Assembly (NCBI GenBank): GCA_038087875.1
Contig: CM075987.1
Span: forward strand, 24,616,001-24,680,000
Reading direction: 5' to 3'
Length of the DNA stretch: 64,000 bases
DNA from: Malacoraja senta
Taxonomy: Eukaryota
Both the position numbers and the translations under genes were made by a program. A model generated the notes under the pieces. That model had not been told where the DNA came from and ran no database searches. It saw only the letters and a program-made list of their open reading frames with translations. Every line of letters starts with the position of its first letter. Within the stretch, counting starts at the first letter, position 1. Shown here one piece after another: positions 1 to 64,000 of the stretch.

Positions 1-502
1 CTATTGAGGGAGTGCAGCGTAGGTTTACAAGGTTAATTCCCGGGATGGCGGGACTGTCATATGCTGAGAGAATGGAGCAGCGGGGCTTGTACACTGGAGT
101 TTAGAAGGATGAGAGGGCATCTCATTGAAACATATCAGATTGTTAAGGGCTTGGACACGCTAGAGGCAGGAAACATGTTCCCGATGTTGGGGGAGTCCAG
201 AACCAGGGGCCACAGTTTAAGAATAAGGAGTAAGCCATTTAGAAAGGAAACGAAGAAACACTTTTTCTCACAGAGAGTGGTGAGTCTGTGGAATTCTCTG
301 CCTCAGAGGGTGGTGGAGGCAGGTTCTCTGGATGCTTTCAAGAGAGAGCTAGATAGGGCTCTTAAAAATAGCGGAGTCAGGGGATATGGGGAGAAGGCAG
401 GAACAGGGTACTGATTGGGGATGATCAGCCATGATCACATTGAATGGCGGTGCTGGCTCGAAGGGCCGAATGGCCTACTCTTGCACCTATTGTCTATTGT
501 CT
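1..502 (+). mobile_element. CR1-clade LINE, 3' fragment (ORF2 C-terminus, 3' UTR, (TATTGTC)n tail)
   Basis: ORF 61..414 has the CR1 C-terminal motifs (RRMRGHLIETY, SRTRGHSLRI, FFSQRVVSLWNSLP, FKRELD). 3' UTR is shared with other CR1 copies in the window. Confidence 0.9.
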
Positions 503-503
503 A

Positions 504-602
504 AGTCTGAAGAAGGGTCTCGACCCGAAATGCCACCCATTCCTTCTCTCCAGAGGTGCTGCCTGTCCCGCTGAGTTACTCCAGCATTTTGTGTCTATCT
601 TT
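504..602 (+). mobile_element. Penelope-derived short element (degenerate hammerhead core plus 3' segment)
   Basis: ctgaagaagggtctcgacccgaaa...gagttactccagcattttgtg, the same sequence as the 3' UTR of the GIY-YIG-bearing copy at 20007-20457. Confidence 0.75.
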
Positions 603-825
603 GGCCAAAACTGTAGCCCTTCCAGTGCACCTCAGGAACAGAAAGTAGGGTCCACATCTGTCCCTGTCACATACGCCTACAGCTGCAATCAGTTCCCAGA
701 AAATCTAGCGTACAAAATATTACCTCAGAGACATCTTCTGACAAATTCATACTCAGCATTACATTTTTCTCAGAATGGAAAAGAATTGAATGGAGGTCCC
801 ATTTATCAAAGAGTGAAAGTAAATT

Positions 826-1142
826 GGGGCGGCACAGTGGCGCAGCGGTAGGGTTGCTGTCTTACAGTGCTTACAGCGCCGGAGACCCGGGTTCGATCCC
901 GACTATGGGTGCTGTCTGTACAGAGTTTGAACGTTCTCCCCGTGACCTGCGTGAGTTTTCTCTGAGATCTTTGGTTTCCTCCCACACTCCAAAGATGTAC
1001 AGGTTTGTAGGTTAATTGGCTTGGTACAAATGTAAATTGTCCCCAGTGTGTGTAGGATAGTGCGGGGATCGCTGGTCAGTGTGGACTCGGTGGGCCAAAG
1101 CGCCTGTTTCTGCGCTGTATCTCTTATGTTGACTAAACTAAA
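826..1142 (+). mobile_element. tRNA-derived V-SINE (HE1-like)
   Basis: A-box tggcgcagcgg, B-box ggttcgatccc, V-domain-like gagtttg..cgttctccccgtg..ggtttcctcccacactccaaaga, CR1-like tail and (CTAAA)n end. Confidence 0.9.
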
Positions 1143-1855
1143 TGTGACAGGAGGAAACTGTGGTCTTAATGGTTGCCTTCGGTTGCATAAGATTTCTCCG
1201 TTCATTTTTTAATTCAATATTTCATCTTGGGATGGCAATGACTCCCTTTTTGTTGCTCATCGCAAGGAACTGGTGGTGAACTGCCTTCTTGAGAGATTGG
1301 ACTTAATTTGGAGCCAGTTCGATTTTGGCTGGGTGATGATGGATGATAGTTCCAGATCAGAGCGCTCTCCAATTTTGATGGAAAGATGGTGACATGCCCC
1401 CCTGCACCTTCTGCGTTCATTCAAAACACCAGAGGTAGCTAATTTGAAGATAGTTGGATTGTTGGCCAAAACTGTATCTTTGATGAACATGGCTGATCAT
1501 CCCCAATCAGTTCCTGCCTTCTCCCCATATCCCCTGACTGCGCTATTTTGAGATAGTCGGAAAGTTGGATTGAAAACTGCAGTTAGTGAAAGTCAGCGGC
1601 CACCGTGAGCCGCGAGTGGAGGGAATAGTAAGATTAAACGAGAACTTACCTAAGTTTGAAGTTTGATCTTTATTTTATGAGGAGTTACGTAGGTGATTAC
1701 GTGAAGAACCCCGCCAGTGCGCCTGCGCGTCAATCTTCAAAGCAGCGGTGTGAAATCACAAAAAACAACAACCGAAGTAATATAGTCTCATAATAAAACG
1801 AGTAATACAAGAACTTCCATCTGACCTTTATGATAAAGGGTAGGGTCGTGGTGGC

Positions 1856-1970
1856 CACGTAATCACCTACGTAACTCCTCATAAAATAAAGATCAAACTT
1901 CAAACTTAGGTAAGTTCTCGTTTAATCTTACTATTTTACTTCGGAGTCACGTGAAGCTGACTACGTGAAG
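1856..1970 (-). repeat. DIRS internal complementary region (ICR)
   Basis: 1856-1935 is the exact reverse complement of 1624-1703. 1933-1970 is the reverse complement of 6325-6360 apart from a 2-nt difference in length. Confidence 0.92.
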
Positions 1971-2136
1971 ATTTTAAAGCTTTGTGATTTCAATGCCGTG
2001 GATCAATCCCGGCTTCTCACTGCATAGATTGACTCGAACGAGATAACAATCATGCATTCATAATAACATTTGTACCACAAATGCAGTATTCATTTCAATA
2101 ATGAAATGAATCAGATCCCCTTTAAACCAGAGGAAT

Positions 2137-2999
2137 TTACACAGAACTTAAAATAGTTTCTGCAAACAACCCCGCATTAACAATAGGCCGATGGTAAAAA
2201 TGTTGAAACATCAACTCATTGGACCACCCGGCGGCTGCGAGGATATGGTCGACGGGGCCGTCTTTTGCCCTGGCCGCCGACGTTTCTGCTGCCCTAGCCA
2301 AGTGAGACGTAAAAACATAAGTGTTAATACCAGCAGCTGTTAAGACTTCTTTTATCCATCTGGAAATAGTCTGTATTGAAACTCTCTTGTGTGGTTTCTT
2401 GTGTGTGATCAACAACCCAGTTTCCGTATTCTCAAATTCTTTGTGACCTCAATGTATTGTAATAAATATGTCTTAATACAGAGACATGGATCATTTGGAT
2501 ATGCTGCTAGCATAATTTTAAATCCTGTCACACCTGGCCTAATTTACTTTAGTAGGTCATAGATATAGAATGTAACCTTGTCTTCAGTTACTTCCATACT
2601 GTCTATTTGTAATTTTCCAAGTGTTTGCACTCGTTGTGCTGTCACTCATGCCATAAGCATGAATACTTTCATACTGAGCTTGACCAAAGGTAAAGACACA
2701 CTTGATGACCATTCACGAAGTAGTTTCAGTACCACACTTACATCCCAGATTGTCACGTACCTAGGTTTCGGTGGTTTGGAATTAAAGATTCCTTTCATTA
2801 GTCTGGAAACAATTGGGTGTGACCCAATTGAGTTTCTTTCTGAATCCAGAACCAAATATGAGGACAATGCACTTCTGGCTGAATTAATTGCACTACAACT
2901 CAGACCTTCATCATAATAAAGTTTTGACAGAAATTCTAAACATTTGAAATATCTGCAGTACTTTATTGCACATTCTTTTGTACACAGAACTTTTCCCAT
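2137..2999 (-). pseudogene. DIRS tyrosine recombinase (frameshifted)
   Basis: SAINSARSALS..HPIVSRLMKGIFNSKPPKPRY..WDV in 2646..2999. TISRWIK..FTSH..RAA..ILAAAGWS...F..FY in 2137..2415 carries the YR C-terminal H-x-x-R, W and catalytic Y region. Confidence 0.88.
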
Positions 3000-3150
3000 T
3001 TCTTAATATAAGAAAGGTACTGTTTTTGAGTGCTCTTCCTCCCGGCTGCCGTAAGCATGTCCACAGGATGCTCAGACAGTCCTCGTCCCAGAAAAGGCAT
3101 TCTTAAAACCTGCAAATCATCAAATCCAAACGATGATATAATGGATGTTG

Positions 3151-3498
3151 TTACCCTGTTACAGGGTGCAGCAATAAATTACTCCTTTTTGGGACTTTCA
3201 TCAACATTTGTGTTGTTAATTCTAATATCAACAGATACCATGGCTGTATAGGCCAATCTGGTACTACCAATACCCTTGAAGCAGCATCTTGCCTGATTTT
3301 AAGCAAACATTGGCTTATGAGGCAGAAAGGTGGAAATATATATGAAAACATACCACCCCAATGTAGCGAGAAAGCATCAATCGCCACTGCTCCTGGATCT
3401 GGTTTCCATGAGACATATCTCGATAGCTGATGATTCAAGTCGATGTCAGTCATTCCAAATCTGATTACTATATCATTGAATACCTCTTGATTCAACAT
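3151..3498 (-). pseudogene. DIRS methyltransferase-like (MT) domain remnant
   Basis: AIDAFSLHWG..YIFPPF..VLVVPDWPIQPWY, the motif typical of the DIRS1 domain downstream of RNase H. Confidence 0.8.
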
Positions 3499-3663
3499 CC
3501 ATTCTTTATTATCATGGAACTTTTCGTGACCAGGTGTCTGCTATCGTGTTCATTCTACCTGGTAGATAGATAGCTGAAATCCAAATGTTCTTTTCAATAC
3601 ACCAAGATCGAAGTTGATTTAACCATTTTGTCACATGACACCGACTTAATTCCACCCATATCA

Positions 3664-4531
3664 TTAATATAGGCAACTACTGTTGTGTTTATTAATTTGA
3701 ACTTGAACCTTCCTTTTAGTTGTGTTAGAACCATAAGCTTGGAGTCCATAGAAACCTCCTAAAAGCTCCAAATAGGTAATTCCCCATGTCTGCAGTAACA
3801 CTAACTTTTCCTGATTCCATCTGCCTCCGCAGCTCCATGTTAAGTCAGTTGCACCCCATCCTAGTGCACTGGCATCAGTTTGTAATATCATGGAAGGTTG
3901 TTCAATCAGCACTTTGCCTGAACTGCTTGAGACATGTAGAATCCAACACTTCAGCTTAGAAACAGCATTTGTTGTTACTTGCATGGTTCTATCAAAATGA
4001 CCAGCATTTATTCTCAGTGCCTGTTCTTTAATTCTCTGCAGCTGTTGATAATGTAATGGTCCATACTGGACTGCTGGGAATCTACTAATTTTCCCAGTAC
4101 TCGAGCCACCTGTCTGATTAGAGGTTTTTGCTCGTTTAACAGATTACTGCAATCTTTAATCAACTCCACCCTTTTTTCACTGGGCAAAGTAATTTGCATT
4201 TGGGCTAAATCAATTGTGAACCCCAAATAATAATCGAGGTACATGTTTTTAACCTTGATTTCTTTGGATGAATTTAGAAACCCCCAAACTTTCAAAAGTT
4301 TGATTTTATTACTGCAACCGATGCTTCTGTTGACTGTTTTGTCCTTCCTATAATCAGGACATCATCCAGGTATGCCATTAGTACATGCCCCTGGCTCTCA
4401 GCAACCCCAGAATTGATTTTTATAAATATTCTGGAAGGGAACGTTAACCCTTTAGGCAGAGCTTTGAACTGCCCTAATTGGTTCATCCATGTACATTTAA
4501 AATACTTCATATCTTGCAAGTGAACAAACAC
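3664..4531 (-). pseudogene. DIRS reverse transcriptase / RNase H (frameshifted)
   Basis: QFKALPKGL..YLDDVLI (RT, 4292..4531), YLGFTID (4014..4295), QTDASALGWGA..ITYLEL (RNase H, 3664..3984). Confidence 0.88.
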
Positions 4532-4741
4532 TGAACAAAAGGATTCAGACTTGTCAAGTCTATAATAATCCTACATCCTCCATCCTTTTTTGATCGAGGG
4601 AATATATTTGACCCAAATTGGTGAATTTGGTAGACTGATTCTTTAATAACACCTTTTATATATAGGGTTTTGAAGCGCAACTTGAACCTCCATTACTTCG
4701 CAAAGTGGAAAGTTCTGCTAGGAACATGCTGGACAGGCAAA

Positions 4742-6150
4742 TCATAATTTGGATTGAAATCCTTGTATATTATTCAGAATTACCACATCTGAAGTAATCT
4801 TCTTCCAATGTTTATAGAAGAGACGTAATCTGCCTCCAACTTCTGGACTTAATCCAGTTAGTATGTTCCCCTGAGAACCAGGTCCACCTACCTCTTGAGT
4901 CATTTGAGTATTTTGAGATCCCTGGATTCTCCCGGAAGCACAACCACTTGTCCTTACTCCCGCTGCAGGCCGCCAGCTACGTCCCTGCGTTGATGAGCGA
5001 CTTGGTCCTGGTCTAGGATCCGTATGACATCTGAAAGGATACTTCCTCTTTACAGACTTTGCAACCATTGATGTATTTATCAATCCTGTTTTCGCTTCAT
5101 CTTCCAACTCTTTAATACGTCTCCCGAGATCTCTCCAAAGAGTAAGTTGGGTAATTGTATATTACTTGGTTTGCAGAGTGCTGCGAATTTCGGATTCATA
5201 GTAGACCGTATAGCACTTTCCTCAGATAATTGATCTCGAAGTGGGTGCTGCATAGCAACCCCAGTGCTTGCTGATGCAACTTCGTCATCTTTTGGTTGTT
5301 ACCTGCTATTCTGGTAAAAGCAGTTATTCCAGAACCCAGCAGCTTTAATATTCTCTGCAACTGATTCCAGATAATTTGATTCACTGCTGCTGCTTTCAGC
5401 AACCCACAGTTACTTCTTGCAGTCTCATCCATTTCCTGCTGTTCCAGCTAATGGTAAACCAAGTAATTTATTAAGGAGGCCAGTTCTTCTCCTAATGGCT
5501 CTCCTGACCCTGACGGGGCAGCGAATCCTACTGCCAGGGGTGGAACATCTGGCAGCTGCCGTTCATCGCCTTGTACAGCCTCACCGTCAGAGTCGGGGTC
5601 TGAAATCTCATGACCTGTAGCACGCTCCTCATTCCTGAGGGTGCATTCCATCAGCCCTGAGCCAGGTGCTGTTAAGCTGCTCCTGCAGCTTGGATTACAG
5701 TACACTCCTTCCTGAGTGAACTTTGCTCCAACAGCCTATGAAAAAGGCTTTCTATTTGGGCAATACGCTCGAAAGCAGTATCTAGCCCTGTACCAGGAGT
5801 TGTTTGAGCTGTTTCCAGCAGCTTGGCTTTCAGAACACTCCTCTCTGAGTGAACTTTGCTCCAACAGCCTATGTAAAAGGCTTTCTATATGGGCAATACG
5901 CTCGAAAGCAGTATCTAGCCCTGGAGCTTCTTCATTGCCTGGGACTCCCTCCGTTGGGATTTAAACTTTGTCTTTTGCCCGACAGGCACTGACTGTGTTT
6001 TCACCAGCCCCAGGTCCACAGTCGCTATGCTCACCGCTGGCGACTGTACCGGGGTTTAGAGGTGGTTGGTCTCTAACCGCGGACTCCCGACTTTCCCGAC
6101 TTCTGTCGGCTGTGTCGCACGCCTCTTCCCCCTGTCCGTTTTTTCCATGG
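4742..6150 (-). pseudogene. DIRS gag-like ORF remnants and start of pol
   Basis: Position upstream of RT. VGGRLRLFYKHWKKITSD (4742..5107) is typical of the DIRS pol N-terminus. Gag pieces are broken by frameshifts. Confidence 0.6.
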
Positions 6151-6629
6151 CGTCTGTGGAAAAAATCCCCATAGACCCACAGTAAACGGACCTGGAAAAC
6201 CTGTAAAAAAGTTTTTACTTACCTTGTAGTTGAAAAACTACAAACCACTCGAGGAGCACTGCTCCTCACGTCCGTTTGCGTCAAGGCGTCTGACGTAATG
6301 ACGCGCAGGCGCACTGGCGGGGTTCTTCACGTAGTCACTCACGTGACTCCGAAGTAAAATGATCGGTTTAGACCCGGCGAACAATAGGCAGACTGCTTCG
6401 TCTTGGCTTGAGCCAAACATCTTGTGCATTGTTGCAGTTGCTCTCATCAAAGCAAATGTGGTTTCTCATCAGAAGCCCAACATCTGGCTTGTAGCAAGTA
6501 GAAAGGCTTTGAGATGGAATGTACTTTTCACTCACAGCTGCAATCCAGTTACGTTTCCAGTCCACTGTGACCCCCTCGGAGTTTGGTGATAAGGAATTAC
6601 ACACCAACACATGAGCACACAGGGACGCA

Positions 6630-6935
6630 GGAGGATGAGGGCTGATCTTGTGGAGGTGTATGAAATCATGGGAGGAATAGACCGGGTAGATGCACGGAGT
6701 CTCTAGGTGAAGGGGAAAAGATTTAATAGGAATCTGAGGGGTAACCTTTTCACACAAAGGGTGGTGCGTGTATGGAACTAGCTGCCAGAGGAGGTAGTTG
6801 AGGCAGGGACTATGGGTAAGACAGGTTTGGAGGGACATGGGCCAAACACTGGCAGGTGGGACTAGTGTAGATGGGACATGTTGGGCAGTGTGGGCGGAAG
6901 GGCCTATTTCCATGAAGTAAGACTCTATGACTCTA
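6630..6935 (+). mobile_element. CR1 (HER1-like) LINE 3' fragment
   Basis: aggatgaggg..gatctt..gaggtgtat, acacaaagggtggtg, and tail gactctatgactct. Confidence 0.8.
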
Positions 6936-7159
6936 TCACTATGACACACAAGTTCCGGACGGCAGATTCTGGGACAATTAGGCACCACCTTTTATAAAGA
7001 TCATGGTTCATTTAATTATAATCTCAATTCTGCATTCTTTCTACCTTTTGTAATCTTTCATCCCCTTGCTTGTCAAGAATTTACCTCTGCCTTATACGTA
7101 AATACTCCACCATTCTTTGAGGAAGAATATTCCAACCCATTCCAACTCACACCCATGTA

Positions 7160-7752
7160 TCCAAGATGGCGGCCAAGCCAGGCGCCTCTTTGTGAGCTGG
7201 TCACAGAGTTGGACCTGCAATCACCCATTACAATCGCTCCACTCTTTTAAATCTATACTCCACCTGCAACATTTCTTACTTTAACCACTCATTCCCTTAT
7301 GGACCTGTCCCACTTACGTGTTTTTTTCGACGACTTGCTGGCACCCGTCATAGTCGCAGCAGGTCTCCGAAAATGTTCAACATGTTGAAAACCCAGCGGC
7401 GACCAGTACGACTGTTTGGGCGACTACTCGGAACCATACAGGCTTCACCCCGCGCGACATGTCACCAGGGTGTCGCCTGTATGGTCGTGAGTCGTCTCCT
7501 CAGTCGCCCAATGGGTCGTAGCGTCTTTCTGGTCGCCGCTGAATTTTCAACATGTTGAACATTTTCGCCGACCTAAGACGGGTGCCGGCAGTCACCGTAA
7601 AATGTGCGTAAGTGGGACAGGCCCATTATTCCCTTTATCATGTATCTGTGCACTGCGGACGGCTCGAGTGTATTGTCTTCCCGCTGACTGTTTAGCAGTC
7701 AACCGAAGCTTTTCTGTGTACCTCGGTACGCATGACAATAAACTAAACACAA
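7160..7752 (+). mobile_element. Short non-coding LINE-derived element (ccaagatggcg head plus LINE-type 3' tail), interrupted by a MITE
   Basis: A second, inverted copy lies at 24540-24717. The 3' tail (gtacctcggtacgcatgacaataaactaaac) recurs at 45710-45850 and 52980-53030. Confidence 0.6.
7300..7625. mobile_element. PIF/Harbinger-type MITE
   Basis: TIR tggacctgtcccactta / taagtgggacaggccca with TTA target duplication at 7297-7299 and 7626-7628. Confidence 0.85.
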
Positions 7753-7889
7753 ACTCATACTCACACTCACCTCACATACTTGGCCTCACCTCTGTCTTAT
7801 TTTATACAGTAATCCCAAATTTTAAATCTTCGCCCAAGATGACACAATCTCTCCACATCCAGCTGTCAAGACCCCTCAGTATCGTGCAT

Positions 7890-8210
7890 GTTTAGTTTAG
7901 TTTAGTTTAGAGATACAGCGCGGAAACGGGCCCTTCGGCCCAACGAAGCGGACCGACCAGCGATCCCCGCACATTAAAACAAGCCTACAATTTACACTTA
8001 TACCAAGTATGCAAACCCAAGCCACTTAACCTACAAACCTGCACGTCTTTAGACTGTGGGAGGAAACCGAAGATCTCGGAGAAAACCCACGCAGGCCACG
8101 GGGAGAACGTACAAATTCCGTACAGACAGCACCCGTAGTCGGGATCGAACCCGGGTCTGTGGCGCTACAAGCGCTGTAAGGCAGCAACTCTACTGCTGCG
8201 CCACTGTGCC
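7890..8210 (-). mobile_element. V-SINE (HE1-like)
   Basis: Reverse-complement copy of the 826-1142 family with (TTTAG)n tail. Confidence 0.9.
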
Positions 8211-8315
8211 ACACTTTTGATCGTCTTACTCTTCTGAACACCAGTGGATATAAAACAAGCCAGTGCAAGCTGCCCTGATAATGCAATCCTCTCATTTCAG
8301 GTATTGGTCTAGTAA

Positions 8316-8832
8316 AGCCCCTGTCCCTCTTACGTGTCTATGGCATTGCGTTGAGACTCTTCTTCAGTCTGAAAGAAGGGTCTTGACCCGAAACGTCACC
8401 CATTGCTTCTCTCCAGAGATGCTGCCGGTCCCGCTGAGTTACTCCAGCATTTTGTGTCCATCTTCAATTTTCTTGGCCCTGCTCTGGGAGTAGGAGTGGG
8501 GGCGGATCCGGATCCGCAACGGCCGTGAGCCCCAGGCCGAGCTCGGCGATGGTTTTCCTGCTTCTGCTGCTGTTGAAGGTGAGACGTTGCGTCACGCCAG
8601 TGTCTTGGGCCTGTCCCACTTTGGCCGTCAGTTACGCGACAGGCCGTTGGCGCGCAAAGATTTCGTTCGCTACAAAATTTCGGAGCGCCGCGCGATATCG
8701 CGCACAACTACATACCCCTCCGCGCTTCTCAGTGGGACCGGCCCCGCGCGGCCACACGATGCCCGTGCACCTCAACGCGACGACGAGGTCGAGTAATTTG
8801 CGTGCCAAGGACACGTAAGTGGGACAGGCCCT
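8316..8832. mobile_element. PIF/Harbinger-type MITE with internal TIR-like copies and a nested Penelope-derived piece
   Basis: agcccctgtccctcttacgtgtc / gacacgtaagtgggacaggccct with TAA on both sides. Internal gggcctgtcccact near 8607 and agtgggaccggccc near 8731. Confidence 0.7.
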
Positions 8833-8858
8833 TAATTCATCTGTCAACTGCTTCCTAA

Positions 8859-9387
8859 AGGCTCTGTCTCACGGTGTTGCGGTCATTGGCGGTGAAGCGC
8901 GGCATCGCCGGAAGAGGGGGCCGCACGGCAACCACGAGAGCGCCACACGGATGCTGCGCGGGGGCCGAGTGATCTCCGTACGGCCGGTTCCACGAGCTTG
9001 CGGCGTCGGGTGATGACGTCATCGCGCAACGCGATGCGCTACGCGATGCCGTCTTTCGGATCGCGGGGCTGTGGCGGCGGCCGTGCCGCACACCTGCCTC
9101 ACTGGCGGCGGCTGTGGCGGTGAAGGTTCGACTCACGGCGCTCGTGCCGCACTGGCGGCGGCTGTGGCGGTGACCGTGCCGCACTCGTGCCTCACTGGCG
9201 GCGGCTGTGCGGTAAGAAATTATTTTTCGATATTGTTGACTTTTTGTGAGCACCGTGCGGTGTTGGGACCAACGCAGCACGGCCTCGGCAGTGTGCGTTT
9301 GACCGAACCCGCGGTCTCTGGTGGTCCACGAGCGGTAGATACTTCCTGTATCACCGCCAATGACCGCAGACTCGTGAGACAGGCCTT
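8859..9387. mobile_element. PIF/Harbinger-type MITE, GC-rich interior
   Basis: aggctctgtctcacg / cgtgagacaggcctt with TAA target duplication at 8856-8858 and 9388-9390. Internal ggcggcggctgtggcgg repeats. Confidence 0.75.
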
Positions 9388-9462
9388 TAACCATTTACAT
9401 CCTTACTTAAATAAGGAGACCAATACAGCACACAATGGTCCATGAGGTCTCACAGATACCTT

Positions 9463-9795
9463 ACGTAACTCCCTCCCCCATCCTAGTTCCCCAACTAGTT
9501 TTTATGTCCTGATTAAATTTAACGGATTGTTCGCCTCGTGGTCACCTTCCCCTCAGCTAACAATGCACCATTCTACATTTCTTAGAAGCATCGTGCCCTT
9601 TGATCTGTGTTTTCACACCTTACCCTTCCATATCTCTGTGTCTTCCTCTCAGCTGACTCTCAGTCTGAAGAAGGGTCTCGACCCAAAACATCACCCATTT
9701 CTTCTCTCCAGTGATGCTGCCTGTCCCGCTGAGTTACTCCAGCTTCTTGTGTCTATCTTCAGAGTAAACCAGCATCTGCAGTTCCTTCCTACGCA
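9463..9795 (+). mobile_element. Penelope-like element 3' UTR / pseudo-LTR fragment
   Basis: Colinear with 20160-20457, which follows a GIY-YIG C-terminus. Confidence 0.75.
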
Positions 9796-10161
9796 TAAAC
9801 TGCCTCTTTTGTGTTCAATTCTTTTGCAACAAACAATAATATTCTGTTACCTTTCACAATACTGCATATCATCTGCTGATAGATTGTGATGAACATTTTA
9901 TATTGGAATGTAATGATGCTATTAGTTCCTGACGATGTTATCTTATCAGATGCTTAGCACATAAGTCTCAATTCCGCACAAATCTAGTAAAGATGCCAGA
10001 CTGAGTTTTATAGGAAGGCTGAATGTAATAAACCACATAAAAATTAGCTGCCGATCTCAAGCCAGTGATCACATTGCAATACAAAGAATACAGGTGTGAT
10101 TCTTAACTGCAAAAACGGGAATTGTCCTGAATTTGTTCTCATATGTCGATTCGTTTTAAAT

Positions 10162-10720
10162 GTGCTCGTGAGACCACTCCTGGAGTATTGTGTGCAGTTT
10201 TGGTCTCCTAATTTGAGGAAGGACATTCTTGCTAATGAGGGAGTGCAGAGTAGGTTCACGAGGTTAATTCCCGGGGTGGCGGGACTGACATCTGATGAAA
10301 GAATGGAACGACTGGGCTTGTGTTCGCTGGAATTTAGAAGGATGAGAAACATGTCAAATTCTTAAGGGATTTGACAGGCTAGATGCAGGAAAAAATGTTC
10401 CCCATGTTGGGGGAGTCCAGAACCAGGGTCACAGTTTAAGAATAAGGGGTAAGCCATTTAGGATTAAGATGAGGAAAAACCTTTTCACCCGGAGAGTTGT
10501 GAATCTGTGGAATTCTCTGCCACAGAAGGCAGTGGAGGACAATTCATTAGATTTTTCAGGAGAGAGTTAGATAGAGCTCTTAGTGCTAACGAATCAAGGG
10601 ATATGGGGAAAAGCAGGAACGGGGTACTGATTTTGGATGATCAGCCATGATCATATTGAATGGTGGTGCTGGCTCAAAGGGCCGAATGGCCTACTCCTAG
10701 ACCTATTTTCTATGTTTCTA
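10162..10720 (+). mobile_element. CR1 LINE 3' fragment
   Basis: VRPLLEYCVQFWSP..EGVQSRFTRLIPG, CR1 3' UTR and (TTTCTATG) tail. Confidence 0.88.
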
Positions 10721-10973
10721 TGACCCAAAACGTCCCTTATTCCTTTTATCCAGAGATGCTGTCTGAACTGCGGGATGACTGAATAAGTGTTGGTGGTAGA
10801 AACAAGGAACTGAAGATGGTGGTTTATAACAAAGATAGACACAAAGTGCTGGAGTACCTCAGCGGGTCAGGCAGCATCTCTGGAGAAAAAGGATGGGTGA
10901 CGTTTCGGGTTGGGACCCTTCTTTTGACAGACCCGAAAGGTCACCTATCCTTTTTCTCCAGAGAAGCTGCCTG

Positions 10974-11196
10974 ACAATAGACAATAGACAATAGGTGCAG
11001 GAGTAGGCCATTTGGCCCTTCGAGCCAGCACCGCCATTCAATGTGATCATGGCTGATCATCCCCAATCAGTACCCCGTTCCTGCCTTCTCCCCATATCCC
11101 CTGACTCCACTATCTTTAAGAGCCTTATCTAGCTCTCTCTTGAAAGTATCCAGAGAACCTGCCTCCACCGCTCTCTGAGGCAGAGAATGCCACAGA
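10974..11196 (-). mobile_element. CR1 LINE 3' fragment nested in a Penelope-derived element
   Basis: Reverse complement of the 290-500 sequence with (GACAATA)n tail. The host element resumes at about 11196. Confidence 0.85.
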
Positions 11197-11694
11197 CCCG
11201 CTGAGTTACTCCAGAATTTTGTGTCGAAGTGCTAATGGTATTTTGCTATGAATGAGATGTTGACTGGTTCTTTCAGGCGAAAGAGGCCATGACAATGTTC
11301 GAAGGACAGCAACAAACTTCCAACGAACAAAACTGTAACTGAAACGGCCTGCTTTCTCAGTGCAGGTTGTGTGCTCTCACTGTGAGCAAGGGGATCATGA
11401 CAGAAGCCTCCTCGTGGCGATCCCTGGAAGCGACGACGCCATGCACACTGTGACGCGTCGGGCGACAATTCTGTCAACATGTCGGACGACGACAGATGCC
11501 AACAGCGAGCTACATCGTCTGACACACCAACGAACGAACTGTGAGCAAAATGGCTGTCCCCTTTCCCGAGATGAAAACCATGACTCTATTGAGTGTAGAG
11601 CGATTCATGTTCTCCTGTGAGCCGAGAAGATTTCCTTTGATTTGTGTTTTCCCCCCAAAAAAGGTCAAACATGAAACACAAAACTTGGCCACGT

Positions 11695-12072
11695 GTCAGA
11701 TGCTGGACTGGAGGGCGGCAGCTTCGGCAGCTTCGGCCACCCTGGGCCGCGGAGTTTGAACCGGCCCGTCGCGGACGGAGCAAGGATTCAGCCGCGGGAC
11801 TGACTTACCATCACCCGGCCGGGTCACATCGTCAGAAGCCTGGATCGCCTCAGCGCAGAGGGAGAACAAAGAGGGAAGAGACAGAGACTTTAAGACTTTT
11901 GCCTCCATCACAGTGAGGAGGTGCCTGGTGAACTCACTGTGGTGGATGTTAATTTGTGTTTATTGTGTGTTTTGTTATTTATTATATGTATGACTGCAGG
12001 CAAGGAAATTTCGTTCAGACCGAAAGGTCTGAATGACAAATAAAGGAATCTAAGTCTAAGTCTAAGTCTGAA
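11695..12072 (+). mobile_element. 5'-truncated copy of a GC-rich non-coding retroelement with Rex1/Babar-like tail
   Basis: Homologous to 31483-31850 in the opposite orientation. Ends atttcgtt..aatgacaaataaag(tctaag)n. Confidence 0.7.
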
Positions 12073-12214
12073 CCTGAAGATGGACACAAAATGCTGGAGT
12101 AACTCAGCGGGACAGGCAGCATCTCCGGAGAGAAGGAATGGGTGACGTTTCGGGTCGAGGCCCTTCTTCAGACTAGAAGTCTGGGGTCAAGTATAGAGCG
12201 TTCACGTCGCGACC

Positions 12215-13962
12215 TGCTATTGAATAACTACTTTGGTTCCGTCTTCACTAAGGAAGACATAAATAATCTGCCGGAAATAGCAGGGGGCCGCGGGTCAAAG
12301 GAGATGGAGGAACTGAGTGAAATCCAGGTTAGTCGGGAAGTGGTGTTGGGTAAATTGAATGGATTAAAGGCCGATAAATCACCAGGGCCAGATAGGCTGC
12401 ATCCCAGAGTACTTAAGGAAGTAGCTCCAGATATAGTGGATGCATTAGTGATAATTTTTCAAAATTCTTTAGATTCTGGAGTAGTTCCTGAGGATTGGAG
12501 GGTAGCAAACGTAACCCCACTTTTTAAGAAGGGAGGGAGAGAGAAAACGGGGAATTACAGACCAGTTAGTCTAACCTCGGTAGTGGGGAAACTGCTAGAG
12601 TCAGTTATTAAAGATGGGATAGCAGCACATTTGGAAAGTGGTGAAATCATTGGACAAAGTCAGCATGGATTTACGAAAGGTAAATCGTGTCTGACGAATC
12701 TTATAGAATTTTTCGAGGATGTAACTAGTAGAGTGGATAGGGGAGAACCAGTGGATGTGTTGTATCTGGACTTTCAGAAGGCTTTCGACAAGGTACCACA
12801 TAAGAGATTAGGATACAAACTTAAATCACACGGTATTGGGGGTTCAGTATTGATGTGGATAGAGAACTGGCTGGCAAACAGGAAGCAAAGAGTAGGAGTA
12901 AACGGTCCTTTTCACAATGGCAGGCAGTGACTAGTGGGGTACCGCAAGGCTCAGTACTGGGACCCCAGTTATTTACAATTTATATTAATGATCTGGACGA
13001 GGGAATTGAAAGCAACATCTCCAAGTTTGCGGATGACACTAAGCTGGGGGGCAGTGTTAGCTGTGAGGAGGATGCTAGGAGACTGCAAGGTGACTTGGAT
13101 AGGCTGGGTGAGTGGGCAAATGTTTGGCAGATGCAGTATAATGTGGATAAATGTGAGGTTATCCACTTTGGTGGCAAAAACGGGAAGGCAGACTATTATC
13201 TAAATGGTGGCCGATTAGGAAATGGGGAGGTGCAGCGAGACCTGGTTGTCATGGTACACCAGTCATTGAAAGTAGGCATGCAGGTGCAGCAGGCAGTGAA
13301 GAAAGCGAATGGTATGTTGGCCTTCATAGCAAGAGGATTTGAGTATAGGTGCAGGGAGGTTCTACTGCAGTTGTACAGGGTCTTGGTGAGACCACACCTG
13401 GAGTATTGCGTACAGTTTTGGCCTCCAAATCTGAGGAAGGACATTATAGCCATAGAGGGAGTGCAGAGAAGGTTCACCAGACTGATTCCTGGGATGTCAG
13501 GACTTTCATATGAAGAAAGACTGGATAGACTTGGCTTATACTCGCTAGAATTTAGGAGATTGAGAGGGGATCTTATAGAAACGTACAAAATTCTTATGGG
13601 GTTGGACAGGCTAGATGCAGGAAGATTGTTCCCGATGTTGGGGAAGTCCAGGACAAGGGGTCACAGCTTAAGGATAAGGGGGAAATCCTTTAAGACCGAG
13701 ATGAGGAAAAACTTTTTCACACAGAGAGTGGTGAATCTCTGGAACTCTCTGCCACAGAGGGTAGTTGAGGCCAGTTCATTGGCTATATTTAAGAGGGAGT
13801 TAGATGTGGCCCTTGTGGCTAAAGGGATCAGGGGGTATGGAGAGAAGGCAGGTACGGGATACTGAGTTGGATGATCAGCCATGATCATATTGAATGGCGG
13901 TGCAGGCTCGTAGGGCCGAATGGCCTACTCCTGCACCTATTTTCTATGTATCTATGTATCTA
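12215..13962 (+). mobile_element. CR1 LINE, 5'-truncated, RT ORF with one frameshift near 12905
   Basis: KSPGPD, NYRPVSLTS, QHGF, LDFQKAFDKV in frame 1. SGVPQGSVLGP and FADD in frame 2. CR1 3' UTR and (ATCTATGT)n tail. Confidence 0.95.
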
Positions 13963-14752
13963 TGGCCCTGTTTCCACCAATCTTACCACCACCACGCACA
14001 AGAAACGCAAGACAGACACCATTGTACGCACATGCCGAGAAGTGTGTTCGGCTCTGGCTGAACAACCTCTAATCTTGTGTGGGGAGTCGATAGCAAGAAG
14101 AAGACTGGAAGGCTGAAGTCTTTCAGATCACACAAACCTGGCCAAGCTCCCTTGCGCTACTTTTAACATCACGGCACCAACTTCCAGTAGAACGCCACCG
14201 TCTATCAGTTTGCTCATTACTATTTCAACTAGTCTCAATAAACATCCATGTCAGACTGCGATGTCATGGACAATCACTGGAAGCGCTTGTCAACATTTGA
14301 TTACATCTGGCTACACTTATGTTTTTTTTTTTTTTTAATGTATATTATATTTCCAAATGATTGTTCCTTTGCTTTTTTGTAAAACATTAAGTTTGATTCA
14401 AAGCTGACATTATTTTGCCAAGACAAAATGTTAATGGCAGTGGCGGGCGGGGGGGGGGGGGGGGGAGGGGGGGGGGGGGGAGATAAATGGTTGAAAGTAA
14501 GTTATTAACAGATGTTCTATACGTTTAGATCGAAACTTCAGACAGTTTGAGGTCCACTGAAGAGGTCTTTGGACGGGAGAAGCTGGCAGCTTATGAAGGA
14601 CACTGAATATATTGCCATCCACATTCTGATGGCAATCATATGGCATTTATCTGTGCCGTTCCTATCAATAACTACACCAGAAAGACTACTGCCATTAGTC
14701 TTTGGACAAATGGGACGAGCTTAGATGGGGCATTTTGGTCGGCATGGACGAG

Positions 14753-15068
14753 TTTAATTTAGTTTAGTTTAGAGATACAGAGCGGAAACAGGCCCTTCGG
14801 CCCATCGAGTCTGCACAGACCAGTGATCCCAGCACATGAACACCATCCTACACTGGGGACAATTTTTACATTTATACCAAGCCAATTAACCTACAAACCT
14901 GCAGGTCGTTGGAGAGTGGAAGGGAACTGGAGCACCCGGAGAAAACCCACATGGTCACGGGGAGAACGTACAAACTCCGTACAGACAAGCACCCATAGAT
15001 GGGATCGAGCCTGGGTCTCTGGCGCTGTAAGCGCTGCAAGGCAGCAACTCTACCGCTGCGCCACCGTG
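14753..15068 (-). mobile_element. V-SINE (HE1-like)
   Basis: Full-length reverse copy of the family. Confidence 0.9.
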
Positions 15069-15359
15069 ATGCCCCTGACAGGCCTGTTTCCATGTTTTAT
15101 AACTCCATGCATTGCAAATGTATTTTGTTATTCAGAGAGAATATTGTTTTCTCATTACAACGAACAAGGGAATGCCCTATTTTATAAATAAAAACATAAA
15201 GAATAAAGATATAGAGAATCTTTATTTTTTACGAGAACATATATCTAGAAATGAGTTACACAACCTCTTGCACTTCTTGTGGTTTTTACATTCAAGCACC
15301 ATTTCAATCATTTAGGCAGTACAACATCAACTGTGCAGGAAAGCTTACAGAGAGTGTAC

Positions 15360-15718
15360 AGTGGTGCAGCGGTAGAGTTGCTGCCTCACAGCGCCAGAGA
15401 CTCAGGTTCGATCCTGACTGCGGGTGCTTGTCTGTACGGAGTTTGTACGTTCTCCCTGTTTAGCTTAGAGATACAGCGCGGAAACAGGCCCTTCATCCCA
15501 CCGAGTCCACACCGACCAGCGATCCCCACACACTAACACTATCCTACACACACTAGGGAAAATTTACACTTATACCAAGCCAATTAGCCTACGTCTTTGG
15601 AGTGAGGGAGGAAACCGGAGATCCCAGAGAAAACCCACGTAGGTCACGGAAAGGACGTACAAATTCCGTACAGACAAGCACCCGCAGTCAGGATCGAACC
15701 CGTGTTTCTGCTGCTGTA
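15360..15718. mobile_element. Two partial V-SINEs joined in opposite orientation
   Basis: + strand 5' half at 15360-15457, followed directly by a - strand copy at 15458-15718. Confidence 0.8.
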
Positions 15719-15860
15719 GCTTAGTCTTTGAAGCTTATTCTCTATCACAGATTTATTGAGTGTTCCCTTTCATCGTCCAAACAGTGAGAAAGAGGATGAA
15801 TGGAATTGCAACACAAACTAGCACTGACTCAATATTAAACAAATATGAATGAATGATTTA

Positions 15861-16085
15861 AGGGCCTGTCCCACTTTCACGACCTAATTCACAACCTTTT
15901 TTACTCGTGGACATTTTTCATCAGGCTTAAAAAAACGCCGCCACCTACTTGATGCCACGAGTACCTACGACTAGCATCACGACTTGCTACGACCTACCTA
16001 CGACCTCCTACGACCATGCTGCGAGTATGTCAAGGGCAAACTCGGCAGAGGTCGTGAATTAGGTCGTGAAAGTGGGACAGGGGCT
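15861..16085. mobile_element. PIF/Harbinger-type MITE
   Basis: agggcctgtcccactttcacgacctaattcac / gtgaattaggtcgtgaaagtgggacaggggct with TTA target duplication. Confidence 0.88.
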
Positions 16086-17044
16086 TTACTTTTCTTCAAG
16101 ACTTCACATGGTACTAGCTGCTGAAAGAGTCCTTTTCTCCATAGATGCTGCCTGACCCGCTGAGCTACTCCAGCAGTTTGTGTCTATCTTCGGTGTAAAC
16201 CAGCATCTGCAGTTCCTTCCTACACAGCGTTAAAGAGCCAATTGCCACATTGAGAAGTACATGTAAATTTTTAATTTTTTTTTTCAGATTTGAGTTGTTT
16301 TGTCTTGAGTCGGGGTAATGGCCAGATGTAATAATTATGAGTTGTGTCGATTTTCTTTTGTCCAAATATACATATTTTTTGGCAGCTGATCAGAAGCATA
16401 GAAATTAGTTCAGATCTCATCTATTCTAACACGTAAATGATTGCCCGAGAGGTTCTGAGAAAATGATGATCAAATACATATTTGAACAAATCCCACACAT
16501 GTTCATATTAACCGGAATGAGCACAGATCACCATCTGGGTGAGTGAATTGGATAACATGGCAAGTTAACAGTGGATGTAATTCTTTCCTTGCGTTTTCTA
16601 TCTGTACCAATTTACAGTCAGGGAGAGAGAGAGATTTCCCAGCCAAATAACAATGGTAGTTCCTTTCCAAGGGAGAGGGTGCAGTCACACTGGTGGAGGT
16701 GGAGATTGATAGGTTCTTGATTAGTACGGATGTCAAGGGTTTGTAGGGAGAAGGCAGGAGATGGGGTTGAGAGGTAAAGGTGGATCAGCCGTATTGAATG
16801 GAGGAATAGACATGATGGGCCGATTGGACTCATTCTGCTTCTACAAGTCATGAACACCTCCCAATGAGAGGTTTGGTTATGGTTACACCATTGCATGTCA
16901 AGAGGGGACCCTCAGACTCTCTACCCTTGGAAAGTCACTTAAATTGCCCCAAACATGAACGAGATATTGGACTTGGCGCATCTATACATGGGATGTTTCG
17001 TTAGCTGAGCATTTGTAAATTAGCCTGAACATTTGTACTGCTGG

Positions 17045-17334
17045 GTGAGTTGCTGCCTTCCAGCACCAGAGACCCGGCTTCAATCCTGACCACGGGTGCT
17101 GTCTGTACGGAGTTTGTACGTTCTCCCCGTGAACGTGTGGGTTTTCTCCAGATGCTCCGGTTTTCTCCCACACTCCAAAGACTTGCAGGTCTGTTGGCTA
17201 GTTGGCTTTGGTATAAATGTAAAATTGCCCCTAGTGTGGGTAGGATAGTGTTAGTGTGCGGGGATCGCTGGTCGGCGCAGACTCGGTGGGCCGAAGGGCC
17301 TGTTTCCGCGCTGTATCTCTAAACTAAACTAAAC
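17045..17334 (+). mobile_element. V-SINE (HE1-like)
   Basis: Family sequence with (CTAAA)n tail. Confidence 0.88.
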
Positions 17335-18344
17335 TTCAGATCTAGAGATAAAGGCATGATCACAACGAGACAGCTGATGATAGTTGGCCTCGGAAAATGT
17401 TCCATGTAACTCTCAGGTGAATAATTGGACTCTGTTTGTCTGGCGATATCCTCAGAGAAGATCCAGTGAGCATAAAAATACTTTTCATATTTCCCCAATG
17501 AACAACTAATTAGCTTTATGACCAGCTGGGAAAGTGAATGCTCTTAACTACCATTTTACGAAGTGACGAGTGAACCATTAACATAATTCTGTTCAAGCTT
17601 CGATGAAAGGGAATCTTAAAAAAAAAAAGAATCTTAAACCAGAGACTCAAAGGCAATTGAACTGTTTCTGAGTGAAAACAAAATTTGTATGAAAGAAAAT
17701 TCCAAAGAAATGTAGATTTCTCACATTCACTGGAAAAATTCACCAGCGTTATTCAATTGAGAAATTTTCAATTGTACGGAATTGGATCACAAGGTTATGC
17801 ATTATTCTGGCATTATGCACAAGCAGGCACCAAATAATCAAAACTTTTGACAGGTTTCAGCTGTTGTCTTGCCAAGATTATAGACAGAACTTTAAAAACG
17901 TCCCATTTGTTTCCTAATATAATGTTCACATTATTTTTTTATCATCCTCCAGAAACTTGCTAAAATACATTCAGACAATTAGCAGTACTTAAAATTCTGA
18001 CTTTTGGATCAGAACTGTCTTTCTTGGTCTGCCCCTGTCTGCTTCCAATGTTCAGGTTTGTTCTGTTCTGCACTAAGTTCCTGACAGATCATTTGGACCC
18101 GTGTCCACCCACCCTCCACACTAACCTGGATGAGACCTCCTGTCATTCAGCAGCCAAGGCAAGTCAGTAACAGTTCTGCAGGGGAAATTGATGTGGAATG
18201 TAGCAGGCAGACAATGAAACCAAACCAATGGATGAGTTTTGTGTTAATCTCACACACCATCCGTCTGCAGACAGCAGACACTCCTCGTGCAGTGAAAAAG
18301 ACGAATCATGACTTTTCATGATATTGCTCCCTATGTTATGGTTG

Positions 18345-19010
18345 AGGCGCGGTGGCGCAGCGGTAGAGTTGCTGCCTTAAAGCGCCAGAGACCCGGGTTC
18401 GATCCCATACTACGGGTGCTGTCTGTACGGAGTTTGTACCTTCTCCCCATGACCTGCGTGGGTATTACTCCGGTTTCCTCCCGCACTCCAAAGACGTACA
18501 GGTTTGTAGATTAGACAAAAATGCTGGAGTAACTCAGCGGGTGCAGCAGCATCTATGGAGCAAAGGAAATGCTGCTGCACCCGCTGAGTTTCTCCAACAT
18601 TTTGTCCACCTTCCATTTTCCAGCATCTGCAGTTCCTTCTTAAACAGGTTTGTAGATTAATTGGCTTTGGTAAAATTGTAAATTATCTCCAGCGTGTGTA
18701 GGATAGTGTTATGGGCCTGACCCACTTAGGCGATCTTTTAGGCGACTGCCAGCGACTAGGACAATGGAATTCACCGAAGTCAGCACCGGCAACAATCTAC
18801 GTCACCTGGCGACATGCCATGTTAACCTGGCGACAACCTACAACAGCCCAAATTGTCGCCACTGTTGCCACTGTCGCCAAAAACTTTTGTTGATATTTTT
18901 TTCGGCAGTCGCCTGTAGTCGCCTAAAAAATGGCCTAAGTGGGACAGGCCCTTAAGTGTACAGGGTAATCGTAGGCCCTGTTTCCGCGCTGTATCTTTAA
19001 GCTAAGCTAA
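18345..19010 (+). mobile_element. V-SINE interrupted by a Penelope-derived hairpin (18514-18643) and a Harbinger-type MITE (18712-18952)
   Basis: SINE sequence resumes after each insert. 16-bp duplication acaggtttgtagatta flanks the first insert. TIR tgggcctgacccactta / taagtgggacaggccct bounds the second. Confidence 0.85.
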
Positions 19011-19224
19011 TATAAGCATCTGCCTGCAGATAGCAGGGACTCTCTTTAAAATGAAAAAGAAGGAATCATGTCTTTACAGAATATTGCACCCGATATCTTT
19101 GTTGAGATGACCGAAGTGAATGTTTTAAACACATGCAGTTCTTTGTTCATTGAAGTATTCCTTGATTTGCCACAATGACTCACAATTTAGTGTGAATACC
19201 TAGAACTAAAGTGCGTGGTATTGT

Positions 19225-20560
19225 AGACAGTGGAGATGGTTATGAAATATTGCAGCAGGATCTTGATCGGTTGGGCAGGTGGGCTGAGGAATGGTTGATG
19301 GAATTTAATACAGAGACATTTGAGGTATTGCATATTGGAAGGTCTAACAAGGGCAGAACTTAGACAGTGAATGGTAGGGTTTTGTGGAGACTTGTAGAGC
19401 AGACTCCTACAGTAGGAGTCAGGTACATAATTCCTTGAAAGTAACATCACAGGTAGCTAGGGTGCTCAAACGGCTTCAGGCACATTGGTCTACATCAGTA
19501 AGAGTATTGAGTGCAGACGTTGAGAGGTCATGTTGCAGTTGTATAAGATGTTGGTGAGGCCACATTTAGAGTATTTTGTTCAGCTTTGGGCACCACATTA
19601 TAGTAACGATGTTGTCAAGCTGGAAAAGGTGGAAATAAGATTCACAAGAATGTTGCCAGGTCTTGAGGACATGAGCTATAGGGAGTGGTTGACCAGGCTA
19701 GGGCTTTATTCGTTGGCGTGCAGGTGGATGAGGGGTGATCTTATAGAGGTGTACAAAATTATGAGGGGTGTACATCAGATAAATGCACAGTCTTTTGCCC
19801 AGAGTAGGGGAATTGAGAACCAGAGGACATAGGTTTAAGATGATGCAAGAAAGATATTATAGGAACTTGAGGGGTAACTTTTTGACACAAAGGGTGGTGG
19901 GTGAATGAAACAAGCTTCCGGAGGAGGTAGTTGAGGCTGGGACTATTGCAACGCTTAAGAAACATTTAGACAGGTACATGGATAGGACAGGTTTAGATGG
20001 ATATGAGCCATTCCCACACTGACCTTTCTGTCCTGGGCCTCCTCCATTGTCAGAGTGAGAACCAGCGCAAATTGGAGGAACAGCACCTCATATTTTGCTT
20101 GGGCAGCTTACACCCCAGCAGTATGAATAGTGACGTCTCTAATTTCAAGTACCCTTGCTTTCCCTCTCTCTCCATCCCTCCCCCCTTCCCAGTTTTCCGA
20201 CCAGTCCGACTGTCCTCGACTACATTCTATCTCTGTTTGCTTTGTCGTTACCTTGTCCGAGCTAACGATGACCTATTCTACATTTTCCTTGATTTCCGCC
20301 CCCTTTGTCTCATTTTCACACCTTGCCCTCCCTTATCTCTGTATCTCCCTCTCCCCTGACCGTCTGAGGAAGGGTCTCTTCCCGAAACATCACCCATTCC
20401 TTCCCTCCAGAGAAGCTGCCTGTCCCGCTGAGTTACTCCAGCATTTTGTGTCTATTTTGGGGGCCAAACGCAGGGAAGTGGGACTAGTGTAGATGGGGGC
20501 AAGTCGGTCGGAGTGGGCAAGTTGGCTGTAGGGCCTGTATTCACATTGTATGCCTCTGTG
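19225..20560 (+). mobile_element. Older CR1 (HER1-like) LINE 3' fragment interrupted by a Penelope-like element
   Basis: MLQLYKMLVRPHLEYFVQLWAP..RFTRMLPG..RGDLIEVYKIM at 19530..19832. The 3' UTR resumes at about 20460. Confidence 0.85.
20007..20457 (+). mobile_element. Penelope-like retroelement 3' end (GIY-YIG endonuclease C-terminus plus pseudo-LTR)
   Basis: HSHTDLSVLGLLHCQSENQRKLEEQHLIFCLGSLHPSSMN matches the R..E...I..L.SL.P.GMN C-terminus of PLE GIY-YIG domains. Confidence 0.85.
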
Positions 20561-20905
20561 ACTCCAGTTGATTCAGCTCTGTTGAGAATGTTTAGCAGAA
20601 CAGGCCTTGACATTCAAAAATAACAACGTAAGCACATATCCAGTTGATGTATGTCCACAAGATTCCTTTTAAACGACTGCACAGTGAGGTCATTGATATG
20701 CATAAGGCACTGAAAATGATAAGCTTATAAGGCACGGTATTGTTTTAATTCTCAAAGGTTCAATAACAGTTGTGTATAACAGATCATTGAACGCAGCAAC
20801 AATGTTAATTGGTATCCACATTGTAGTAAACAGGATTTCACTGAGATTCAAGCTTTTGCATTGATACCATATCCAATGTAGAATAGTTTGCACAACTACC
20901 TTTAA

Positions 20906-21605
20906 ACATAGAAACATAGAAAATAGGTGCAGGAGTAGGCCATTCGGCCCTTCGAGCCTGCACCGCCATTCAATATGATCATGGCTGATCATCCAACTCA
21001 GTATCCTGTACCTGCCTTCTCTCCATACCCCCTGATCCCTTTAGCCACAAGGGCCACATCTAACTCCCTCTTAAATATAGCCAATGAACTGGCCTCAACT
21101 ACCTTCTGTGGCAGAGAGTTCCAGAGATTCACCACTCTCTGTGTGAAAAATGTTTTTCTCATCTCGGTCCTAAAGGAATTCCCCTTTATCCTTAAACTGT
21201 GTGACCCCTTGTCCTGGACTTCCCCAACATCGGGAACAATCTTCCTGCATCTAGCCTGTCCAACCCCTTAAGAATTTTGTGAGTTTCTATAAGATCCCCC
21301 CTCAATCTTCTAAATTCCAGCGAGTACAAGCCGAGTCTATCCATCTCTGGAACTCTCTGCCACAGAGGGTAGTTGAGGCCAGTTCATTGGCTATATTTAA
21401 GAGGGAGTTAGATGTGGCCCTTGTGGCTAAAGGGATCAGGGGGTATGGAGAGAAGGCAGGTACGGGATACTGAGTTGGATGATCAGCCATGATCATATTG
21501 AATGGCGGTGCAGGCTCCAAGGGCCGAATGGCCTACTCCTGCACCTATTTTCTATGTATCTATGTATCTATCCAGTCTTTCTTCATATGAAAGTCCTGAC
21601 ACTCC
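20906..21605 (-). mobile_element. CR1 3' fragment with an oppositely oriented CR1 3' end (21344-21566) inserted in it
   Basis: Duplication tctatcca at 21336-21343 and 21567-21574. The host sequence resumes after the insert. Confidence 0.88.
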
Positions 21606-21650
21606 CTTATCTCTGTATAAGGGATATCTTATATAAAGGGATATCTACCT

Positions 21651-21968
21651 TAGTTCTAGTTTAGTTTAGTTTTAGAGATACAGCGCGGAAACAGGCCCTT
21701 TGACCCACCCAGTCCCCGCCGACCAGCGATCCCTGCACACAAACACTGCCCTGCACACACACGGGACTATTTACATTTTATACCAAGCCAATTGACCTAC
21801 AAACCTGTACGTCTTTGGAGTGTGGGAGGAAACCGGAGCTCCCGGAGAAAACCCACGCAGGTCACGGGGAGAAGGTACAAACTCCATACAGGCAGCATCT
21901 GCAGTCAGGATCAACCCCGGGTCTCCGGTGCTGTGAGGCAGCAACTCTACCGCTGCTCCACACCGCCG
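21651..21968 (-). mobile_element. V-SINE (HE1-like)
   Basis: Family sequence. Confidence 0.88.
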
Positions 21969-22619
21969 CACTTTACACTGCACATTTTCTATCGCCAAAA
22001 GCTCACGATATTTTCTTAAATTTGTAAACAAATTGCAGTTGCAGTAGCCCGAGCAAAGGGGAAATGTGTGCTGAGGCACATTGTGCAGCCTGAACCAATT
22101 TATTTAATTTGAAAGTTGTGCTTAAGACATATTTACACAAGTACAACTCGATAAATGGGGCTGCTTCCATCTGCAAACTGTTTGTGTTATAATAACGCTA
22201 GGTTTCTGCTACTCTGCGCGCCATATGGGAATGTCCCATGATACATATTGTGTGGTAGATGCTTTTCAGGACCTTTGGCTTTTGTCAGTTCCAGATCCCC
22301 CTCGCCAGCAAACTTGCTGTGTGCAGTTACAGACTTTCAACCTTCTATTGATGTTACCGAGATTTCTCTCCCTTGATTTTCTGAGGTCTCCCTATTCTCC
22401 GCCATCCTAACATCAATTGGTGATTAGCTCGAATGTCAGGGGTTATGGGGAGAGGACGGGGAATGGGGTTGGCTTGGAAAGATAGATCAGCCATGATTGA
22501 AATGGAGGAGCAGGCTCAATGGGCCGAATGGCCTCATTCTGCTCTTATAACCGATGACCATATGAGTTGCTGGGCCTTATTTTCAGCCAGGAACATATCT
22601 TGAAACTGAACCAAGATGT

Positions 22620-22815
22620 TGTAAAAAGGAACTGCAGATGCCAGCTTATACCAAAGTTGGACACAAAATGCTGGAGTAACTCAGCGGGTCGGGCGACATC
22701 TCTGGAGAAAATGGATAGGTGACGTTTTGTGTCGGGACCCTTCTTCAGAACGTCACCTATCCATTTGCTCCAGAGATGCCGCCTGACCCGCTGAGTTACT
22801 CCAGCATTTTGTGTC
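22620..22815. mobile_element. Penelope-derived palindromic element
   Basis: Inverted arms acacaaaatgctggagtaactcagcgggtc / gacccgctgagttactccagcattttgtgt. Confidence 0.8.
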
Positions 22816-23739
22816 TCACCCCAAAAAGATGTATTCTGTAATCCCAACAAAGTGGAGTTTCTCCAGCACAGGCATTTGTGAAATGTGGATTTCTCTCTTT
22901 GAATAGAGATCTCAGTGGCTCCCGACATAGAGCAAGTGTTGTTAGGAGGCAACCTGGATAGAGGCAGATGCAAGGTATTTGATTTCCCCAGCCACTGGCA
23001 ATGTGGCCATGACTCCACTGAAGGGGGTGCTGTAGGTGGCAGATTTCAACGAGGATATCCTACCTGAAGCCTCAAACCCAATTCATCGTTGACACCAAGC
23101 CAAGTGCATTTCTCGCTGAATATCCTGGAAAAATGCAAGTCGCCTGCGGAGAGCCATCCACCTCCTCCCCAAATCTCCCCCCTTTCCTCGTTCAGAAGCT
23201 TCCCCTGCTCTCCATCCCAACTCAACAAGTCGTGTTGTAAGGAAGTGTTGGACTAATTTCTGGAAACAATTATGTGCGCAAAAGACCGGGAGTTGCCAAA
23301 CACCCCTTCAACACGCATCGCGCCAGTCCAGGGAGAGATCTGCAACGCAGAACATGCACATGAAGTAGTGTACACTGGTTCAATCAAACCCAAGGCCCAA
23401 AGAAAATAATTAGCAAGCTCCTTGAAAGCAGTTGATCATCCAGTTCAGTTTAGTTTATTGTCACGCGTACCGAGGTACAGTGAAAAGCGTTGTGTTTAGT
23501 TTAGCTCATAAGATTAAAAGAGATCGGAAACAGAATTAGGCCATTCGGCCCATCATGTCTACTCCGCCATTCAATCATGGCTGACCTATCTCTCCCTCCT
23601 AACCCCATTCTCCTGCTTTCTCCCCTTAACCTCTGACACATGTACGAATCAAGAATCTATCTATCCCTGCCTTAAATATATCCACTGACTTGGCCTCCAC
23701 AACCTTCTGTGGCAAAGAATTCCACAGATTCACCACCAG

Positions 23740-24510
23740 TTTTTTTAGTTTGGAGATACAACGTGGAAACAGGCCCTAGTCCGCGCCAACCAGCGATCCC
23801 CCCGTACACCCAGCACTATCCTACACACACTAGGGACAATTTACAATTTTACTGAAGCCAATTAGCCTACAAACCTGCACGTCTTTCGAGTGTGGGAGGA
23901 AACCGGAGCACCTGGAGACAACCCATGCAGGTCACGTGGAGAACGTACAAACTCCGTACAGTCAACACCCGCAGTCAGGATCGAACCGGAGTTTCTGGTG
24001 CTGTTAAGGGGCTGTCCCACTTGGGCGACCTAATTGGCGAATTTAGAAGAGTTTTAAAAAATGACATGTTGAAGACCTCCTTCGACTATGTTGAAGACCA
24101 GCTACGACTAGCTACAACTAACTTCGGGAAAATTGGACACCGAATAGTGGAGAGTGAAGACGACCTCCTTCGATCTCCTTCGACTGTGATGAAGACTATC
24201 TACGACTACCTTCGACTACCTACGACTAACATGCCGACCTACTACGACTAAACCCACGAGTAAAAAAAGTATCGATTTTTCCATGGGACCATTTTTTACT
24301 CGCGGGCATTTTTTAACATGTTGAAAAATACGTTGCGACCTAGCTGAGGCCTCGAGAACGCGGAGACCACTCTCGAGCATGAAGGAGAGTTACGAAGACC
24401 TACGACCTCGTGTCGACCATGCTGCGAGTATGAGTCGAGGGCAAACTCGCCAGAACTCGCGGATCAGGTCGCCCAAGTGGGACGGGCCCTTCAGGCAGCA
24501 ACTCTACCAC
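23740..24510 (-). mobile_element. V-SINE interrupted by a Harbinger-type MITE
   Basis: SINE at 23740-24003 resumes at about 24491 (ggcagcaactctacc). Confidence 0.82.
24007..24490. mobile_element. PIF/Harbinger-type MITE
   Basis: aggggctgtcccacttgggcgacct / aggtcgcccaagtgggacgggccct. The target duplication is imperfect (TTA/TCA). Confidence 0.85.
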
Positions 24511-25693
24511 TTTGCTGCCCTTTTGTGGTGTGCTAACCCACTCAGCAGAAAGACAATACATGACCACAATCGAGCCATTTACAGTGTATGAATATCATAG
24601 TTAAAGTAAGAAATGTTGAGTAGAGATTTAAGAGTGTGGAGCGATTGCAATATGTGATTGTGGATCTGCTTCTGTGACTGGCAGGCAAATAGTCACTTGG
24701 GCTGAGCGCCATCTTGGAGACATCATGCCTTGTATAGTGCTGCACAGAGCAATATCTTAACGAGGTACAATCCCTATGTTGGAATACAATGCTATACCAA
24801 TTATTATGCTTCCTCCCCCCGCCAGCCCCAACCCCATCCACCCGTGTTCTTCATAAGTGATAAGAGCAGAATTAGGCCATTCACCCATCACGTCTACTCC
24901 GCCATTCGATCTTGGTTGATCTATCTCTCCCTCTTAACCCCATTCTCCTGCCTTCTCCCCATAACTCCTGACACCTTTACTAATCAAGAATCTATCTATC
25001 TCAACATTAAAAAATATCAGTTGACGGCCTCCACAGCCTTCTGTGACAATGAATTCCACAGATTCACCACTCTCTGACAAATGAAATTCCTCCTAAATCC
25101 TTCCTCAAGGAATGTCCTTTAATTCTGAGGCTGTGACCCACATTCTCCCATGAGTGGAAAAATCCTCTCCACATCTACTCTATCCAAGCCTCCCCCCAAC
25201 TCCCCCAACTTCCTGTTTCTATGGCGCATCTGTAGAAGTTGTCGGGAATTGTTGGAGAGATGCCGAACTTCCGAAGCCTTCTAAGGAGGTAGGATGATAG
25301 AGCAATGATGGAAGAGTACAGATTCACCACAGCATGTTATATTTCACGATTCATATTACATCTGCCTCTGAATCAGATAGTCATGGATTTTCCACTGTGA
25401 TTTTTTTTCCTAGTTTGTAGGCGATAGGCAGCATCTGGAGAGGGTATCATTCCAGATGGGAACATGATCAGAGTAGGGGAATTGAGAACCAGAGGACATA
25501 GGTTGAAGGGGAGTGGAGGATAGTTTTAATAGGAAAACGAGGGGTGACTTTTTCAAACAAAGGGTGGTGGGTGTAAGGAACAAGGTAGGTGAGGAAGGTA
25601 CTATCCCAACGTTTAAGACACATTTAGACATGTACACGGATTGGGCAGGTTTAGAGGGATATGGACCAAATGCAGGCAGGTGGGACTAGTGTA

Positions 25694-28236
25694 CATAGAA
25701 ACATAGAAACATAGAAAGTAGGTGCGAGAGTAGACCACCAGGCCCATCGAGCCCGCACCGCCATTCGCTCATGGCTGAACACTAAACAGACACCCTTACC
25801 CACAAACAGTAGACACAAGACACAGAACACAAGACACTACCCTCCCCTTTATATCGCTATCACCCCTCTCCACCCCAAGAACCGCGTGATCTCCTGGGGG
25901 AGGCAAAAAACCGGATAAAAACCCAGGTCCAATTCGGGAAAAAAATCCGGGAAATTCCTCTCCGACCCCAATCCAGGCGATCGACACTTGTCCAGGAGAT
26001 CACTCAGGTCTTACTATACTAACCCTACCTAGGTCCATATCCCTGCCCTCTCCCCGTAGCCCCTTATCCCCTTGGCAGCTAAACAACCATCTATTTTAGA
26101 CTTAAATATATTTAATGTTTCTGCTTCCACTGCTCCCTGGGGCAGTGAATTCCATAAATTAACCACCCTCTGGGTGAAGAAGTTCTTCCTCATCTCAGTT
26201 TTAAAAGAGCCCCCTCTTATTCTACAACTATGTCCCCTAGTTCTAGTTTCCCCGATCATTGGGAACATCCTCGGTGCATCCACCCAATCAAGGCCCCTCA
26301 CGATCTTATATGTTTCAATGAGATCGCCTCTCATTCTTCTAAACTCCAAAGAGTAGAGTTCCAGCCTACTTAACCTTTCCTCATATGTCAATCCCCTCAT
26401 TGCAGGAATTAATCTTGTAAACCTTCGCTGCACTGCCTCCAGGGCCAGTACATCCTTTCTTAAGTATGGACCCCAGAACTGTACACAGTATTCCAAATGT
26501 GGTCTCACTAATACTGTGTACAGCTGCAGCAAGACCTCCGTGTTTTTATACTCAATCCCCCTAGCAATAAAGGCCAAAACTCCATTGGCCTTCCTGATTG
26601 CTTGCTGCACCTGCATACTAACTTTTAGTGATTCATGTACTACTACCCCTAGATCCCTTTGCGTTGCATTACAACGCAGCTCCACCTCATTTAGAAAATA
26701 ACTTGCCCTATCATTTTTTTTCCCAAAGTGAATGACTTCACATTTATTAGTATTAAATTTCATCTGCCAAGTTGTTGCCCACTCACCTAGCTTATCTATA
26801 TCCTTTTGCAGACTCTTCCTATCCTCCTCATCCCCTACTTTTCCTCCCATTTTTGTATCGTCCGCAAATTTTGATATATTACACTTGGTTCCCTCCTCCA
26901 AATCGTTTATATAAATTGTGAACAACTGGGGTCCCAGCACCGACCCTTGCGGAACCCCGCTAGTTACCGGTTGCCATCCCGAGTATGAACCATTTATCCC
27001 CACTCTCTGCTTCCTATTTGTTAGCCAATCCTCTACCCATGCTAATATATTACCCCCAATCCCATAATTTTTTATTTTTAGCAATAGTCTCTTATGTGGC
27101 ACCTTGTCAAAAGCCTTTTGGAAGTCCAAGTATACCACATCCACCGGTTCCCCTTTATCCACCCGGGTTGTTACTTCCTCAAAGAATTCGAGCAGATTCG
27201 TTAAACAGGACTTCCCCTTCACAAAACCATGCTGGTTCTGTCCGATGAAGTCATGTTTATCCAAGTGCCCCGTTAGTGTTTCTTTAATAATTGTCTCTAA
27301 CATTTTACCCACCACCGATGTTAGACTAACCGGTCTATAGTTACCCGCCTTCTGTTTACTTCCTTTTTTAAATATAGGTGTTACATTGGCCATTTTCCAA
27401 TCCACTGGGACCGTTCCTGCCTCCAGGGAGTTTTGGAAAATTATCACCAATGCATCCACAATCCCCACCGCTATCTCCCTCAAGACCCTTGGATGTAATC
27501 CATCAGGCCCAGGGGATTTATCCTCCTTCAGTCTCATTAATTTCCCTAATACCACCTCCTTGGTGATCTTAATAGTATTTAGCTCCTCCATTCCTACCGC
27601 CCCCTGTTTATCCAGCGTTGGAATATTTTTTGTGTCTTCTATGGTGAAGACTGATACAAAATACTCGTTTAATGCCTTTGCCATTTCCATGTTCCCCACC
27701 AACAACTCTCCAGTCTCACCCTCCAATGGACCAACGTTCACCTTAGCCACCCTTTTTCTTTTTATATAGCTATAAAAACTCTTACTATTAGTTTTTATGT
27801 TGTTCGCTAAATTCCTTTCATAGTCTATTTTCCCCGTCTTAATTAATCTCTTAGTTATTTTTTGCTGACCTTTAAATGCTTCCCAATCCTCTACCCTCCC
27901 ACTATCTCTAGCTACCTTATATGCCCTTGCCTTCAGCCGAATACTATCCTTTATAGTTTTACTGAGCCATGGCTGACTGTTCTTTCCCTTACCCCTTTTT
28001 TTCTTCATAGGAATAAATTTTTCTTGAAGGTTATACAGTAGATCCTTAAACGTACACCACTGCTCATGTACCGTCTTATTCTTGAGTCTGCTATCCCAGT
28101 CAACTTTGATCAGCTCAGTCCTCATACCTTCATAATCCCCTTTATTTAGACTAAGTACCCTAGCCTGAGTTTCAACCTGCTCTCCTTCTATTTGAATATG
28201 GAATTCGACCATATTGGTATCACTTGTTCCCAACGA
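25694..28236 (-). mobile_element. Young CR1 LINE, 5'-truncated, inserted in an older CR1 3' end
   Basis: 7-bp duplication tagtgta at 25687-25693 and 28237-28243, (TTTCTATG)n tail and uninterrupted ORF2. Confidence 0.95.
26029..28233 (-). CDS. CR1 ORF2 (reverse transcriptase), 734 codons open, N-terminal endonuclease lost by 5' truncation
   Basis: KSPGPDG, NYRPVSLTS, QHGF, YLDFQKAFDKV, SGVPQGSVLGP, FADD and CR1 C-terminus with no stops or frameshifts. Unlikely to be expressed as a full protein. Confidence 0.9.
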   Translation of the reverse strand: MGTSDTNMVEFHIQIEGEQVETQARVLSLNKGDYEGMRTELIKVDWDSRLKNKTVHEQWCTFKDLLYNLQEKFIPMKKKRGKGKNSQPWLSKTIKDSIRLKARAYKVARDSGRVEDWEAFKGQQKITKRLIKTGKIDYERNLANNIKTNSKSFYSYIKRKRVAKVNVGPLEGETGELLVGNMEMAKALNEYFVSVFTIEDTKNIPTLDKQGAVGMEELNTIKITKEVVLGKLMRLKEDKSPGPDGLHPRVLREIAVGIVDALVIIFQNSLEAGTVPVDWKMANVTPIFKKGSKQKAGNYRPVSLTSVVGKMLETIIKETLTGHLDKHDFIGQNQHGFVKGKSCLTNLLEFFEEVTTRVDKGEPVDVVYLDFQKAFDKVPHKRLLLKIKNYGIGGNILAWVEDWLTNRKQRVGINGSYSGWQPVTSGVPQGSVLGPQLFTIYINDLEEGTKCNISKFADDTKMGGKVGDEEDRKSLQKDIDKLGEWATTWQMKFNTNKCEVIHFGKKNDRASYFLNEVELRCNATQRDLGVVVHESLKVSMQVQQAIRKANGVLAFIARGIEYKNTEVLLQLYTVLVRPHLEYCVQFWGPYLRKDVLALEAVQRRFTRLIPAMRGLTYEERLSRLELYSLEFRRMRGDLIETYKIVRGLDWVDAPRMFPMIGETRTRGHSCRIRGGSFKTEMRKNFFTQRVVNLWNSLPQGAVEAETLNIFKSKIDGCLAAKGIRGYGERAGIWT

Positions 28237-28626
28237 TAGTGTAGATGGGACATGTTGGTCGGTGTGAGCAAGTTGGGCCGAAGGGCCTGTTTCTACGCTG
28301 TGTACCAGTTATGAATTTACATCCTGTTTTTACTCTTCTTACAGTTTGATGATATTTCTTCCCCTCTTCTTAGACGGAAAGTACACAAAGTGTAACAAAT
28401 AACAGCAGGATTCAGAGATTGCTGAATCGCATAGCTTCAAATCATGAGAGGAATAGATTGGGTAGATGCACAGTAGGGGAATCAAGGTCCAGAGGACATA
28501 GGTTTAAGGTGAGGGGGGAGGAAAGATTTAATAGGAACCTGAGGGTTCCAGGCACACAAAGGGTGGTGGGTGTATCTAACGAGCTGCTGGAGGAGGGAGT
28601 TGAGGCAGGTTCTTTTGCAACGTTGA

Positions 28627-28862
28627 AGGGCCCGTCCCACTTTCACCACCTAATTCACGACCTCTGCCGAATTTGCCCTTGACTCATACTCGCAGCATGG
28701 TCGTCACGAGGTCGTAGGAGGCCGTAGGAGTTGGTAGGTAGCTCGTAGGTAGGTTGTGATGCTAGTCGTAGGTACTCGTGGCATCTAGTAGGTCAGGGCA
28801 TTTTTCTAGCCTGATGAAAAATGTCCACGAGTAAAAAAGGTTGTGAAAGTGGGACAGGCCCT
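28627..28862. mobile_element. PIF/Harbinger-type MITE (same subfamily as 15861-16085, inverted) inside a CR1 3' end
   Basis: agggcccgtcccactttcac / gtgaaagtgggacaggccct. The host gcaacgt|taagaaacatttag is split at TAA. Confidence 0.85.
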
Positions 28863-29288
28863 TAAGAAACATTTAGACAGGTGCATGAATAGCACAGGTT
28901 TGGAGGGATATGGACCAAATGCAGGCAGGTGGGACTAGCGTAGATGGGACATGTTGGCCGGTGTGGGCAAGTTGGGCTGAAGGGCCTGTTTCCGCACTGT
29001 ATCACTCTGTGGTTCTCTATCCACGTCAGTATAACCTGAATATATCAGCATTCAATAATGATTTATATATTTCAAGCAACTGTAACAACAAATTGCACAT
29101 TTGTATAGCAACATTAAGTTAGTTAAAGTGTCCCAAACTGCATCAAAGGAACACAGTCAAACATAATGTAGAAACAAGGAACTGCAGATGGTGGTTGAGA
29201 AAAAAAGGACACCCAGTGCTGGAGTAACTCACAGGGTCAGGAGCATCTCTGGAGAACATGGAAGGTGACGTTTTGGATCGGGACCCTT

Positions 29289-29590
29289 TAGTTTTTAATT
29301 TAGTTTCGTTTAGAGATACAGCGCGGAAACAGGCCCTTCAGCCCACCGAGCCCGCGCCGACCAGCGATCCCCGCACATTAACACTATCCTACACACACTA
29401 GGGGCAATTTTACAATGACACCAAGCCAATCAACCTACAAACCTGTACGTCTTTGGAGTGTAGGAGGAAAACGAAGATCTCGGAGAAAACCCACGCAGTC
29501 ACGGAGAGAACGTGCAAACTCCGTACAGACAGCACCCGTAGTCGGGATCGAACCCGGGTCTCTGGCGCTGCAACTCTGCCACTGCACCAC
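29289..29590 (-). mobile_element. V-SINE (HE1-like)
   Basis: Family sequence. Confidence 0.88.
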
Positions 29591-30065
29591 TTTCTTCGGA
29601 CTCCTCTGGGCTTTGTGTTCTCGACAGTCAAACACAATGCATACATACTTTATGTGAGAGGATGTGAATAAACGTTTGGGCACACTATAGATGTTTTAAA
29701 GGGAGTCCTACAGGGGGGAAATTGATGGAACACGCAAAAGACTGCAGATGCTGTAATCTTGGCTCAAGAGAGAGCAACTCAAATCTGAAAACAAATAATT
29801 TACACCTACTTCTCAATGTGGCAATTGACTCTTTAACACTGTGTAAGAAGGAACTGCAGATACTGGTTTACACTGAAGGTATACCCAGAATGATGGAGGA
29901 ACTCAGTGGATCAGGCAGCATCCCTGGAGGTAATGGACATGGAGATCTTTGTGGAGGATATTCCTGAGCCTCGGAGTACACAGCTGAAGACACAACCGCC
30001 ATAACACAACTTGAAAATCAAGCAAGTGCACAAGACGATAATCGAAGGAATATAGTGGCTTCAGA

Positions 30066-30410
30066 AGACAGACACAAAAAAGCTGGAATAACTCAGCGGG
30101 ATGGGCAGAATCTCTGGAGAGAAGGAATGGGTGACGTTTCGGGTCGAGAACCTTCTTCAGGCTGGTTAGGGATAAGAGAAACGAGAGAGATAGACGGCGA
30201 TGTGGAGAGATAAATAACAATGAATGAAAGATATGCACAAAGTTAACGATGATAAAAGAAACAGACGATTGTTAGCTGTTTGTAGGGTGAAAATGAGAAG
30301 CATTTTCTTCAGAGCTTCTCTCCAGAGATGCTGCCTGTCCCGCTGAGTTACTCCAGCTTTTTGTGTCTATCTTCGGTTTAAGCCAGCATCTGCAGGTCCT
30401 TCTTACACAT
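30066..30410. mobile_element. Penelope-derived palindromic element
   Basis: Long minus-strand pseudo-LTR arm followed by a plus-strand arm. Confidence 0.78.
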
Positions 30411-30925
30411 AGTGTCTTGAGAAGACTGTGCCTGAAGGGGTTTGTAGATATTGGGAATGGTTATATTGCGGAAGGTTTCAGCAACAACCAAGAGGAGTTG
30501 CTGTATCGGGAGCCGGTGCAGACCCGTGCGAGCACAGAATGTGTGAACCAGATGCTGTGAGTTCGGATCTGAACAGCAGAGAGGAATTATAATTTGTTTC
30601 AAGGGCCATCATGTCGAAGGGCCATCATGTCGTTCTTTGCAGCGATCTCATCAATTACATCCTTCAGCCTTGTCTTTGCCGCCTGCAAAGAGACTCCCGG
30701 GTTCAATCCTGACCCCGGGTGCTGCCTGTGTGGAGTTTGTACGTTTTCCTTGTGACTTGCGTCGGAAGGAATTGCAGATGCTGGTTTACACCGAAAATAG
30801 ACACAAATGCTGGAGTAAATCAGCGGGACAGGCAGCATCTCTGGAGGGAAAGAATGGGTGACGTTTCGGGTCAAGACCCTTCTTCAGGCTGGTTAGGGAT
30901 AAGAGAAACGAGAGAGATAGATGGC

Positions 30926-31356
30926 GAAAACCGCGCAGCACATCATCGGTGCCCCCGCTCCCTGCCATGGATGCCCTCCACCGAAAACAGTGTCTGAAAC
31001 GGGCTGGGAAGATCATTAAAGACCCCTCCCACCCCAACCATGGACTGTTTGCCCTCCTCCCATCAGGGAGGCGGTACAGGAGCCTCAGGTCTCGTACCAG
31101 TAGGATGAGGAACAGCTTCTACAATTATACCGTCGCATTGCTGAACTCGGAGTCCCGCCGATAGATTCCTCCGGTCCCTCCATCCCCATTGTTAATTATT
31201 CTGTATTTTTGATTATTCTGTATCCTCTTTTTAAAAAAAATAATTCTATATTGCACTACTACTACTACGGACTGACGCAAAACTGCATTTCGTTGTACCC
31301 ATACTCAGTATTTGTGCAATGACATTAAAGTTGAATTGAATTGAATTGAATTGAAT
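30926..31356 (+). mobile_element. Rex1/Babar-type LINE 3' fragment
   Basis: CLKRAGKIIKDPSHPNHGLFALLPSGRRYRSLRSRTSRMRNSFY..VALLN and (TTGAA)5 tail. Confidence 0.85.
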
Positions 31357-31482
31357 TCAGGCTAAAGAGTCAGGGGAGAGGGAGACACAGAGATGCAGAA
31401 GGGTAAGGTGTAAAAACGAAAGATCAAAAGGGATGTGGTTCAAGGAAAATGTAGAGTGGATCACTGTTAGCTCGGGGAAGTT

Positions 31483-32302
31483 CAGATTCAGATTCAGATT
31501 CAATTTTATGGTCATTGCACATTTCAGTGCAACGAAATGGTTTAGCCTGCAGTCATAACATAGAATAACTAACAAAACACACACTCAACACAGTTTAACA
31601 TCCACCACAGTGAGTCCACCAGGCACCTCCTCACTGTGATGGAAGGCAAAAAGTCCCAAAGTCCATGTCTCTTCCCTCCTTGCTCTCCCTCTGCGCTGAG
31701 GCGATCCAGGCCTCCGATGTTGTGACCCCGCCGGGTGATGGTAAGTAAGTCAGTCCCTCGGCTGAATCCGAGCTCCACGAAGTAACGGGCCGGTTCAAAC
31801 TCCGCGGCCCGGGGCGGTCGAAGCTGCCGAAGCTGCCACCCTTCAGTCCCAGCGGATGAAGCTGTTGTTGCGGGAGCTCCAGGAAAAACAGGTCACCAAC
31901 CTGTGACCTGCGAGCTCCCGACGATGTCGTCCACTGGGCCCGCGGCCGAGCCTCCGAGGCTCTGAAGTCGGGTTGGAAGTCGGGTCGCAACGCCACCACA
32001 GCCCCGAAGTCGGCCAGCCTCGCGTTGGTAAGTCCTGGCTCTTCCTCCGGAGCCTCGAGGTCAGTCCCAGTTGGAGGCCGCCAGCTCCGCGATAGGCCTC
32101 AGCGCAGACGGAGACGGAGACGGGGGATACGGCAAGAAAGGTCGCATCCCCCCCGAAGGAAGAGTCAAAAAACATGTTTCTCCCACCCCCCCCCCCCCCC
32201 CCACACATACACAACTAAAATAAACCAAAATAAACTGTAACAACGGGACAAAAGAAAACAAAAAAATAAAAGACAAACAGACTGCAGGCGAGCCGCCACT
32301 TC
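31483..32302 (-). mobile_element. About 820-bp GC-rich non-coding retroelement with Rex1/Babar-like 3' end
   Basis: Flanked by cggggaagtt / cggagaagtt inside a Penelope fragment. (TCTGAA)n tail. Second copy at 11695-12072. Confidence 0.72.
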
Positions 32303-33116
32303 CGGAGAAGTTGACAACAAAGACAAAATTGAATCAGGAGGACAGTCAGACTGGTCGGGGAATTAGGATGGGGGAGGGAGGGAGATAGAGGGGAAGCTCA
32401 GTCTGAAGACGGGACTCGACCTGAAACGTCATCCATTCCTTCTCTCCAGAGACGTTTACATTCACTCATTCCTTGTACCACTGCAGTGAATAACTTCTCC
32501 ATCTGTCTTTCAGGCTTTAACATTCTCTATTTTGTTCTCTCTCCTCTTTCTGAGCTGCAACCTAATTTAAACTTGGATCCGACGTTGTGTTGACTCACAT
32601 CTTTGGCTTCACTCTGAAACTGAGTGGGGAGGGGGAGGGGGGGTGTCTGTGCGTTGCGGGGACCTGCTAGAGGTGCACTGGGCAGATAATGAATAGCCTA
32701 GCCTAGTGTCTGTGATAGTTGATCGGTGCAGACTCGATGGGCCGAAGGGCCTGCTGTATCTCTAAATTAAACTAATCTCCACTCAGTCTTGAATGCAACC
32801 CATCTGTACCAAGTGACTCGTTCACTTTCAGCACAGCTAACCTTTTTAGTACCCCCTTCTCCCCATCTAAGGACCCACGCATTATATCTCGGCCTCCACA
32901 TCTAGCTTATCCAACACTTTGAATCCTGAAGAATCCTGCCAGTCGGAAGAAGTGTCTCAACCCGAAACGTCACCCATTCCTTCTCTCCAGAGATGCTGCC
33001 TGTCCCGCTGAGTTACTCCAGCACTTTGCGTCTACTTTGAATCCTTCTCTTACTTGGTAAAGACACAGGTACAAAATACTTTGGTGTTATTCCAGCCTTG
33101 CTCTCTGAATCTATGG

Positions 33117-33668
33117 GCCGGCACGGTGGCGCAGTGTTAGAGCTACCTCCTTACAGCGCCAGAGACCTGGGCTCGATCCTGACTACGGGTGCTGTCTGTA
33201 CGGAGTTTGTACCTTCTCCCCGTGTCAAGCGTGGGTTTACTCTGAGATCTTGGGTTTCCTCCCACACTCCAAAGATGTACAGGTTTGAAGGTTAATTGGC
33301 TCGATGCATGTGTAAAATTGTCCCTAGTGGGACTACCTTCGACTACCTACGACTAACATGCTGACCTACTATGACTAAACCTACGAGTAAAAAAAGTATC
33401 GATTTTTTCCGTGGGACCTTTTTTTACTCGCGGGCATTTTTTAACATGTTGAAAAAAACGCCGCGATCTAGCTGAGGCCTCGAGAACGCGGAGACCACTC
33501 TCGAGCATGAAGGAGAGTTACGAAGATCTCCTACGACCTCGTGTCGACCACGCTGCGAGTATGAGTCGAGGGCAAACTCGTTAGGGTGCAGGGATCGCTG
33601 GTCGGTGCGGACTGGATGGGCCGAAGGGCCTGTTTCCACGCTGTATCTCTAAGCTAAACTAAACTAAA
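33117..33668 (+). mobile_element. V-SINE containing a TIR-less internal fragment of the 24007-type MITE (33331-33580)
   Basis: 33331-33580 closely matches 24204-24449. SINE sequence on both sides. Confidence 0.8.
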
Positions 33669-34342
33669 AGCACGGAGAGATATCCCATACATCCAGAATA
33701 AAAATTGAAGTGGATTGATGCACTCATCGATTTAGGCAACTGCACAATGGAACAGGGTCCAGATGACAGACTTTTGAATCTCCTCCCTCCATCTTCTCCC
33801 CTTCTGTCTACCTGCTGGATATTTCCAGCACTTTGTTGCTTTTCAGTAACCTTTGTGCTTCTTTTCCCAGTTAGTTGTTCCCTACTGACGGCGATACCAC
33901 TACCGCCAGCCTTTGAACTGTTCAACTGGTGATGTAACGCGTTCCCGCGTCACTTTCATTATCTGCTCCGCTCCTGACATCCACTGGAAGGCTTCGTAAG
34001 AAAGGACTGAGCTACAGGCTGCTGGCAACAACATTTCAGGGCAGTCTCTGGATTTTTGGCTTGGGAACAGTTGATTTTTAATAGGATATCCATTAACTGT
34101 CAAAATTGTAAGGATTTTTGGCTTTTTCGACCAGGATTTATTGTTAATATAAAACATATTTGTGCGGAGAGGGAATAACGAAAGGAAAAATGCTTCTGGC
34201 ATGTTCTGCAAAGTCTCATGTGTGCTTTTACTGCAGTGCTCACCTGCGTAGGAACATTGATTGCTTTTAAGAGTAATTCATTACACAAATTCCAAGGTGA
34301 GATACGGTACGTTTTGGAAAAGCAGGTTCTTTCCTATTTATG

Positions 34343-34570
34343 TGCAGGAAAGAACTGCAGATGCTGGTTTAAATCGAAGGTAGACATGAAATGCTGGAGT
34401 AACTCAGCGGGACAGGCAGCATCTCTGGAGAGAAGGGATGGATGACGTTTCAGGTCGAGACCCTTCTCTCAGTCTGAAGAAGGGTCTCGACCCGAAACGT
34501 CACCCATTCCTTCTCTCCAGAGATGCTGCCTGTCCCGCTGAGTTACTCCAGCATTTCATGTCCACCTTCT
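34343..34570. mobile_element. Penelope-derived palindromic element with intact minimal hammerhead core (34474-34501)
   Basis: Inverted arms of about 90 bp meet at tctcagtctgaagaagggtctcgacccgaaacgtc. Confidence 0.82.
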
Positions 34571-34576
34571 TTCCTA

Positions 34577-34828
34577 TTTAGTTTAGTTTACAGATACAGC
34601 GTCGAAACAGATCCTTTGGCCCACCGAGTCCGCGCCGACCAGCGATCCCCGCACACTAGCAATATCCTACACACACTAGGGATAATTTACAATGATCCTA
34701 AGTCAGTTGACCTACAAACCTGTACATCTTTGGAGCGTGGGAGGAAACCGGAAAACCCACGCAGGTCACGGGGAGAACGTACAAACTCCATAAAGACAGC
34801 ACCCGTAGGCAGCGACTCTACCGCTGCA
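34577..34828 (-). mobile_element. V-SINE (HE1-like), internally deleted
   Basis: Family sequence. Confidence 0.85.
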
Positions 34829-35694
34829 TTCCTGATTTAAATTTCCTTGCAAGTGTTTAAACTGGATGGCTGGTCTTACTATAATAAAGATTACGCTTCA
34901 GAGACGGACAAAATTGCTGGAGTAACTCAGAGGGTCAGGCAGCGTCGCTGGAGAAACAGGATGGATGACGTATTCGGATCGGGACACTTCTCCAGTCTAT
35001 CTGTGGTATAAACCAGCATCTGCAAATCTTCATTTCTAACGTTAAGCTTCAGATGTGATATAAGTGGATACATTAGTACGCTTTTACGTTGCAGTTTGCT
35101 TAACAGCATTTAAAGTCCATCGGAGATACCCCTTACTTACATCTCACTTGTCAGGTGTATGAAAAAATATATCCTCACAGCGAAATTTCCTACACGTGCA
35201 AACACTTTGTCTGGCACATGCCATCGATGCACGGAATACGTGTGCACTTTTACCAGTTCACTGTGTTCATAGTTCACCCTGCTTCCATTACACTGAGGCC
35301 TGAAATGGGGGTGCAGGAAGGAACTGCAGATGCCGGTTTCAACGGTGTAGAACGGTGACGGCGGTGTAGAGAGACATAGAACAAATGAATGAAAGGTTTG
35401 CCAAAAATGGAACGATGATAAAGAAATTAGGGGGTTCTCGTGGTCTTTTGATACAGGCACAACATCAACCTGTACCTTTCAAAATGAAGTTACATTCCTG
35501 CTGGGACATCTTTCTTCCTGGAAGAAGGCAGCCGTTTTCAAACACAGACCACACTTTCTATTCGTAATACAATCTATTTGCTTCAATGGGAAGCTAAATT
35601 TCAATTTCAATTTTGTTCTTCTCAGCAGGTAAGAATAGATTGTAATGTCTTGTCACAACCAGTAGGGCTTTCTACCGGAGGTGGGCGACCTAGT

Positions 35695-35972
35695 GGTCCA
35701 GTGGTAGAATTGCTGAGACCTGGGTTCAATCCTGACCACCGGTGCTGTCTGTACGGAGTTTGCACGCTCTCCCCGTGACCGCGTGGGTTTTCTCCGGGTG
35801 CTCTGGTTTCCTCCCACACTCCAGGTACGCACAGGTTTGTAGGTTAATTGGCTTCAATGAAAGTTGTAAATTGTCCCTAGTGTGTGGGCTAGTGCTAATG
35901 TACGGGGATCACTGGTCATTGCAGACTCGATGGGCCGAAGGGCCTGTTTCCATGGTATATCTCTAAACTGAA
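35695..35972 (+). mobile_element. V-SINE (HE1-like)
   Basis: Family sequence. Confidence 0.85.
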
Positions 35973-36234
35973 AGGACTACCTCCAAGCAAGGACCCTGCC
36001 AACCCAAGACTGTTCAGCACAGGCAGCTTGCTTTCACTGGCAAGGCAGGAAAGCATCTCGTTGAAGTAACATTAATCTGCACCAATGTATTAACTTAAAG
36101 CTGTGCAACCTTACAATGTTTCAGCAACTTATTCTGTTTTGATTTGCATGTTTGGTGACGTAGGCAGTGACGGGCGGTCGCGTGCGGCGCCCCAGGATTT
36201 TGGGATGTACAAAATCTTTGCGCGCCATTTGCGT

Positions 36235-36775
36235 GACAATAGACAATAGGTGCAGGAGTAGGCCATTTGGCCCTTCGAGCCAGCACCGCCATTCAATGTG
36301 ATCATGGCTGATCATCCCCAATCAGTACCCCGTTCCTGCCTTCTCCCCATATCCCCTGACTCCGCTATTTTTAAGAGCCCTATCTAGCTCTCTCTTGAAA
36401 GCATCCAGAGAACCTGCCTCCACCGCCCTCTGAGGCAGAGAATTCCACAGACTCACCACTCTCTGTGAGAAAAAGTGTTTCCTCATCTCCGTTCAAAATG
36501 GCTAACTCCTTATTCTCAAACTGTGGCCCCTGGTTCTGGGCTCCCCCAACATCGGTAACATGTTGGTAAAGAAGGAACTGCAGATGCTGGAAAATCGAAG
36601 GTACACAAAAATGCTGGAGAAACTCAGCGGGTGCAGCAGCATCTATTCGCTCCATAGATGCTGCTGCACCCGCTGAGTTTCTCCAGCATTTTTGTGTACC
36701 ATCGGGAACATGTTTCCTGCCTCTAGTGTGTCCAAGCCCTTAACAATCTTATATGTTTCAATGAGATCCCCTTGC
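36235..36775 (-). mobile_element. CR1 3' fragment interrupted by a Penelope-derived hairpin (about 36565-36699)
   Basis: Reverse complement of the 120-500 sequence. Duplication catcgg(t/g)aacatgtt flanks the insert. Confidence 0.85.
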
Positions 36776-36877
36776 TTCAATGAGATCCCCTTAGCTAGGG
36801 CCATGAAGTTCTGTTAACAGGAGGGGAAGTTGTGAAAAACATATCATTCCACGGTTGATAGTAATCTAGAATTTAGA

Positions 36878-37154
36878 GACGCAGCAGAAGAGTCGCTGCC
36901 TTACAGCACCAGAAACCTCCTGACTGCGGGGTCTGTCTATATGGAGTTTGTACGCTCTCCACGTGATCTGCGGGGTTTTCTCTGAGATCTCCGGTTTTCT
37001 CCCTCACTCCAAAGACGTACAGGTTTGTAGATTAATTGGCTTGGTGTAAATGTAAAATTGTCCCGGGACATGTATAGGGTAGTGTTAACGTGCGGGGATC
37101 GGTGGACTCGGTGGGCTGGCTGGTCTGTTTCCGCGCTGTATCTCTAAACTAAAC
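36878..37154 (+). mobile_element. V-SINE (HE1-like)
   Basis: Family sequence. Confidence 0.82.
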
Positions 37155-37310
37155 TGTCTGAAGAAGGGTCTCGACCCGAAACGTCACCCATTCCTTCTCT
37201 CCAGAGACGCTGCCTGTCCCGCTGAGTTACTCCAGCTTTTTGTGTCAATCTTAAACTAAACTGAACTTGCAGACAGGACGTTGATGGAGATAGACACCCA
37301 TCGCCACATT

Positions 37311-38165
37311 TAGAAACATAGAAAATAGGTGCAGGAGGAGGCCATTTGGCCCTTCGAGCCTGCACCGCCATTCATTGTGATCATAGATGATCATCCACAA
37401 TCAGTAACCCGTGCCTGCCTTCTCCTCATATCCCTTGATTCCGCTAGCCCCTAGAGCCCTATCTAACTCTTTTACATTCATCCAGTCAACTGGCCTCTAC
37501 TGCCTTCTGTGGCAGAGAACTCCACAAATTCACAACTCTCTGGGTGAAAACGTTTTTTCTCATCTCAGTTTTAAATGGCCTCCCATTTATTCTTGGACTG
37601 TGTCCCCTGTTTCTGGACTGGCCCAACATTGGGACCATTTTTCCTGCATCTAGCTTTCCAGTCCTTGTATAATTGTAGGTAGACAAAAGTGCTGGAGAAA
37701 CTCAGCGGGTGCAGCAGCATCTATGGAGCGAAGGAAATAGGCAACGTTTCGGGCCGAAACCCTTCTTCAGACTGGTGGAGGGTAGGGTGTGGGGGGGGGG
37801 GGGGGGGACGGGGAGAAGAAAGGAGAAAGGAAGAGGAGGAGCCAGAGGGCTGAGGGAGAGCTGAGAAGGGGAGGAAACAGTATGGGCTACCGGAAATTGG
37901 AGAAGTCAATGTTCATACCGCTGGGGTGCAGACTGCCCAAGCGGAATATGAGGTGCTGCTCCTCCAATTTCCGGTGGTGCTCACTCTGGCCATGGAGGAG
38001 GCCCAGGACAGAAAGGTCAGATTCGGAATAGGAGGGGGATAATTGTATAGGTTTCTATAAAGGTCCCTCTCATCCTTCGAAATCCCAGTGAATACAAGCC
38101 CACTCTTTCCAATCTTTCATCATATGACAGTCCCGCCATCCCGGATATGAACCTCATGAACCAAT
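37311..38165 (-). mobile_element. CR1 3' fragment interrupted by a Penelope-like element
   Basis: LDAGKMVPMLGQSRNRGHS..FTQRVVNLWSSLP. The host resumes at about 38040. Confidence 0.82.
37677..38039 (-). mobile_element. Penelope-like retroelement 3' end (GIY-YIG C-terminus plus pseudo-LTR), second subfamily
   Basis: The minus strand translates to SESDLSVLGLLHGQSEHHRKLEEQHLIFRLGSLHPSGMNIDFSNFR*, followed by ctgaagaagggtttcggcccgaaacgtt. Confidence 0.87.
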
Positions 38166-38911
38166 GGTCAACCATTGGTCAGTGGTTGCCATATTTCGAG
38201 CTGCAACCCGCGGGCTAATGACCGAGACTGGCGGGGAAATGCCGTTGACCTAAACTCCGCTTTTGGCTAGAATGAACACGACGGGCCGAGTGATCCCCAA
38301 CCGGGCCATAAATTGCTCTGATTTCTACAGCAGCTGTTCCTCTCATGAAACAAACATTTCTTTCAAACTGGCATCATCTTCAAAGAGGTATTTGGAAGAC
38401 TCGGTCATGTTTATGAGCAAATTGCAGAGCGAACCATAAATCACAACACACACAGTGCTAAACAATGACCATTTTCCAGAATTATGCAGCGTAGGAGAAA
38501 GTTCCGACCATCACACCTGAGACAACTCTTTAAAAAAAAGCTAACAGTTTATTCACACTCACCTGCTCTCCCCCCCCCACAACGCTGTAAAGTGTTTCCA
38601 TGCCCAGTATATATCACATTCCCCTTTGACAGATAGCATTAAATCTGTTTCCACTACCCTTTCGGTCAAATTTATTCCAGATGGCAACAGCTCACTGCGT
38701 TAAAAAAAAAAAATCAGCTTATTTAATTGGAGTGAAATGTTACATATCTGCTTTCTTAAATATTTTCATCAAAATAGAAAGATCTGCTTTATCACATTCC
38801 TCTGAGAAAATGAAAATGGTGTGTTTCCTGAACAAGGAACCAAGTTCAAGAGTGTTGTTATGCAGGCAAGGCTTCAGAAAATTGGGCGATGATCAGCATA
38901 TTGTTTCCTAA

Positions 38912-39138
38912 CTAAGATGGACACAAAATGCTGGAGTAACTCGGCAGGTCAGGCAGCGTGTCTTGAGAAAAGGAATAGGTGACGTTTCGGGTCAAGACCC
39001 TTCATCAGGCTGATGGTATTGACCCGAAACATCACCTATTCCTTTTCTCCAGAGAGGCTGCCTGACCCGCTGAGTTACTCCAGCATTTTGTATCTATCTT
39101 CGGTGTAAACCAGCATCTGCAGTTCCTTCTTACACATG
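38912..39138. mobile_element. Penelope-derived palindromic element
   Basis: Inverted arms with 11-bp flanking duplication ttgtttcctaa. Confidence 0.82.
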
Positions 39139-39397
39139 TTGTTTCCTAAGCCTGCTTGAAAAAGAAATGTTTTTTACTGAAAGTTCCCGGCATAACCTAC
39201 ATTGTTGGGTGGAATCACCAAAGCAGGTCATTTGAAGGGTTGAACAATTCTACTGGACAAATCAAACAACAGCCCGTGAGTGTATGAAATAATAATCCAC
39301 TGAGCAAGCCACTAGGTGCTGGATGAATTCAACGGAGCAGGCAGCATCTGTGGAGGCAATGGGCAGACGACATTTTGAAATGGGACCTTTCTTCAGA

Positions 39398-39609
39398 CTG
39401 AAGAAGGGTCATAAGCTGAAACATCGTCTGTAGAAGGGTCCAAATCTGAATCGTCACCTGTAGATGGGTCTCTCAACCCAAGACGTGGTCTGGAGAAAGA
39501 TCTCAAACCAAAACACTGTCAGTTGAAGGGTCCCAAACCGAAACGTTACCTGTAGATAGGTCCCAACCCAAAACCTCGTCTACAGAAAGGTCCCAACCCA
39601 AAATGTTCT
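39398..39609 (+). repeat. Tandem array of seven ~30-nt degenerate hammerhead-core units inside an old Penelope-derived palindrome (39315-39710)
   Basis: Units start at 39398, 39428, 39458, 39490, 39520, 39550 and 39580. Approximate consensus CTGWAGAAGGGTCYCAACCCRAAACGTC(GT/AC). Confidence 0.8.
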
Positions 39610-39942
39610 CTCTCCATTCCCTCTGCAGATACAGATGTTGGCGGACACACTGAGTTCCTCCAGTACATTTTGTTTCACTCAAGATGCCAGCACCTGCAGT
39701 TTATTTAGTCTCTAATAACCCACTCAAATTGATTCAGGATATGAACAACTTGTGTTGCAAAGTTAATGGCGATATGTGTAGGAAAGAACTGCAGATGCTG
39801 GTTTAAATCAAAGACAGACACAAAATGCTGGAGTAACTCAGCAGGACAGGCAGCATCTCTGGAGAGAAGGAATGGGTGACGTTTTGGGTCAAGACCCTTC
39901 TTCAGACTGATTCTTCAGAATGTGTCTACCTGACAATACATA

Positions 39943-39973
39943 TATAATATTTATATATATATATATATATATA
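39943..39973. repeat. (TA)n microsatellite
   Basis: Directly visible. Confidence 0.9.
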
Positions 39974-40207
39974 TTTCCACATGCTACTCCCAATCAATCC
40001 TCGACATATTCAAAGGAATTTGATGAAAACAAATTGTGATATTGCAATGAGCAAATGAAATGGTCTTTCAAACTCTTTGAAAGTATGTTTTTAGGATCTC
40101 AGTAACAGCTATTGAAAACATATATTAGATCAATTGGTTCAATTCCTGGTCTGTGTCAAGTTAACTAGTTTCAAAAATGGAGTAAAAAACAACAGTGTTC
40201 AAAGTAT

Positions 40208-40512
40208 GGGTGCATGGCGGCAAAGCGGTAGAGTTGCTGCCTTACAGCGCCAGAGACCCGGGTTTAATCCCGACTACGGGCACTGTCTGTGCTGGGTTTG
40301 TACATTCTCCCTGTGACCACCTGGGTTTTCTCCGGGTGCTCCGGTTTCCTTCCACACTCCAAAGACGTAAAGGTTTGTAGGTTGATTGGCCTCTTGTGTA
40401 GGATGCGAAACTGGGATAACATGGAACTAGTGTTAGGGTGAGCGGTGGTCAGCATGGACTCAATGGGCCGAAGGGCTTGTTTCCATGCTGCATTGCTAAA
40501 CCTCTAAACTCT
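40208..40512 (+). mobile_element. V-SINE (HE1-like), divergent subfamily
   Basis: tRNA-like head and V-domain with a different post-V segment. Confidence 0.82.
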
Positions 40513-41126
40513 AGTGGAGCTGCTGGAACAATCTACACCTGTGGCTATTAAGGACCTTAAGATTTTTTTCAGCTTTCACAATTCATCGATAATCACCATG
40601 GTCGGCTCATGGATAAACATTTGTGTGAATAATCGGGGTTTTTTATTAAACCTCATGAACTTATATCCCAATAGAAATTATTGGTCTGTGGGAGGAAAGA
40701 GGAAAGCTGCTTAAAAGAATGAAACTCGTTGCAAGTTTGTGTGTGGACCCACTGTTCGTCAAAATCTCCCCATACTTCAGACGAGAAAACTAATTTCTCA
40801 AACACAGGTACTAAAAGGAGAGTGGAATAGGGGGGGGGGGGGAGCTCTAACAAATGGTTCTTTGAAGCTGGTGAACTTGTGCACAATACAGTTAAGTGAT
40901 ACGTTGCAAGCCGTGAGCCTTCTAATTTTGCTTCCTAATGTTGGAGAAGCTGTCAGATGGTGCTGGAGGCACCCCTTTGCATCAAATGAGGGAGCAGACC
41001 TAAATACCAATTGACCTGTGGAATGTTGAGTTGCTGGCTCAGTAACACTGCTGTAAGATGGCAACATAGCCAGTCTACTGAGAAGAACCTGCTCAAAAAT
41101 GTTATGCGTCAATAATGTGTTGCAAA

Positions 41127-41411
41127 GGCGGCACGGTGGCGCAGCGGTAGGGTTGCTGCCTTACAGCGCAAGGGAGCCAGGTTCGGGGGCTCTATGTACG
41201 GAGTTTGTACGTTCTCCCCATGACCTGCGTGAGCTTTCACTGGGATCTCCGGTTTCCTCCCTCAATCCAAAGACGTGCAGTTGTGTAGGCTAATTGGCTT
41301 GGTATAATCGTGAATTGTCCCTAGTGTGTGTAGGGTAACGTTAGTGTGCGGGGATCGCTGGTCGGCGCCGACTCGGTGGGCCGAAGGGGCTGTATCTCTA
41401 AACTAAACTAA
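41127..41411 (+). mobile_element. V-SINE (HE1-like)
   Basis: Family sequence. Confidence 0.85.
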
Positions 41412-41471
41412 TCTGAAAATGTTCCTGTTGAATTCCAATTGCTGCCTTCTTAATGTGTTGGTGCTTCAAAG

Positions 41472-41910
41472 CATGGGCGGACACGATCCCCCCCCCCCCC
41501 ACCCCACCCCACCCCATGCTTTAAGGGGTGGGGGACAATCCCCCCCCATGTTTTGTAATCCGGACTTTATGTTTTATAATCCGGACGCTTTCTAAGGGCT
41601 GAATCGGCCCGTTCGCGGGGCCTTTCAGCGCCCGGCGCGGCTTAAAATCAAACTGCTGCATCGAGGCTCCCGATGTTGAAGCCCCCACCGGCCCATGAAA
41701 GCCCCCGTGAACGGGCCGATTCAAGCCCCACGATTCTGGGCGGACGAAGCTGCTGTTGCTGGAGTTCGGAGTCGGTCACCAACCAGATCAGCTCCCGATG
41801 TTACCGTCCACAGGGCCCACGGCCAAAGCCTCGCATGTGTGTGCATGCAGGCGCGCAGCCGCCATGAAATTGTGTCCCCCCCCATGTTTTAAGAGCCATT
41901 TCCGTGCCTG
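41472..41910. mobile_element. Probable hAT-type non-autonomous DNA transposon, left TIR largely deleted
   Basis: CA...TG ends with 8-bp duplication cttcaaag (41464-41471, 41911-41918). Subterminal ggacac/tgtccccccc motifs and a GC-rich interior. Confidence 0.5.
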
Positions 41911-44033
41911 CTTCAAAGCAACATTGAGGATCTGAAGTGTTCTGAGTTTCTTGTGTCTCCAATGAACCTCTGACGTTAGTCAATGCTCCAGTGATCCACT
42001 TGCTCCAGTGCATCGAGCGAGTGGGCCGACCGGACTTCGTACTTTTGAAATCATTTGCAGTGTACCTTTGGGTATTTGGATACCCAGCCAATGACCTGTG
42101 TTTGTACCTATGTTTTCCCCGTGACTGGTACATTTGAAACTTTTCTTTTGCATTGTTCCAAGTGGGTACAATCAGTAAGAATCTTTGTAAATGTGTAAAG
42201 AATGAAAAAGAACAATGTCCTTTTACCAAACACGAAAAGCTGGAGTAACTAATTGGGTCAGGCAGCATCTCTGGAGAAAAGGAATAGTTGTCATTTTAGG
42301 TCGAGACCGTCTCGATGTTTCCACTAGTGAGAGAGTCTAGGACTAGAGGTCAAAGCCTCAGAATTAAAGGACGTTCTTTCAGGAAGGAGATGGGGAGGAA
42401 TTTCTTTAGTCAGAGGGTGGTGAATCTGTGGAATTCTTTGCCGTCAGTGGATATATTTAAGGCAGAGATAGCTAGATTGTTGATTAGTATGGGTGTTAGG
42501 GGTTATGGGGAGAAGGCAGGATAATGAGGTTAGGAGGGAGCGATTGATCAGCCATGATTGAATGGTGGAGTGGACTTGATGGGCCGAATGGCCTAATTCT
42601 GCTCCTATGAACTTATGACCCCAGGGAAAAACCCCATTTTAAACAATTTTTCCCAGCCAACCTGGGATATCCCATATAAATATTTTCAACAACTAAATGG
42701 ATAAAATGATACATGTACTCTGCTCCGGGGTTTAAACACCAAATACCAGAGTTTTGTTTGGCTACAATTTTTACATTAGCCGCACTGTTAATTCTTCTGG
42801 TTGGCATGATAGACCAGCATGATTGAATGGTGGAGTAGACTTGATGGGCCGAAAGGCCTAATTCCGCTCCTATCTCTTACGATCTTTTCTCCAGAAATGC
42901 TGCCTGACCCGCTGAGTGAATCCGGCTTTTTTGTGCCTGCCTTCGTTTCAAACCAGCATCTGCAGTTCCCCCTCACACCCTACATACTCCGTAAGTGTGG
43001 AGTAAATCCTCAAAGATACAAAATCCTCACATTAAGTGGAAGACATTGAACTGTTACAGGGTTACGTGGACAAGCATGTTACCACTTTGCTAAGAAATTT
43101 CAGCTTGGATCAGAGATTTGAAGAACTGCGGAAGAAACAAATGGCACACAGGCCTCGATACCACAGCCCCACTGGATATAAACAAAACCAACAGAGAGCT
43201 TTTACCATAAACATATTTTTTCCACAAAAGCTATTTGACTTTGAAAATAAACTGTTGAATTCTGCGTGCAACTTGGCAGGAGATGGCTTACATTTAGTGC
43301 TCTAATGCTGACTACCAAATACATAAACAATTAGGATGGATTTTGTTCTTGGATCAAGTATTCTATCCAATGGGAGCAAATGAAATGTGCTTTCTGGCAC
43401 TGGAATTTGATGCTTGGATCAGAGTTATGCTTGGATCAGGTATATAATCTGTGTGGAGTCAAATGGACTTGCAGGCCACAGCCTAGGGATCTCACTGTGT
43501 AAGGAATAACCCCTGATGCACCTAACCTGTAAGTGCTTTGTAACAGGGCCATGCTGGTTAGTTCACCGAAGATAGACACAAAAAGCTGGAGTAACTCAGC
43601 GGGACAGGTAGCATCACTGGAGAGAAGGAATGGGTGACGTTTCAAGAAGGGTCTTGCTCCAAAACGTCACCCATTCCTTCTCTCCAGAGAAGCTGCCGGT
43701 CCCGCTGAGTTACTCCAGCATTTTGTGTCTATCTTTGGTTTAAACCAGCATCTGCAGTTCCTTCCTATACACTGGTTTGTTCACCCCTGTGTTTCTAGTC
43801 ATTATCTTGACCTAATGCCACAGTGCAGCCTAACCCCTGGGTGTACTAAAGTCTGAAGAAGGGTCTCGACCCGAAACGTCACCTACTTCCTTCGCTCCAT
43901 AGATGCTGCCTCACCTGCTGAGTTTCTCCAGCATTTTTGTCTACCTAACCCCTGGGTGTACGTTAATACGGTTTAATAATGGCCCAAATGTCATAAATTG
44001 CTGTTCTGTATATGTATACTGACAAACTGTATA

Positions 44034-44490
44034 AATGAAAGAATGGGTAGACTGGGCTTGTATTCAATGGAATTTGAGAAGGATGAGCGGGTATCTTGTA
44101 GAAACATATAAAACACTTAAGGGATTGGACAGGCTAGATGCAGGGAAAATATTCCCGATGTTGGGGGAGTCCAGAACCAGGGCTCACAGTTTAAGAACAA
44201 GGGGTAGGCCATTTAGGACTGAGATGAGGAACGACTTTTTTCACCCAGTGAGTTGTGAATCTGTGGAATTCTCTGCCACAGAAGGCAGTGGAGACCAATT
44301 CACTGGATGTTTTCAAGCAAGAGTTAGATTTAGCTCTTAGGGCTAACGGAATCAAGGGATATGGGGAGAAAGAAGGAATGGGGTACTGATTTTGGATGAT
44401 AAGCCACGATCATATTGAATGGCAGTGCTGGCTCGAAGGGCCGAATGGCCTACTCCTGCACCTATTGTCTATGTTTCCATGTCTATATTT
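44034..44490 (+). mobile_element. CR1 LINE 3' fragment
   Basis: ETYKTLKGLDRLDAGKIFPMLGESRTRAHSL and CR1 3' UTR. Confidence 0.88.
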
Positions 44491-44754
44491 CTATTTATAC
44501 CAGATGAATGTTTCCCCATTCCTGAAATTATTTGACCAGGCAAACACACAGCACATTTTATAAATTCTAACTACAGTGTGATGAGCATTCCCATGCCAAC
44601 TCATGCCATAATGTCTAACCGTCCCAAACCAACATGACCTGGCAAGAGCAGCACGTAAGAATATTTTTCAGTCGGAATGCAAAAACACACATCCCATCCT
44701 GGCTTTGACATTATATAGCTCCATTATTGTTTTGTACTTGTCTAAAAACAGATG

Positions 44755-45338
44755 TTGGTACGGAGCCGGCTGTACTTTTTGTGGAGGCTCCGCTCCTTCA
44801 ACACAGTAAGATGTTGCAGATGTTCTACCAGTCGGTGGTGGCCAGCGCCATCTTCTTCGTTGCCGTGTGCCGGGGCAGCAGGGCGAAGGCCACGGACGCC
44901 AACAGGATCAACAAGCTCGTCAGGAAGGCCGGCTCCGTCCTGGGGGCGGAGTTGGAGTTGGATTCACGGGAGGTGGGTCTTGGAGGGGAGGATGCTCCTC
45001 AAACTGCGGAGCATCTTGGACAACACTGCTCACCCCCTCCGTGACGTACTGGCCAACCTGAGGAGCACCTTCAGCCACAGACTGGTTCCACCAAGATGCA
45101 GCACAGAACGCCACAGGAGACCCTTCTTCCCTGTGGCTATCAAAATGCACAACTCCTCCCCCTTCTGTCGTGGGGTAGACTGAGTGACTCCCCCCCTCTC
45201 CCCCCAATCTTTGCACATCACCAATCCTTTCCACTCGTCCCTTTCATTTCATGTTTCACGTATCTTGTGTTTTATGACCCTTGGCAGATAAATTTCCCTC
45301 CTGGGATGAATAAAGTTCTATCATATCGTATCTTATCG
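44755..45338 (+). mobile_element. Rex1/Babar-type LINE 3' fragment (frameshifted)
   Basis: SRLYFL.RLRSF, MLQMFYQSVVASAIFF..INKLVRKAGSVLG, ILDNTAHPL..RCSTERHRRPFFPVAIK. (TCGTA)-like tail. Confidence 0.85.
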
Positions 45339-46600
45339 AAACTCACAAACTCACTCTCCAGCATAGAACTTGCAGAAACTAGGTGCTTGGGATTGAAGTC
45401 ACATTTTTTGATTAGTTTGGTTTATTATTGTCACATTTATTAGATTTTATAATTCGGACCACTAGGCTGTAGGGGGGATGCATTTTTTAATTGTTAATTA
45501 TTGGTCCTTTTAAGTATTTATTGCTCTCAGGTAGTGTCCACATTGTATTTGATGTATTTTCTGTCTGCGTTCGTTTTGAATGTGTGGGTATGTTGGTTGG
45601 AGGCTTCTGGACATCTGAATTTCCCCGAGGGGATCAATAAAGTATTTATTAATGATTATTAAAAGCATTTTTTATTGCCTGCTATCCAGTCAGCAAAAAG
45701 ACTATACAATTGTTCCCTTCATCATGTATCCGTACACTGTGGACGGCTCGGTTGTAATCATGTGTTGTCTTTCCGCTGACTGGTTAGCACGCGACAAAAG
45801 CGTCTCACTCTACCCCGGCACACGTGACAATAAACTCAACTCAAACTCAAATCAAGCTGTCCACAATGTAGGGATACAGGATAAAGGGAATAATGTTGAG
45901 TGCAAGATAAGATTAGTAGAAAGAAAAAGGGTCTCGACCTGAAGCATCACCTATCCATATTCCCCAGAGATGCTGCCTGACCTGCTGAGTTACTCCAGCT
46001 GTTTGTGTCCTTTTAAGTTTTCGATTATTTTGGTCATATTTTTCTTTGACATAGAATATTGGAACACTGAAGTCAAATAAAGAAACCACAAGGACATAAA
46101 TGAACTATCATTACTGTGGAAAATAATACATTACACAGCCTCCGACCGAAACATCACCTATTCTTTTCTCCGGAGATGCTGCCTGACCCGCTGAGTTACT
46201 CCAGCAGATTGAGTCGACCTAAAGATTTTTAGGATATTTTTTTTTAAATGAAGGATTGATATTTCAAGTGTTAACTTGTCATTCATCTTTGTGGTCAGCA
46301 GGCACGGCAGATGTGCTGCAAGCTTACTTCATGTTGGTTCAAATAAAATTCAGCGCACTTCGAAACCGCACCTGCCAGGAGCCAAAAGTGGTTGGTGGAA
46401 GTAGCTTTTCCGCAAGGTGAATAGAGCATTGAGAAGGTTGTTCACATCACTTCAGGGGTAATACACGCTGGTCTCACAAACACATGCCAGGTACCAAAAA
46501 TGAATTTTAAAAAGCAAAATTGTTTGACGGAAGAAAAAAAAGTGAATTATCTTTAAAATTGAGTTAAACAAAAATGCTGGAGAAACTCAGCGAGTGAGGC

Positions 46601-46738
46601 TTCTTCTTCTTTCGTGTGGCGTGCACAGCCTAAAGTTGTAGGACAACTTGTTCTATTTGATCTTCTGTGTGTGCACGTCGAGTTGATTGCATTAGTCGAA
46701 ACAGGGCAGACCACGTGAAGGTTGCAATCTTCCACCAC
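46601..46738 (-). mobile_element. 137-bp non-autonomous retroelement with (GAA)n tail and 5' HDV-like ribozyme
   Basis: 13-bp duplication cagcg(a/g)gtgaggc at 46588-46600 and 46738-46750. Tail gaaagaagaagaa. No tRNA-like A/B boxes seen. Confidence 0.8.
46685..46738 (-). ncRNA. Putative minimal HDV/CPEB3-like self-cleaving ribozyme
   Basis: Manual fold: P1 GUGGUGG/CUGCCCU, P2 GAUUGCA/UGCAAUC, P3 ACC/GGU, L3 UUCACGU, J4/2 CUAA. P4 is reduced to a UUCG loop. Confidence 0.72.
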
Positions 46739-46903
46739 AGCGGGTGAGGCAGCATCTATGGAGCGAAGGAATGGGTGACGCTTCGGTCGAGACCCTTCTT
46801 CAGACTGACTACCTTCGACTGTTCCAGCATCTGCAGTTCCTTCTTAAACATTTAAAATTGAGATAAAATGTTTTGATGATTGACAGGGCCAGAAGAGGAC
46901 TGA

Positions 46904-47220
46904 AGTTTAGTTTTAGTTTAGAGATAGAACGTGAAAACAAGGCCCTTCGGCCCTTCGGCCCACCGAGCCCACACCGACCAGCGATCCCCGCACTATCCTA
47001 CACACACACCGGGGACAATTTTCACATGTATACCAGGCCAATTAACCTACAAACCTGTACGTCTTTGGAGTGCGGGAGGAAAACAAAGATCTTGGAGAAA
47101 TCCCACGCAGGTCACGGGGAGAAGGTACAAACTCCGTACAGACAGCACCGGTAGTTGGGATCGAACCCGGGTCTCTGGCGCTGTAAGTGCTGTAACTCTA
47201 CCGCTGCGCCACCGTGCCGG
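46904..47220 (-). mobile_element. V-SINE (HE1-like)
   Basis: Family sequence. Confidence 0.88.
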
Positions 47221-47394
47221 CCTCACAAGATTATTTTTATACCGAATGTGTACGGCTTTTAATTTGCCTTCAACATCATCTTTATCAAAGATCCTACAAT
47301 ATTTGTATAATGATCATGAAAAATATATTTTAACCACTAAATAGATTTTGTTTCTTTAACTAGTCATCCTTTATCAACCAGAAAGTTCTCTGAT

Positions 47395-47660
47395 GTTAAG
47401 GGGGACAGATTGAAGAGGATCCTGAGTGGTAATTTTTTCCGCACAGAGGGTGATGGGTGGACGGAACAAGCTGCCGGAGGAGGTAGTTGAGGCTGGGACT
47501 ACCCCAATGTTTAAGAAACATTTAGACAGGTACATGGATAGGATGGGTCTGGAAGGATATGGACCAATCGCAGGCAGGTGGGACTAGTGTAGAATGGGAC
47601 ATGTTGGCTAGTGTGGGCAGGTTGGGCCGAAGGGCCTGTTTCCACGCTGTATGACTCTCT
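47395..47660 (+). mobile_element. CR1 (HER1-like) LINE 3' end
   Basis: Ends gggccgaagggcctgtttccacgctgtatgactct, the tail shared with the V-SINEs. Confidence 0.82.
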
Positions 47661-48054
47661 GTGTTATTAAGAAACGACCAGGTGGGGAAGAGCATTGTCA
47701 CAATCATTTTCAAATATTCATTCAATAATTCTGCAAGAAACATGAAAGCTTTCACATTGTAAAAGTACTGAGATGCATTATGCATTATTTTACCTATTTC
47801 ATTTTGAGAGGAAAATTGTGTCTTTCTGGCATGTTGGATTTTCGAAGTAAAGTGATCGCAGATTTCCGCCTGTGAGTGATGCTGAACTCAGCTCCCCTCG
47901 ACAAGTCCAGACATGCTCTTTTTTAATGCTTTGCCTGATCAAAGCTGGAAGCTTTAAACCTTCGCCACCAGTCAATGAAAACTTGACTCAGCCTGCACCT
48001 TTGTGCGCCCCCTGCTGGTCTACAACGGCTGCACTTTTAAGATCACAGAGGCTT

Positions 48055-48603
48055 AGAGTCCCACACAGCATGGAAACAGGCCCTTCGGCCCAACCTGCCC
48101 ACACCGGCCAACATGTCCCATCTACATTAGTCCCACCTGCCTGCATTTGGCCCATATGCCTCTAAACCTGTCCTATCCATGTACCTGTCTAACTGTTTCA
48201 TAAACATTGTGATAGTCCCAGCCTCAACTACCCTCTCCGGCAGCTCGTTCCACACACCCACCGCCCGTTGTGTGAAGAAATTACCCCTCTGATTCCTATT
48301 AACTCCAATTCCCCTTCACCTTAAACCTATGTCCTCCAGTCCTCAATTTCTTCCATTTTGGGCAAAGGACTCTGTGCATCTACATGATCTGGTGACAGTG
48401 CTCTCGACATAAGTGATAGGAGTAGAATTTGGCCATTCGGCCCATCAAGTCTACTCCGCCATTCAATCATGGCTGATCCATCTCTCCCTCTGAACACCAT
48501 CCTCCTGCCTTCTCCCCATAACGTTCTGACACCTGTACTGATCAAGAATCTCCGCCTATCCGTCTATCTCCGCCTTAAAAATATCCACTGATTTGGCCTC
48601 CAC
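48055..48603 (-). mobile_element. Two adjacent CR1 3' fragments
   Basis: Reverse complements of the 47395-type and 60500-type 3' ends. Confidence 0.8.
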
Positions 48604-48853
48604 ATTGATGTAAAAGTTCTACATGGGTCTCTTTACCCTGGTAGCTGCCAAGGGAGTGGGCTACATAGCTGGTGACTGGGTTAAGGGCAGAGCAACTCAT
48701 GGCTCCATGTACAGATCATGCAGAAGGCCTTCAGAATATCAAAAGCCCAGTTCCCACTGTTCCCAAATTCCGTGATCGGACATGTTAGGAAACAAATCAT
48801 TAAAAAAAAAAAAAATTCTAAAAGATAATTAAAAAAAAAATGTAATATCAAAA

Positions 48854-49024
48854 GCATGCATTGAAAATAATTTTAAAAATGTTAAAATTAACAGAAAATA
48901 GTGTTAAAATTAATGGATAAACATCCAATTCAACCTATATATACATTGAATTGGATGTATATCCATTCATTTTAACACTATTTTCTGTTAATTTTAACAT
49001 TTTAAAATTATTTTCGATGTATGC
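48854..49024. repeat. AT-rich near-perfect palindrome (about 80-bp arms, 12-nt loop)
   Basis: 48854-48933 vs 48946-49024, about 5 differences by eye. Confidence 0.9.
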
Positions 49025-49343
49025 AACGTATGTATGTGTATATATATATATACACACCGTATATATAAATATGTATATGTTTATGTTGCCTGAACTTTTT
49101 TTTCTTGGTTATATTGTTTACAGAGTACTATGTTTCCATAGTACTACTGTTGTGCTGCTGCAAATTCTGTCTGTCTGGGGCACACGAGTACAACCTCAGT
49201 GGGGACCTTCTATGTTTTAACTACTTCAGTGCTAATTGAGATCAATCCGTGAAAGCTTAACACAGGGACTAAAAGTAGAACACAAAGTGATAGAGCAGTT
49301 CAAGGGGTCAGGCAGCATCTCCGGAGGGCATGGATAAGCGCCA

Positions 49344-49870
49344 TTTAGAAGGATGAGAGTGGATCTTGCAGAAACATATACAATTCTTAAGGGATTGGAC
49401 AGGCTAGATGCAGGAAAAATGTTACCGATGTTGGGAGAGTCCAGAACCAGGGATCACAGTTTAAGAATAAGGGGTGGGCCATTTAGGACTGAGATGAGGA
49501 AACCATTTTCACCCAGAGAGTTGTGAATAGAAACATAGAAAATAGGTGCAGGAGGAGGCCATTCGGCCCTTCGAGCCAGCACCGCCATTCATTGTGATCA
49601 TGGCTGATCGTCCCCTATCAATAACCCGTGCCTGCCTTCTCCCTGAATCTGTCGAATTATCTGCTGCAGAAGGCAGTGAAGGCCAATTCACTGGATATTT
49701 TCAAGAGAGAGTTAGGTTTTGCTCTTTGGGCTAACAGAATCAAGGGATATGGGGAAAAGCAGGAACGGGGTACTGATTATGGATGATCAGCCATAATCAT
49801 ATCGTATGGTGGTGCTGGCTTGAAGGGCCGAATGGCCTATTCCTGTACCTATTTTCTACGTTTCTATGTT
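49344..49870 (+). mobile_element. CR1 3' fragment with a nested inverted CR1 tail (49529-49643)
   Basis: Duplication tgaat at 49524-49528 and 49644-49648. Confidence 0.85.
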
Positions 49871-51695
49871 TCAATTTCAGATCGGGATCCTTCTTTAGTC
49901 TGAACTTCGCCTGTCCTTGTCCTGCAGAGATGCTGCCTGACCTGTTGAGTCACTTTGTGTTCCATGTCAGATTCCACCAACTGTCTACAGGGACCAAATG
50001 AGTGTATCCAATGCAGAAAGTTATACAAACAAAGCAGGCCAAGAAATTTGAAGTGGGCAGTGGTACAAATTCAGACATGATCTTATTGAATTATCATAGC
50101 GTCGTAGAGAAACGCAGTATGGATACAGGCACCTCCGCTCATCAAGTCAGCATCAACAATCAACCACTCATTTGACATCAACCCCATTTTCATTACACAT
50201 TCTCTTCATTTCCCCCCACCATGATGCTACCACTCAACAACACACTGGTGGTAAGCTACAAGGATCAATTAATGTTCAATCCCTGGTGAGGATTGAAGAC
50301 AGGTGCCATTGAGCCACTAAATATTTTCTGCCCTTGTCTTCGGACTGCGATGAGTTCCAAAAATTCCTAAGGGTGATCAAAGAAAACAAAAGATTGAATG
50401 GTTATGAGCTGGACCAGTGATTTTCTTTTCTGTTTGGTTATTTCTTGTTTGTGGACTGTTCAACAGATTTTGGGTCCTTTTGTTCCCATTATTTTGTTTT
50501 TCCATGAAAATGTATAGAAAATAAGAGGGGGTAGGACCAGAAAGGTTTTCGAACTTCTTCTTGCCCCTTTTGAACATGAACGATATTATTTGTATTATTT
50601 GAGTTACTTATTTGTTTGTTTTCCTTTGTGTTTTATTTTATTTTATTTTATTTTATTTTTTATTGCTTATAAGCTTATTTGTGTTTGTATTTTTTAACAT
50701 GTTCAATAAATAAAAAAAATTAAAATATATATATATTTTTTTCAAAGAAATGGGGCATCAAGGGGAAGATTCAGATTGTCCACGGTGTAGTGGCCATTTG
50801 GCCTGTTTGGCATGTCATTGATGAAGGCATGTGCCTTTAAATTTTAGACTGCCCGGTATATTGTGGGTGGGATATATGACATGTTTTTGGGCGTGTTTGG
50901 ATCTAAGGTGCTTGTGCAGAAGTTTAGTTTTTAGATTAGTTTGGAGAGACGATGGGGAAGGTTAACCCTTCGACCATGCGGGCCACATGCGGGGGTCCAT
51001 GCGAGATCTAAAGGAGATCATTCCTGTGTAACGGAGACACGGGGAGTTTTCTAACGTTTAAAGTAATAAGCTGGAGTTTGATGAAGATTGTAGTAACGAT
51101 GAAGTCGGAAGAAATTTGGATGCATCTTACTGTTTTCTATCAACAGTAAAGCATTTAGTCATCAAAAGACTGCGTTTTGAAGCCATATCTGAGAAGAAGC
51201 TCTGAAGGTCTCTGTGAGTGAGCTTGCATGCGTTTCGAAGACACCCCCTTCAACCATGTTCATCCATTTAGCGGCTAGGGTGCTAATTTCCTGAAAGATA
51301 TGAAAATCTGCCGCTATACACAGGTTCGAGCCCAAAAGGACAGGTTCTTAAATAGAGCAAAACGGGTAAATTATGGATTGAGTAACTGACGCCACGTGAC
51401 AATTTTGTAGAACGTCAGCACAGAAAATAGCAAAATAATGACCATATCTTTGACACCAATGTTGTTCATTCGTGTTCATGGTATTAAGTCACTTTTCTTT
51501 ACATAATTGTTGAGTAGGTCACATACTCACGGGTCTGGAGCAACAGTATTTATTGAGTGAAACATACAACACTCAGCAGCATATCAATTCTACCATGCTG
51601 CATCACCAACTAACAACTTGCTATAATATGAATGGGGTAGTAGTCGACGGAACATATTAATAAAGCACTACATTAGTTAGTAAGTAATGTAACCA

Positions 51696-52153
51696 GTAGT
51701 AGGCCCCTCTCGGTCATGACTATCCATGGGTGATGCGTCCTAGTTTGCAGGTGATGTGTGGTCGGATGCAAGCCTGGGCGATGTCATATGGAGGACAGGC
51801 TGTTGCCCATGCAGCACGCCCCCCCCCCCCCCTCTCCACGTCGCTGATCGATCGAAAGGAACAGCAGGGCCGTTACAGTTTGGCACCAGCGCCGTCGCAG
51901 GAGCTGCCAGAGCGAGGTTGTAGACAACGACGAACTGCCTTAGGGGCTCCGACTCTGGATTTTCTTGAGGTTTACTCCTGGTGCCTTTTCCATGACTGGA
52001 TATGGCCACAAGGCAGTGGAGGTATTAAATCAGAGTTTCCCCTCTCCTAGATGGACTGCCTTCCCAGGCTGACGAGCCCCATCTGCCCGAGACTCGTGGG
52101 GGCGGGAGCGTCTACCTTCCCGTGCAGGCCTATAGCACCTGCCCACTGCCCAC
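51696..52153 (-). mobile_element. RTE-clade-derived non-autonomous (5'UTR plus 3' tail) element
   Basis: 9-bp duplication atgtaacca (51687-51695, 52154-52162) and (TAC)n tail. ggggctcgtcagcctgggaaggcagtccatctaggagaggggaaactctga resembles vertebrate RTE 5' UTRs (from memory). Confidence 0.7.
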
Positions 52154-53086
52154 ATGTAACCAATCTACAATTATTATTTCAGAATGAATGCTAATGGTCT
52201 ATTAATACATTTATCTTTTGACTGCGGGTTTTGCACGGAAAATGACAGACACCGCTTATTTTAAATAGAAGCACCAACACTTAAAATAGATAATTGCAAA
52301 AATAATATTTTCCAAGTAAAACAATCACGGAATCAAAATTCCATATTACCCCATGAGTAAATAATATTAATAGTTTTAAGTTTCAACCTGAATTGTTTCT
52401 ATTTGCATTTAATAAATGTCTTCAGTCTGACCCATAAATGAGTTAGTTATCTTTGTTGATTTTACTGTTGTGTTTTTTGGAAAGTCAGTTAACATCCATA
52501 AAATTAATAGAACATCCATGAAACTAATATTTCAATGTTGAGATACAGTCTTTACTTCACATTGTCAATTGGATTGGAAATAACAATCAAGGGAACCCAT
52601 CAATCCTTTACCATGGGTCTGAAGAAGGGTCTCAACCCAAAACATCACCCATTCCTTCTCTCCAGAGACGCTGCCCGTCCCGCTGAGTCACTCCAGCATT
52701 TTGTGCCTACCTCAAATTTAAACCAGCATCTGCTGTTCTTTCCTGCACAATCCTCTATCATGTATCTGTGCACTGTGGCCAGCTCGATTGTAACCATGTG
52801 TAGTCGTTCCGCTGAATGGTTAGCATGCAACAAAAGCATTTCTGGAGAGAAGGAATGGGTGATATTTCGGGTCACCCATTCCTACTCTAAAGAGATGCTG
52901 CCAGTCCCGCTGAGTCACTCCAGCATTTTGTGTCAATCTTCGGCTTAAATCAGCATCTGCAGTTCCCTTCCGACACAAAAGCTTTTCACTGTACCTCAGC
53001 ACACGTGACAATAAACTCAAAACTCAAACTCAATTTAAATCTGCAATAGTATTTAATTATGGTAAAAAAATAATAATTTCGTTTTA

Positions 53087-53428
53087 AGGTAGACAAAAGT
53101 GCTGGAGAAACTCAGCGGGTGCGGCAGCATCTATGGAGCGAAGGAAATAGGCAACGTTTCGGGCCGAAACCCTTGGGTTTCGGCCCGAAACGTTGCCTAT
53201 TTCCTTAAGGGTTATTTCCTTAAGGGTTGCCTATTCCTTTAAGGGTTTCGGCCCGAAACGTTGCCTATTTCCTTAAGGGTTATTTCCTTAAGGGTTGCCT
53301 ATTCCCTTAAGGGTTTCGGCCGGAAACGTTGCCTATATCCTTCACTCTATAGATGCTGCTGCACCCGCTGAGTTTCTCCAGCACTTTTGTCTACCTTCGA
53401 TTTTCCAGCATCTGCAGTTCCTTCTTAA
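53087..53428. mobile_element. Penelope-derived palindrome with internal 68-bp tandem duplication
   Basis: gggtttcggcccgaaacgttgcctat recurs at 53175, 53243 and 53311. Confidence 0.85.
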
Positions 53429-54299
53429 ATAATTTAGTTTAGTTTAGTTTAGAGATACAGTACGGAAACAGGCCCTTCAGCCCACCGGGTCCGCGCCAAC
53501 CAGTGATCCCCGCAAATTAACACTATCCTATACACACAAGGGACAATTTTTCCAATTTACCAAGCCAATTAACCTACAAACCTGTACGTCTTTCTTTCAG
53601 TTTCCGGGTTTTCTTTGTTTCGTCTGGGAAGTATTATTATTCACACAAATGAAGAAGACCCTTTCCTGAAGAAGGGTCTCAACCTGAAACGTCACCCATT
53701 CTTTCTCTCCAGAGATGCTGCCTGTCCAGATGAGTTACTCCAGCATTTTGTGTCTATGTTCTATTTAAACCAGCATCTGCAGTTCTTTCCTACACATTAT
53801 TCACACAAGCCTTTTGCTGTCTGTTTTTACTGGTGGTCAATGTGATATTGTCATTTGGCGATTATTCTAAGTTTTGGTACATTTGACTGACCCCCGATAT
53901 ACACAACAGTGTATCCTACTTTACAATGCAGCTAAAACGGAGTCAAATTGATGACAAACTGTCAACACGTCGCAGGAAAATTCACAAGCACAAGTTATTT
54001 ACATGGTTTTGCTAACAGATTATGTTTCGAGGGGCCACATTGGCTTATTGGAATGAAGTAAATTGTGTGTTGGAGAACAGGCAACAGCTTATTGTTCACT
54101 TTCAAATTAAAATCTGCAAATACAAATATTCTCCCAAATGACCTCAGCTCAAAACTCTGCTCTACTTTTCAAGATGTTGCTACCTCAGCAGCAGAAATAT
54201 TATCTGTTATAGTCGTTGTCAAGAGATTTTGCCTGCTTGATCCAAGCCAGAATTCCTCAGTGATTATATGCACACACATGCATGCATAAATAAACATTA

Positions 54300-54609
54300 A
54301 TGTATACACACACACCTATATATTTATATATACAGTACATGCATACATATAAATATATATATGGATATTTGCATACACGCTCATGCATATATATATATAT
54401 ACATATATATATATACAAAATGCTGGAGTAACTCAGCAGGACAACCAGCATCTCTGGAGAGGAATGGGTGATGTTTCGGTTCAAGACCCTTTTTCAGCTG
54501 AGTTACTCCAGTATTTAATGTCTATTTTCGATTTAAATCAGCATTTGCAGTTCCTTCCCACACGCATATATATATATTATATATGTATGTGTGTAGACAT
54601 ATACACATG

Positions 54610-54657
<48 letters not shown>

Positions 54658-54747
54658 TGCATGTACATATATACACACACACATATGTCCATACACATAC
54701 ATACATTAATATATATGTATATATATATATGTGTGTGTGTGTATATA
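54300..54747. repeat. TA/CA low-complexity microsatellite tract with an embedded Penelope-derived piece (54415-54562)
   Basis: Directly visible. Confidence 0.85.
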
Positions 54748-56352
54748 CAGTGGCTTGCAAAAGTTTTCATACCCCTTGAACTTTTCCACATTTTGTCACA
54801 ACCACCAACGTAAATGTATTTTATTGGGATTTTATGTGATAGATCAACACAAAGTGGCGCACAATTGTGAAGTGGAAGGAAAATGATACATGGTTTTCAA
54901 ACTTTTTTACAAATAAAAAACTGAAAAGTGTCGTGTGCAAAGGTATTCAGCCCCCCTGAGTCAATACTTTGTAGAACCACCTTTCGCTGCAATTACAGCT
55001 GCAAGTCTTTTGGGGTATGTCTCTACCAGCTTTGCACATCTAGAGACTGATATTTTTGCCCATTCTTCTTTGCAAAATAGCTCAAGCTCAGTCAGATTGG
55101 ATGGAGAGCGTCTGTGAACAGCAATTTTCAAGTCTTGCCAGAGCTTCTCAATTGGATTTAGGTCTGGACTTTGACTGGGCCATTCTAACACATGAATATG
55201 CTTTGATCTAAACCATTCCATTGTAGCTCTGGCTGTATGTTTAGGGTTGTTGTCCTGCTGGAAGGTGAACCTCCGCCCCAGTCTCAAGTCTTTTGCAGAC
55301 TCTAACATGTTTTCTTCCAAGATTGCCCTGTATTTGGCTCCATCCATCTTCCCATCAACTCTGACCAGCTTCCCTGTCCCTGATGAAAAAAAGCATCCCC
55401 ACAGCATGATGCTGCCACCACCATGTTTCACAGTGGGGATGGTGTGTTCAGGGTGATGTGCAGTGTTAGGTTTCCGCCACACATAGCGTTTTGCATTTAG
55501 GCCAAAAACTTCAATTTTGGTCTCATCTGACCAGAGCACCTTCCTCTACATGTTTGCTGTGTCCCCCACATGGCTTGTGGCAAACTGCAAACGGGACTTC
55601 TTATGGCTTTTTTTCAACAATGGCTTTCTTCTTGCCACTCTTCCATAAAGGCCCGATTTGTGGAGTGCACGACTAATAGTTGTCCTGTGGACAGATTCTC
55701 CCACCTGAGCTGTGGATCTCTGCAGCTCCTCCAGAGTTACCATGGGCCTCTTGGCTGCTTCTCTGATCAATGCTCTCCTTGCCCGGCCTGTCAGTTTAGG
55801 TGGACGGCCATGTCTTGGTAGGTTTGCAGTTGTGCCATACTCTTTCCATTTTCGGATGATGGATTGAACAGTGCTCCGTGAGATGTTCAAAGCTTGGGAT
55901 ATTTTTTTATAACCTAACCCTGCTTTAAACTTCTCCACAACTTTATCCCTGACCTGTCTGGTGTGTTCCTTGGGCTTCATGATGCTGTTTGTTCACTAAT
56001 GTTCTCTAACAAACCTCTGAAGCCTTCACAGAACAGCTGTATTGATACTGAGATTAGATTACACACAAGTGGACTCTATTTACTAATTAGGTGACTTCTG
56101 AAGGCAATTGGTTGCACTGGATTTTATTTAGGGGTATCAGAGTAAAGGGGGCTGAATACTTTTGCACGCGACACTTTTCAGTTTTTTATTTGTAAAAAAA
56201 TTTGAAAACCATTTTCCTTCCACTTCACAATTATGCGCCACTTTGTGTTGGTCTATCACATAAAATCCCAATAAAATACATTTACGTTTGTGGTTGTAAC
56301 GTGACAAAATGTGGAAAAGTTCAAGGGGTATGAATACTTTTGCAAGCCACTG
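54748..56352 (-). mobile_element. Tc1/mariner IR/DR transposon, Passport-like, full length (1605 bp)
   Basis: TA target duplication. TIRs of about 205 bp (54748-54956, 56147-56352) start cagtggcttgcaaaag and contain an inner direct repeat gtgcaaa(a/g)gtattcag. Confidence 0.97.
54961..55980 (-). pseudogene. Tc1 DD34E transposase, 339 codons with one in-frame TAG (55546-55548)
   Basis: ORFs 55546..55980 and 54961..55539 are in the same frame: ..GDTANM*RKVLWSDETK..QQDNNPKH..SPDLNPIE..KGGSTKY. GRPPK and paired-like HTH in the N-terminus. Confidence 0.95.
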
Positions 56353-56418
56353 TATATATATATTTATTTATTTATTTACACACACATATATATATAAGAA
56401 TGCATACACCTACCCAGA

Positions 56419-56660
<242 letters not shown>

Positions 56661-57931
56661 TACATACACATTGTATCCCCAATCCATTGGCCAGAGACAA
56701 CTTCACCTTTGGAAGCTGTGTGAGGGTTTGCCTAACAAGAGTAGGCCTAGTCTGCCACGGCAGGAGATGCAACCACAGATGAAACATTCCCCTGTCTAAG
56801 CAGGACAAGGTCAAAGCTGCACCGTCCTCTCTCTCAGATGGGCGGGTGCCAACCAATCTATGATACATCAATAGTTACCACAAACTCCCAAAACATGGAC
56901 GTGGAGACAATCAGACACGTATTCACACTGAGCCAAAGATACAAACAGGTTGAACATTTGAGCAAAAGCACACGGTTAACAAAGCAGACATTAAAGAAGA
57001 TTTCTTAATATGAAGTGAAGGCAAACAGCAAATACTTTGGGAGTGATTTGCAGAACTTAAAAAAACTTAAATAACCAAAGTTGCAGCTGCCAATGATGGG
57101 GAGAAGTGAATGGAGAGGGATTTTTGCCAGGCCAGCAAAACGTTAAGTTGTTTGTTCTCAGTCAAGCCACAGGGATTTGAAAAGTACACTAAGTACTCCC
57201 TTGTGAATTGAATTCAAACTTTGAGCCATATGCTTAGTTCCATTGCTTGTAAACATTTGCCTAAAACAAAAATTGAGAAAGATAAGGGTTAGTCATTGAA
57301 CAAAACTGGTTCCAATTTATAAGTGTTCCAGGTTTTCGTATGAACACATCAGCTACCGCTTAGAAAACGATGGAAAAAAAAAATGTAATTTAGCCCGAAG
57401 AACTATTCAGACTCCGTAATTGAAGCAAGATTTCACTGGTGGAGGGGATGAGATTGTCTTGTCTAAAAGAAAGAATAAACAAACTTTTCTTCCGTGAGAG
57501 GCAGGAACTTGAATTGTCTGAGAGATCAACTAGTGAGCGATGTCCGCAATCCATTACACTTATGTGTTTTGGCTAAAATTGAATTAATTAATTGCCTTGG
57601 CAAGATCACAAACATGGCTTTGGGACCATTCCAAAATCCCATTGAGTCATACAGTGTGGAAACAGGCCCCTCGGCCCAACTTGCCCACACCGGCCAACAT
57701 GTCCCAGCTACACTAGTCAGTCCCAGGTACACTAGTCAGAAAATGTGAGGTGCTTCCGATATGTGAATTGCTGATCATATTTTTTTCCTTCTAACAGTAT
57801 TGAAGTAGTTAAAGATGCCATCTTTCGAAATGGTACTTTAGACCATGGACTCATCTGCTATTAGGTTAAAGAAAATCCCTGACGTTATTTAGGGAACAGT
57901 TAACTGGTCAATATATCCTCCTAAACAACAC

Positions 57932-58600
57932 GGGGCGGCACGGCGGTTGCAGCGGTAGAGCTGCTGCCTTATAGCCCTGTCCCACTCTACAAGTTCATTC
58001 CAAGAGCTCTCCCGAGTTTAAAAAAAAAATCAAACTCGTGGTAAGCACGGAGAATGAACGTAGCGGGTATGTCGGAGCTCGGGGATGTCTCTTAGCGGCT
58101 CGTAATGCTAACGGCAGGTACTCGGGAAGACTCACTAACGGCAGGTAAGCTCGGGAAGACTCGTGAAGATTTTTCAACACGTTGAAAAATGTCCACGAGA
58201 GCCCCGAGTACCGACGAGCGGCCATTACCGTAAATCTCCGAGTTCGAATCAAGGAAAACTCGGGAGAGCTCTTGGAATGAACTCGTACAGTGGGACAGGG
58301 CTGAACCAGTGCCAGAGACCCGGATTCGATCCTGACCACGAGTGCTGTCTGTACGGAGTTTGTACGTTCTCCCCGTGACCATGTGGGTTTTCTCCTGGTG
58401 CTCCGGTTTCCTCCCACATTCCAAAAGGCCTACAGGTTTGGAAGTTAATTGTCTTCGGTAAAGATTGTAAATTGTCCCCAGTGTGTGTAGGATAGTGCTA
58501 GTGTACGGGGTCGCTGGTCGGCGCGGACTCGGTGGGCCGAGGGGCCTGTTTCCGCTCTGTATCTCTAACCTAATCTAAACTAAACTAAACTAACCTAAAC
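57932..58600 (+). mobile_element. V-SINE interrupted by a Harbinger-type MITE
   Basis: SINE head at 57932-57971 resumes at about 58305. Confidence 0.85.
57972..58303. mobile_element. PIF/Harbinger-type MITE
   Basis: agccctgtcccactctacaagttcattccaagagctctcccgagttt / aaactcgggagagctcttggaatgaactcgtacagtgggacagggct, inserted after TTA. Confidence 0.85.
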
Positions 58601-58641
58601 TCTTTATTATGGAATCAAATCAAGCACGAAGGTTTCAAGCA

Positions 58642-58830
58642 AAGGTAAACAAAAATGCTGGAGAAACTCAGCAGGTGTAGCAGCATCTATGGAGCGAAGG
58701 AATTGGTGACGTTTCAGGCCGAAACGTTGCCTATCTCCTTCGCTCCATAGATGCTGCTGCACCCACTGAGTTTCTCCAGCATTTTTGTGTACCTTCGATT
58801 TTCCAGCATCTGCAGTTCCTTCTTTAACAC
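58642..58830. mobile_element. Penelope-derived palindromic element
   Basis: 13-bp flanking duplication aaggtttcaagca. Confidence 0.82.
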
Positions 58831-58982
58831 AAGGTTTCAAGCAGGACTGGAAGGAAGGACATAGAGATGGAGATGTGAGATGTATTAGAGGGAACCTCAG
58901 AAGTTCGGTACCACAAAGCCTTTGTTGTGCAGACACAATTGTCCATGGTGCCAATTAAACATGATTCCTGCCATAATCAAAC

Positions 58983-59116
58983 GTTTAAGAAAGAACTGTA
59001 GATGCTGGAAAAATCGAAGGTAGATAAAAATGCTGGAGAAACTCAGCGGGTGAGGCAGCATCTATGGAGCGAAGGAAATAGGCGACGTTTCGGGTCGAGA
59101 CCCTTCTTCAGACTAT
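58983..59116 (-). mobile_element. Penelope-derived short element with intact hammerhead core (59084-59111)
   Basis: 15-bp flanking duplication ctgccataatcaaac. Confidence 0.82.
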
Positions 59117-59334
59117 CTGCCATAATCAAACTATACTTTCTAGATGATACTGAGATTTAAATTAATTACTAACAGGAATGAAAACAGAAGAATAAGTCTG
59201 GAGTTAGTTGAGTTGAGTTGAGTTGAGTTGGTTTATTACTGTCAGGTGGACCGATGTACAGTGAAAAGCGTTAAGTAAATAAACAAGGAACTGCAGATAC
59301 TGGTTTATACACAAAGTGACACAAAGTGCTGGAG

Positions 59335-59625
59335 CAGGAGCCTGAAGACTGCAATGACCAGGTTCAGGAATATCTGCTTCCCCACAGCCATCAGGCTATT
59401 AAACTCGGCTCGGACAAAACACTGAACATTAATAGCCCATTATCTGTTTATTTGCACTTTATCAATTTATTTATTCGTGTGTGTATATATTTTTACAATG
59501 GTATATGGACACACTGATCTGTTCAGTATTCGTGCCTACTATGTTCTGTTGTGCTAAAGCAAAGCAAGAATTTCATTGTCCTATCTGGGATACATGACAA
59601 TAAACTCTCTTGAACTCTTGATCTT
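59335..59625 (+). mobile_element. Rex1/Babar-type LINE 3' end nested in a Penelope-derived element
   Basis: accaggttcaggaa..cttccccacagccatcaggctattaaac (degenerate TRFRNxFFPxAIRLLN) and (TCTTGA)n tail. Confidence 0.7.
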
Positions 59626-60499
59626 GAGTAACTCAGCTGGTCAGGCAGCATCCCTGGAGAACATGGACAGGTGACGTTTCGGAAGGGTCTCCACATGAAA
59701 CATCACCTGTCCACATTCTCCTGACCCACTGAATTACTCCAGCACTTTGTGTCCTTTCGGAATTAAGTATATTGGATTAAAGGAACCTCCCCCTTTTTTT
59801 TCCTAAGCTGCACTCGTTCACTAAAACCTGCTCACGACAGCACAATTTCAGTGGATCTGCTTCGTAACATCTGCCTCACTGTTCAGTCTCAAAGGGAGAG
59901 TCACCATTGCTGTGCCAAACAATGTAGGATGGTCAAGATTCTTGGCGGGTCTCGGTGACGCAGAGAAGGGGGATGATCACAGCTGCCTACGGCATCCTTG
60001 CCTGAGGAGATCTAGAGCGGTCCCAAGCTCTATTCCCGATGAGTGTCCACTGCTCTCGGTGGAGAAGCATGGGGCCGAGACGTGGTGGTCTTTGCTGTTG
60101 AATCTCCAGCAGGGGAACTGGTCAATCATTCACAGATGGTGCAGTGAAATACTGAAACCTCAGCTAGGTAAAGGGAGAAAATGGAAAATAACATCTGCGG
60201 GGGCAATGAATCATCATAAAGATTGGAAGATCTTGTCGGAATGACCCCCAACATAATTAACTATTTGACTGCTTTGAGATTAAAATGGATATCTCATGGG
60301 TTGTATCAAGGGCCAATTTCTGACCAAAACACAATGGATATGGACTAGCTCGAGGGAAAAGGAGCACTTCATAATTTAAAAAAAAAGGTATCTCAAGCGA
60401 TTATCTTCTTGAAAGCTTGAAGAATAAAAAGACTTCAGCAGATGCCAAAATCCTTTAGTTTCACACAAGAGCTGTGAAATGATCTCTGATGATGAGCCG

Positions 60500-60925
60500 T
60501 TTGACGCACTGGGCCTGTGCTCGCTGGAGTTTAGAAGGATGAGGGGGGGACCTCATTGAAACTTACCAAATAGTGAAAGGCCTGGATAGAGTGGATGTGG
60601 AGAGGATGTTTCCACTAGTGGGAGAGTCTAGGACCAGAGGTCATAGCCTCAGAATTAATGGACGTCATTTTAGGAAGGAGATGAGGAGAAATTTCTTTAG
60701 TCAGATGGTGGTGAATCTGTGGAATTATTCGCCACAGACGGCTGTGGAGGCCAAGTCAGTGGATATTTTTAAGGCAGAGATAGATAGGTTCTTGATTCGT
60801 ACAGGTGTCAGAGGTTATGGAGTGAAGGCAGGAGAGTGGGGTTAGGAGGAAGAGATAGATCAGCCACGATTGAATGGCGGAGTAGACTTGATGGGCCGAA
60901 TGGCCTAATGTTCCTCCTATCACTA
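60500..60925 (+). mobile_element. CR1 LINE 3' fragment
   Basis: KGLDRVDVERMFPLVGESRTRGHSLRI..FFSQMVVNLWN. Confidence 0.88.
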
Positions 60926-61731
60926 ATGTGCTTCAAATAGCACCGACTGCAGAGAATGACCATTTTAAAACCTAATTTATTTGGCATATGTTCTGAGCTC
61001 TTTGATGAACACTCACAATGTACTTTAAACATAGGAACAAAAAGATATACGAGACGAAAGAATGGGGATGATGGCCATTTTATCTTCTCGAATGAAGAAT
61101 GCGTGGCAAGCCTGGAAGAATCCTCCGGGAGTTCTGCTTTCATGTGGAGAACAAAAGCTTAACAAATCTGTTGAGCAAAAACTCCTCGCTACTTAAGTTT
61201 GTAGGGGGAAATATTTATCGCAGGAGATTGACTCCTCCAGCCCTGCCGACATATAACTTAAACGCCATCAAAAGACATCACTGCTCTTGGTAAAAGGGAG
61301 TACCATCTGTGTTAAGAACTTGGGGAATATTTTTCACTTAATAGATGGGATGTTTCTTTCAGTTTTCCTCAATCCGAATGGATATGAATCGAGACAACAG
61401 CTGGAAGTGTTCTGCTTCATTTCCCTGCGATAAAGTCCCAACTCACTTTGCGCTATCTTTGAATAGCTGACCGGTGAAATGGACTTTAAATTATGCTTGC
61501 CTCATCGTTTTTAATCGGGGTACTAACCTGCCTCTACTCCTAGATCCAATGCCCCTGGGTGCAAAGCGAATAACATTGCCTTTTAAGTCTGACAATTGAT
61601 TTTAAAAATCTCTTTTCAAAAATGGCTCACCCTCTCCCATTCTCCATAACCTCCCGTGCTCGGACATCTGCCGTACTGCGGCACGGTGGCGCAGCGGTAG
61701 AGTTGCCGCCTTTGTGCCGTTCTTCATCAGT

Positions 61732-62072
61732 TCATAAGTGATAGGAGCAGAATTAGGCCATTCGGCCCATCATGTCTGCTCCGCCATTCAATCATGGCTG
61801 ATCTATCTCCCCCTCTCAACCCCAATCTCTTGCTTTCTCCCCATAAGCCCTGATCAAGAATCTATCTAACTCTGCCTTAAAAACATCCATCGACTTGGCC
61901 TCCACAGCCTTCTGTGGCCACAAATTCCACAGATTCACCACCCTCTGACTAAAGAAATTCCTCCTCACCTCCTTCCTAAAGCAACATCCTTTAATTCTGA
62001 GGCTATGACCTCTAGTCCTAGACTCTCCCACTAGTGGAAACATCCTCTCCACATCCACTCTATCCAGGCCTG
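61732..62072 (-). mobile_element. CR1 LINE 3' fragment
   Basis: DVERMFPLVGESRTRGHSLRIKG..FFSQRVVNLWN. Confidence 0.88.
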
Positions 62073-62112
62073 TGACTTTGACGATCAGTTATTGGGATTT
62101 TTTTCCACCTTC

Positions 62113-62419
62113 AGTTTCGTTTAGTTTACAGATACAGCGCGGAAACAGGCCCATCGGCCCACAGAGTCCGCGCTGACCAGCGATCCCGCACATTAACACA
62201 ATCCTAAACACACTAGGGACAATTCTACATTTATACCATGCCAATGAACCTACAAACCTGTACGTCCTTGGAGTGTGGGAGGAAACCGGAAAAACCCACG
62301 CAGATCACGGGGAGAACGTACAAACTCTGTACAGACAGCACCCGTAGTCGGATGCAACCCGGGTCTCCGGCGCTTCAAGCGGTGTAAGGCAGCAACTCTA
62401 CCGCTGCGCCACCATGCCG
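62113..62419 (-). mobile_element. V-SINE (HE1-like)
   Basis: Family sequence. Confidence 0.88.
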
Positions 62420-62596
62420 TCCAAAACTCCACCTTCTGGCCTGCTCAACATTACAATGGTAGGTCTAGGGTCTCAACTGTCCAAGGGTCGAGGTGTTATT
62501 CCACGTAGTTTCATAATGGCGTTCTGCAATATACTGGAGTATTTATGACACATTGCTGACATTTGAACTGTACATATGGTTAACATGGCCCGCTGC

Positions 62597-62903
62597 ACAG
62601 CGGTGGCACAACGGTAGAGTTGCTGCCTTACAGCACCAGAGACCCGGGTTTGATCTCGTCTACGGGTACTGTCTGTACGGAGTTTGTACGTTCTCCCCGT
62701 GACCGCGTGGGTTTACTCCGAGATCTTTGGTTTCCTCCCACACTCCGAAGACGTACAGGTTTGTAGGTTAATTGGCTTGGTGTAATTGTAAATTTTACCC
62801 CTAGTGTGTGTAGAATAATGTTAGTGTGCAGGGATCGCTGGTCGGCGCGGACTCGGTGGGCTGAAGGGCCTGTTTCCCTGCTGAATCTCTAAACTAAACT
62901 AAA
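62597..62903 (+). mobile_element. V-SINE (HE1-like)
   Basis: Family sequence. Confidence 0.9.
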
Positions 62904-63717
62904 GTGGAAAATAAGGTTGCACAACCAGAAATAATATCAGCTGTATGTCTCAAAAAGTGTTTTCATGATCCATGTACAAAATCTCATCAATTGCATAGCT
63001 TACTTAGCCCTGCCTGTTCTGAACCGTCAATGCAAAAATGACACCAAAGTACTGTGCAGTGGGATAAATGGGCCAGTTCAGTAAAAGCGTGCCTTTTATC
63101 TCGCTAAGAAAGGTTTAAGTATGATACGTATATCCTGACTGAAACCATTGGAGTGAAGGAAAGTGTGGGTGAGTGGCCAAATTCTATTAAAAAAAAGGCA
63201 TTCCCTATTATAAAGGGATTATACTCTAGAATAGAATAATTACCTTTAGTAAACTCACTCTACAATTTTGCAAAACACGGCTAATGATACTGAAAGCGAT
63301 TTTACTTTACAAAATCATCTACTTTTATCTTCATTGCCCAGGCAGTTAGTGGGCTTTCCTGAAGATTTTCCCCTGGCAATCTTTAGCTTTACGCACTCCC
63401 ACAGCTGGATTATCACTGTTTTCAATAGGTTTGAAACACTGAGGTTAACATGCATTTTAACAGAGCCATTAACGGAGCAAAAATCCAATCCCAAGGTATT
63501 TTGCAGGAGCAATAATATGTACGGAGTTGTCAGGACAGCTGATGTAAGGCTTGGCCAACGGTGTTTTGTTTTTAGTGGATGCTTTAGTTTAGTTTTAAAG
63601 ATACAGCATGAAAAGGGGTTCTTCGGCCCGTCGAGTCCATTCCGACCATCAATCACCCGTTCTATCTGAACCCCCACGTTCTCATCAGCTCTCTACACGC
63701 TGGGGGCAATGAAATTG

Positions 63718-64000
63718 GGCGGTCACGGTGGTGCAGCGGTAGAGTTGCTGCCTTACAGCGGCGGAGACCCGGGTTCGATCCCGGCTACGGGTGCTGTCTG
63801 TATGGAGTTTGTACGTTCTACTACCCGTGACCTCCGTGGGTTTTCTCTGGGATCATCAGTTTTCTCCCGCACTACACAAACGTAGTTTGTTGGTTAATTG
63901 GCTTGGTAAATGTTTTTTAAAAAATTGTCCTTAGTGGTTGTAGGATAGTGTTAATGTGCGGGGATCGCTGTTCGGTGCGGACTCAGTGGGCCGAAGGGCC
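63718..64000 (+). mobile_element. V-SINE (HE1-like), runs off the window end
   Basis: Family sequence. Confidence 0.88.

Follow-up and report, generated by a model that had tools for sequence, protein, structure and literature searches.

A tandem array of hammerhead-ribozyme cores within a palindromic Penelope-like insertion, probably a transposon-derived minisatellite

We analyzed a window of 64,000 nucleotides from Malacoraja senta (assembly GCA_038087875.1, contig CM075987.1, positions 24,616,001 to 24,680,000 of the forward strand), in which positions 39398-39609 hold a tandem array of minimal hammerhead-ribozyme cores. The reading that best accounts for this array, and that we consider probable, is a neutral minisatellite derived from a Penelope transposon by a microhomology slip. 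The repeat unit coincides with the ribozyme core, and most of the evidence reported below concerns whether this coincidence reflects the activity of the ribozyme or the position of a short repeat on either side of it.

The array is composed of seven head-to-tail units of ~30 nt, which start at 39398, 39428, 39458, 39490, 39520, 39550 and 39580. Unit 3 measures 32 nt because of a 2-nt insertion, and the remaining six measure 30 nt each. When the insertion is taken out, the identity of the array with itself at lag 30 is 0.69, while that of 2000 base shuffles averaged 0.26 and never exceeded 0.40. The seven tandem units of ~30 nt described in an earlier sequence-only reading of the same DNA are thus borne out. 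Tandem Repeats Finder, the check that had been proposed there, did return the period of 30, but only over the first 2.4 copies (39398-39470, 79%, score 83), because the units are ~32% divergent. We also searched the 64-kb window with a degenerate motif of the core-to-core junction, allowing up to three mismatches, and obtained three matches, all within the array, where 0.00 were expected. The linkers between the units are, in order, gt, ac, gt, gt, ac and gt, so that Watson-Crick-complementary dinucleotides border units 2, 3, 5 and 6, exactly as had been claimed. The seven units and their departures from the hammerhead core are the following:

39398-39427 (+): unit 1, with the native 5' end and all invariant core bases; helix II has 3 of 5 pairs and the helix III palindrome is broken
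39428-39457 (+): unit 2, A6 to T and A15.1 to T; linker ac
39458-39489 (+): unit 3, A6 to T, G12 to A and A14 to G; the cleavage-site base is G
39490-39519 (+): unit 4, A6 to G, G12 to A and U16.1 to C; orthologous contigs retain G12
39520-39549 (+): unit 5, U4 to A and A6 to T; linker ac
39550-39579 (+): unit 6, A6 to T and G12 to A
39580-39609 (+): unit 7, G5 to A, A6 to C and G12 to A; continues into the right arm of the host element

The parent family of the unit is dispersed throughout the window. A fuzzy search for the core returned 34 cores, four in the array and 30 outside, and the left arm of the host element adds one more, which brings the further cores to 31. In total, 63 fragments of the family occupy 5,510 of the 64,000 bases. 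We aligned 26 of the 31 dispersed cores, after dropping five with indels or truncation in the 5' core. The majority bases of these copies are C3 U4 G5 A6 N7 G8 A9, G12 A13 A14 A15.1, U16.1 and H17, each shared by 18 to 26 of the 26 copies, and the majority core has an extra A ahead of a 5-bp helix II, a palindromic 15.2-16.2 and no loop 3. When helix II, the short helix I and the palindromic 15.2-16.2 were scored in 21 copies, 85% of the cells were paired, compared to 6-51% in slid controls. Covariation among 21 closely related dispersed cores returned measures at or below those of shuffles and no two-sided change, and the structure is therefore unsupported by covariation. The Rfam hammerhead models matched neither the window nor the array nor an intact family copy; since the intact control copy is also missed, the null result on the array says little.

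Two protein fragments place the family in its genomic context:

19997-20149 (+): C-terminal fragment of a GIY-YIG endonuclease, 72% identical to the C-terminal part of P0001, ~215 nt upstream of core 20364 (+)
37893-38039 (-): second GIY-YIG C-terminal fragment, with 82% identity over 49 aa to P0001, ~120 nt upstream of core 37770 (-)

P0001 is a little-skate protein with a sub-threshold GIY-YIG match (E 0.008); the corresponding value for P0004 is E 0.0009. The occurrence of these fragments upstream of cores 20364 and 37770, which belong to sister subfamilies of that of the array, ties the family to Penelope-like 3' ends. We found no full Penelope reverse transcriptase among the 13 scanned of the 64 ORFs of the window. 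The family core motif had 0 matches in viral and 0 in prokaryotic genome collections, as expected for an animal repeat. The core, the helices and the GIY-YIG context of the family confirm the identification of the unit as a Penelope-type minimal type I hammerhead, which had been advanced from the sequence. In particular, the family has the same CUGANGA and GAAA boxes as the minimal hammerheads described in metazoan Penelope-like elements (Cervera and De la Pena 2014, PMC4209133), and shares with them the extra base before helix II, G10.1-C11.1, the palindromic 15.2-16.2, the absence of loop 3, the short helix I and the occurrence as many dispersed single copies and close opposite-strand pairs. 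The tandems described in that work lie ~3 kb apart or form opposite-strand pairs, whereas here seven bare cores, six of them without A6, follow each other head to tail with 2-nt linkers. Elsewhere in the family, the minus-strand cores at 30131-30160 and 30858-30887 have the same upstream flank ~730 nt apart, which suggests a local segmental or partial-tandem duplication.

The element that hosts the array is one old palindromic insertion, composed of the following parts:

39290-39301 (+): left target-site duplication, 12 nt, AT-rich, 11 of 12 identical to 39713-39724
39302-39397 (-): left arm, an inverted tail-less copy of the Penelope-like 3' end that pairs with the right arm
39369-39396 (-): eighth hammerhead core, within the left arm, with G12 lost and 2 of 5 helix II pairs; GTCTG stands on either side, 30 nt apart
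39610-39682 (+): right arm, the family 3' flank with a 6-nt local insertion
39683-39712 (+): tail of ~30 nt, present in the right arm only; it aligns to the tail of a younger copy, and the left arm ends short of it
39713-39724 (+): right target-site duplication, partner of 39290-39301

The palindrome had already been recognized, with arms at about 39315-39397 and 39610-39710. It is real, but the bounds of the insertion are corrected to 39302-39712, between the two copies of the 12-nt duplication, and the left arm, which had been described without mention of a core, contains one on the minus strand (39396-39369). The left and right arms differ at 24 mismatches in 69 nt, and the whole element folds into the expected hairpin (z = -4.0). 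Penelope insertions are described as having an inverted pLTR, a palindromic junction, an optional tail and a target-site duplication (Arkhipova et al. 2013, PMC3846280; Craig et al. 2021, PMC8557442). Similarly, the element at 39302-39712 has an inverted tail-less arm, a direct arm with a tail of ~30 nt, a 12-nt duplication and a palindromic centre, so that the inverted arm, the one-sided tail and the target-site duplication that mark a Penelope-type insertion are all present. Unlike the insertions described in those two papers, this copy has no ORF and the start of its direct arm is expanded sevenfold. Further copies of the family in the window are likewise arranged back to back, and their centres vary. 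In three palindromes the fold-back point is CAG-N-CTG (8367/8369, 34472/34474 and 39396/39398), with a hammerhead core starting on both strands at the centre, and palindrome centres that fold back elsewhere lie at 10923, 18566, 22746, 36641, 39012, 43643, 52871, 54497, 58711 and 59682.

Within the array, only unit 1 out of seven has the complete invariant core, while units 2-7 have two to four core defects each. Across the units, helix II retains 2-4 of its 5 pairs. The position of A6 is occupied by T, T, G, T, T and C in units 2-7, and by A in unit 1 only. This base is kept in 25 of the 26 dispersed cores and in none of the six downstream units (P-value = 8e-6, Fisher test), although most of the dispersed copies are of a more recent date than the array, and this difference in age favours a low value in the test. 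At the array's own non-CpG divergence of 0.143 (19 of 133 sites), the probability of at least four identical transversions at A6 in six units is ~2e-5. The absence of A6 from all downstream units, compared to its retention in the dispersed copies, indicates a founding loss rather than later decay, and the amplified unit would have lacked A6 from the start. The founding T could alternatively be one point mutation that preceded the amplification. Changes at A6, including that to U, would leave the hammerhead with low activity. Low activity is documented for the change of A6 to C (PMC3088659); we found no account of the effect of A6U itself in the literature, and the argument on A6 leans on A6C and on general knowledge. 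The copy in the array is probably dead as a ribozyme, as had been proposed from the loss of A6 or GAAA in most units. That A6 was lost by decay, as this proposal implied, does not agree with the comparison to the dispersed cores.

The boundaries of the unit are marked by a short repeat. In the element's own left arm, each end of the core carries GTCTG, with a spacing of exactly 30 nt between the two. When we measured the exact repeat at a 30-nt lag in 18 single copies, it was 5 nt long in one, namely the element's own arm, and 1-3 nt long in the other 17. Short flanking repeats are known to seed minisatellites. At 39363, a G>A change present in ~86% of the family depth on the left arm makes the flank read CTGTCC, that is, with T after GTCTG, and the right arm retains T after GTCTG.

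The array may be explained by the following series of events. A Penelope-like element would have left a short palindromic insertion with an inverted tail-less arm, a direct arm with its tail, and a 12-nt target-site duplication. In its subfamily, the GTCTG that lies before and into the hammerhead recurs exactly 30 nt on, just past the cleavage site. During copying of the sense strand, a polymerase would have passed the second GTCTG and the T that follows, slipped back to the first GTCTG and continued, thus yielding one 30-nt duplicate in which T replaces the catalytic A6. The unit without A6 would then have been amplified to seven copies, probably stepwise, through slippage or unequal exchange and perhaps with a block of three units, at the time of the insertion or fairly soon after. 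Neutral decay, largely by CpG loss, would have followed. We infer the slip itself, the enzyme and the order of the duplications. With this origin, the coincidence of unit and ribozyme core would be due to the microhomology on either side of the core, and not to selection of the core itself. The precise match between unit and core, to which the sequence-only reading gave a possible functional cause, is real, but that cause does not follow from it, since a 5-nt microhomology 30 nt apart accounts for the match.

The array has the features of a transposon-derived minisatellite, with a tandem unit of 10-100 nt from the interior of a dispersed element and a short direct repeat bracketing the unit. 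Transposon-derived minisatellites are common, according to a review whose available part deals with microhomology and slippage in their origin in general terms only (PMC9659126). Like the minisatellites from Alu, B1 and MaLR described there, the array is a short internal piece of a retroelement that was amplified in tandem and decays neutrally; it differs from them in that a ribozyme core happened to be the part amplified.

We estimated the age of the array from the divergence between its units and from orthologous sequences. Orthologous interior pieces from two other organisms, a small sample that covers parts of units 3-6 only, differ at 11 of 178 sites (6.2%), compared to 42 of 764 sites (5.5%) in the pieces of flank and arm (P-value = 0.72). 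At this level of comparison the array appears to evolve neutrally, with no extra conservation. The G12 of unit 4 was lost in the source lineage only (39510 A>G in runs X2 and X5), and its presence in the orthologues and loss here are as expected of CpG decay. The divergence between units is 0.32 at all sites and 0.24 at non-CpG sites, and that between the arms is 0.35 (24 of 69) and 0.32 (20 of 63 non-CpG), respectively. Judging from these values, the array would date from around the time of the insertion, or from somewhat later, and would long predate the split from the two other organisms (~5.5%). Since the divergence of the units is close to that of the arms, it fits an origin at the insertion and an early later one equally.

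The linkers and shared bases of the units bear weak traces of a stepwise amplification. The linker positions are polymorphic across the family in four runs (39367 A>G in 31-41% and 39368 C>T in 38-59% of the depth). As a founder with gt linkers throughout needs two changes to give ac, the ac linkers require block duplication, conversion or a second template. Identity between units is highest at lag 3 (22.25 out of 30; P-value = 0.03 for lag 3 and 0.09 over lags), and the P-value of this block signal is 0.20 to 0.56 when the CpG and linker columns are left out. Derived bases shared among units exceed the star model at a borderline level (P-value = 0.02 to 0.14) and lean, weakly, toward stepwise DNA duplication.

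The same linkers, together with the exact correspondence between unit and core, had led to the proposal of a multimeric ribozyme cassette. In a cassette that was once functional, neighbouring cores would pair via the palindromic helix III and the alternating linkers would give helix I. This is consistent with a unit that spans the core exactly, with the four units that have complementary linkers, and with the report that monomers of minimal hammerheads do not cleave, whereas dimers and trimers do so weakly (PMC4209133); hammerhead dimer cleavage is also the subject of Lunse et al. 2017, as cited in a review (PMC6765202). However, A6 is missing from all six amplified units, four complementary units are reached by 3 of 15 distinct linker orders (P-value = 0.2), and both dinucleotides are ordinary alleles of the family. 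The incomplete helix II and the RNA fold of the array, which is no better than that of shuffles (z = -0.21), also speak against a cassette. The pairing probability of helix II, at most 0.1 within the array, carries no weight here, since it is 0 even for the intact control copy in context. Moreover, the orthologues show no extra conservation, the microhomology accounts for the unit, and a second array in the window omits the first catalytic strand. We consider a functional cassette very unlikely, and this part of the sequence-only reading is not upheld.

The second array lies at the centre of another palindrome:

53175-53310 (+): second tandem expansion, composed of (34+15+19 nt) twice; the palindrome in whose centre it lies is younger and belongs to another subfamily

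The two blocks are identical at 66 of 67 positions, and the arms differ at 5 of 89. None of the units contains CUGAAGA, the first catalytic strand, and expansion at palindrome centres therefore occurs regardless of the boundaries of the ribozyme. Overall, tandem expansions at the centre are found in 2 of roughly a dozen palindromic insertions in the window. In the second insertion (53086-53427), the centre is made up of pieces of 34, 15 and 19 nt that all restart at one point and are doubled as a 68-nt block, as might be left by successive template jumps and a later duplication of the whole block.

These expansions raise the possibility that the Penelope reverse transcriptase itself added the repeats. 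In such a process, the enzyme would stall at a fixed point during the insertion and re-prime, repeatedly and in a telomerase-like manner, on a 30-nt template window whose ends are redundant over 5 nt, and the ribozyme would be irrelevant. The position of the array between the target-site duplications, its age close to that of the arms, and a non-CpG divergence between units that is flat across lags (0.21-0.27) are all compatible with this origin. Penelope reverse transcriptases are related to telomerase, self-priming and template jumps have been proposed for them (PMC3846280), and 53175-53310 shows three jump lengths with one restart point. On the other hand, re-priming on GTCTG in first-strand synthesis would be expected to keep A6, and the T would need synthesis in the sense direction that halts one base past the homology at each cycle. 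A single burst alone does not give two linker types. Stepwise copying fits better, although weakly, with the change of G9 to A in units 4, 6, 7 and the left arm and with T8 in units 3 and 6, and the near-identical 68-nt doubling in 53175-53310 looks younger than its arms. Finally, the available part of the work on an anole Penelope reverse transcriptase in vitro reports no repeat addition (PMC11167929); hammerhead cleavage of that element in vitro required protein and was dispensable for insertion. Re-priming by the reverse transcriptase is therefore, in our view, unlikely. The idea of reiterative reverse transcription, put forward in the sequence-only reading, is compatible with an array about as old as the insertion, but the shared derived bases weakly favour stepwise duplication. 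We give a correspondingly low chance to the array being a fossil of telomerase-like repeat addition, that is, a 30-nt window copied seven times by the Penelope reverse transcriptase during insertion. If it were, the palindrome centres of cartilaginous-fish Penelope elements should hold many such footprints, 53175-53310 being another, and they would indicate that telomerase's closest mobile relatives can add repeats processively in vivo.

A further alternative to the microhomology slip is descent of the array from a mobile subfamily or a 30-nt mini-retrozyme, for example by rolling-circle copying of a small single-junction circle, in which case similar arrays should occur at many loci. One founding junction copied six times would be the outcome of a circular template, and tandem non-LTR retrozymes derived from Penelope pLTRs are reported, including in a cartilaginous fish (10.64898/2026.07.22.740005). 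Like the array, animal non-LTR retrozymes consist of tandem type I hammerhead units from Penelope pLTRs (PMC7229834; bioRxiv 10.64898/2026.07.22.740005). Those classed as active have two consecutive complete motifs, whereas the array has at most one complete core. The reported retrozyme units measure 51-972 bp (10.64898/2026.07.22.740005), compared to 30 nt here, and a unit without A6 would be unable to cut itself out efficiently. We found no second core-to-core junction within the 64-kb window, and no 30-nt step among the 15 joints listed of 71. The metagenome scan for the junction returned one locus, an unrelated GC-rich chance match without a repeat. In run X1, the depth is 53-440 over the interior of the array (33 for the locus itself), compared to 17,500-420,000 over the arms, at an 80% threshold and with short-read contigs, which collapse young tandems and make this a weak test. 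There is thus no sign of a dispersed family of the array in the 64-kb window or in the depth of four runs, where the interior is low, unlike what is described for retrozymes. We regard a mobile array as quite unlikely, somewhat more so than re-priming. According to the sequence-only reading, a locus unique to this site and produced by simple slippage would speak against a functional repeat, and this is found in part, as uniqueness is weakly supported by the window and by the depth of four runs.

In run X2, the depth of the interior contig is ~1.6-1.9x that of the flank contigs, which may reflect a further duplication or only heterozygous flanks; none of the contigs from other organisms extends over the entire array. 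A contig of the same run on 39584-39663 jumps back 80 nt with 14 letters between, forming a head-to-tail tandem of ~94 nt. It is composed of the core and the 3' flank, is retrozyme-like, and lies at another locus of the X2 organism.

Palindromes and tandems are in general difficult to assemble, and the array could in principle be an assembly artefact or a chance similarity. However, the units are ~32% different, base shuffles never approach the identity of the array, and 39385-39780 is covered in full, with one difference, by a contig of run X1 (perhaps the source sample). The interior of the array is also represented, at 92-95% identity, in contigs of two other organisms, and on this evidence we rejected an assembly artefact. 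The probability that we leave to an artefact or a chance similarity is negligible.

Read as a product of microhomology slip, the array is one further decayed minisatellite born inside a retroelement, and as such it matters little. It does call for caution, since microhomology can by itself produce a repeat unit that coincides with a ribozyme core. Expanded palindrome centres are, in turn, a pointer to whether Penelope reverse transcriptase re-primes in the manner of telomerase, and to how retrozyme-like tandems originate from pLTRs. We found no description of arrays made only of hammerhead cores in the literature searched, which largely excludes subscription journals; this detail may be unreported, while the kind of array is itself ordinary.

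The window hosts several other mobile elements and repeats. Two plus-strand regions, 11379-11475 and 12185-12214, have sub-threshold Rfam matches to the CPEB3 (HDV-like) ribozyme (27.8 bits, E 0.003, and 18.3 bits, respectively), the first upstream of reverse transcriptase fragments at 12103-13865. An uninterrupted frame of 759 aa at 26029-28308 (-) contains a reverse transcriptase domain (PF00078, E 2.5e-33), and we take it to be CR1-like. The broken frames at 2646-4361 (-) have, by eye, the look of a DIRS-type retroelement with pieces of RT/RNase H and recombinase; four of these pieces gave no match in Pfam. At 54961-55992 (-) there is a Tc1/Sleeping Beauty-type transposase in two consecutive frames with one stop between them (PF25787, PF01498 and PF13358). 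Long young inverted repeats of other families, with arms of 80-223 nt that are 82-100% complementary, occur at 20906-21565, 10605-11092, 49527-49867 and 1624-1935. Finally, a 133-nt tandem duplication is found at 5653-5923 and a long GT-rich microsatellite at 56422-56661.

What the first reader, a model, noticed from the sequence alone, without database searches (positions are those of the whole stretch)
46601..46738. Tiny retroelement whose head is a minimal HDV/CPEB3-like ribozyme
Seen in sequence: a 137-bp insert splits a Penelope-derived element, with a 13-bp target duplication (cagcg[a/g]gtgaggc) and a (GAA)n tail. On the minus strand its first ~54 nt read GUGGUGG-AA-GAUUGCA-ACC-UUCACGU-GGU-CUGCCCU-GU-UUCGA-CUAA-UGCAAUC. 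This gives P2 (7 perfect bp), P3 (ACC/GGU) and P1 (G.U at position 1, one mismatch, two further wobbles) in nested double-pseudoknot order. Established: HDV-family ribozymes have this topology with a catalytic C in a CNRA J4/2, the mammalian CPEB3 ribozyme has the same L3 (UUCACGU) and a P1' ending CCCU-GU, and R2, RTE and Ingi/L1Tc retrotransposons use such ribozymes to define their 5' ends. Inference: the predicted cleavage site coincides with the insertion boundary, so this may be a promoter-less SINE-like family that cuts itself out of read-through transcripts and borrows a LINE (possibly Ingi/Vingi or RTE clade) through its tail. P4 is shrunk to a UUCG loop, as in minimal HDV-like ribozymes.
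Basis: partly seen in the sequence, partly recalled or inferred. Interest (0 to 1): 0.9.

Follow-up and report, generated by a model that had tools for sequence, protein, structure and literature searches.

The report
Self-cutting ribozyme heads a tiny retroelement
A 137-base jumping element, present in over 5,000 copies, starts with a stripped-down version of the hepatitis-delta/CPEB3 self-cutting RNA, and the same genome holds a full-size, strikingly CPEB3-like version at the start of the retrotransposon that probably moves it.

Summary
The insert at 46601-46738 (minus strand) is one slightly decayed copy of a young non-autonomous retroposon. An exact 21-mer of its head occurs 5,225 times in the genome. 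Copies have target-site duplications and a (GAA)n tail.

Better-preserved copies start GGGGUGG, which restores a perfect 7-bp P1 with a G1.U wobble, and duplications abut G1. On such a copy, the only three Rfam hits are HDV-family ribozymes. CPEB3 is best at 23 bits, below its 35-bit cut-off.

The genome also holds full-size CPEB3-type ribozymes scoring up to 64 bits. One family heads a 3.1-kb endonuclease plus reverse-transcriptase LINE with the same (GAA)n tail. A second SINE-like family without P4 also exists. Across 17 heads, P1, P2, P3 and P4 covary strongly.

Best reading: a P4-less HDV-like ribozyme cuts the element's RNA out of read-through transcripts, and an RTE-like LINE copies it. 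Self-cleavage was not shown, because only assembled contigs of RNA runs were available.

This is a new variant of a known kind. The similarity between LINE heads and the mammalian CPEB3 ribozyme deserves follow-up.

The parts
46601..46738 (-). One copy of the 137/138-nt non-autonomous retroposon. It belongs to the young 'CUGCCCU' subfamily and carries a further G2-to-U change.
46732..46738 (-). P1 5' strand (GUGGUGG here, GGGGUGG in 49 of 59 top-scoring copies). The predicted cleavage site lies directly 5' of G at 46738.
46723..46729 (-). P2 5' strand, GAUUGCA.
   Evidence: helix 2: 6 of 7 pairs change on both sides across families.
46710..46722 (-). P3 (ACC/GGU) enclosing L3 (UUCACGU). L3 is identical to that of the Rfam CPEB3 consensus.
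46703..46709 (-). P1 3' strand (CUGCCCU here; CCGCCCU or CCACCCU in other subfamilies).
46696..46702 (-). J1/4 GU followed by the 5-nt linker UUCGA, which stands where P4 stands in full-size relatives.
   Evidence: 24 alignment columns are empty in the P4-less rows.
46692..46695 (-). J4/2 CUAA. The candidate catalytic C is at 46695.
   Evidence: C nearly invariant, AA invariant. (second letter is U, G, A or C among 20 copies). (the HDV models align their J4/2 here).
46685..46691 (-). P2 3' strand, UGCAAUC.
46614..46684 (-). Body of the element. It is predicted to form a long hairpin (ACGUGCACA with UGUGCACG).
   Evidence: fold of the equivalent copy L006:1501-1638:-. The energy is no better than shuffles.
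46601..46613 (-). 3' end GAAAGAAGAAGAA, a (GAA)n tail preceded by ACACGAAA. The RTE-like LINE also ends in ACACGAAAAGAAGAAGAA.
46589..46600 (.). Target-site duplication, copy next to the tail (agcgagtgaggc).
46739..46750 (.). Target-site duplication, copy next to G1 (agcgggtgaggc).

Best explanation
The insert is a dead copy of a SINE-like, protein-less non-LTR retroposon. Its first 54 nt are a minimal, P4-less member of the HDV/CPEB3 ribozyme family.

Shown:
- The family is large and recently active.
- Target duplications define its 5' end at G1.
- The head has P1, P2, P3 and a C-N-A-A J4/2 in the HDV nested double-pseudoknot order.
- These helices covary with full-size CPEB3-type ribozymes in the same genome.
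- One of those full-size ribozymes heads a 3.1-kb endonuclease plus reverse-transcriptase LINE ending in the same (GAA)n tail.

Inferred:
- Source copies are transcribed as part of longer host or neighbouring transcripts.
- The head folds and cuts immediately 5' of G1, giving an RNA whose first base is G1.
- The RTE-like LINE's protein recognises the ACACGAAA-(GAA)n end, primes on a nicked target and copies the RNA to its exact 5' end. It often adds one untemplated base.
- Because the ribozyme lies wholly downstream of its cut, each new copy carries it along.

The window copy has two P1 changes and is probably a poor or dead cutter.
For: Copy number and age: an exact 21-mer of the head occurs 2,619 + 2,606 times, against 0 for the reversed control. 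The 40 best copies are 98-100% identical.

5' end: target duplications abut position 1 in 37 of 59 distinct top-scoring copies. Ten more have 1 extra base (7 of those 10 a T), four have 2 extra, one has 4 extra, and seven show no duplication. Among 20 copies taken in coordinate order, 13 abut position 1, one has 1 extra base, one has 2 extra, and five show no duplication. All 20 reach position 1.

Structure: better copies read GGGGUGG with CCGCCCU or CCACCCU, giving 7 pairs. Subfamily changes in the head fall at J1/2, at P1 positions that keep a pair (U-A, U.G, G.U) or at the N of CNAA. The N is U in 6, G in 8, A in 5 and C in 1 of 20 copies, while C and AA are kept.

Rfam: on 81 nt of L006 the only three hits among 4,227 families are CPEB3 (23.1 bits, E 1.4e-4), HDV-F-prausnitzii (16.0) and HDV (15.0). 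All three start at G1.

Relatives in the genome: 39 of 60 listed places pass the CPEB3 cut-off, the best at 64.2 bits, while none of 14 control genomes does. A second P4-less family passes it at 36-44 bits.

Covariation: over 17 heads and 23 pairs, 93.4% of cells are paired, against 71.2% in shuffles (0 of 500 reach it) and 38-49% when partners are slid. Sixteen pairs change on both sides.

Partner LINE: the head is followed by an ORF of 940 aa with Exo_endo_phos and RVT_1 domains. The element is about 3,137 nt long, ends ...ACACGAAAAGAAGAAGAA and has a target duplication. Its 3' 25-mer occurs 166 times.
Against: No cleavage was observed. All 24 runs found were held as contigs, which cannot show RNA ends.

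The SINE head scores under the Rfam cut-off (23.1 against 35). The window copy scores 9.9 bits.

P4 is absent, and no P4-less CPEB3-type ribozyme has been assayed to my knowledge.

Minimum-free-energy folds recover P1 and P3, but their energies are no better than shuffles (z -0.04 to +0.36 for the three intact P4-less heads).

The lower divergence of head versus body among copies is biased by how the copies were picked. Between subfamily consensus sequences the contrast is modest (1-3 of 54 against 0-14 of 86).

The covariation set includes decayed copies and related rows.

The LINE and the SINE share only about 8-9 nt plus (GAA)n at the 3' end, and their heads differ in P1, P2 and P3, so the partnership is inferred. 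The LINE's clade rests on architecture, not on a tree.
Confidence: 0.75

Rival explanations
1. The head is a crippled relic. Loss of P4 killed cleavage, and the conserved pseudoknot now serves another role. It might be a binding site for the LINE protein at the RNA 5' end, as R2 protein binds its 5' pseudoknot. It might instead be an internal promoter, as Pr77 is in L1Tc. Transcription initiation would then set the 5' end.
For: P4 is missing. The head scores below the Rfam cut-off. Fold energies are no better than shuffles. No RNA-end data could be had. A dual promoter/ribozyme role is described for L1Tc in the abstract of PMC3383444.
Against: Two separate P4-less families keep compensated P1, P2 and P3 with different letters, and both keep the catalytic C and AA. 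The free variation of only the N in CNAA is the pattern expected of an active J4/2. Minimal HDV-like ribozymes without P4 are described as an established class (passages of PMC10879173). A transcription start falling exactly on the first base of P1 would be a coincidence.
Confidence: 0.15
2. It is an ordinary Pol III SINE derived from tRNA, 5S or 7SL. Its start is a Pol III start, and the HDV-like look is incidental.
For: The element has no run of four T on its sense strand. GUUUCGACUAA loosely resembles a B box; that consensus is recalled, not tested.
Against: ARAGORN finds no tRNA. Rfam at E up to 10 finds no tRNA, 5S or 7SL, only HDV-family models. The head is homologous to ribozymes that head a LINE.
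Confidence: 0.04
3. The resemblance to the HDV fold is chance, in a repeat whose 5' end happens to lie there.
For: The window copy alone is weak: a P1 mismatch and 9.9 bits.
Against:: family-level Rfam hits, relatives above the cut-off, and covariation that exceeds every shuffle and every slid control.
Confidence: 0.01

Closest known systems
Mammalian CPEB3 ribozyme (Rfam RF00622)
   Same: It shares the nested double pseudoknot and an identical L3 (UUCACGU). It shares CCCUGU after P1 and a C-N-A-A J4/2 directly before the P2 3' strand. The LINE head of this genome shares an 18-nt run with the Rfam consensus (AGAAGCGUUCACGUCGCG) and scores 61-64 bits.
   Different: The CPEB3 ribozyme is a single-copy element in an intron of a mammalian gene and has a P4 stem-loop. 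Here the motif heads mobile elements in what is most likely a cartilaginous fish. In the SINE, P4 is replaced by 5 nt, and P1, P2 and P3 have different, compensated letters. The SINE head is below the family cut-off.
HDV-like ribozymes at the 5' ends of non-LTR retrotransposons (R2, RTE, Baggins, L1Tc)
   Same: The ribozyme is the first thing in the element, and the cut is expected to define the RNA 5' end of a co-transcript. RTE elements are among the known carriers (passages of PMC6765202 and PMC7761336).
   Different: The published cases I could see are in insects, trypanosomes and other invertebrates. I found no report of a vertebrate RTE-like LINE with a CPEB3-type head. The primary paper (Ruminski et al. 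2011) was not held, so this cannot be excluded.
NARTc of Trypanosoma cruzi and R2 SIDE elements (non-autonomous elements with an HDV-like ribozyme head)
   Same: These are short protein-less elements that keep the ribozyme head and the 3' end that their LINE needs (abstracts of PMC3383444 and PMC3414825).
   Different: Those arose by internal deletion of their LINE and share its head. Here the SINE head differs from the LINE head in every helix and has lost P4. The SINE is dispersed rather than rDNA-specific, and it greatly outnumbers the LINE (5,225 exact head words against 166 exact LINE 3' words).
Minimal P4-less HDV-like ribozymes (drz-Mtgn type, theta ribozymes of gut phages)
   Same: There is no P4, and the core is reduced to P1, P2, P3 and J4/2 in about 54 nt.
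   Different: Those were found in metagenomes and phages, often after tRNA genes. Their origin and role were called undetermined, with nearly 99% in phages (passages of PMC10879173). Here the setting is a vertebrate retroposon with an evident role, and the core letters are of the CPEB3 type.
Ribozyme-bearing SINE-like repeats with hammerheads (schistosome Sm-alpha, retrozymes)
   Same: They are small non-coding mobile repeats that carry a self-cleaving motif (passage of PMC6765202).
   Different: The ribozyme class and logic differ. Hammerhead repeats are cut into monomers, and some circularise. An HDV-type head only trims what lies upstream.

Membership tests
HDV-like (delta-like) self-cleaving ribozymes | P1, P2 and P3 in the nested double-pseudoknot order. 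| tested here: met
   93.4% of cells paired, 16 of 23 pairs changed on both sides, and every control is lower.
HDV-like (delta-like) self-cleaving ribozymes | The cleavage site is the first base of P1, usually a G1.U wobble. | tested here: met
   At sequence level only. G1.U is seen in 10 of the 12 alignment rows that have letters at that pair. Target duplications abut G1. The cut itself was not observed.
   C44 is nearly invariant and A46 and A47 are invariant. N varies U/G/A/C. The HDV and F. prausnitzii models align their J4/2 here.
HDV-like (delta-like) self-cleaving ribozymes | A P1.1 pair between L3 and J1/4. | tested here: inconclusive
   C22 and G37 are invariant, so a pair is possible, but no variation exists to test it.
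HDV-like (delta-like) self-cleaving ribozymes | A P4 stem-loop. | tested here: not met
   It is replaced by UUCGA. P4 is not required in the minimal class (passage of PMC10879173).
HDV-like (delta-like) self-cleaving ribozymes | Divalent-ion-dependent self-cleavage giving a 5' hydroxyl. | not testable with these tools
   Only contigs of sequencing runs were available.
CPEB3 ribozyme family (RF00622) | Score at or above the curated cut-off of 35 bits. | tested here: not met
   The SINE head scores 23.1 bits, and the window copy gives no CPEB3 hit. The LINE and other heads of the genome do pass at 35-64 bits.
CPEB3 ribozyme family (RF00622) | Orthologous position in an intron of the CPEB3 gene of mammals. 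| tested here: not met
   It is dispersed in thousands of copies with target duplications. The genome is most likely that of a cartilaginous fish.
Non-autonomous non-LTR retroposon (SINE-like) | Short, non-coding, dispersed, with target-site duplications and a 3' tail shared with a LINE. | tested here: met
   The shared tail is shown. The shared 3' sequence is short (ACACGAAA plus GAA repeats).
Non-autonomous non-LTR retroposon (SINE-like) | An internal Pol III promoter from a tRNA, 5S or 7SL gene (classical SINE). | tested here: not met
   Searches found no such homology. The element is SINE-like in behaviour rather than a classical SINE.
RTE-clade LINE (proposed partner) | About 3.2 kb, with one long ORF holding an AP-type endonuclease and a reverse transcriptase, and a short simple-repeat tail (features as recalled). 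| tested here: met
   Relatives of 900-1,000 aa lie on contigs of about 3.2 kb in many animal phyla.
RTE-clade LINE (proposed partner) | Placement within the RTE clade on a reverse-transcriptase tree with named references. | not tested

The most novel reading that the evidence does not exclude
The mammalian CPEB3 ribozyme did not arise de novo in an intron. It is the domesticated head of an RTE-type retrotransposon lineage, and that lineage's ribozyme survives in active form in this cartilaginous-fish genome. The LINE head shares an 18-nt core run with the Rfam CPEB3 consensus and scores 61-64 bits against a model built from mammals. The same lineage has repeatedly shed P4 to give minimal 54-nt ribozymes that drive SINE-like families. 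Eukaryotic retroelements would then be a second natural home, and a possible source, of 'minimal' HDV-like ribozymes.
Probability: 0.35. Interest if true: 0.85.

Novelty: new variant of a known kind. Interest (0 to 1): 0.68.

Why it matters
HDV-like ribozymes that trim retrotransposon RNAs are known, so the principle here is not new. Three things are new as far as my searches reach.

1. A vertebrate SINE-like family of thousands of copies appears to define its 5' end with a ribozyme rather than a Pol III promoter.
2. That ribozyme is a P4-less minimal form. Passages of a 2024 paper describe this class as almost confined to phages and of undetermined origin and role. Here it has an evident job and visible full-size relatives.
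3. The full-size relatives are close in sequence to the mammalian CPEB3 ribozyme, whose origin is an open question.

The third point makes that origin directly testable. One would look for RTE heads of this type along the line to mammals, and for LINE remnants downstream of the ribozyme in the CPEB3 intron. The natural series of compensated P1, P2 and P3 variants and the free N in CNAA also form a ready-made mutational data set for the minimal fold.

Tried and rejected
- Rfam on 540 nt around the window copy gave only noise. The whole window at gathering score gave nothing. The signal appeared only on a short stretch of a better copy.
- I looked for a LINE with the SINE's exact 18-nt 3' end but a different upstream sequence. 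It gave 3 places, all SINE copies with indels.
- I looked for the head followed by a non-SINE body. It gave 8 places: internal deletions, older-subfamily copies and two interrupted copies (L034, L036) with no LINE ORF downstream.
- RNA evidence for cleavage gave no verdict. The 24 runs found were all held as contigs. The four I laid show the repeat unit and its ends but cannot show RNA starts.
- Relatives of the LINE in metagenome contigs: 2 loci, both cut before the 5' end, so no foreign heads could be examined.
- The 3' ends and target duplications of head families B to E were not found within 1.5 kb. Those families stay uncharacterised.
- tRNA scan found none.
- Fold energies gave no support either way.
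- Earlier notes of this scan held nothing for this genome or sequence. The hits for 'HDV ribozyme retrotransposon' concern other genomes and settings and did not bear on this reading.
- Papers not held: Ruminski 2011, Webb 2009 and Webb & Luptak 2011. Their content is cited only as recalled or as quoted by reviews.
- The Ingi/Vingi partner idea was dropped, because the only autonomous element found with this head and tail has the RTE-like single-ORF build.

Full report
WHAT IS IN THE WINDOW

Read on the minus strand, 46738-46601 is a 138-nt stretch that interrupts a very common repeat. It starts GUGGUGG-AA-GAUUGCA-ACC-UUCACGU-GGU-CUGCCCU-GU-UUCGA-CUAA-UGCAAUC and ends ...CACACGAAAGAAGAAGAA. 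It is flanked by agcg[a/g]gtgaggc on both sides.

Most overlap by exactly the 12 duplicated bases. The insertion and its boundaries are therefore real. A 13th base is ambiguous between the duplication and G1.

I could not confirm that the host repeat is Penelope-derived. The window otherwise holds only transposon remains.

A MULTI-COPY, RECENTLY ACTIVE FAMILY

The genome is a 1.94-Gb eukaryote assembly. A search with the insert gave 1,946 first-look candidates, and the 40 scored were 98-100% identical. An older subfamily gave 2,634 candidates. An exact 21-mer spanning P2, P3 and L3 occurs 2,619 + 2,606 times, against 0 for the reversed control.

At least four subfamilies exist. Contigs of three coded organisms also hold hundreds of pieces of the unit, with unrelated flanks beginning at the same two ends.

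THE PREDICTED RESTORATION OF P1

In 49 of 59 distinct top-scoring copies the first seven bases are GGGGUGG. The 3' strand is CCGCCCU, CUGCCCU or CCACCCU. P1 is therefore seven pairs, with G1.U at the cut site. The fifth and sixth pairs toggle between U-A, U.G, G-C and G.U.

The window copy carries G2-to-U on top of the CUGCCCU variant. Its minimum-free-energy fold no longer shows P1, and its only Rfam hit is 9.9 bits. It is a decayed copy.

THE 5' END SITS AT G1

Of the 59 top-scoring copies:
- the duplication abuts position 1 in 37;
- one extra base intervenes in 10 (a T in 7 of them);
- two extra bases intervene in 4, and four in 1;
- no duplication was found in 7.

That set is biased towards full length. 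I therefore took the first 20 places of the exact-word list in coordinate order. All 20 reach position 1. Thirteen have the duplication abutting it, one has 1 extra base, one has 2, and five show none (two of the 20 share flanks).

The frequent extra T fits an untemplated A added by the reverse transcriptase at the end of the cDNA. This is an inference.

IS IT A MEMBER OF THE HDV FAMILY?

On 81 nt of an intact copy, the only three Rfam hits at E up to 10 among 4,227 families are these:
- CPEB3_ribozyme: 23.1 bits, E 1.4e-4, cut-off 35;
- HDV-F-prausnitzii: 16.0 bits;
- HDV_ribozyme: 15.0 bits.

All three align their first P1 base to G1, and all delete P4.

Searching the genome with the CPEB3 model was decisive. 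Of the 60 places listed, 39 pass the curated cut-off, the best at 64.2 bits. None of the 14 control genomes does.

These places fall into several repeat families with full-size ribozymes. Family A reads GGGGAUC..GGUAGAA-GCG-UUCACGU-CGC-GAUCCCU-GU-P4-CGAA-UUCUACC. Families B to E have other compensated helices, and B has CUAA in J4/2.

A further family F of about 210 nt lacks P4, just like the element under study. It reads GGGG[U/C]C-AA-GGAAAGA-GCG-UUCACGU-CGC-GGCCCCU-GU-UUCCA-CCAA-UCUUUCC and ends in GAUAAGAAGAAGAA plus a duplication. It still scores 36-44 bits. Its exact 24-mer occurs only 14 times.

COVARIATION

I aligned 17 heads: 5 of the SINE, 4 of family F and 8 full-size. I counted a structure of P1, P2 (pseudoknotted), P3 and the first six pairs of P4.

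| Measure | Observed | Shuffled | Partners slid |
|---|---|---|---|
| Cells paired | 93.4% | 71.2% (0 of 500 reach it) | 38-49% |
| Covariation score | 0.528 | 0.185 (0 of 500 reach it) | at most 0.113 |

Sixteen of 23 pairs change on both sides: 6 of 7 in P2, 2 of 3 in P3, 3 of 7 in P1 and 5 of 6 in P4.

Invariant or nearly invariant letters are those expected of the core. They include most of L3, CCCU-GU, the C of J4/2 and its two A. Among 20 unselected SINE copies the second letter of J4/2 is U (6), G (8), A (5) or C (1), while C and AA stay. This matches a C-N-A-A junction.

Two caveats apply. Rows are related and some are decayed copies. Conservation among dead copies says little, and the lower head divergence is biased by how copies were chosen.

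THE LIKELY DRIVER

About 85 nt after the family A head begins an ORF of 940 aa (stop to stop). It carries Exo_endo_phos/Exo_endo_phos_2 and RVT_1 domains.

The element is about 3,137 nt long. It ends ...CAAAGACACGAAAAGAAGAAGAA and is flanked by the duplication ACAGAACAAAA. Its 3' 25-mer occurs 166 times and its head 28-mer 4 times. Several head and tail places lie 3.1 kb apart.

Relatives at 50-69% identity are proteins of 900-1,000 aa on contigs of about 3.2 kb. They come from aphids, moths, crabs, sea urchin, amphioxus, Anolis and an icefish. This build fits the RTE clade as I recall it, but I made no tree.

The SINE shares with the LINE the type of head, the terminal ACACGAAA and the (GAA)n tail, and not more. 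No other element with the SINE's own 3' end was found. The partnership is therefore the best available inference, not a demonstration.

MECHANISM, WITH STATUS

Shown:
- family structure;
- exact 5' ends;
- HDV-type fold with covariation;
- an RTE-like LINE with the same head type and tail.

Inferred:
- read-through transcription of source copies;
- self-cleavage 5' of G1;
- recognition of the tail by the LINE protein;
- target-primed reverse transcription to the very end of the RNA.

Not obtainable here: RNA ends, because all runs were contigs, and biochemistry.

COMPARISON WITH WHAT IS KNOWN

Reviews state that HDV-like ribozymes head R2, RTE, Baggins and L1Tc elements, and that some SINEs use hammerhead or HDV-like ribozymes (passages). 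NARTc and R2 SIDE elements are non-autonomous carriers (abstracts). The kind is therefore known.

The following differ here:
- The host is a vertebrate. It is probably an elasmobranch, because a CR1-like ORF in the window has its best named matches in a manta ray (58%) and a bamboo shark (67% over half its length).
- The ribozyme has the P4-less minimal form. A 2024 paper describes this class as of undetermined origin and role and nearly confined to phages (passages).
- The core letters are of the CPEB3 type.

My seven literature searches found no report of CPEB3-type ribozymes on retrotransposons of cartilaginous fishes, and none of an RTE origin of the CPEB3 ribozyme. Three key papers were not held, and Dfam and Repbase could not be consulted.

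VERDICT

It is a new variant of a known kind, of good interest. Most of that interest comes from the minimal form in a eukaryotic retroelement and from the unexpected closeness of the LINE heads to the mammalian CPEB3 ribozyme.

Noticed in passing
L073:1512-3084 with L092:1-1633 (G000 C1:217550496-217553632); also L072, L074, L075, L077, L078, L081, L082, L088, L091: A full-length RTE-like LINE of about 3.1 kb begins with a full-size CPEB3-type ribozyme (61-64 bits against RF00622). It has an open 940-aa endonuclease plus reverse-transcriptase frame and a (GAA)n tail. This is outside the window but central to the interpretation.
   Followed up: yes
L093, L094, L098-L110 (for example L105:251-303:-): A second P4-less SINE-like family (F, about 210 nt) carries GGGG[U/C]C / GGCCCCU, with P2 GGAAAGA/UCUUUCC and J4/2 CCAA. 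Two copies (L102, L103) pair GGGGCC with GGCCCU, a compensated 6-bp P1. Most copies have a T just before the first G, and it often falls inside the target duplication.
   Followed up: partly
L076, L080, L084 (family B); L083, L085, L087, L111, L096 (C); L086 (D); L089, L095, L097 (E): Further repeat families are headed by full-size CPEB3-type ribozymes. Their bodies, 3' ends and coding capacity were not resolved within 1.5 kb.
   Followed up: partly
L006:1571-1639, seen in contigs of runs X12 and X2 (table 5): Contigs join position 1638 back to 1571. This is a variant with the first 68 nt (ribozyme head plus 14 nt) duplicated in tandem before a full element.
   Followed up: no
L009 (G000 C1:97233360-97236495): A young SINE copy sits inside an older, oppositely oriented copy of the same family, a nested insertion.
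   Followed up: no
G000 C2:75442110-75446777; C4714:2539177-2689571; C11:2015984-2053180: SINE copies recur with identical flanks at regular spacing (2,266 bp on C2; about 50 and 100 kb on C4714; 37 kb on C11). These copies were therefore multiplied by tandem or segmental duplication, not by retroposition.
   Followed up: no
window 26032-28308 (-): An open 759-aa frame of a CR1-like LINE with an RVT_1 domain is 99% identical to a 958-aa protein in the database. Its best named relatives come from a manta ray and a bamboo shark.
   Followed up: partly
window 54964-55992 (-): Remains of a Tc1/mariner-type transposase: DDE_3, HTH_Tnp_Tc3_2 and the Sleeping Beauty HTH domain, in two adjacent frames.
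   Followed up: no
window 12103-13862 (+): Two overlapping frames carry halves of an RVT_1 domain, a frameshifted reverse-transcriptase remnant.
   Followed up: no
window 46440-46600 and 46739-46900, and 52 paralogous sites in the held loci: The host repeat (…AAAAUGCUGGAGAAACUCAGCGGGUGAGGCAGCAUCUAUGGAGCGAAGGAA…) is extremely abundant. It turns up in the flanks of many unrelated loci. Its family was not identified.
   Followed up: partly
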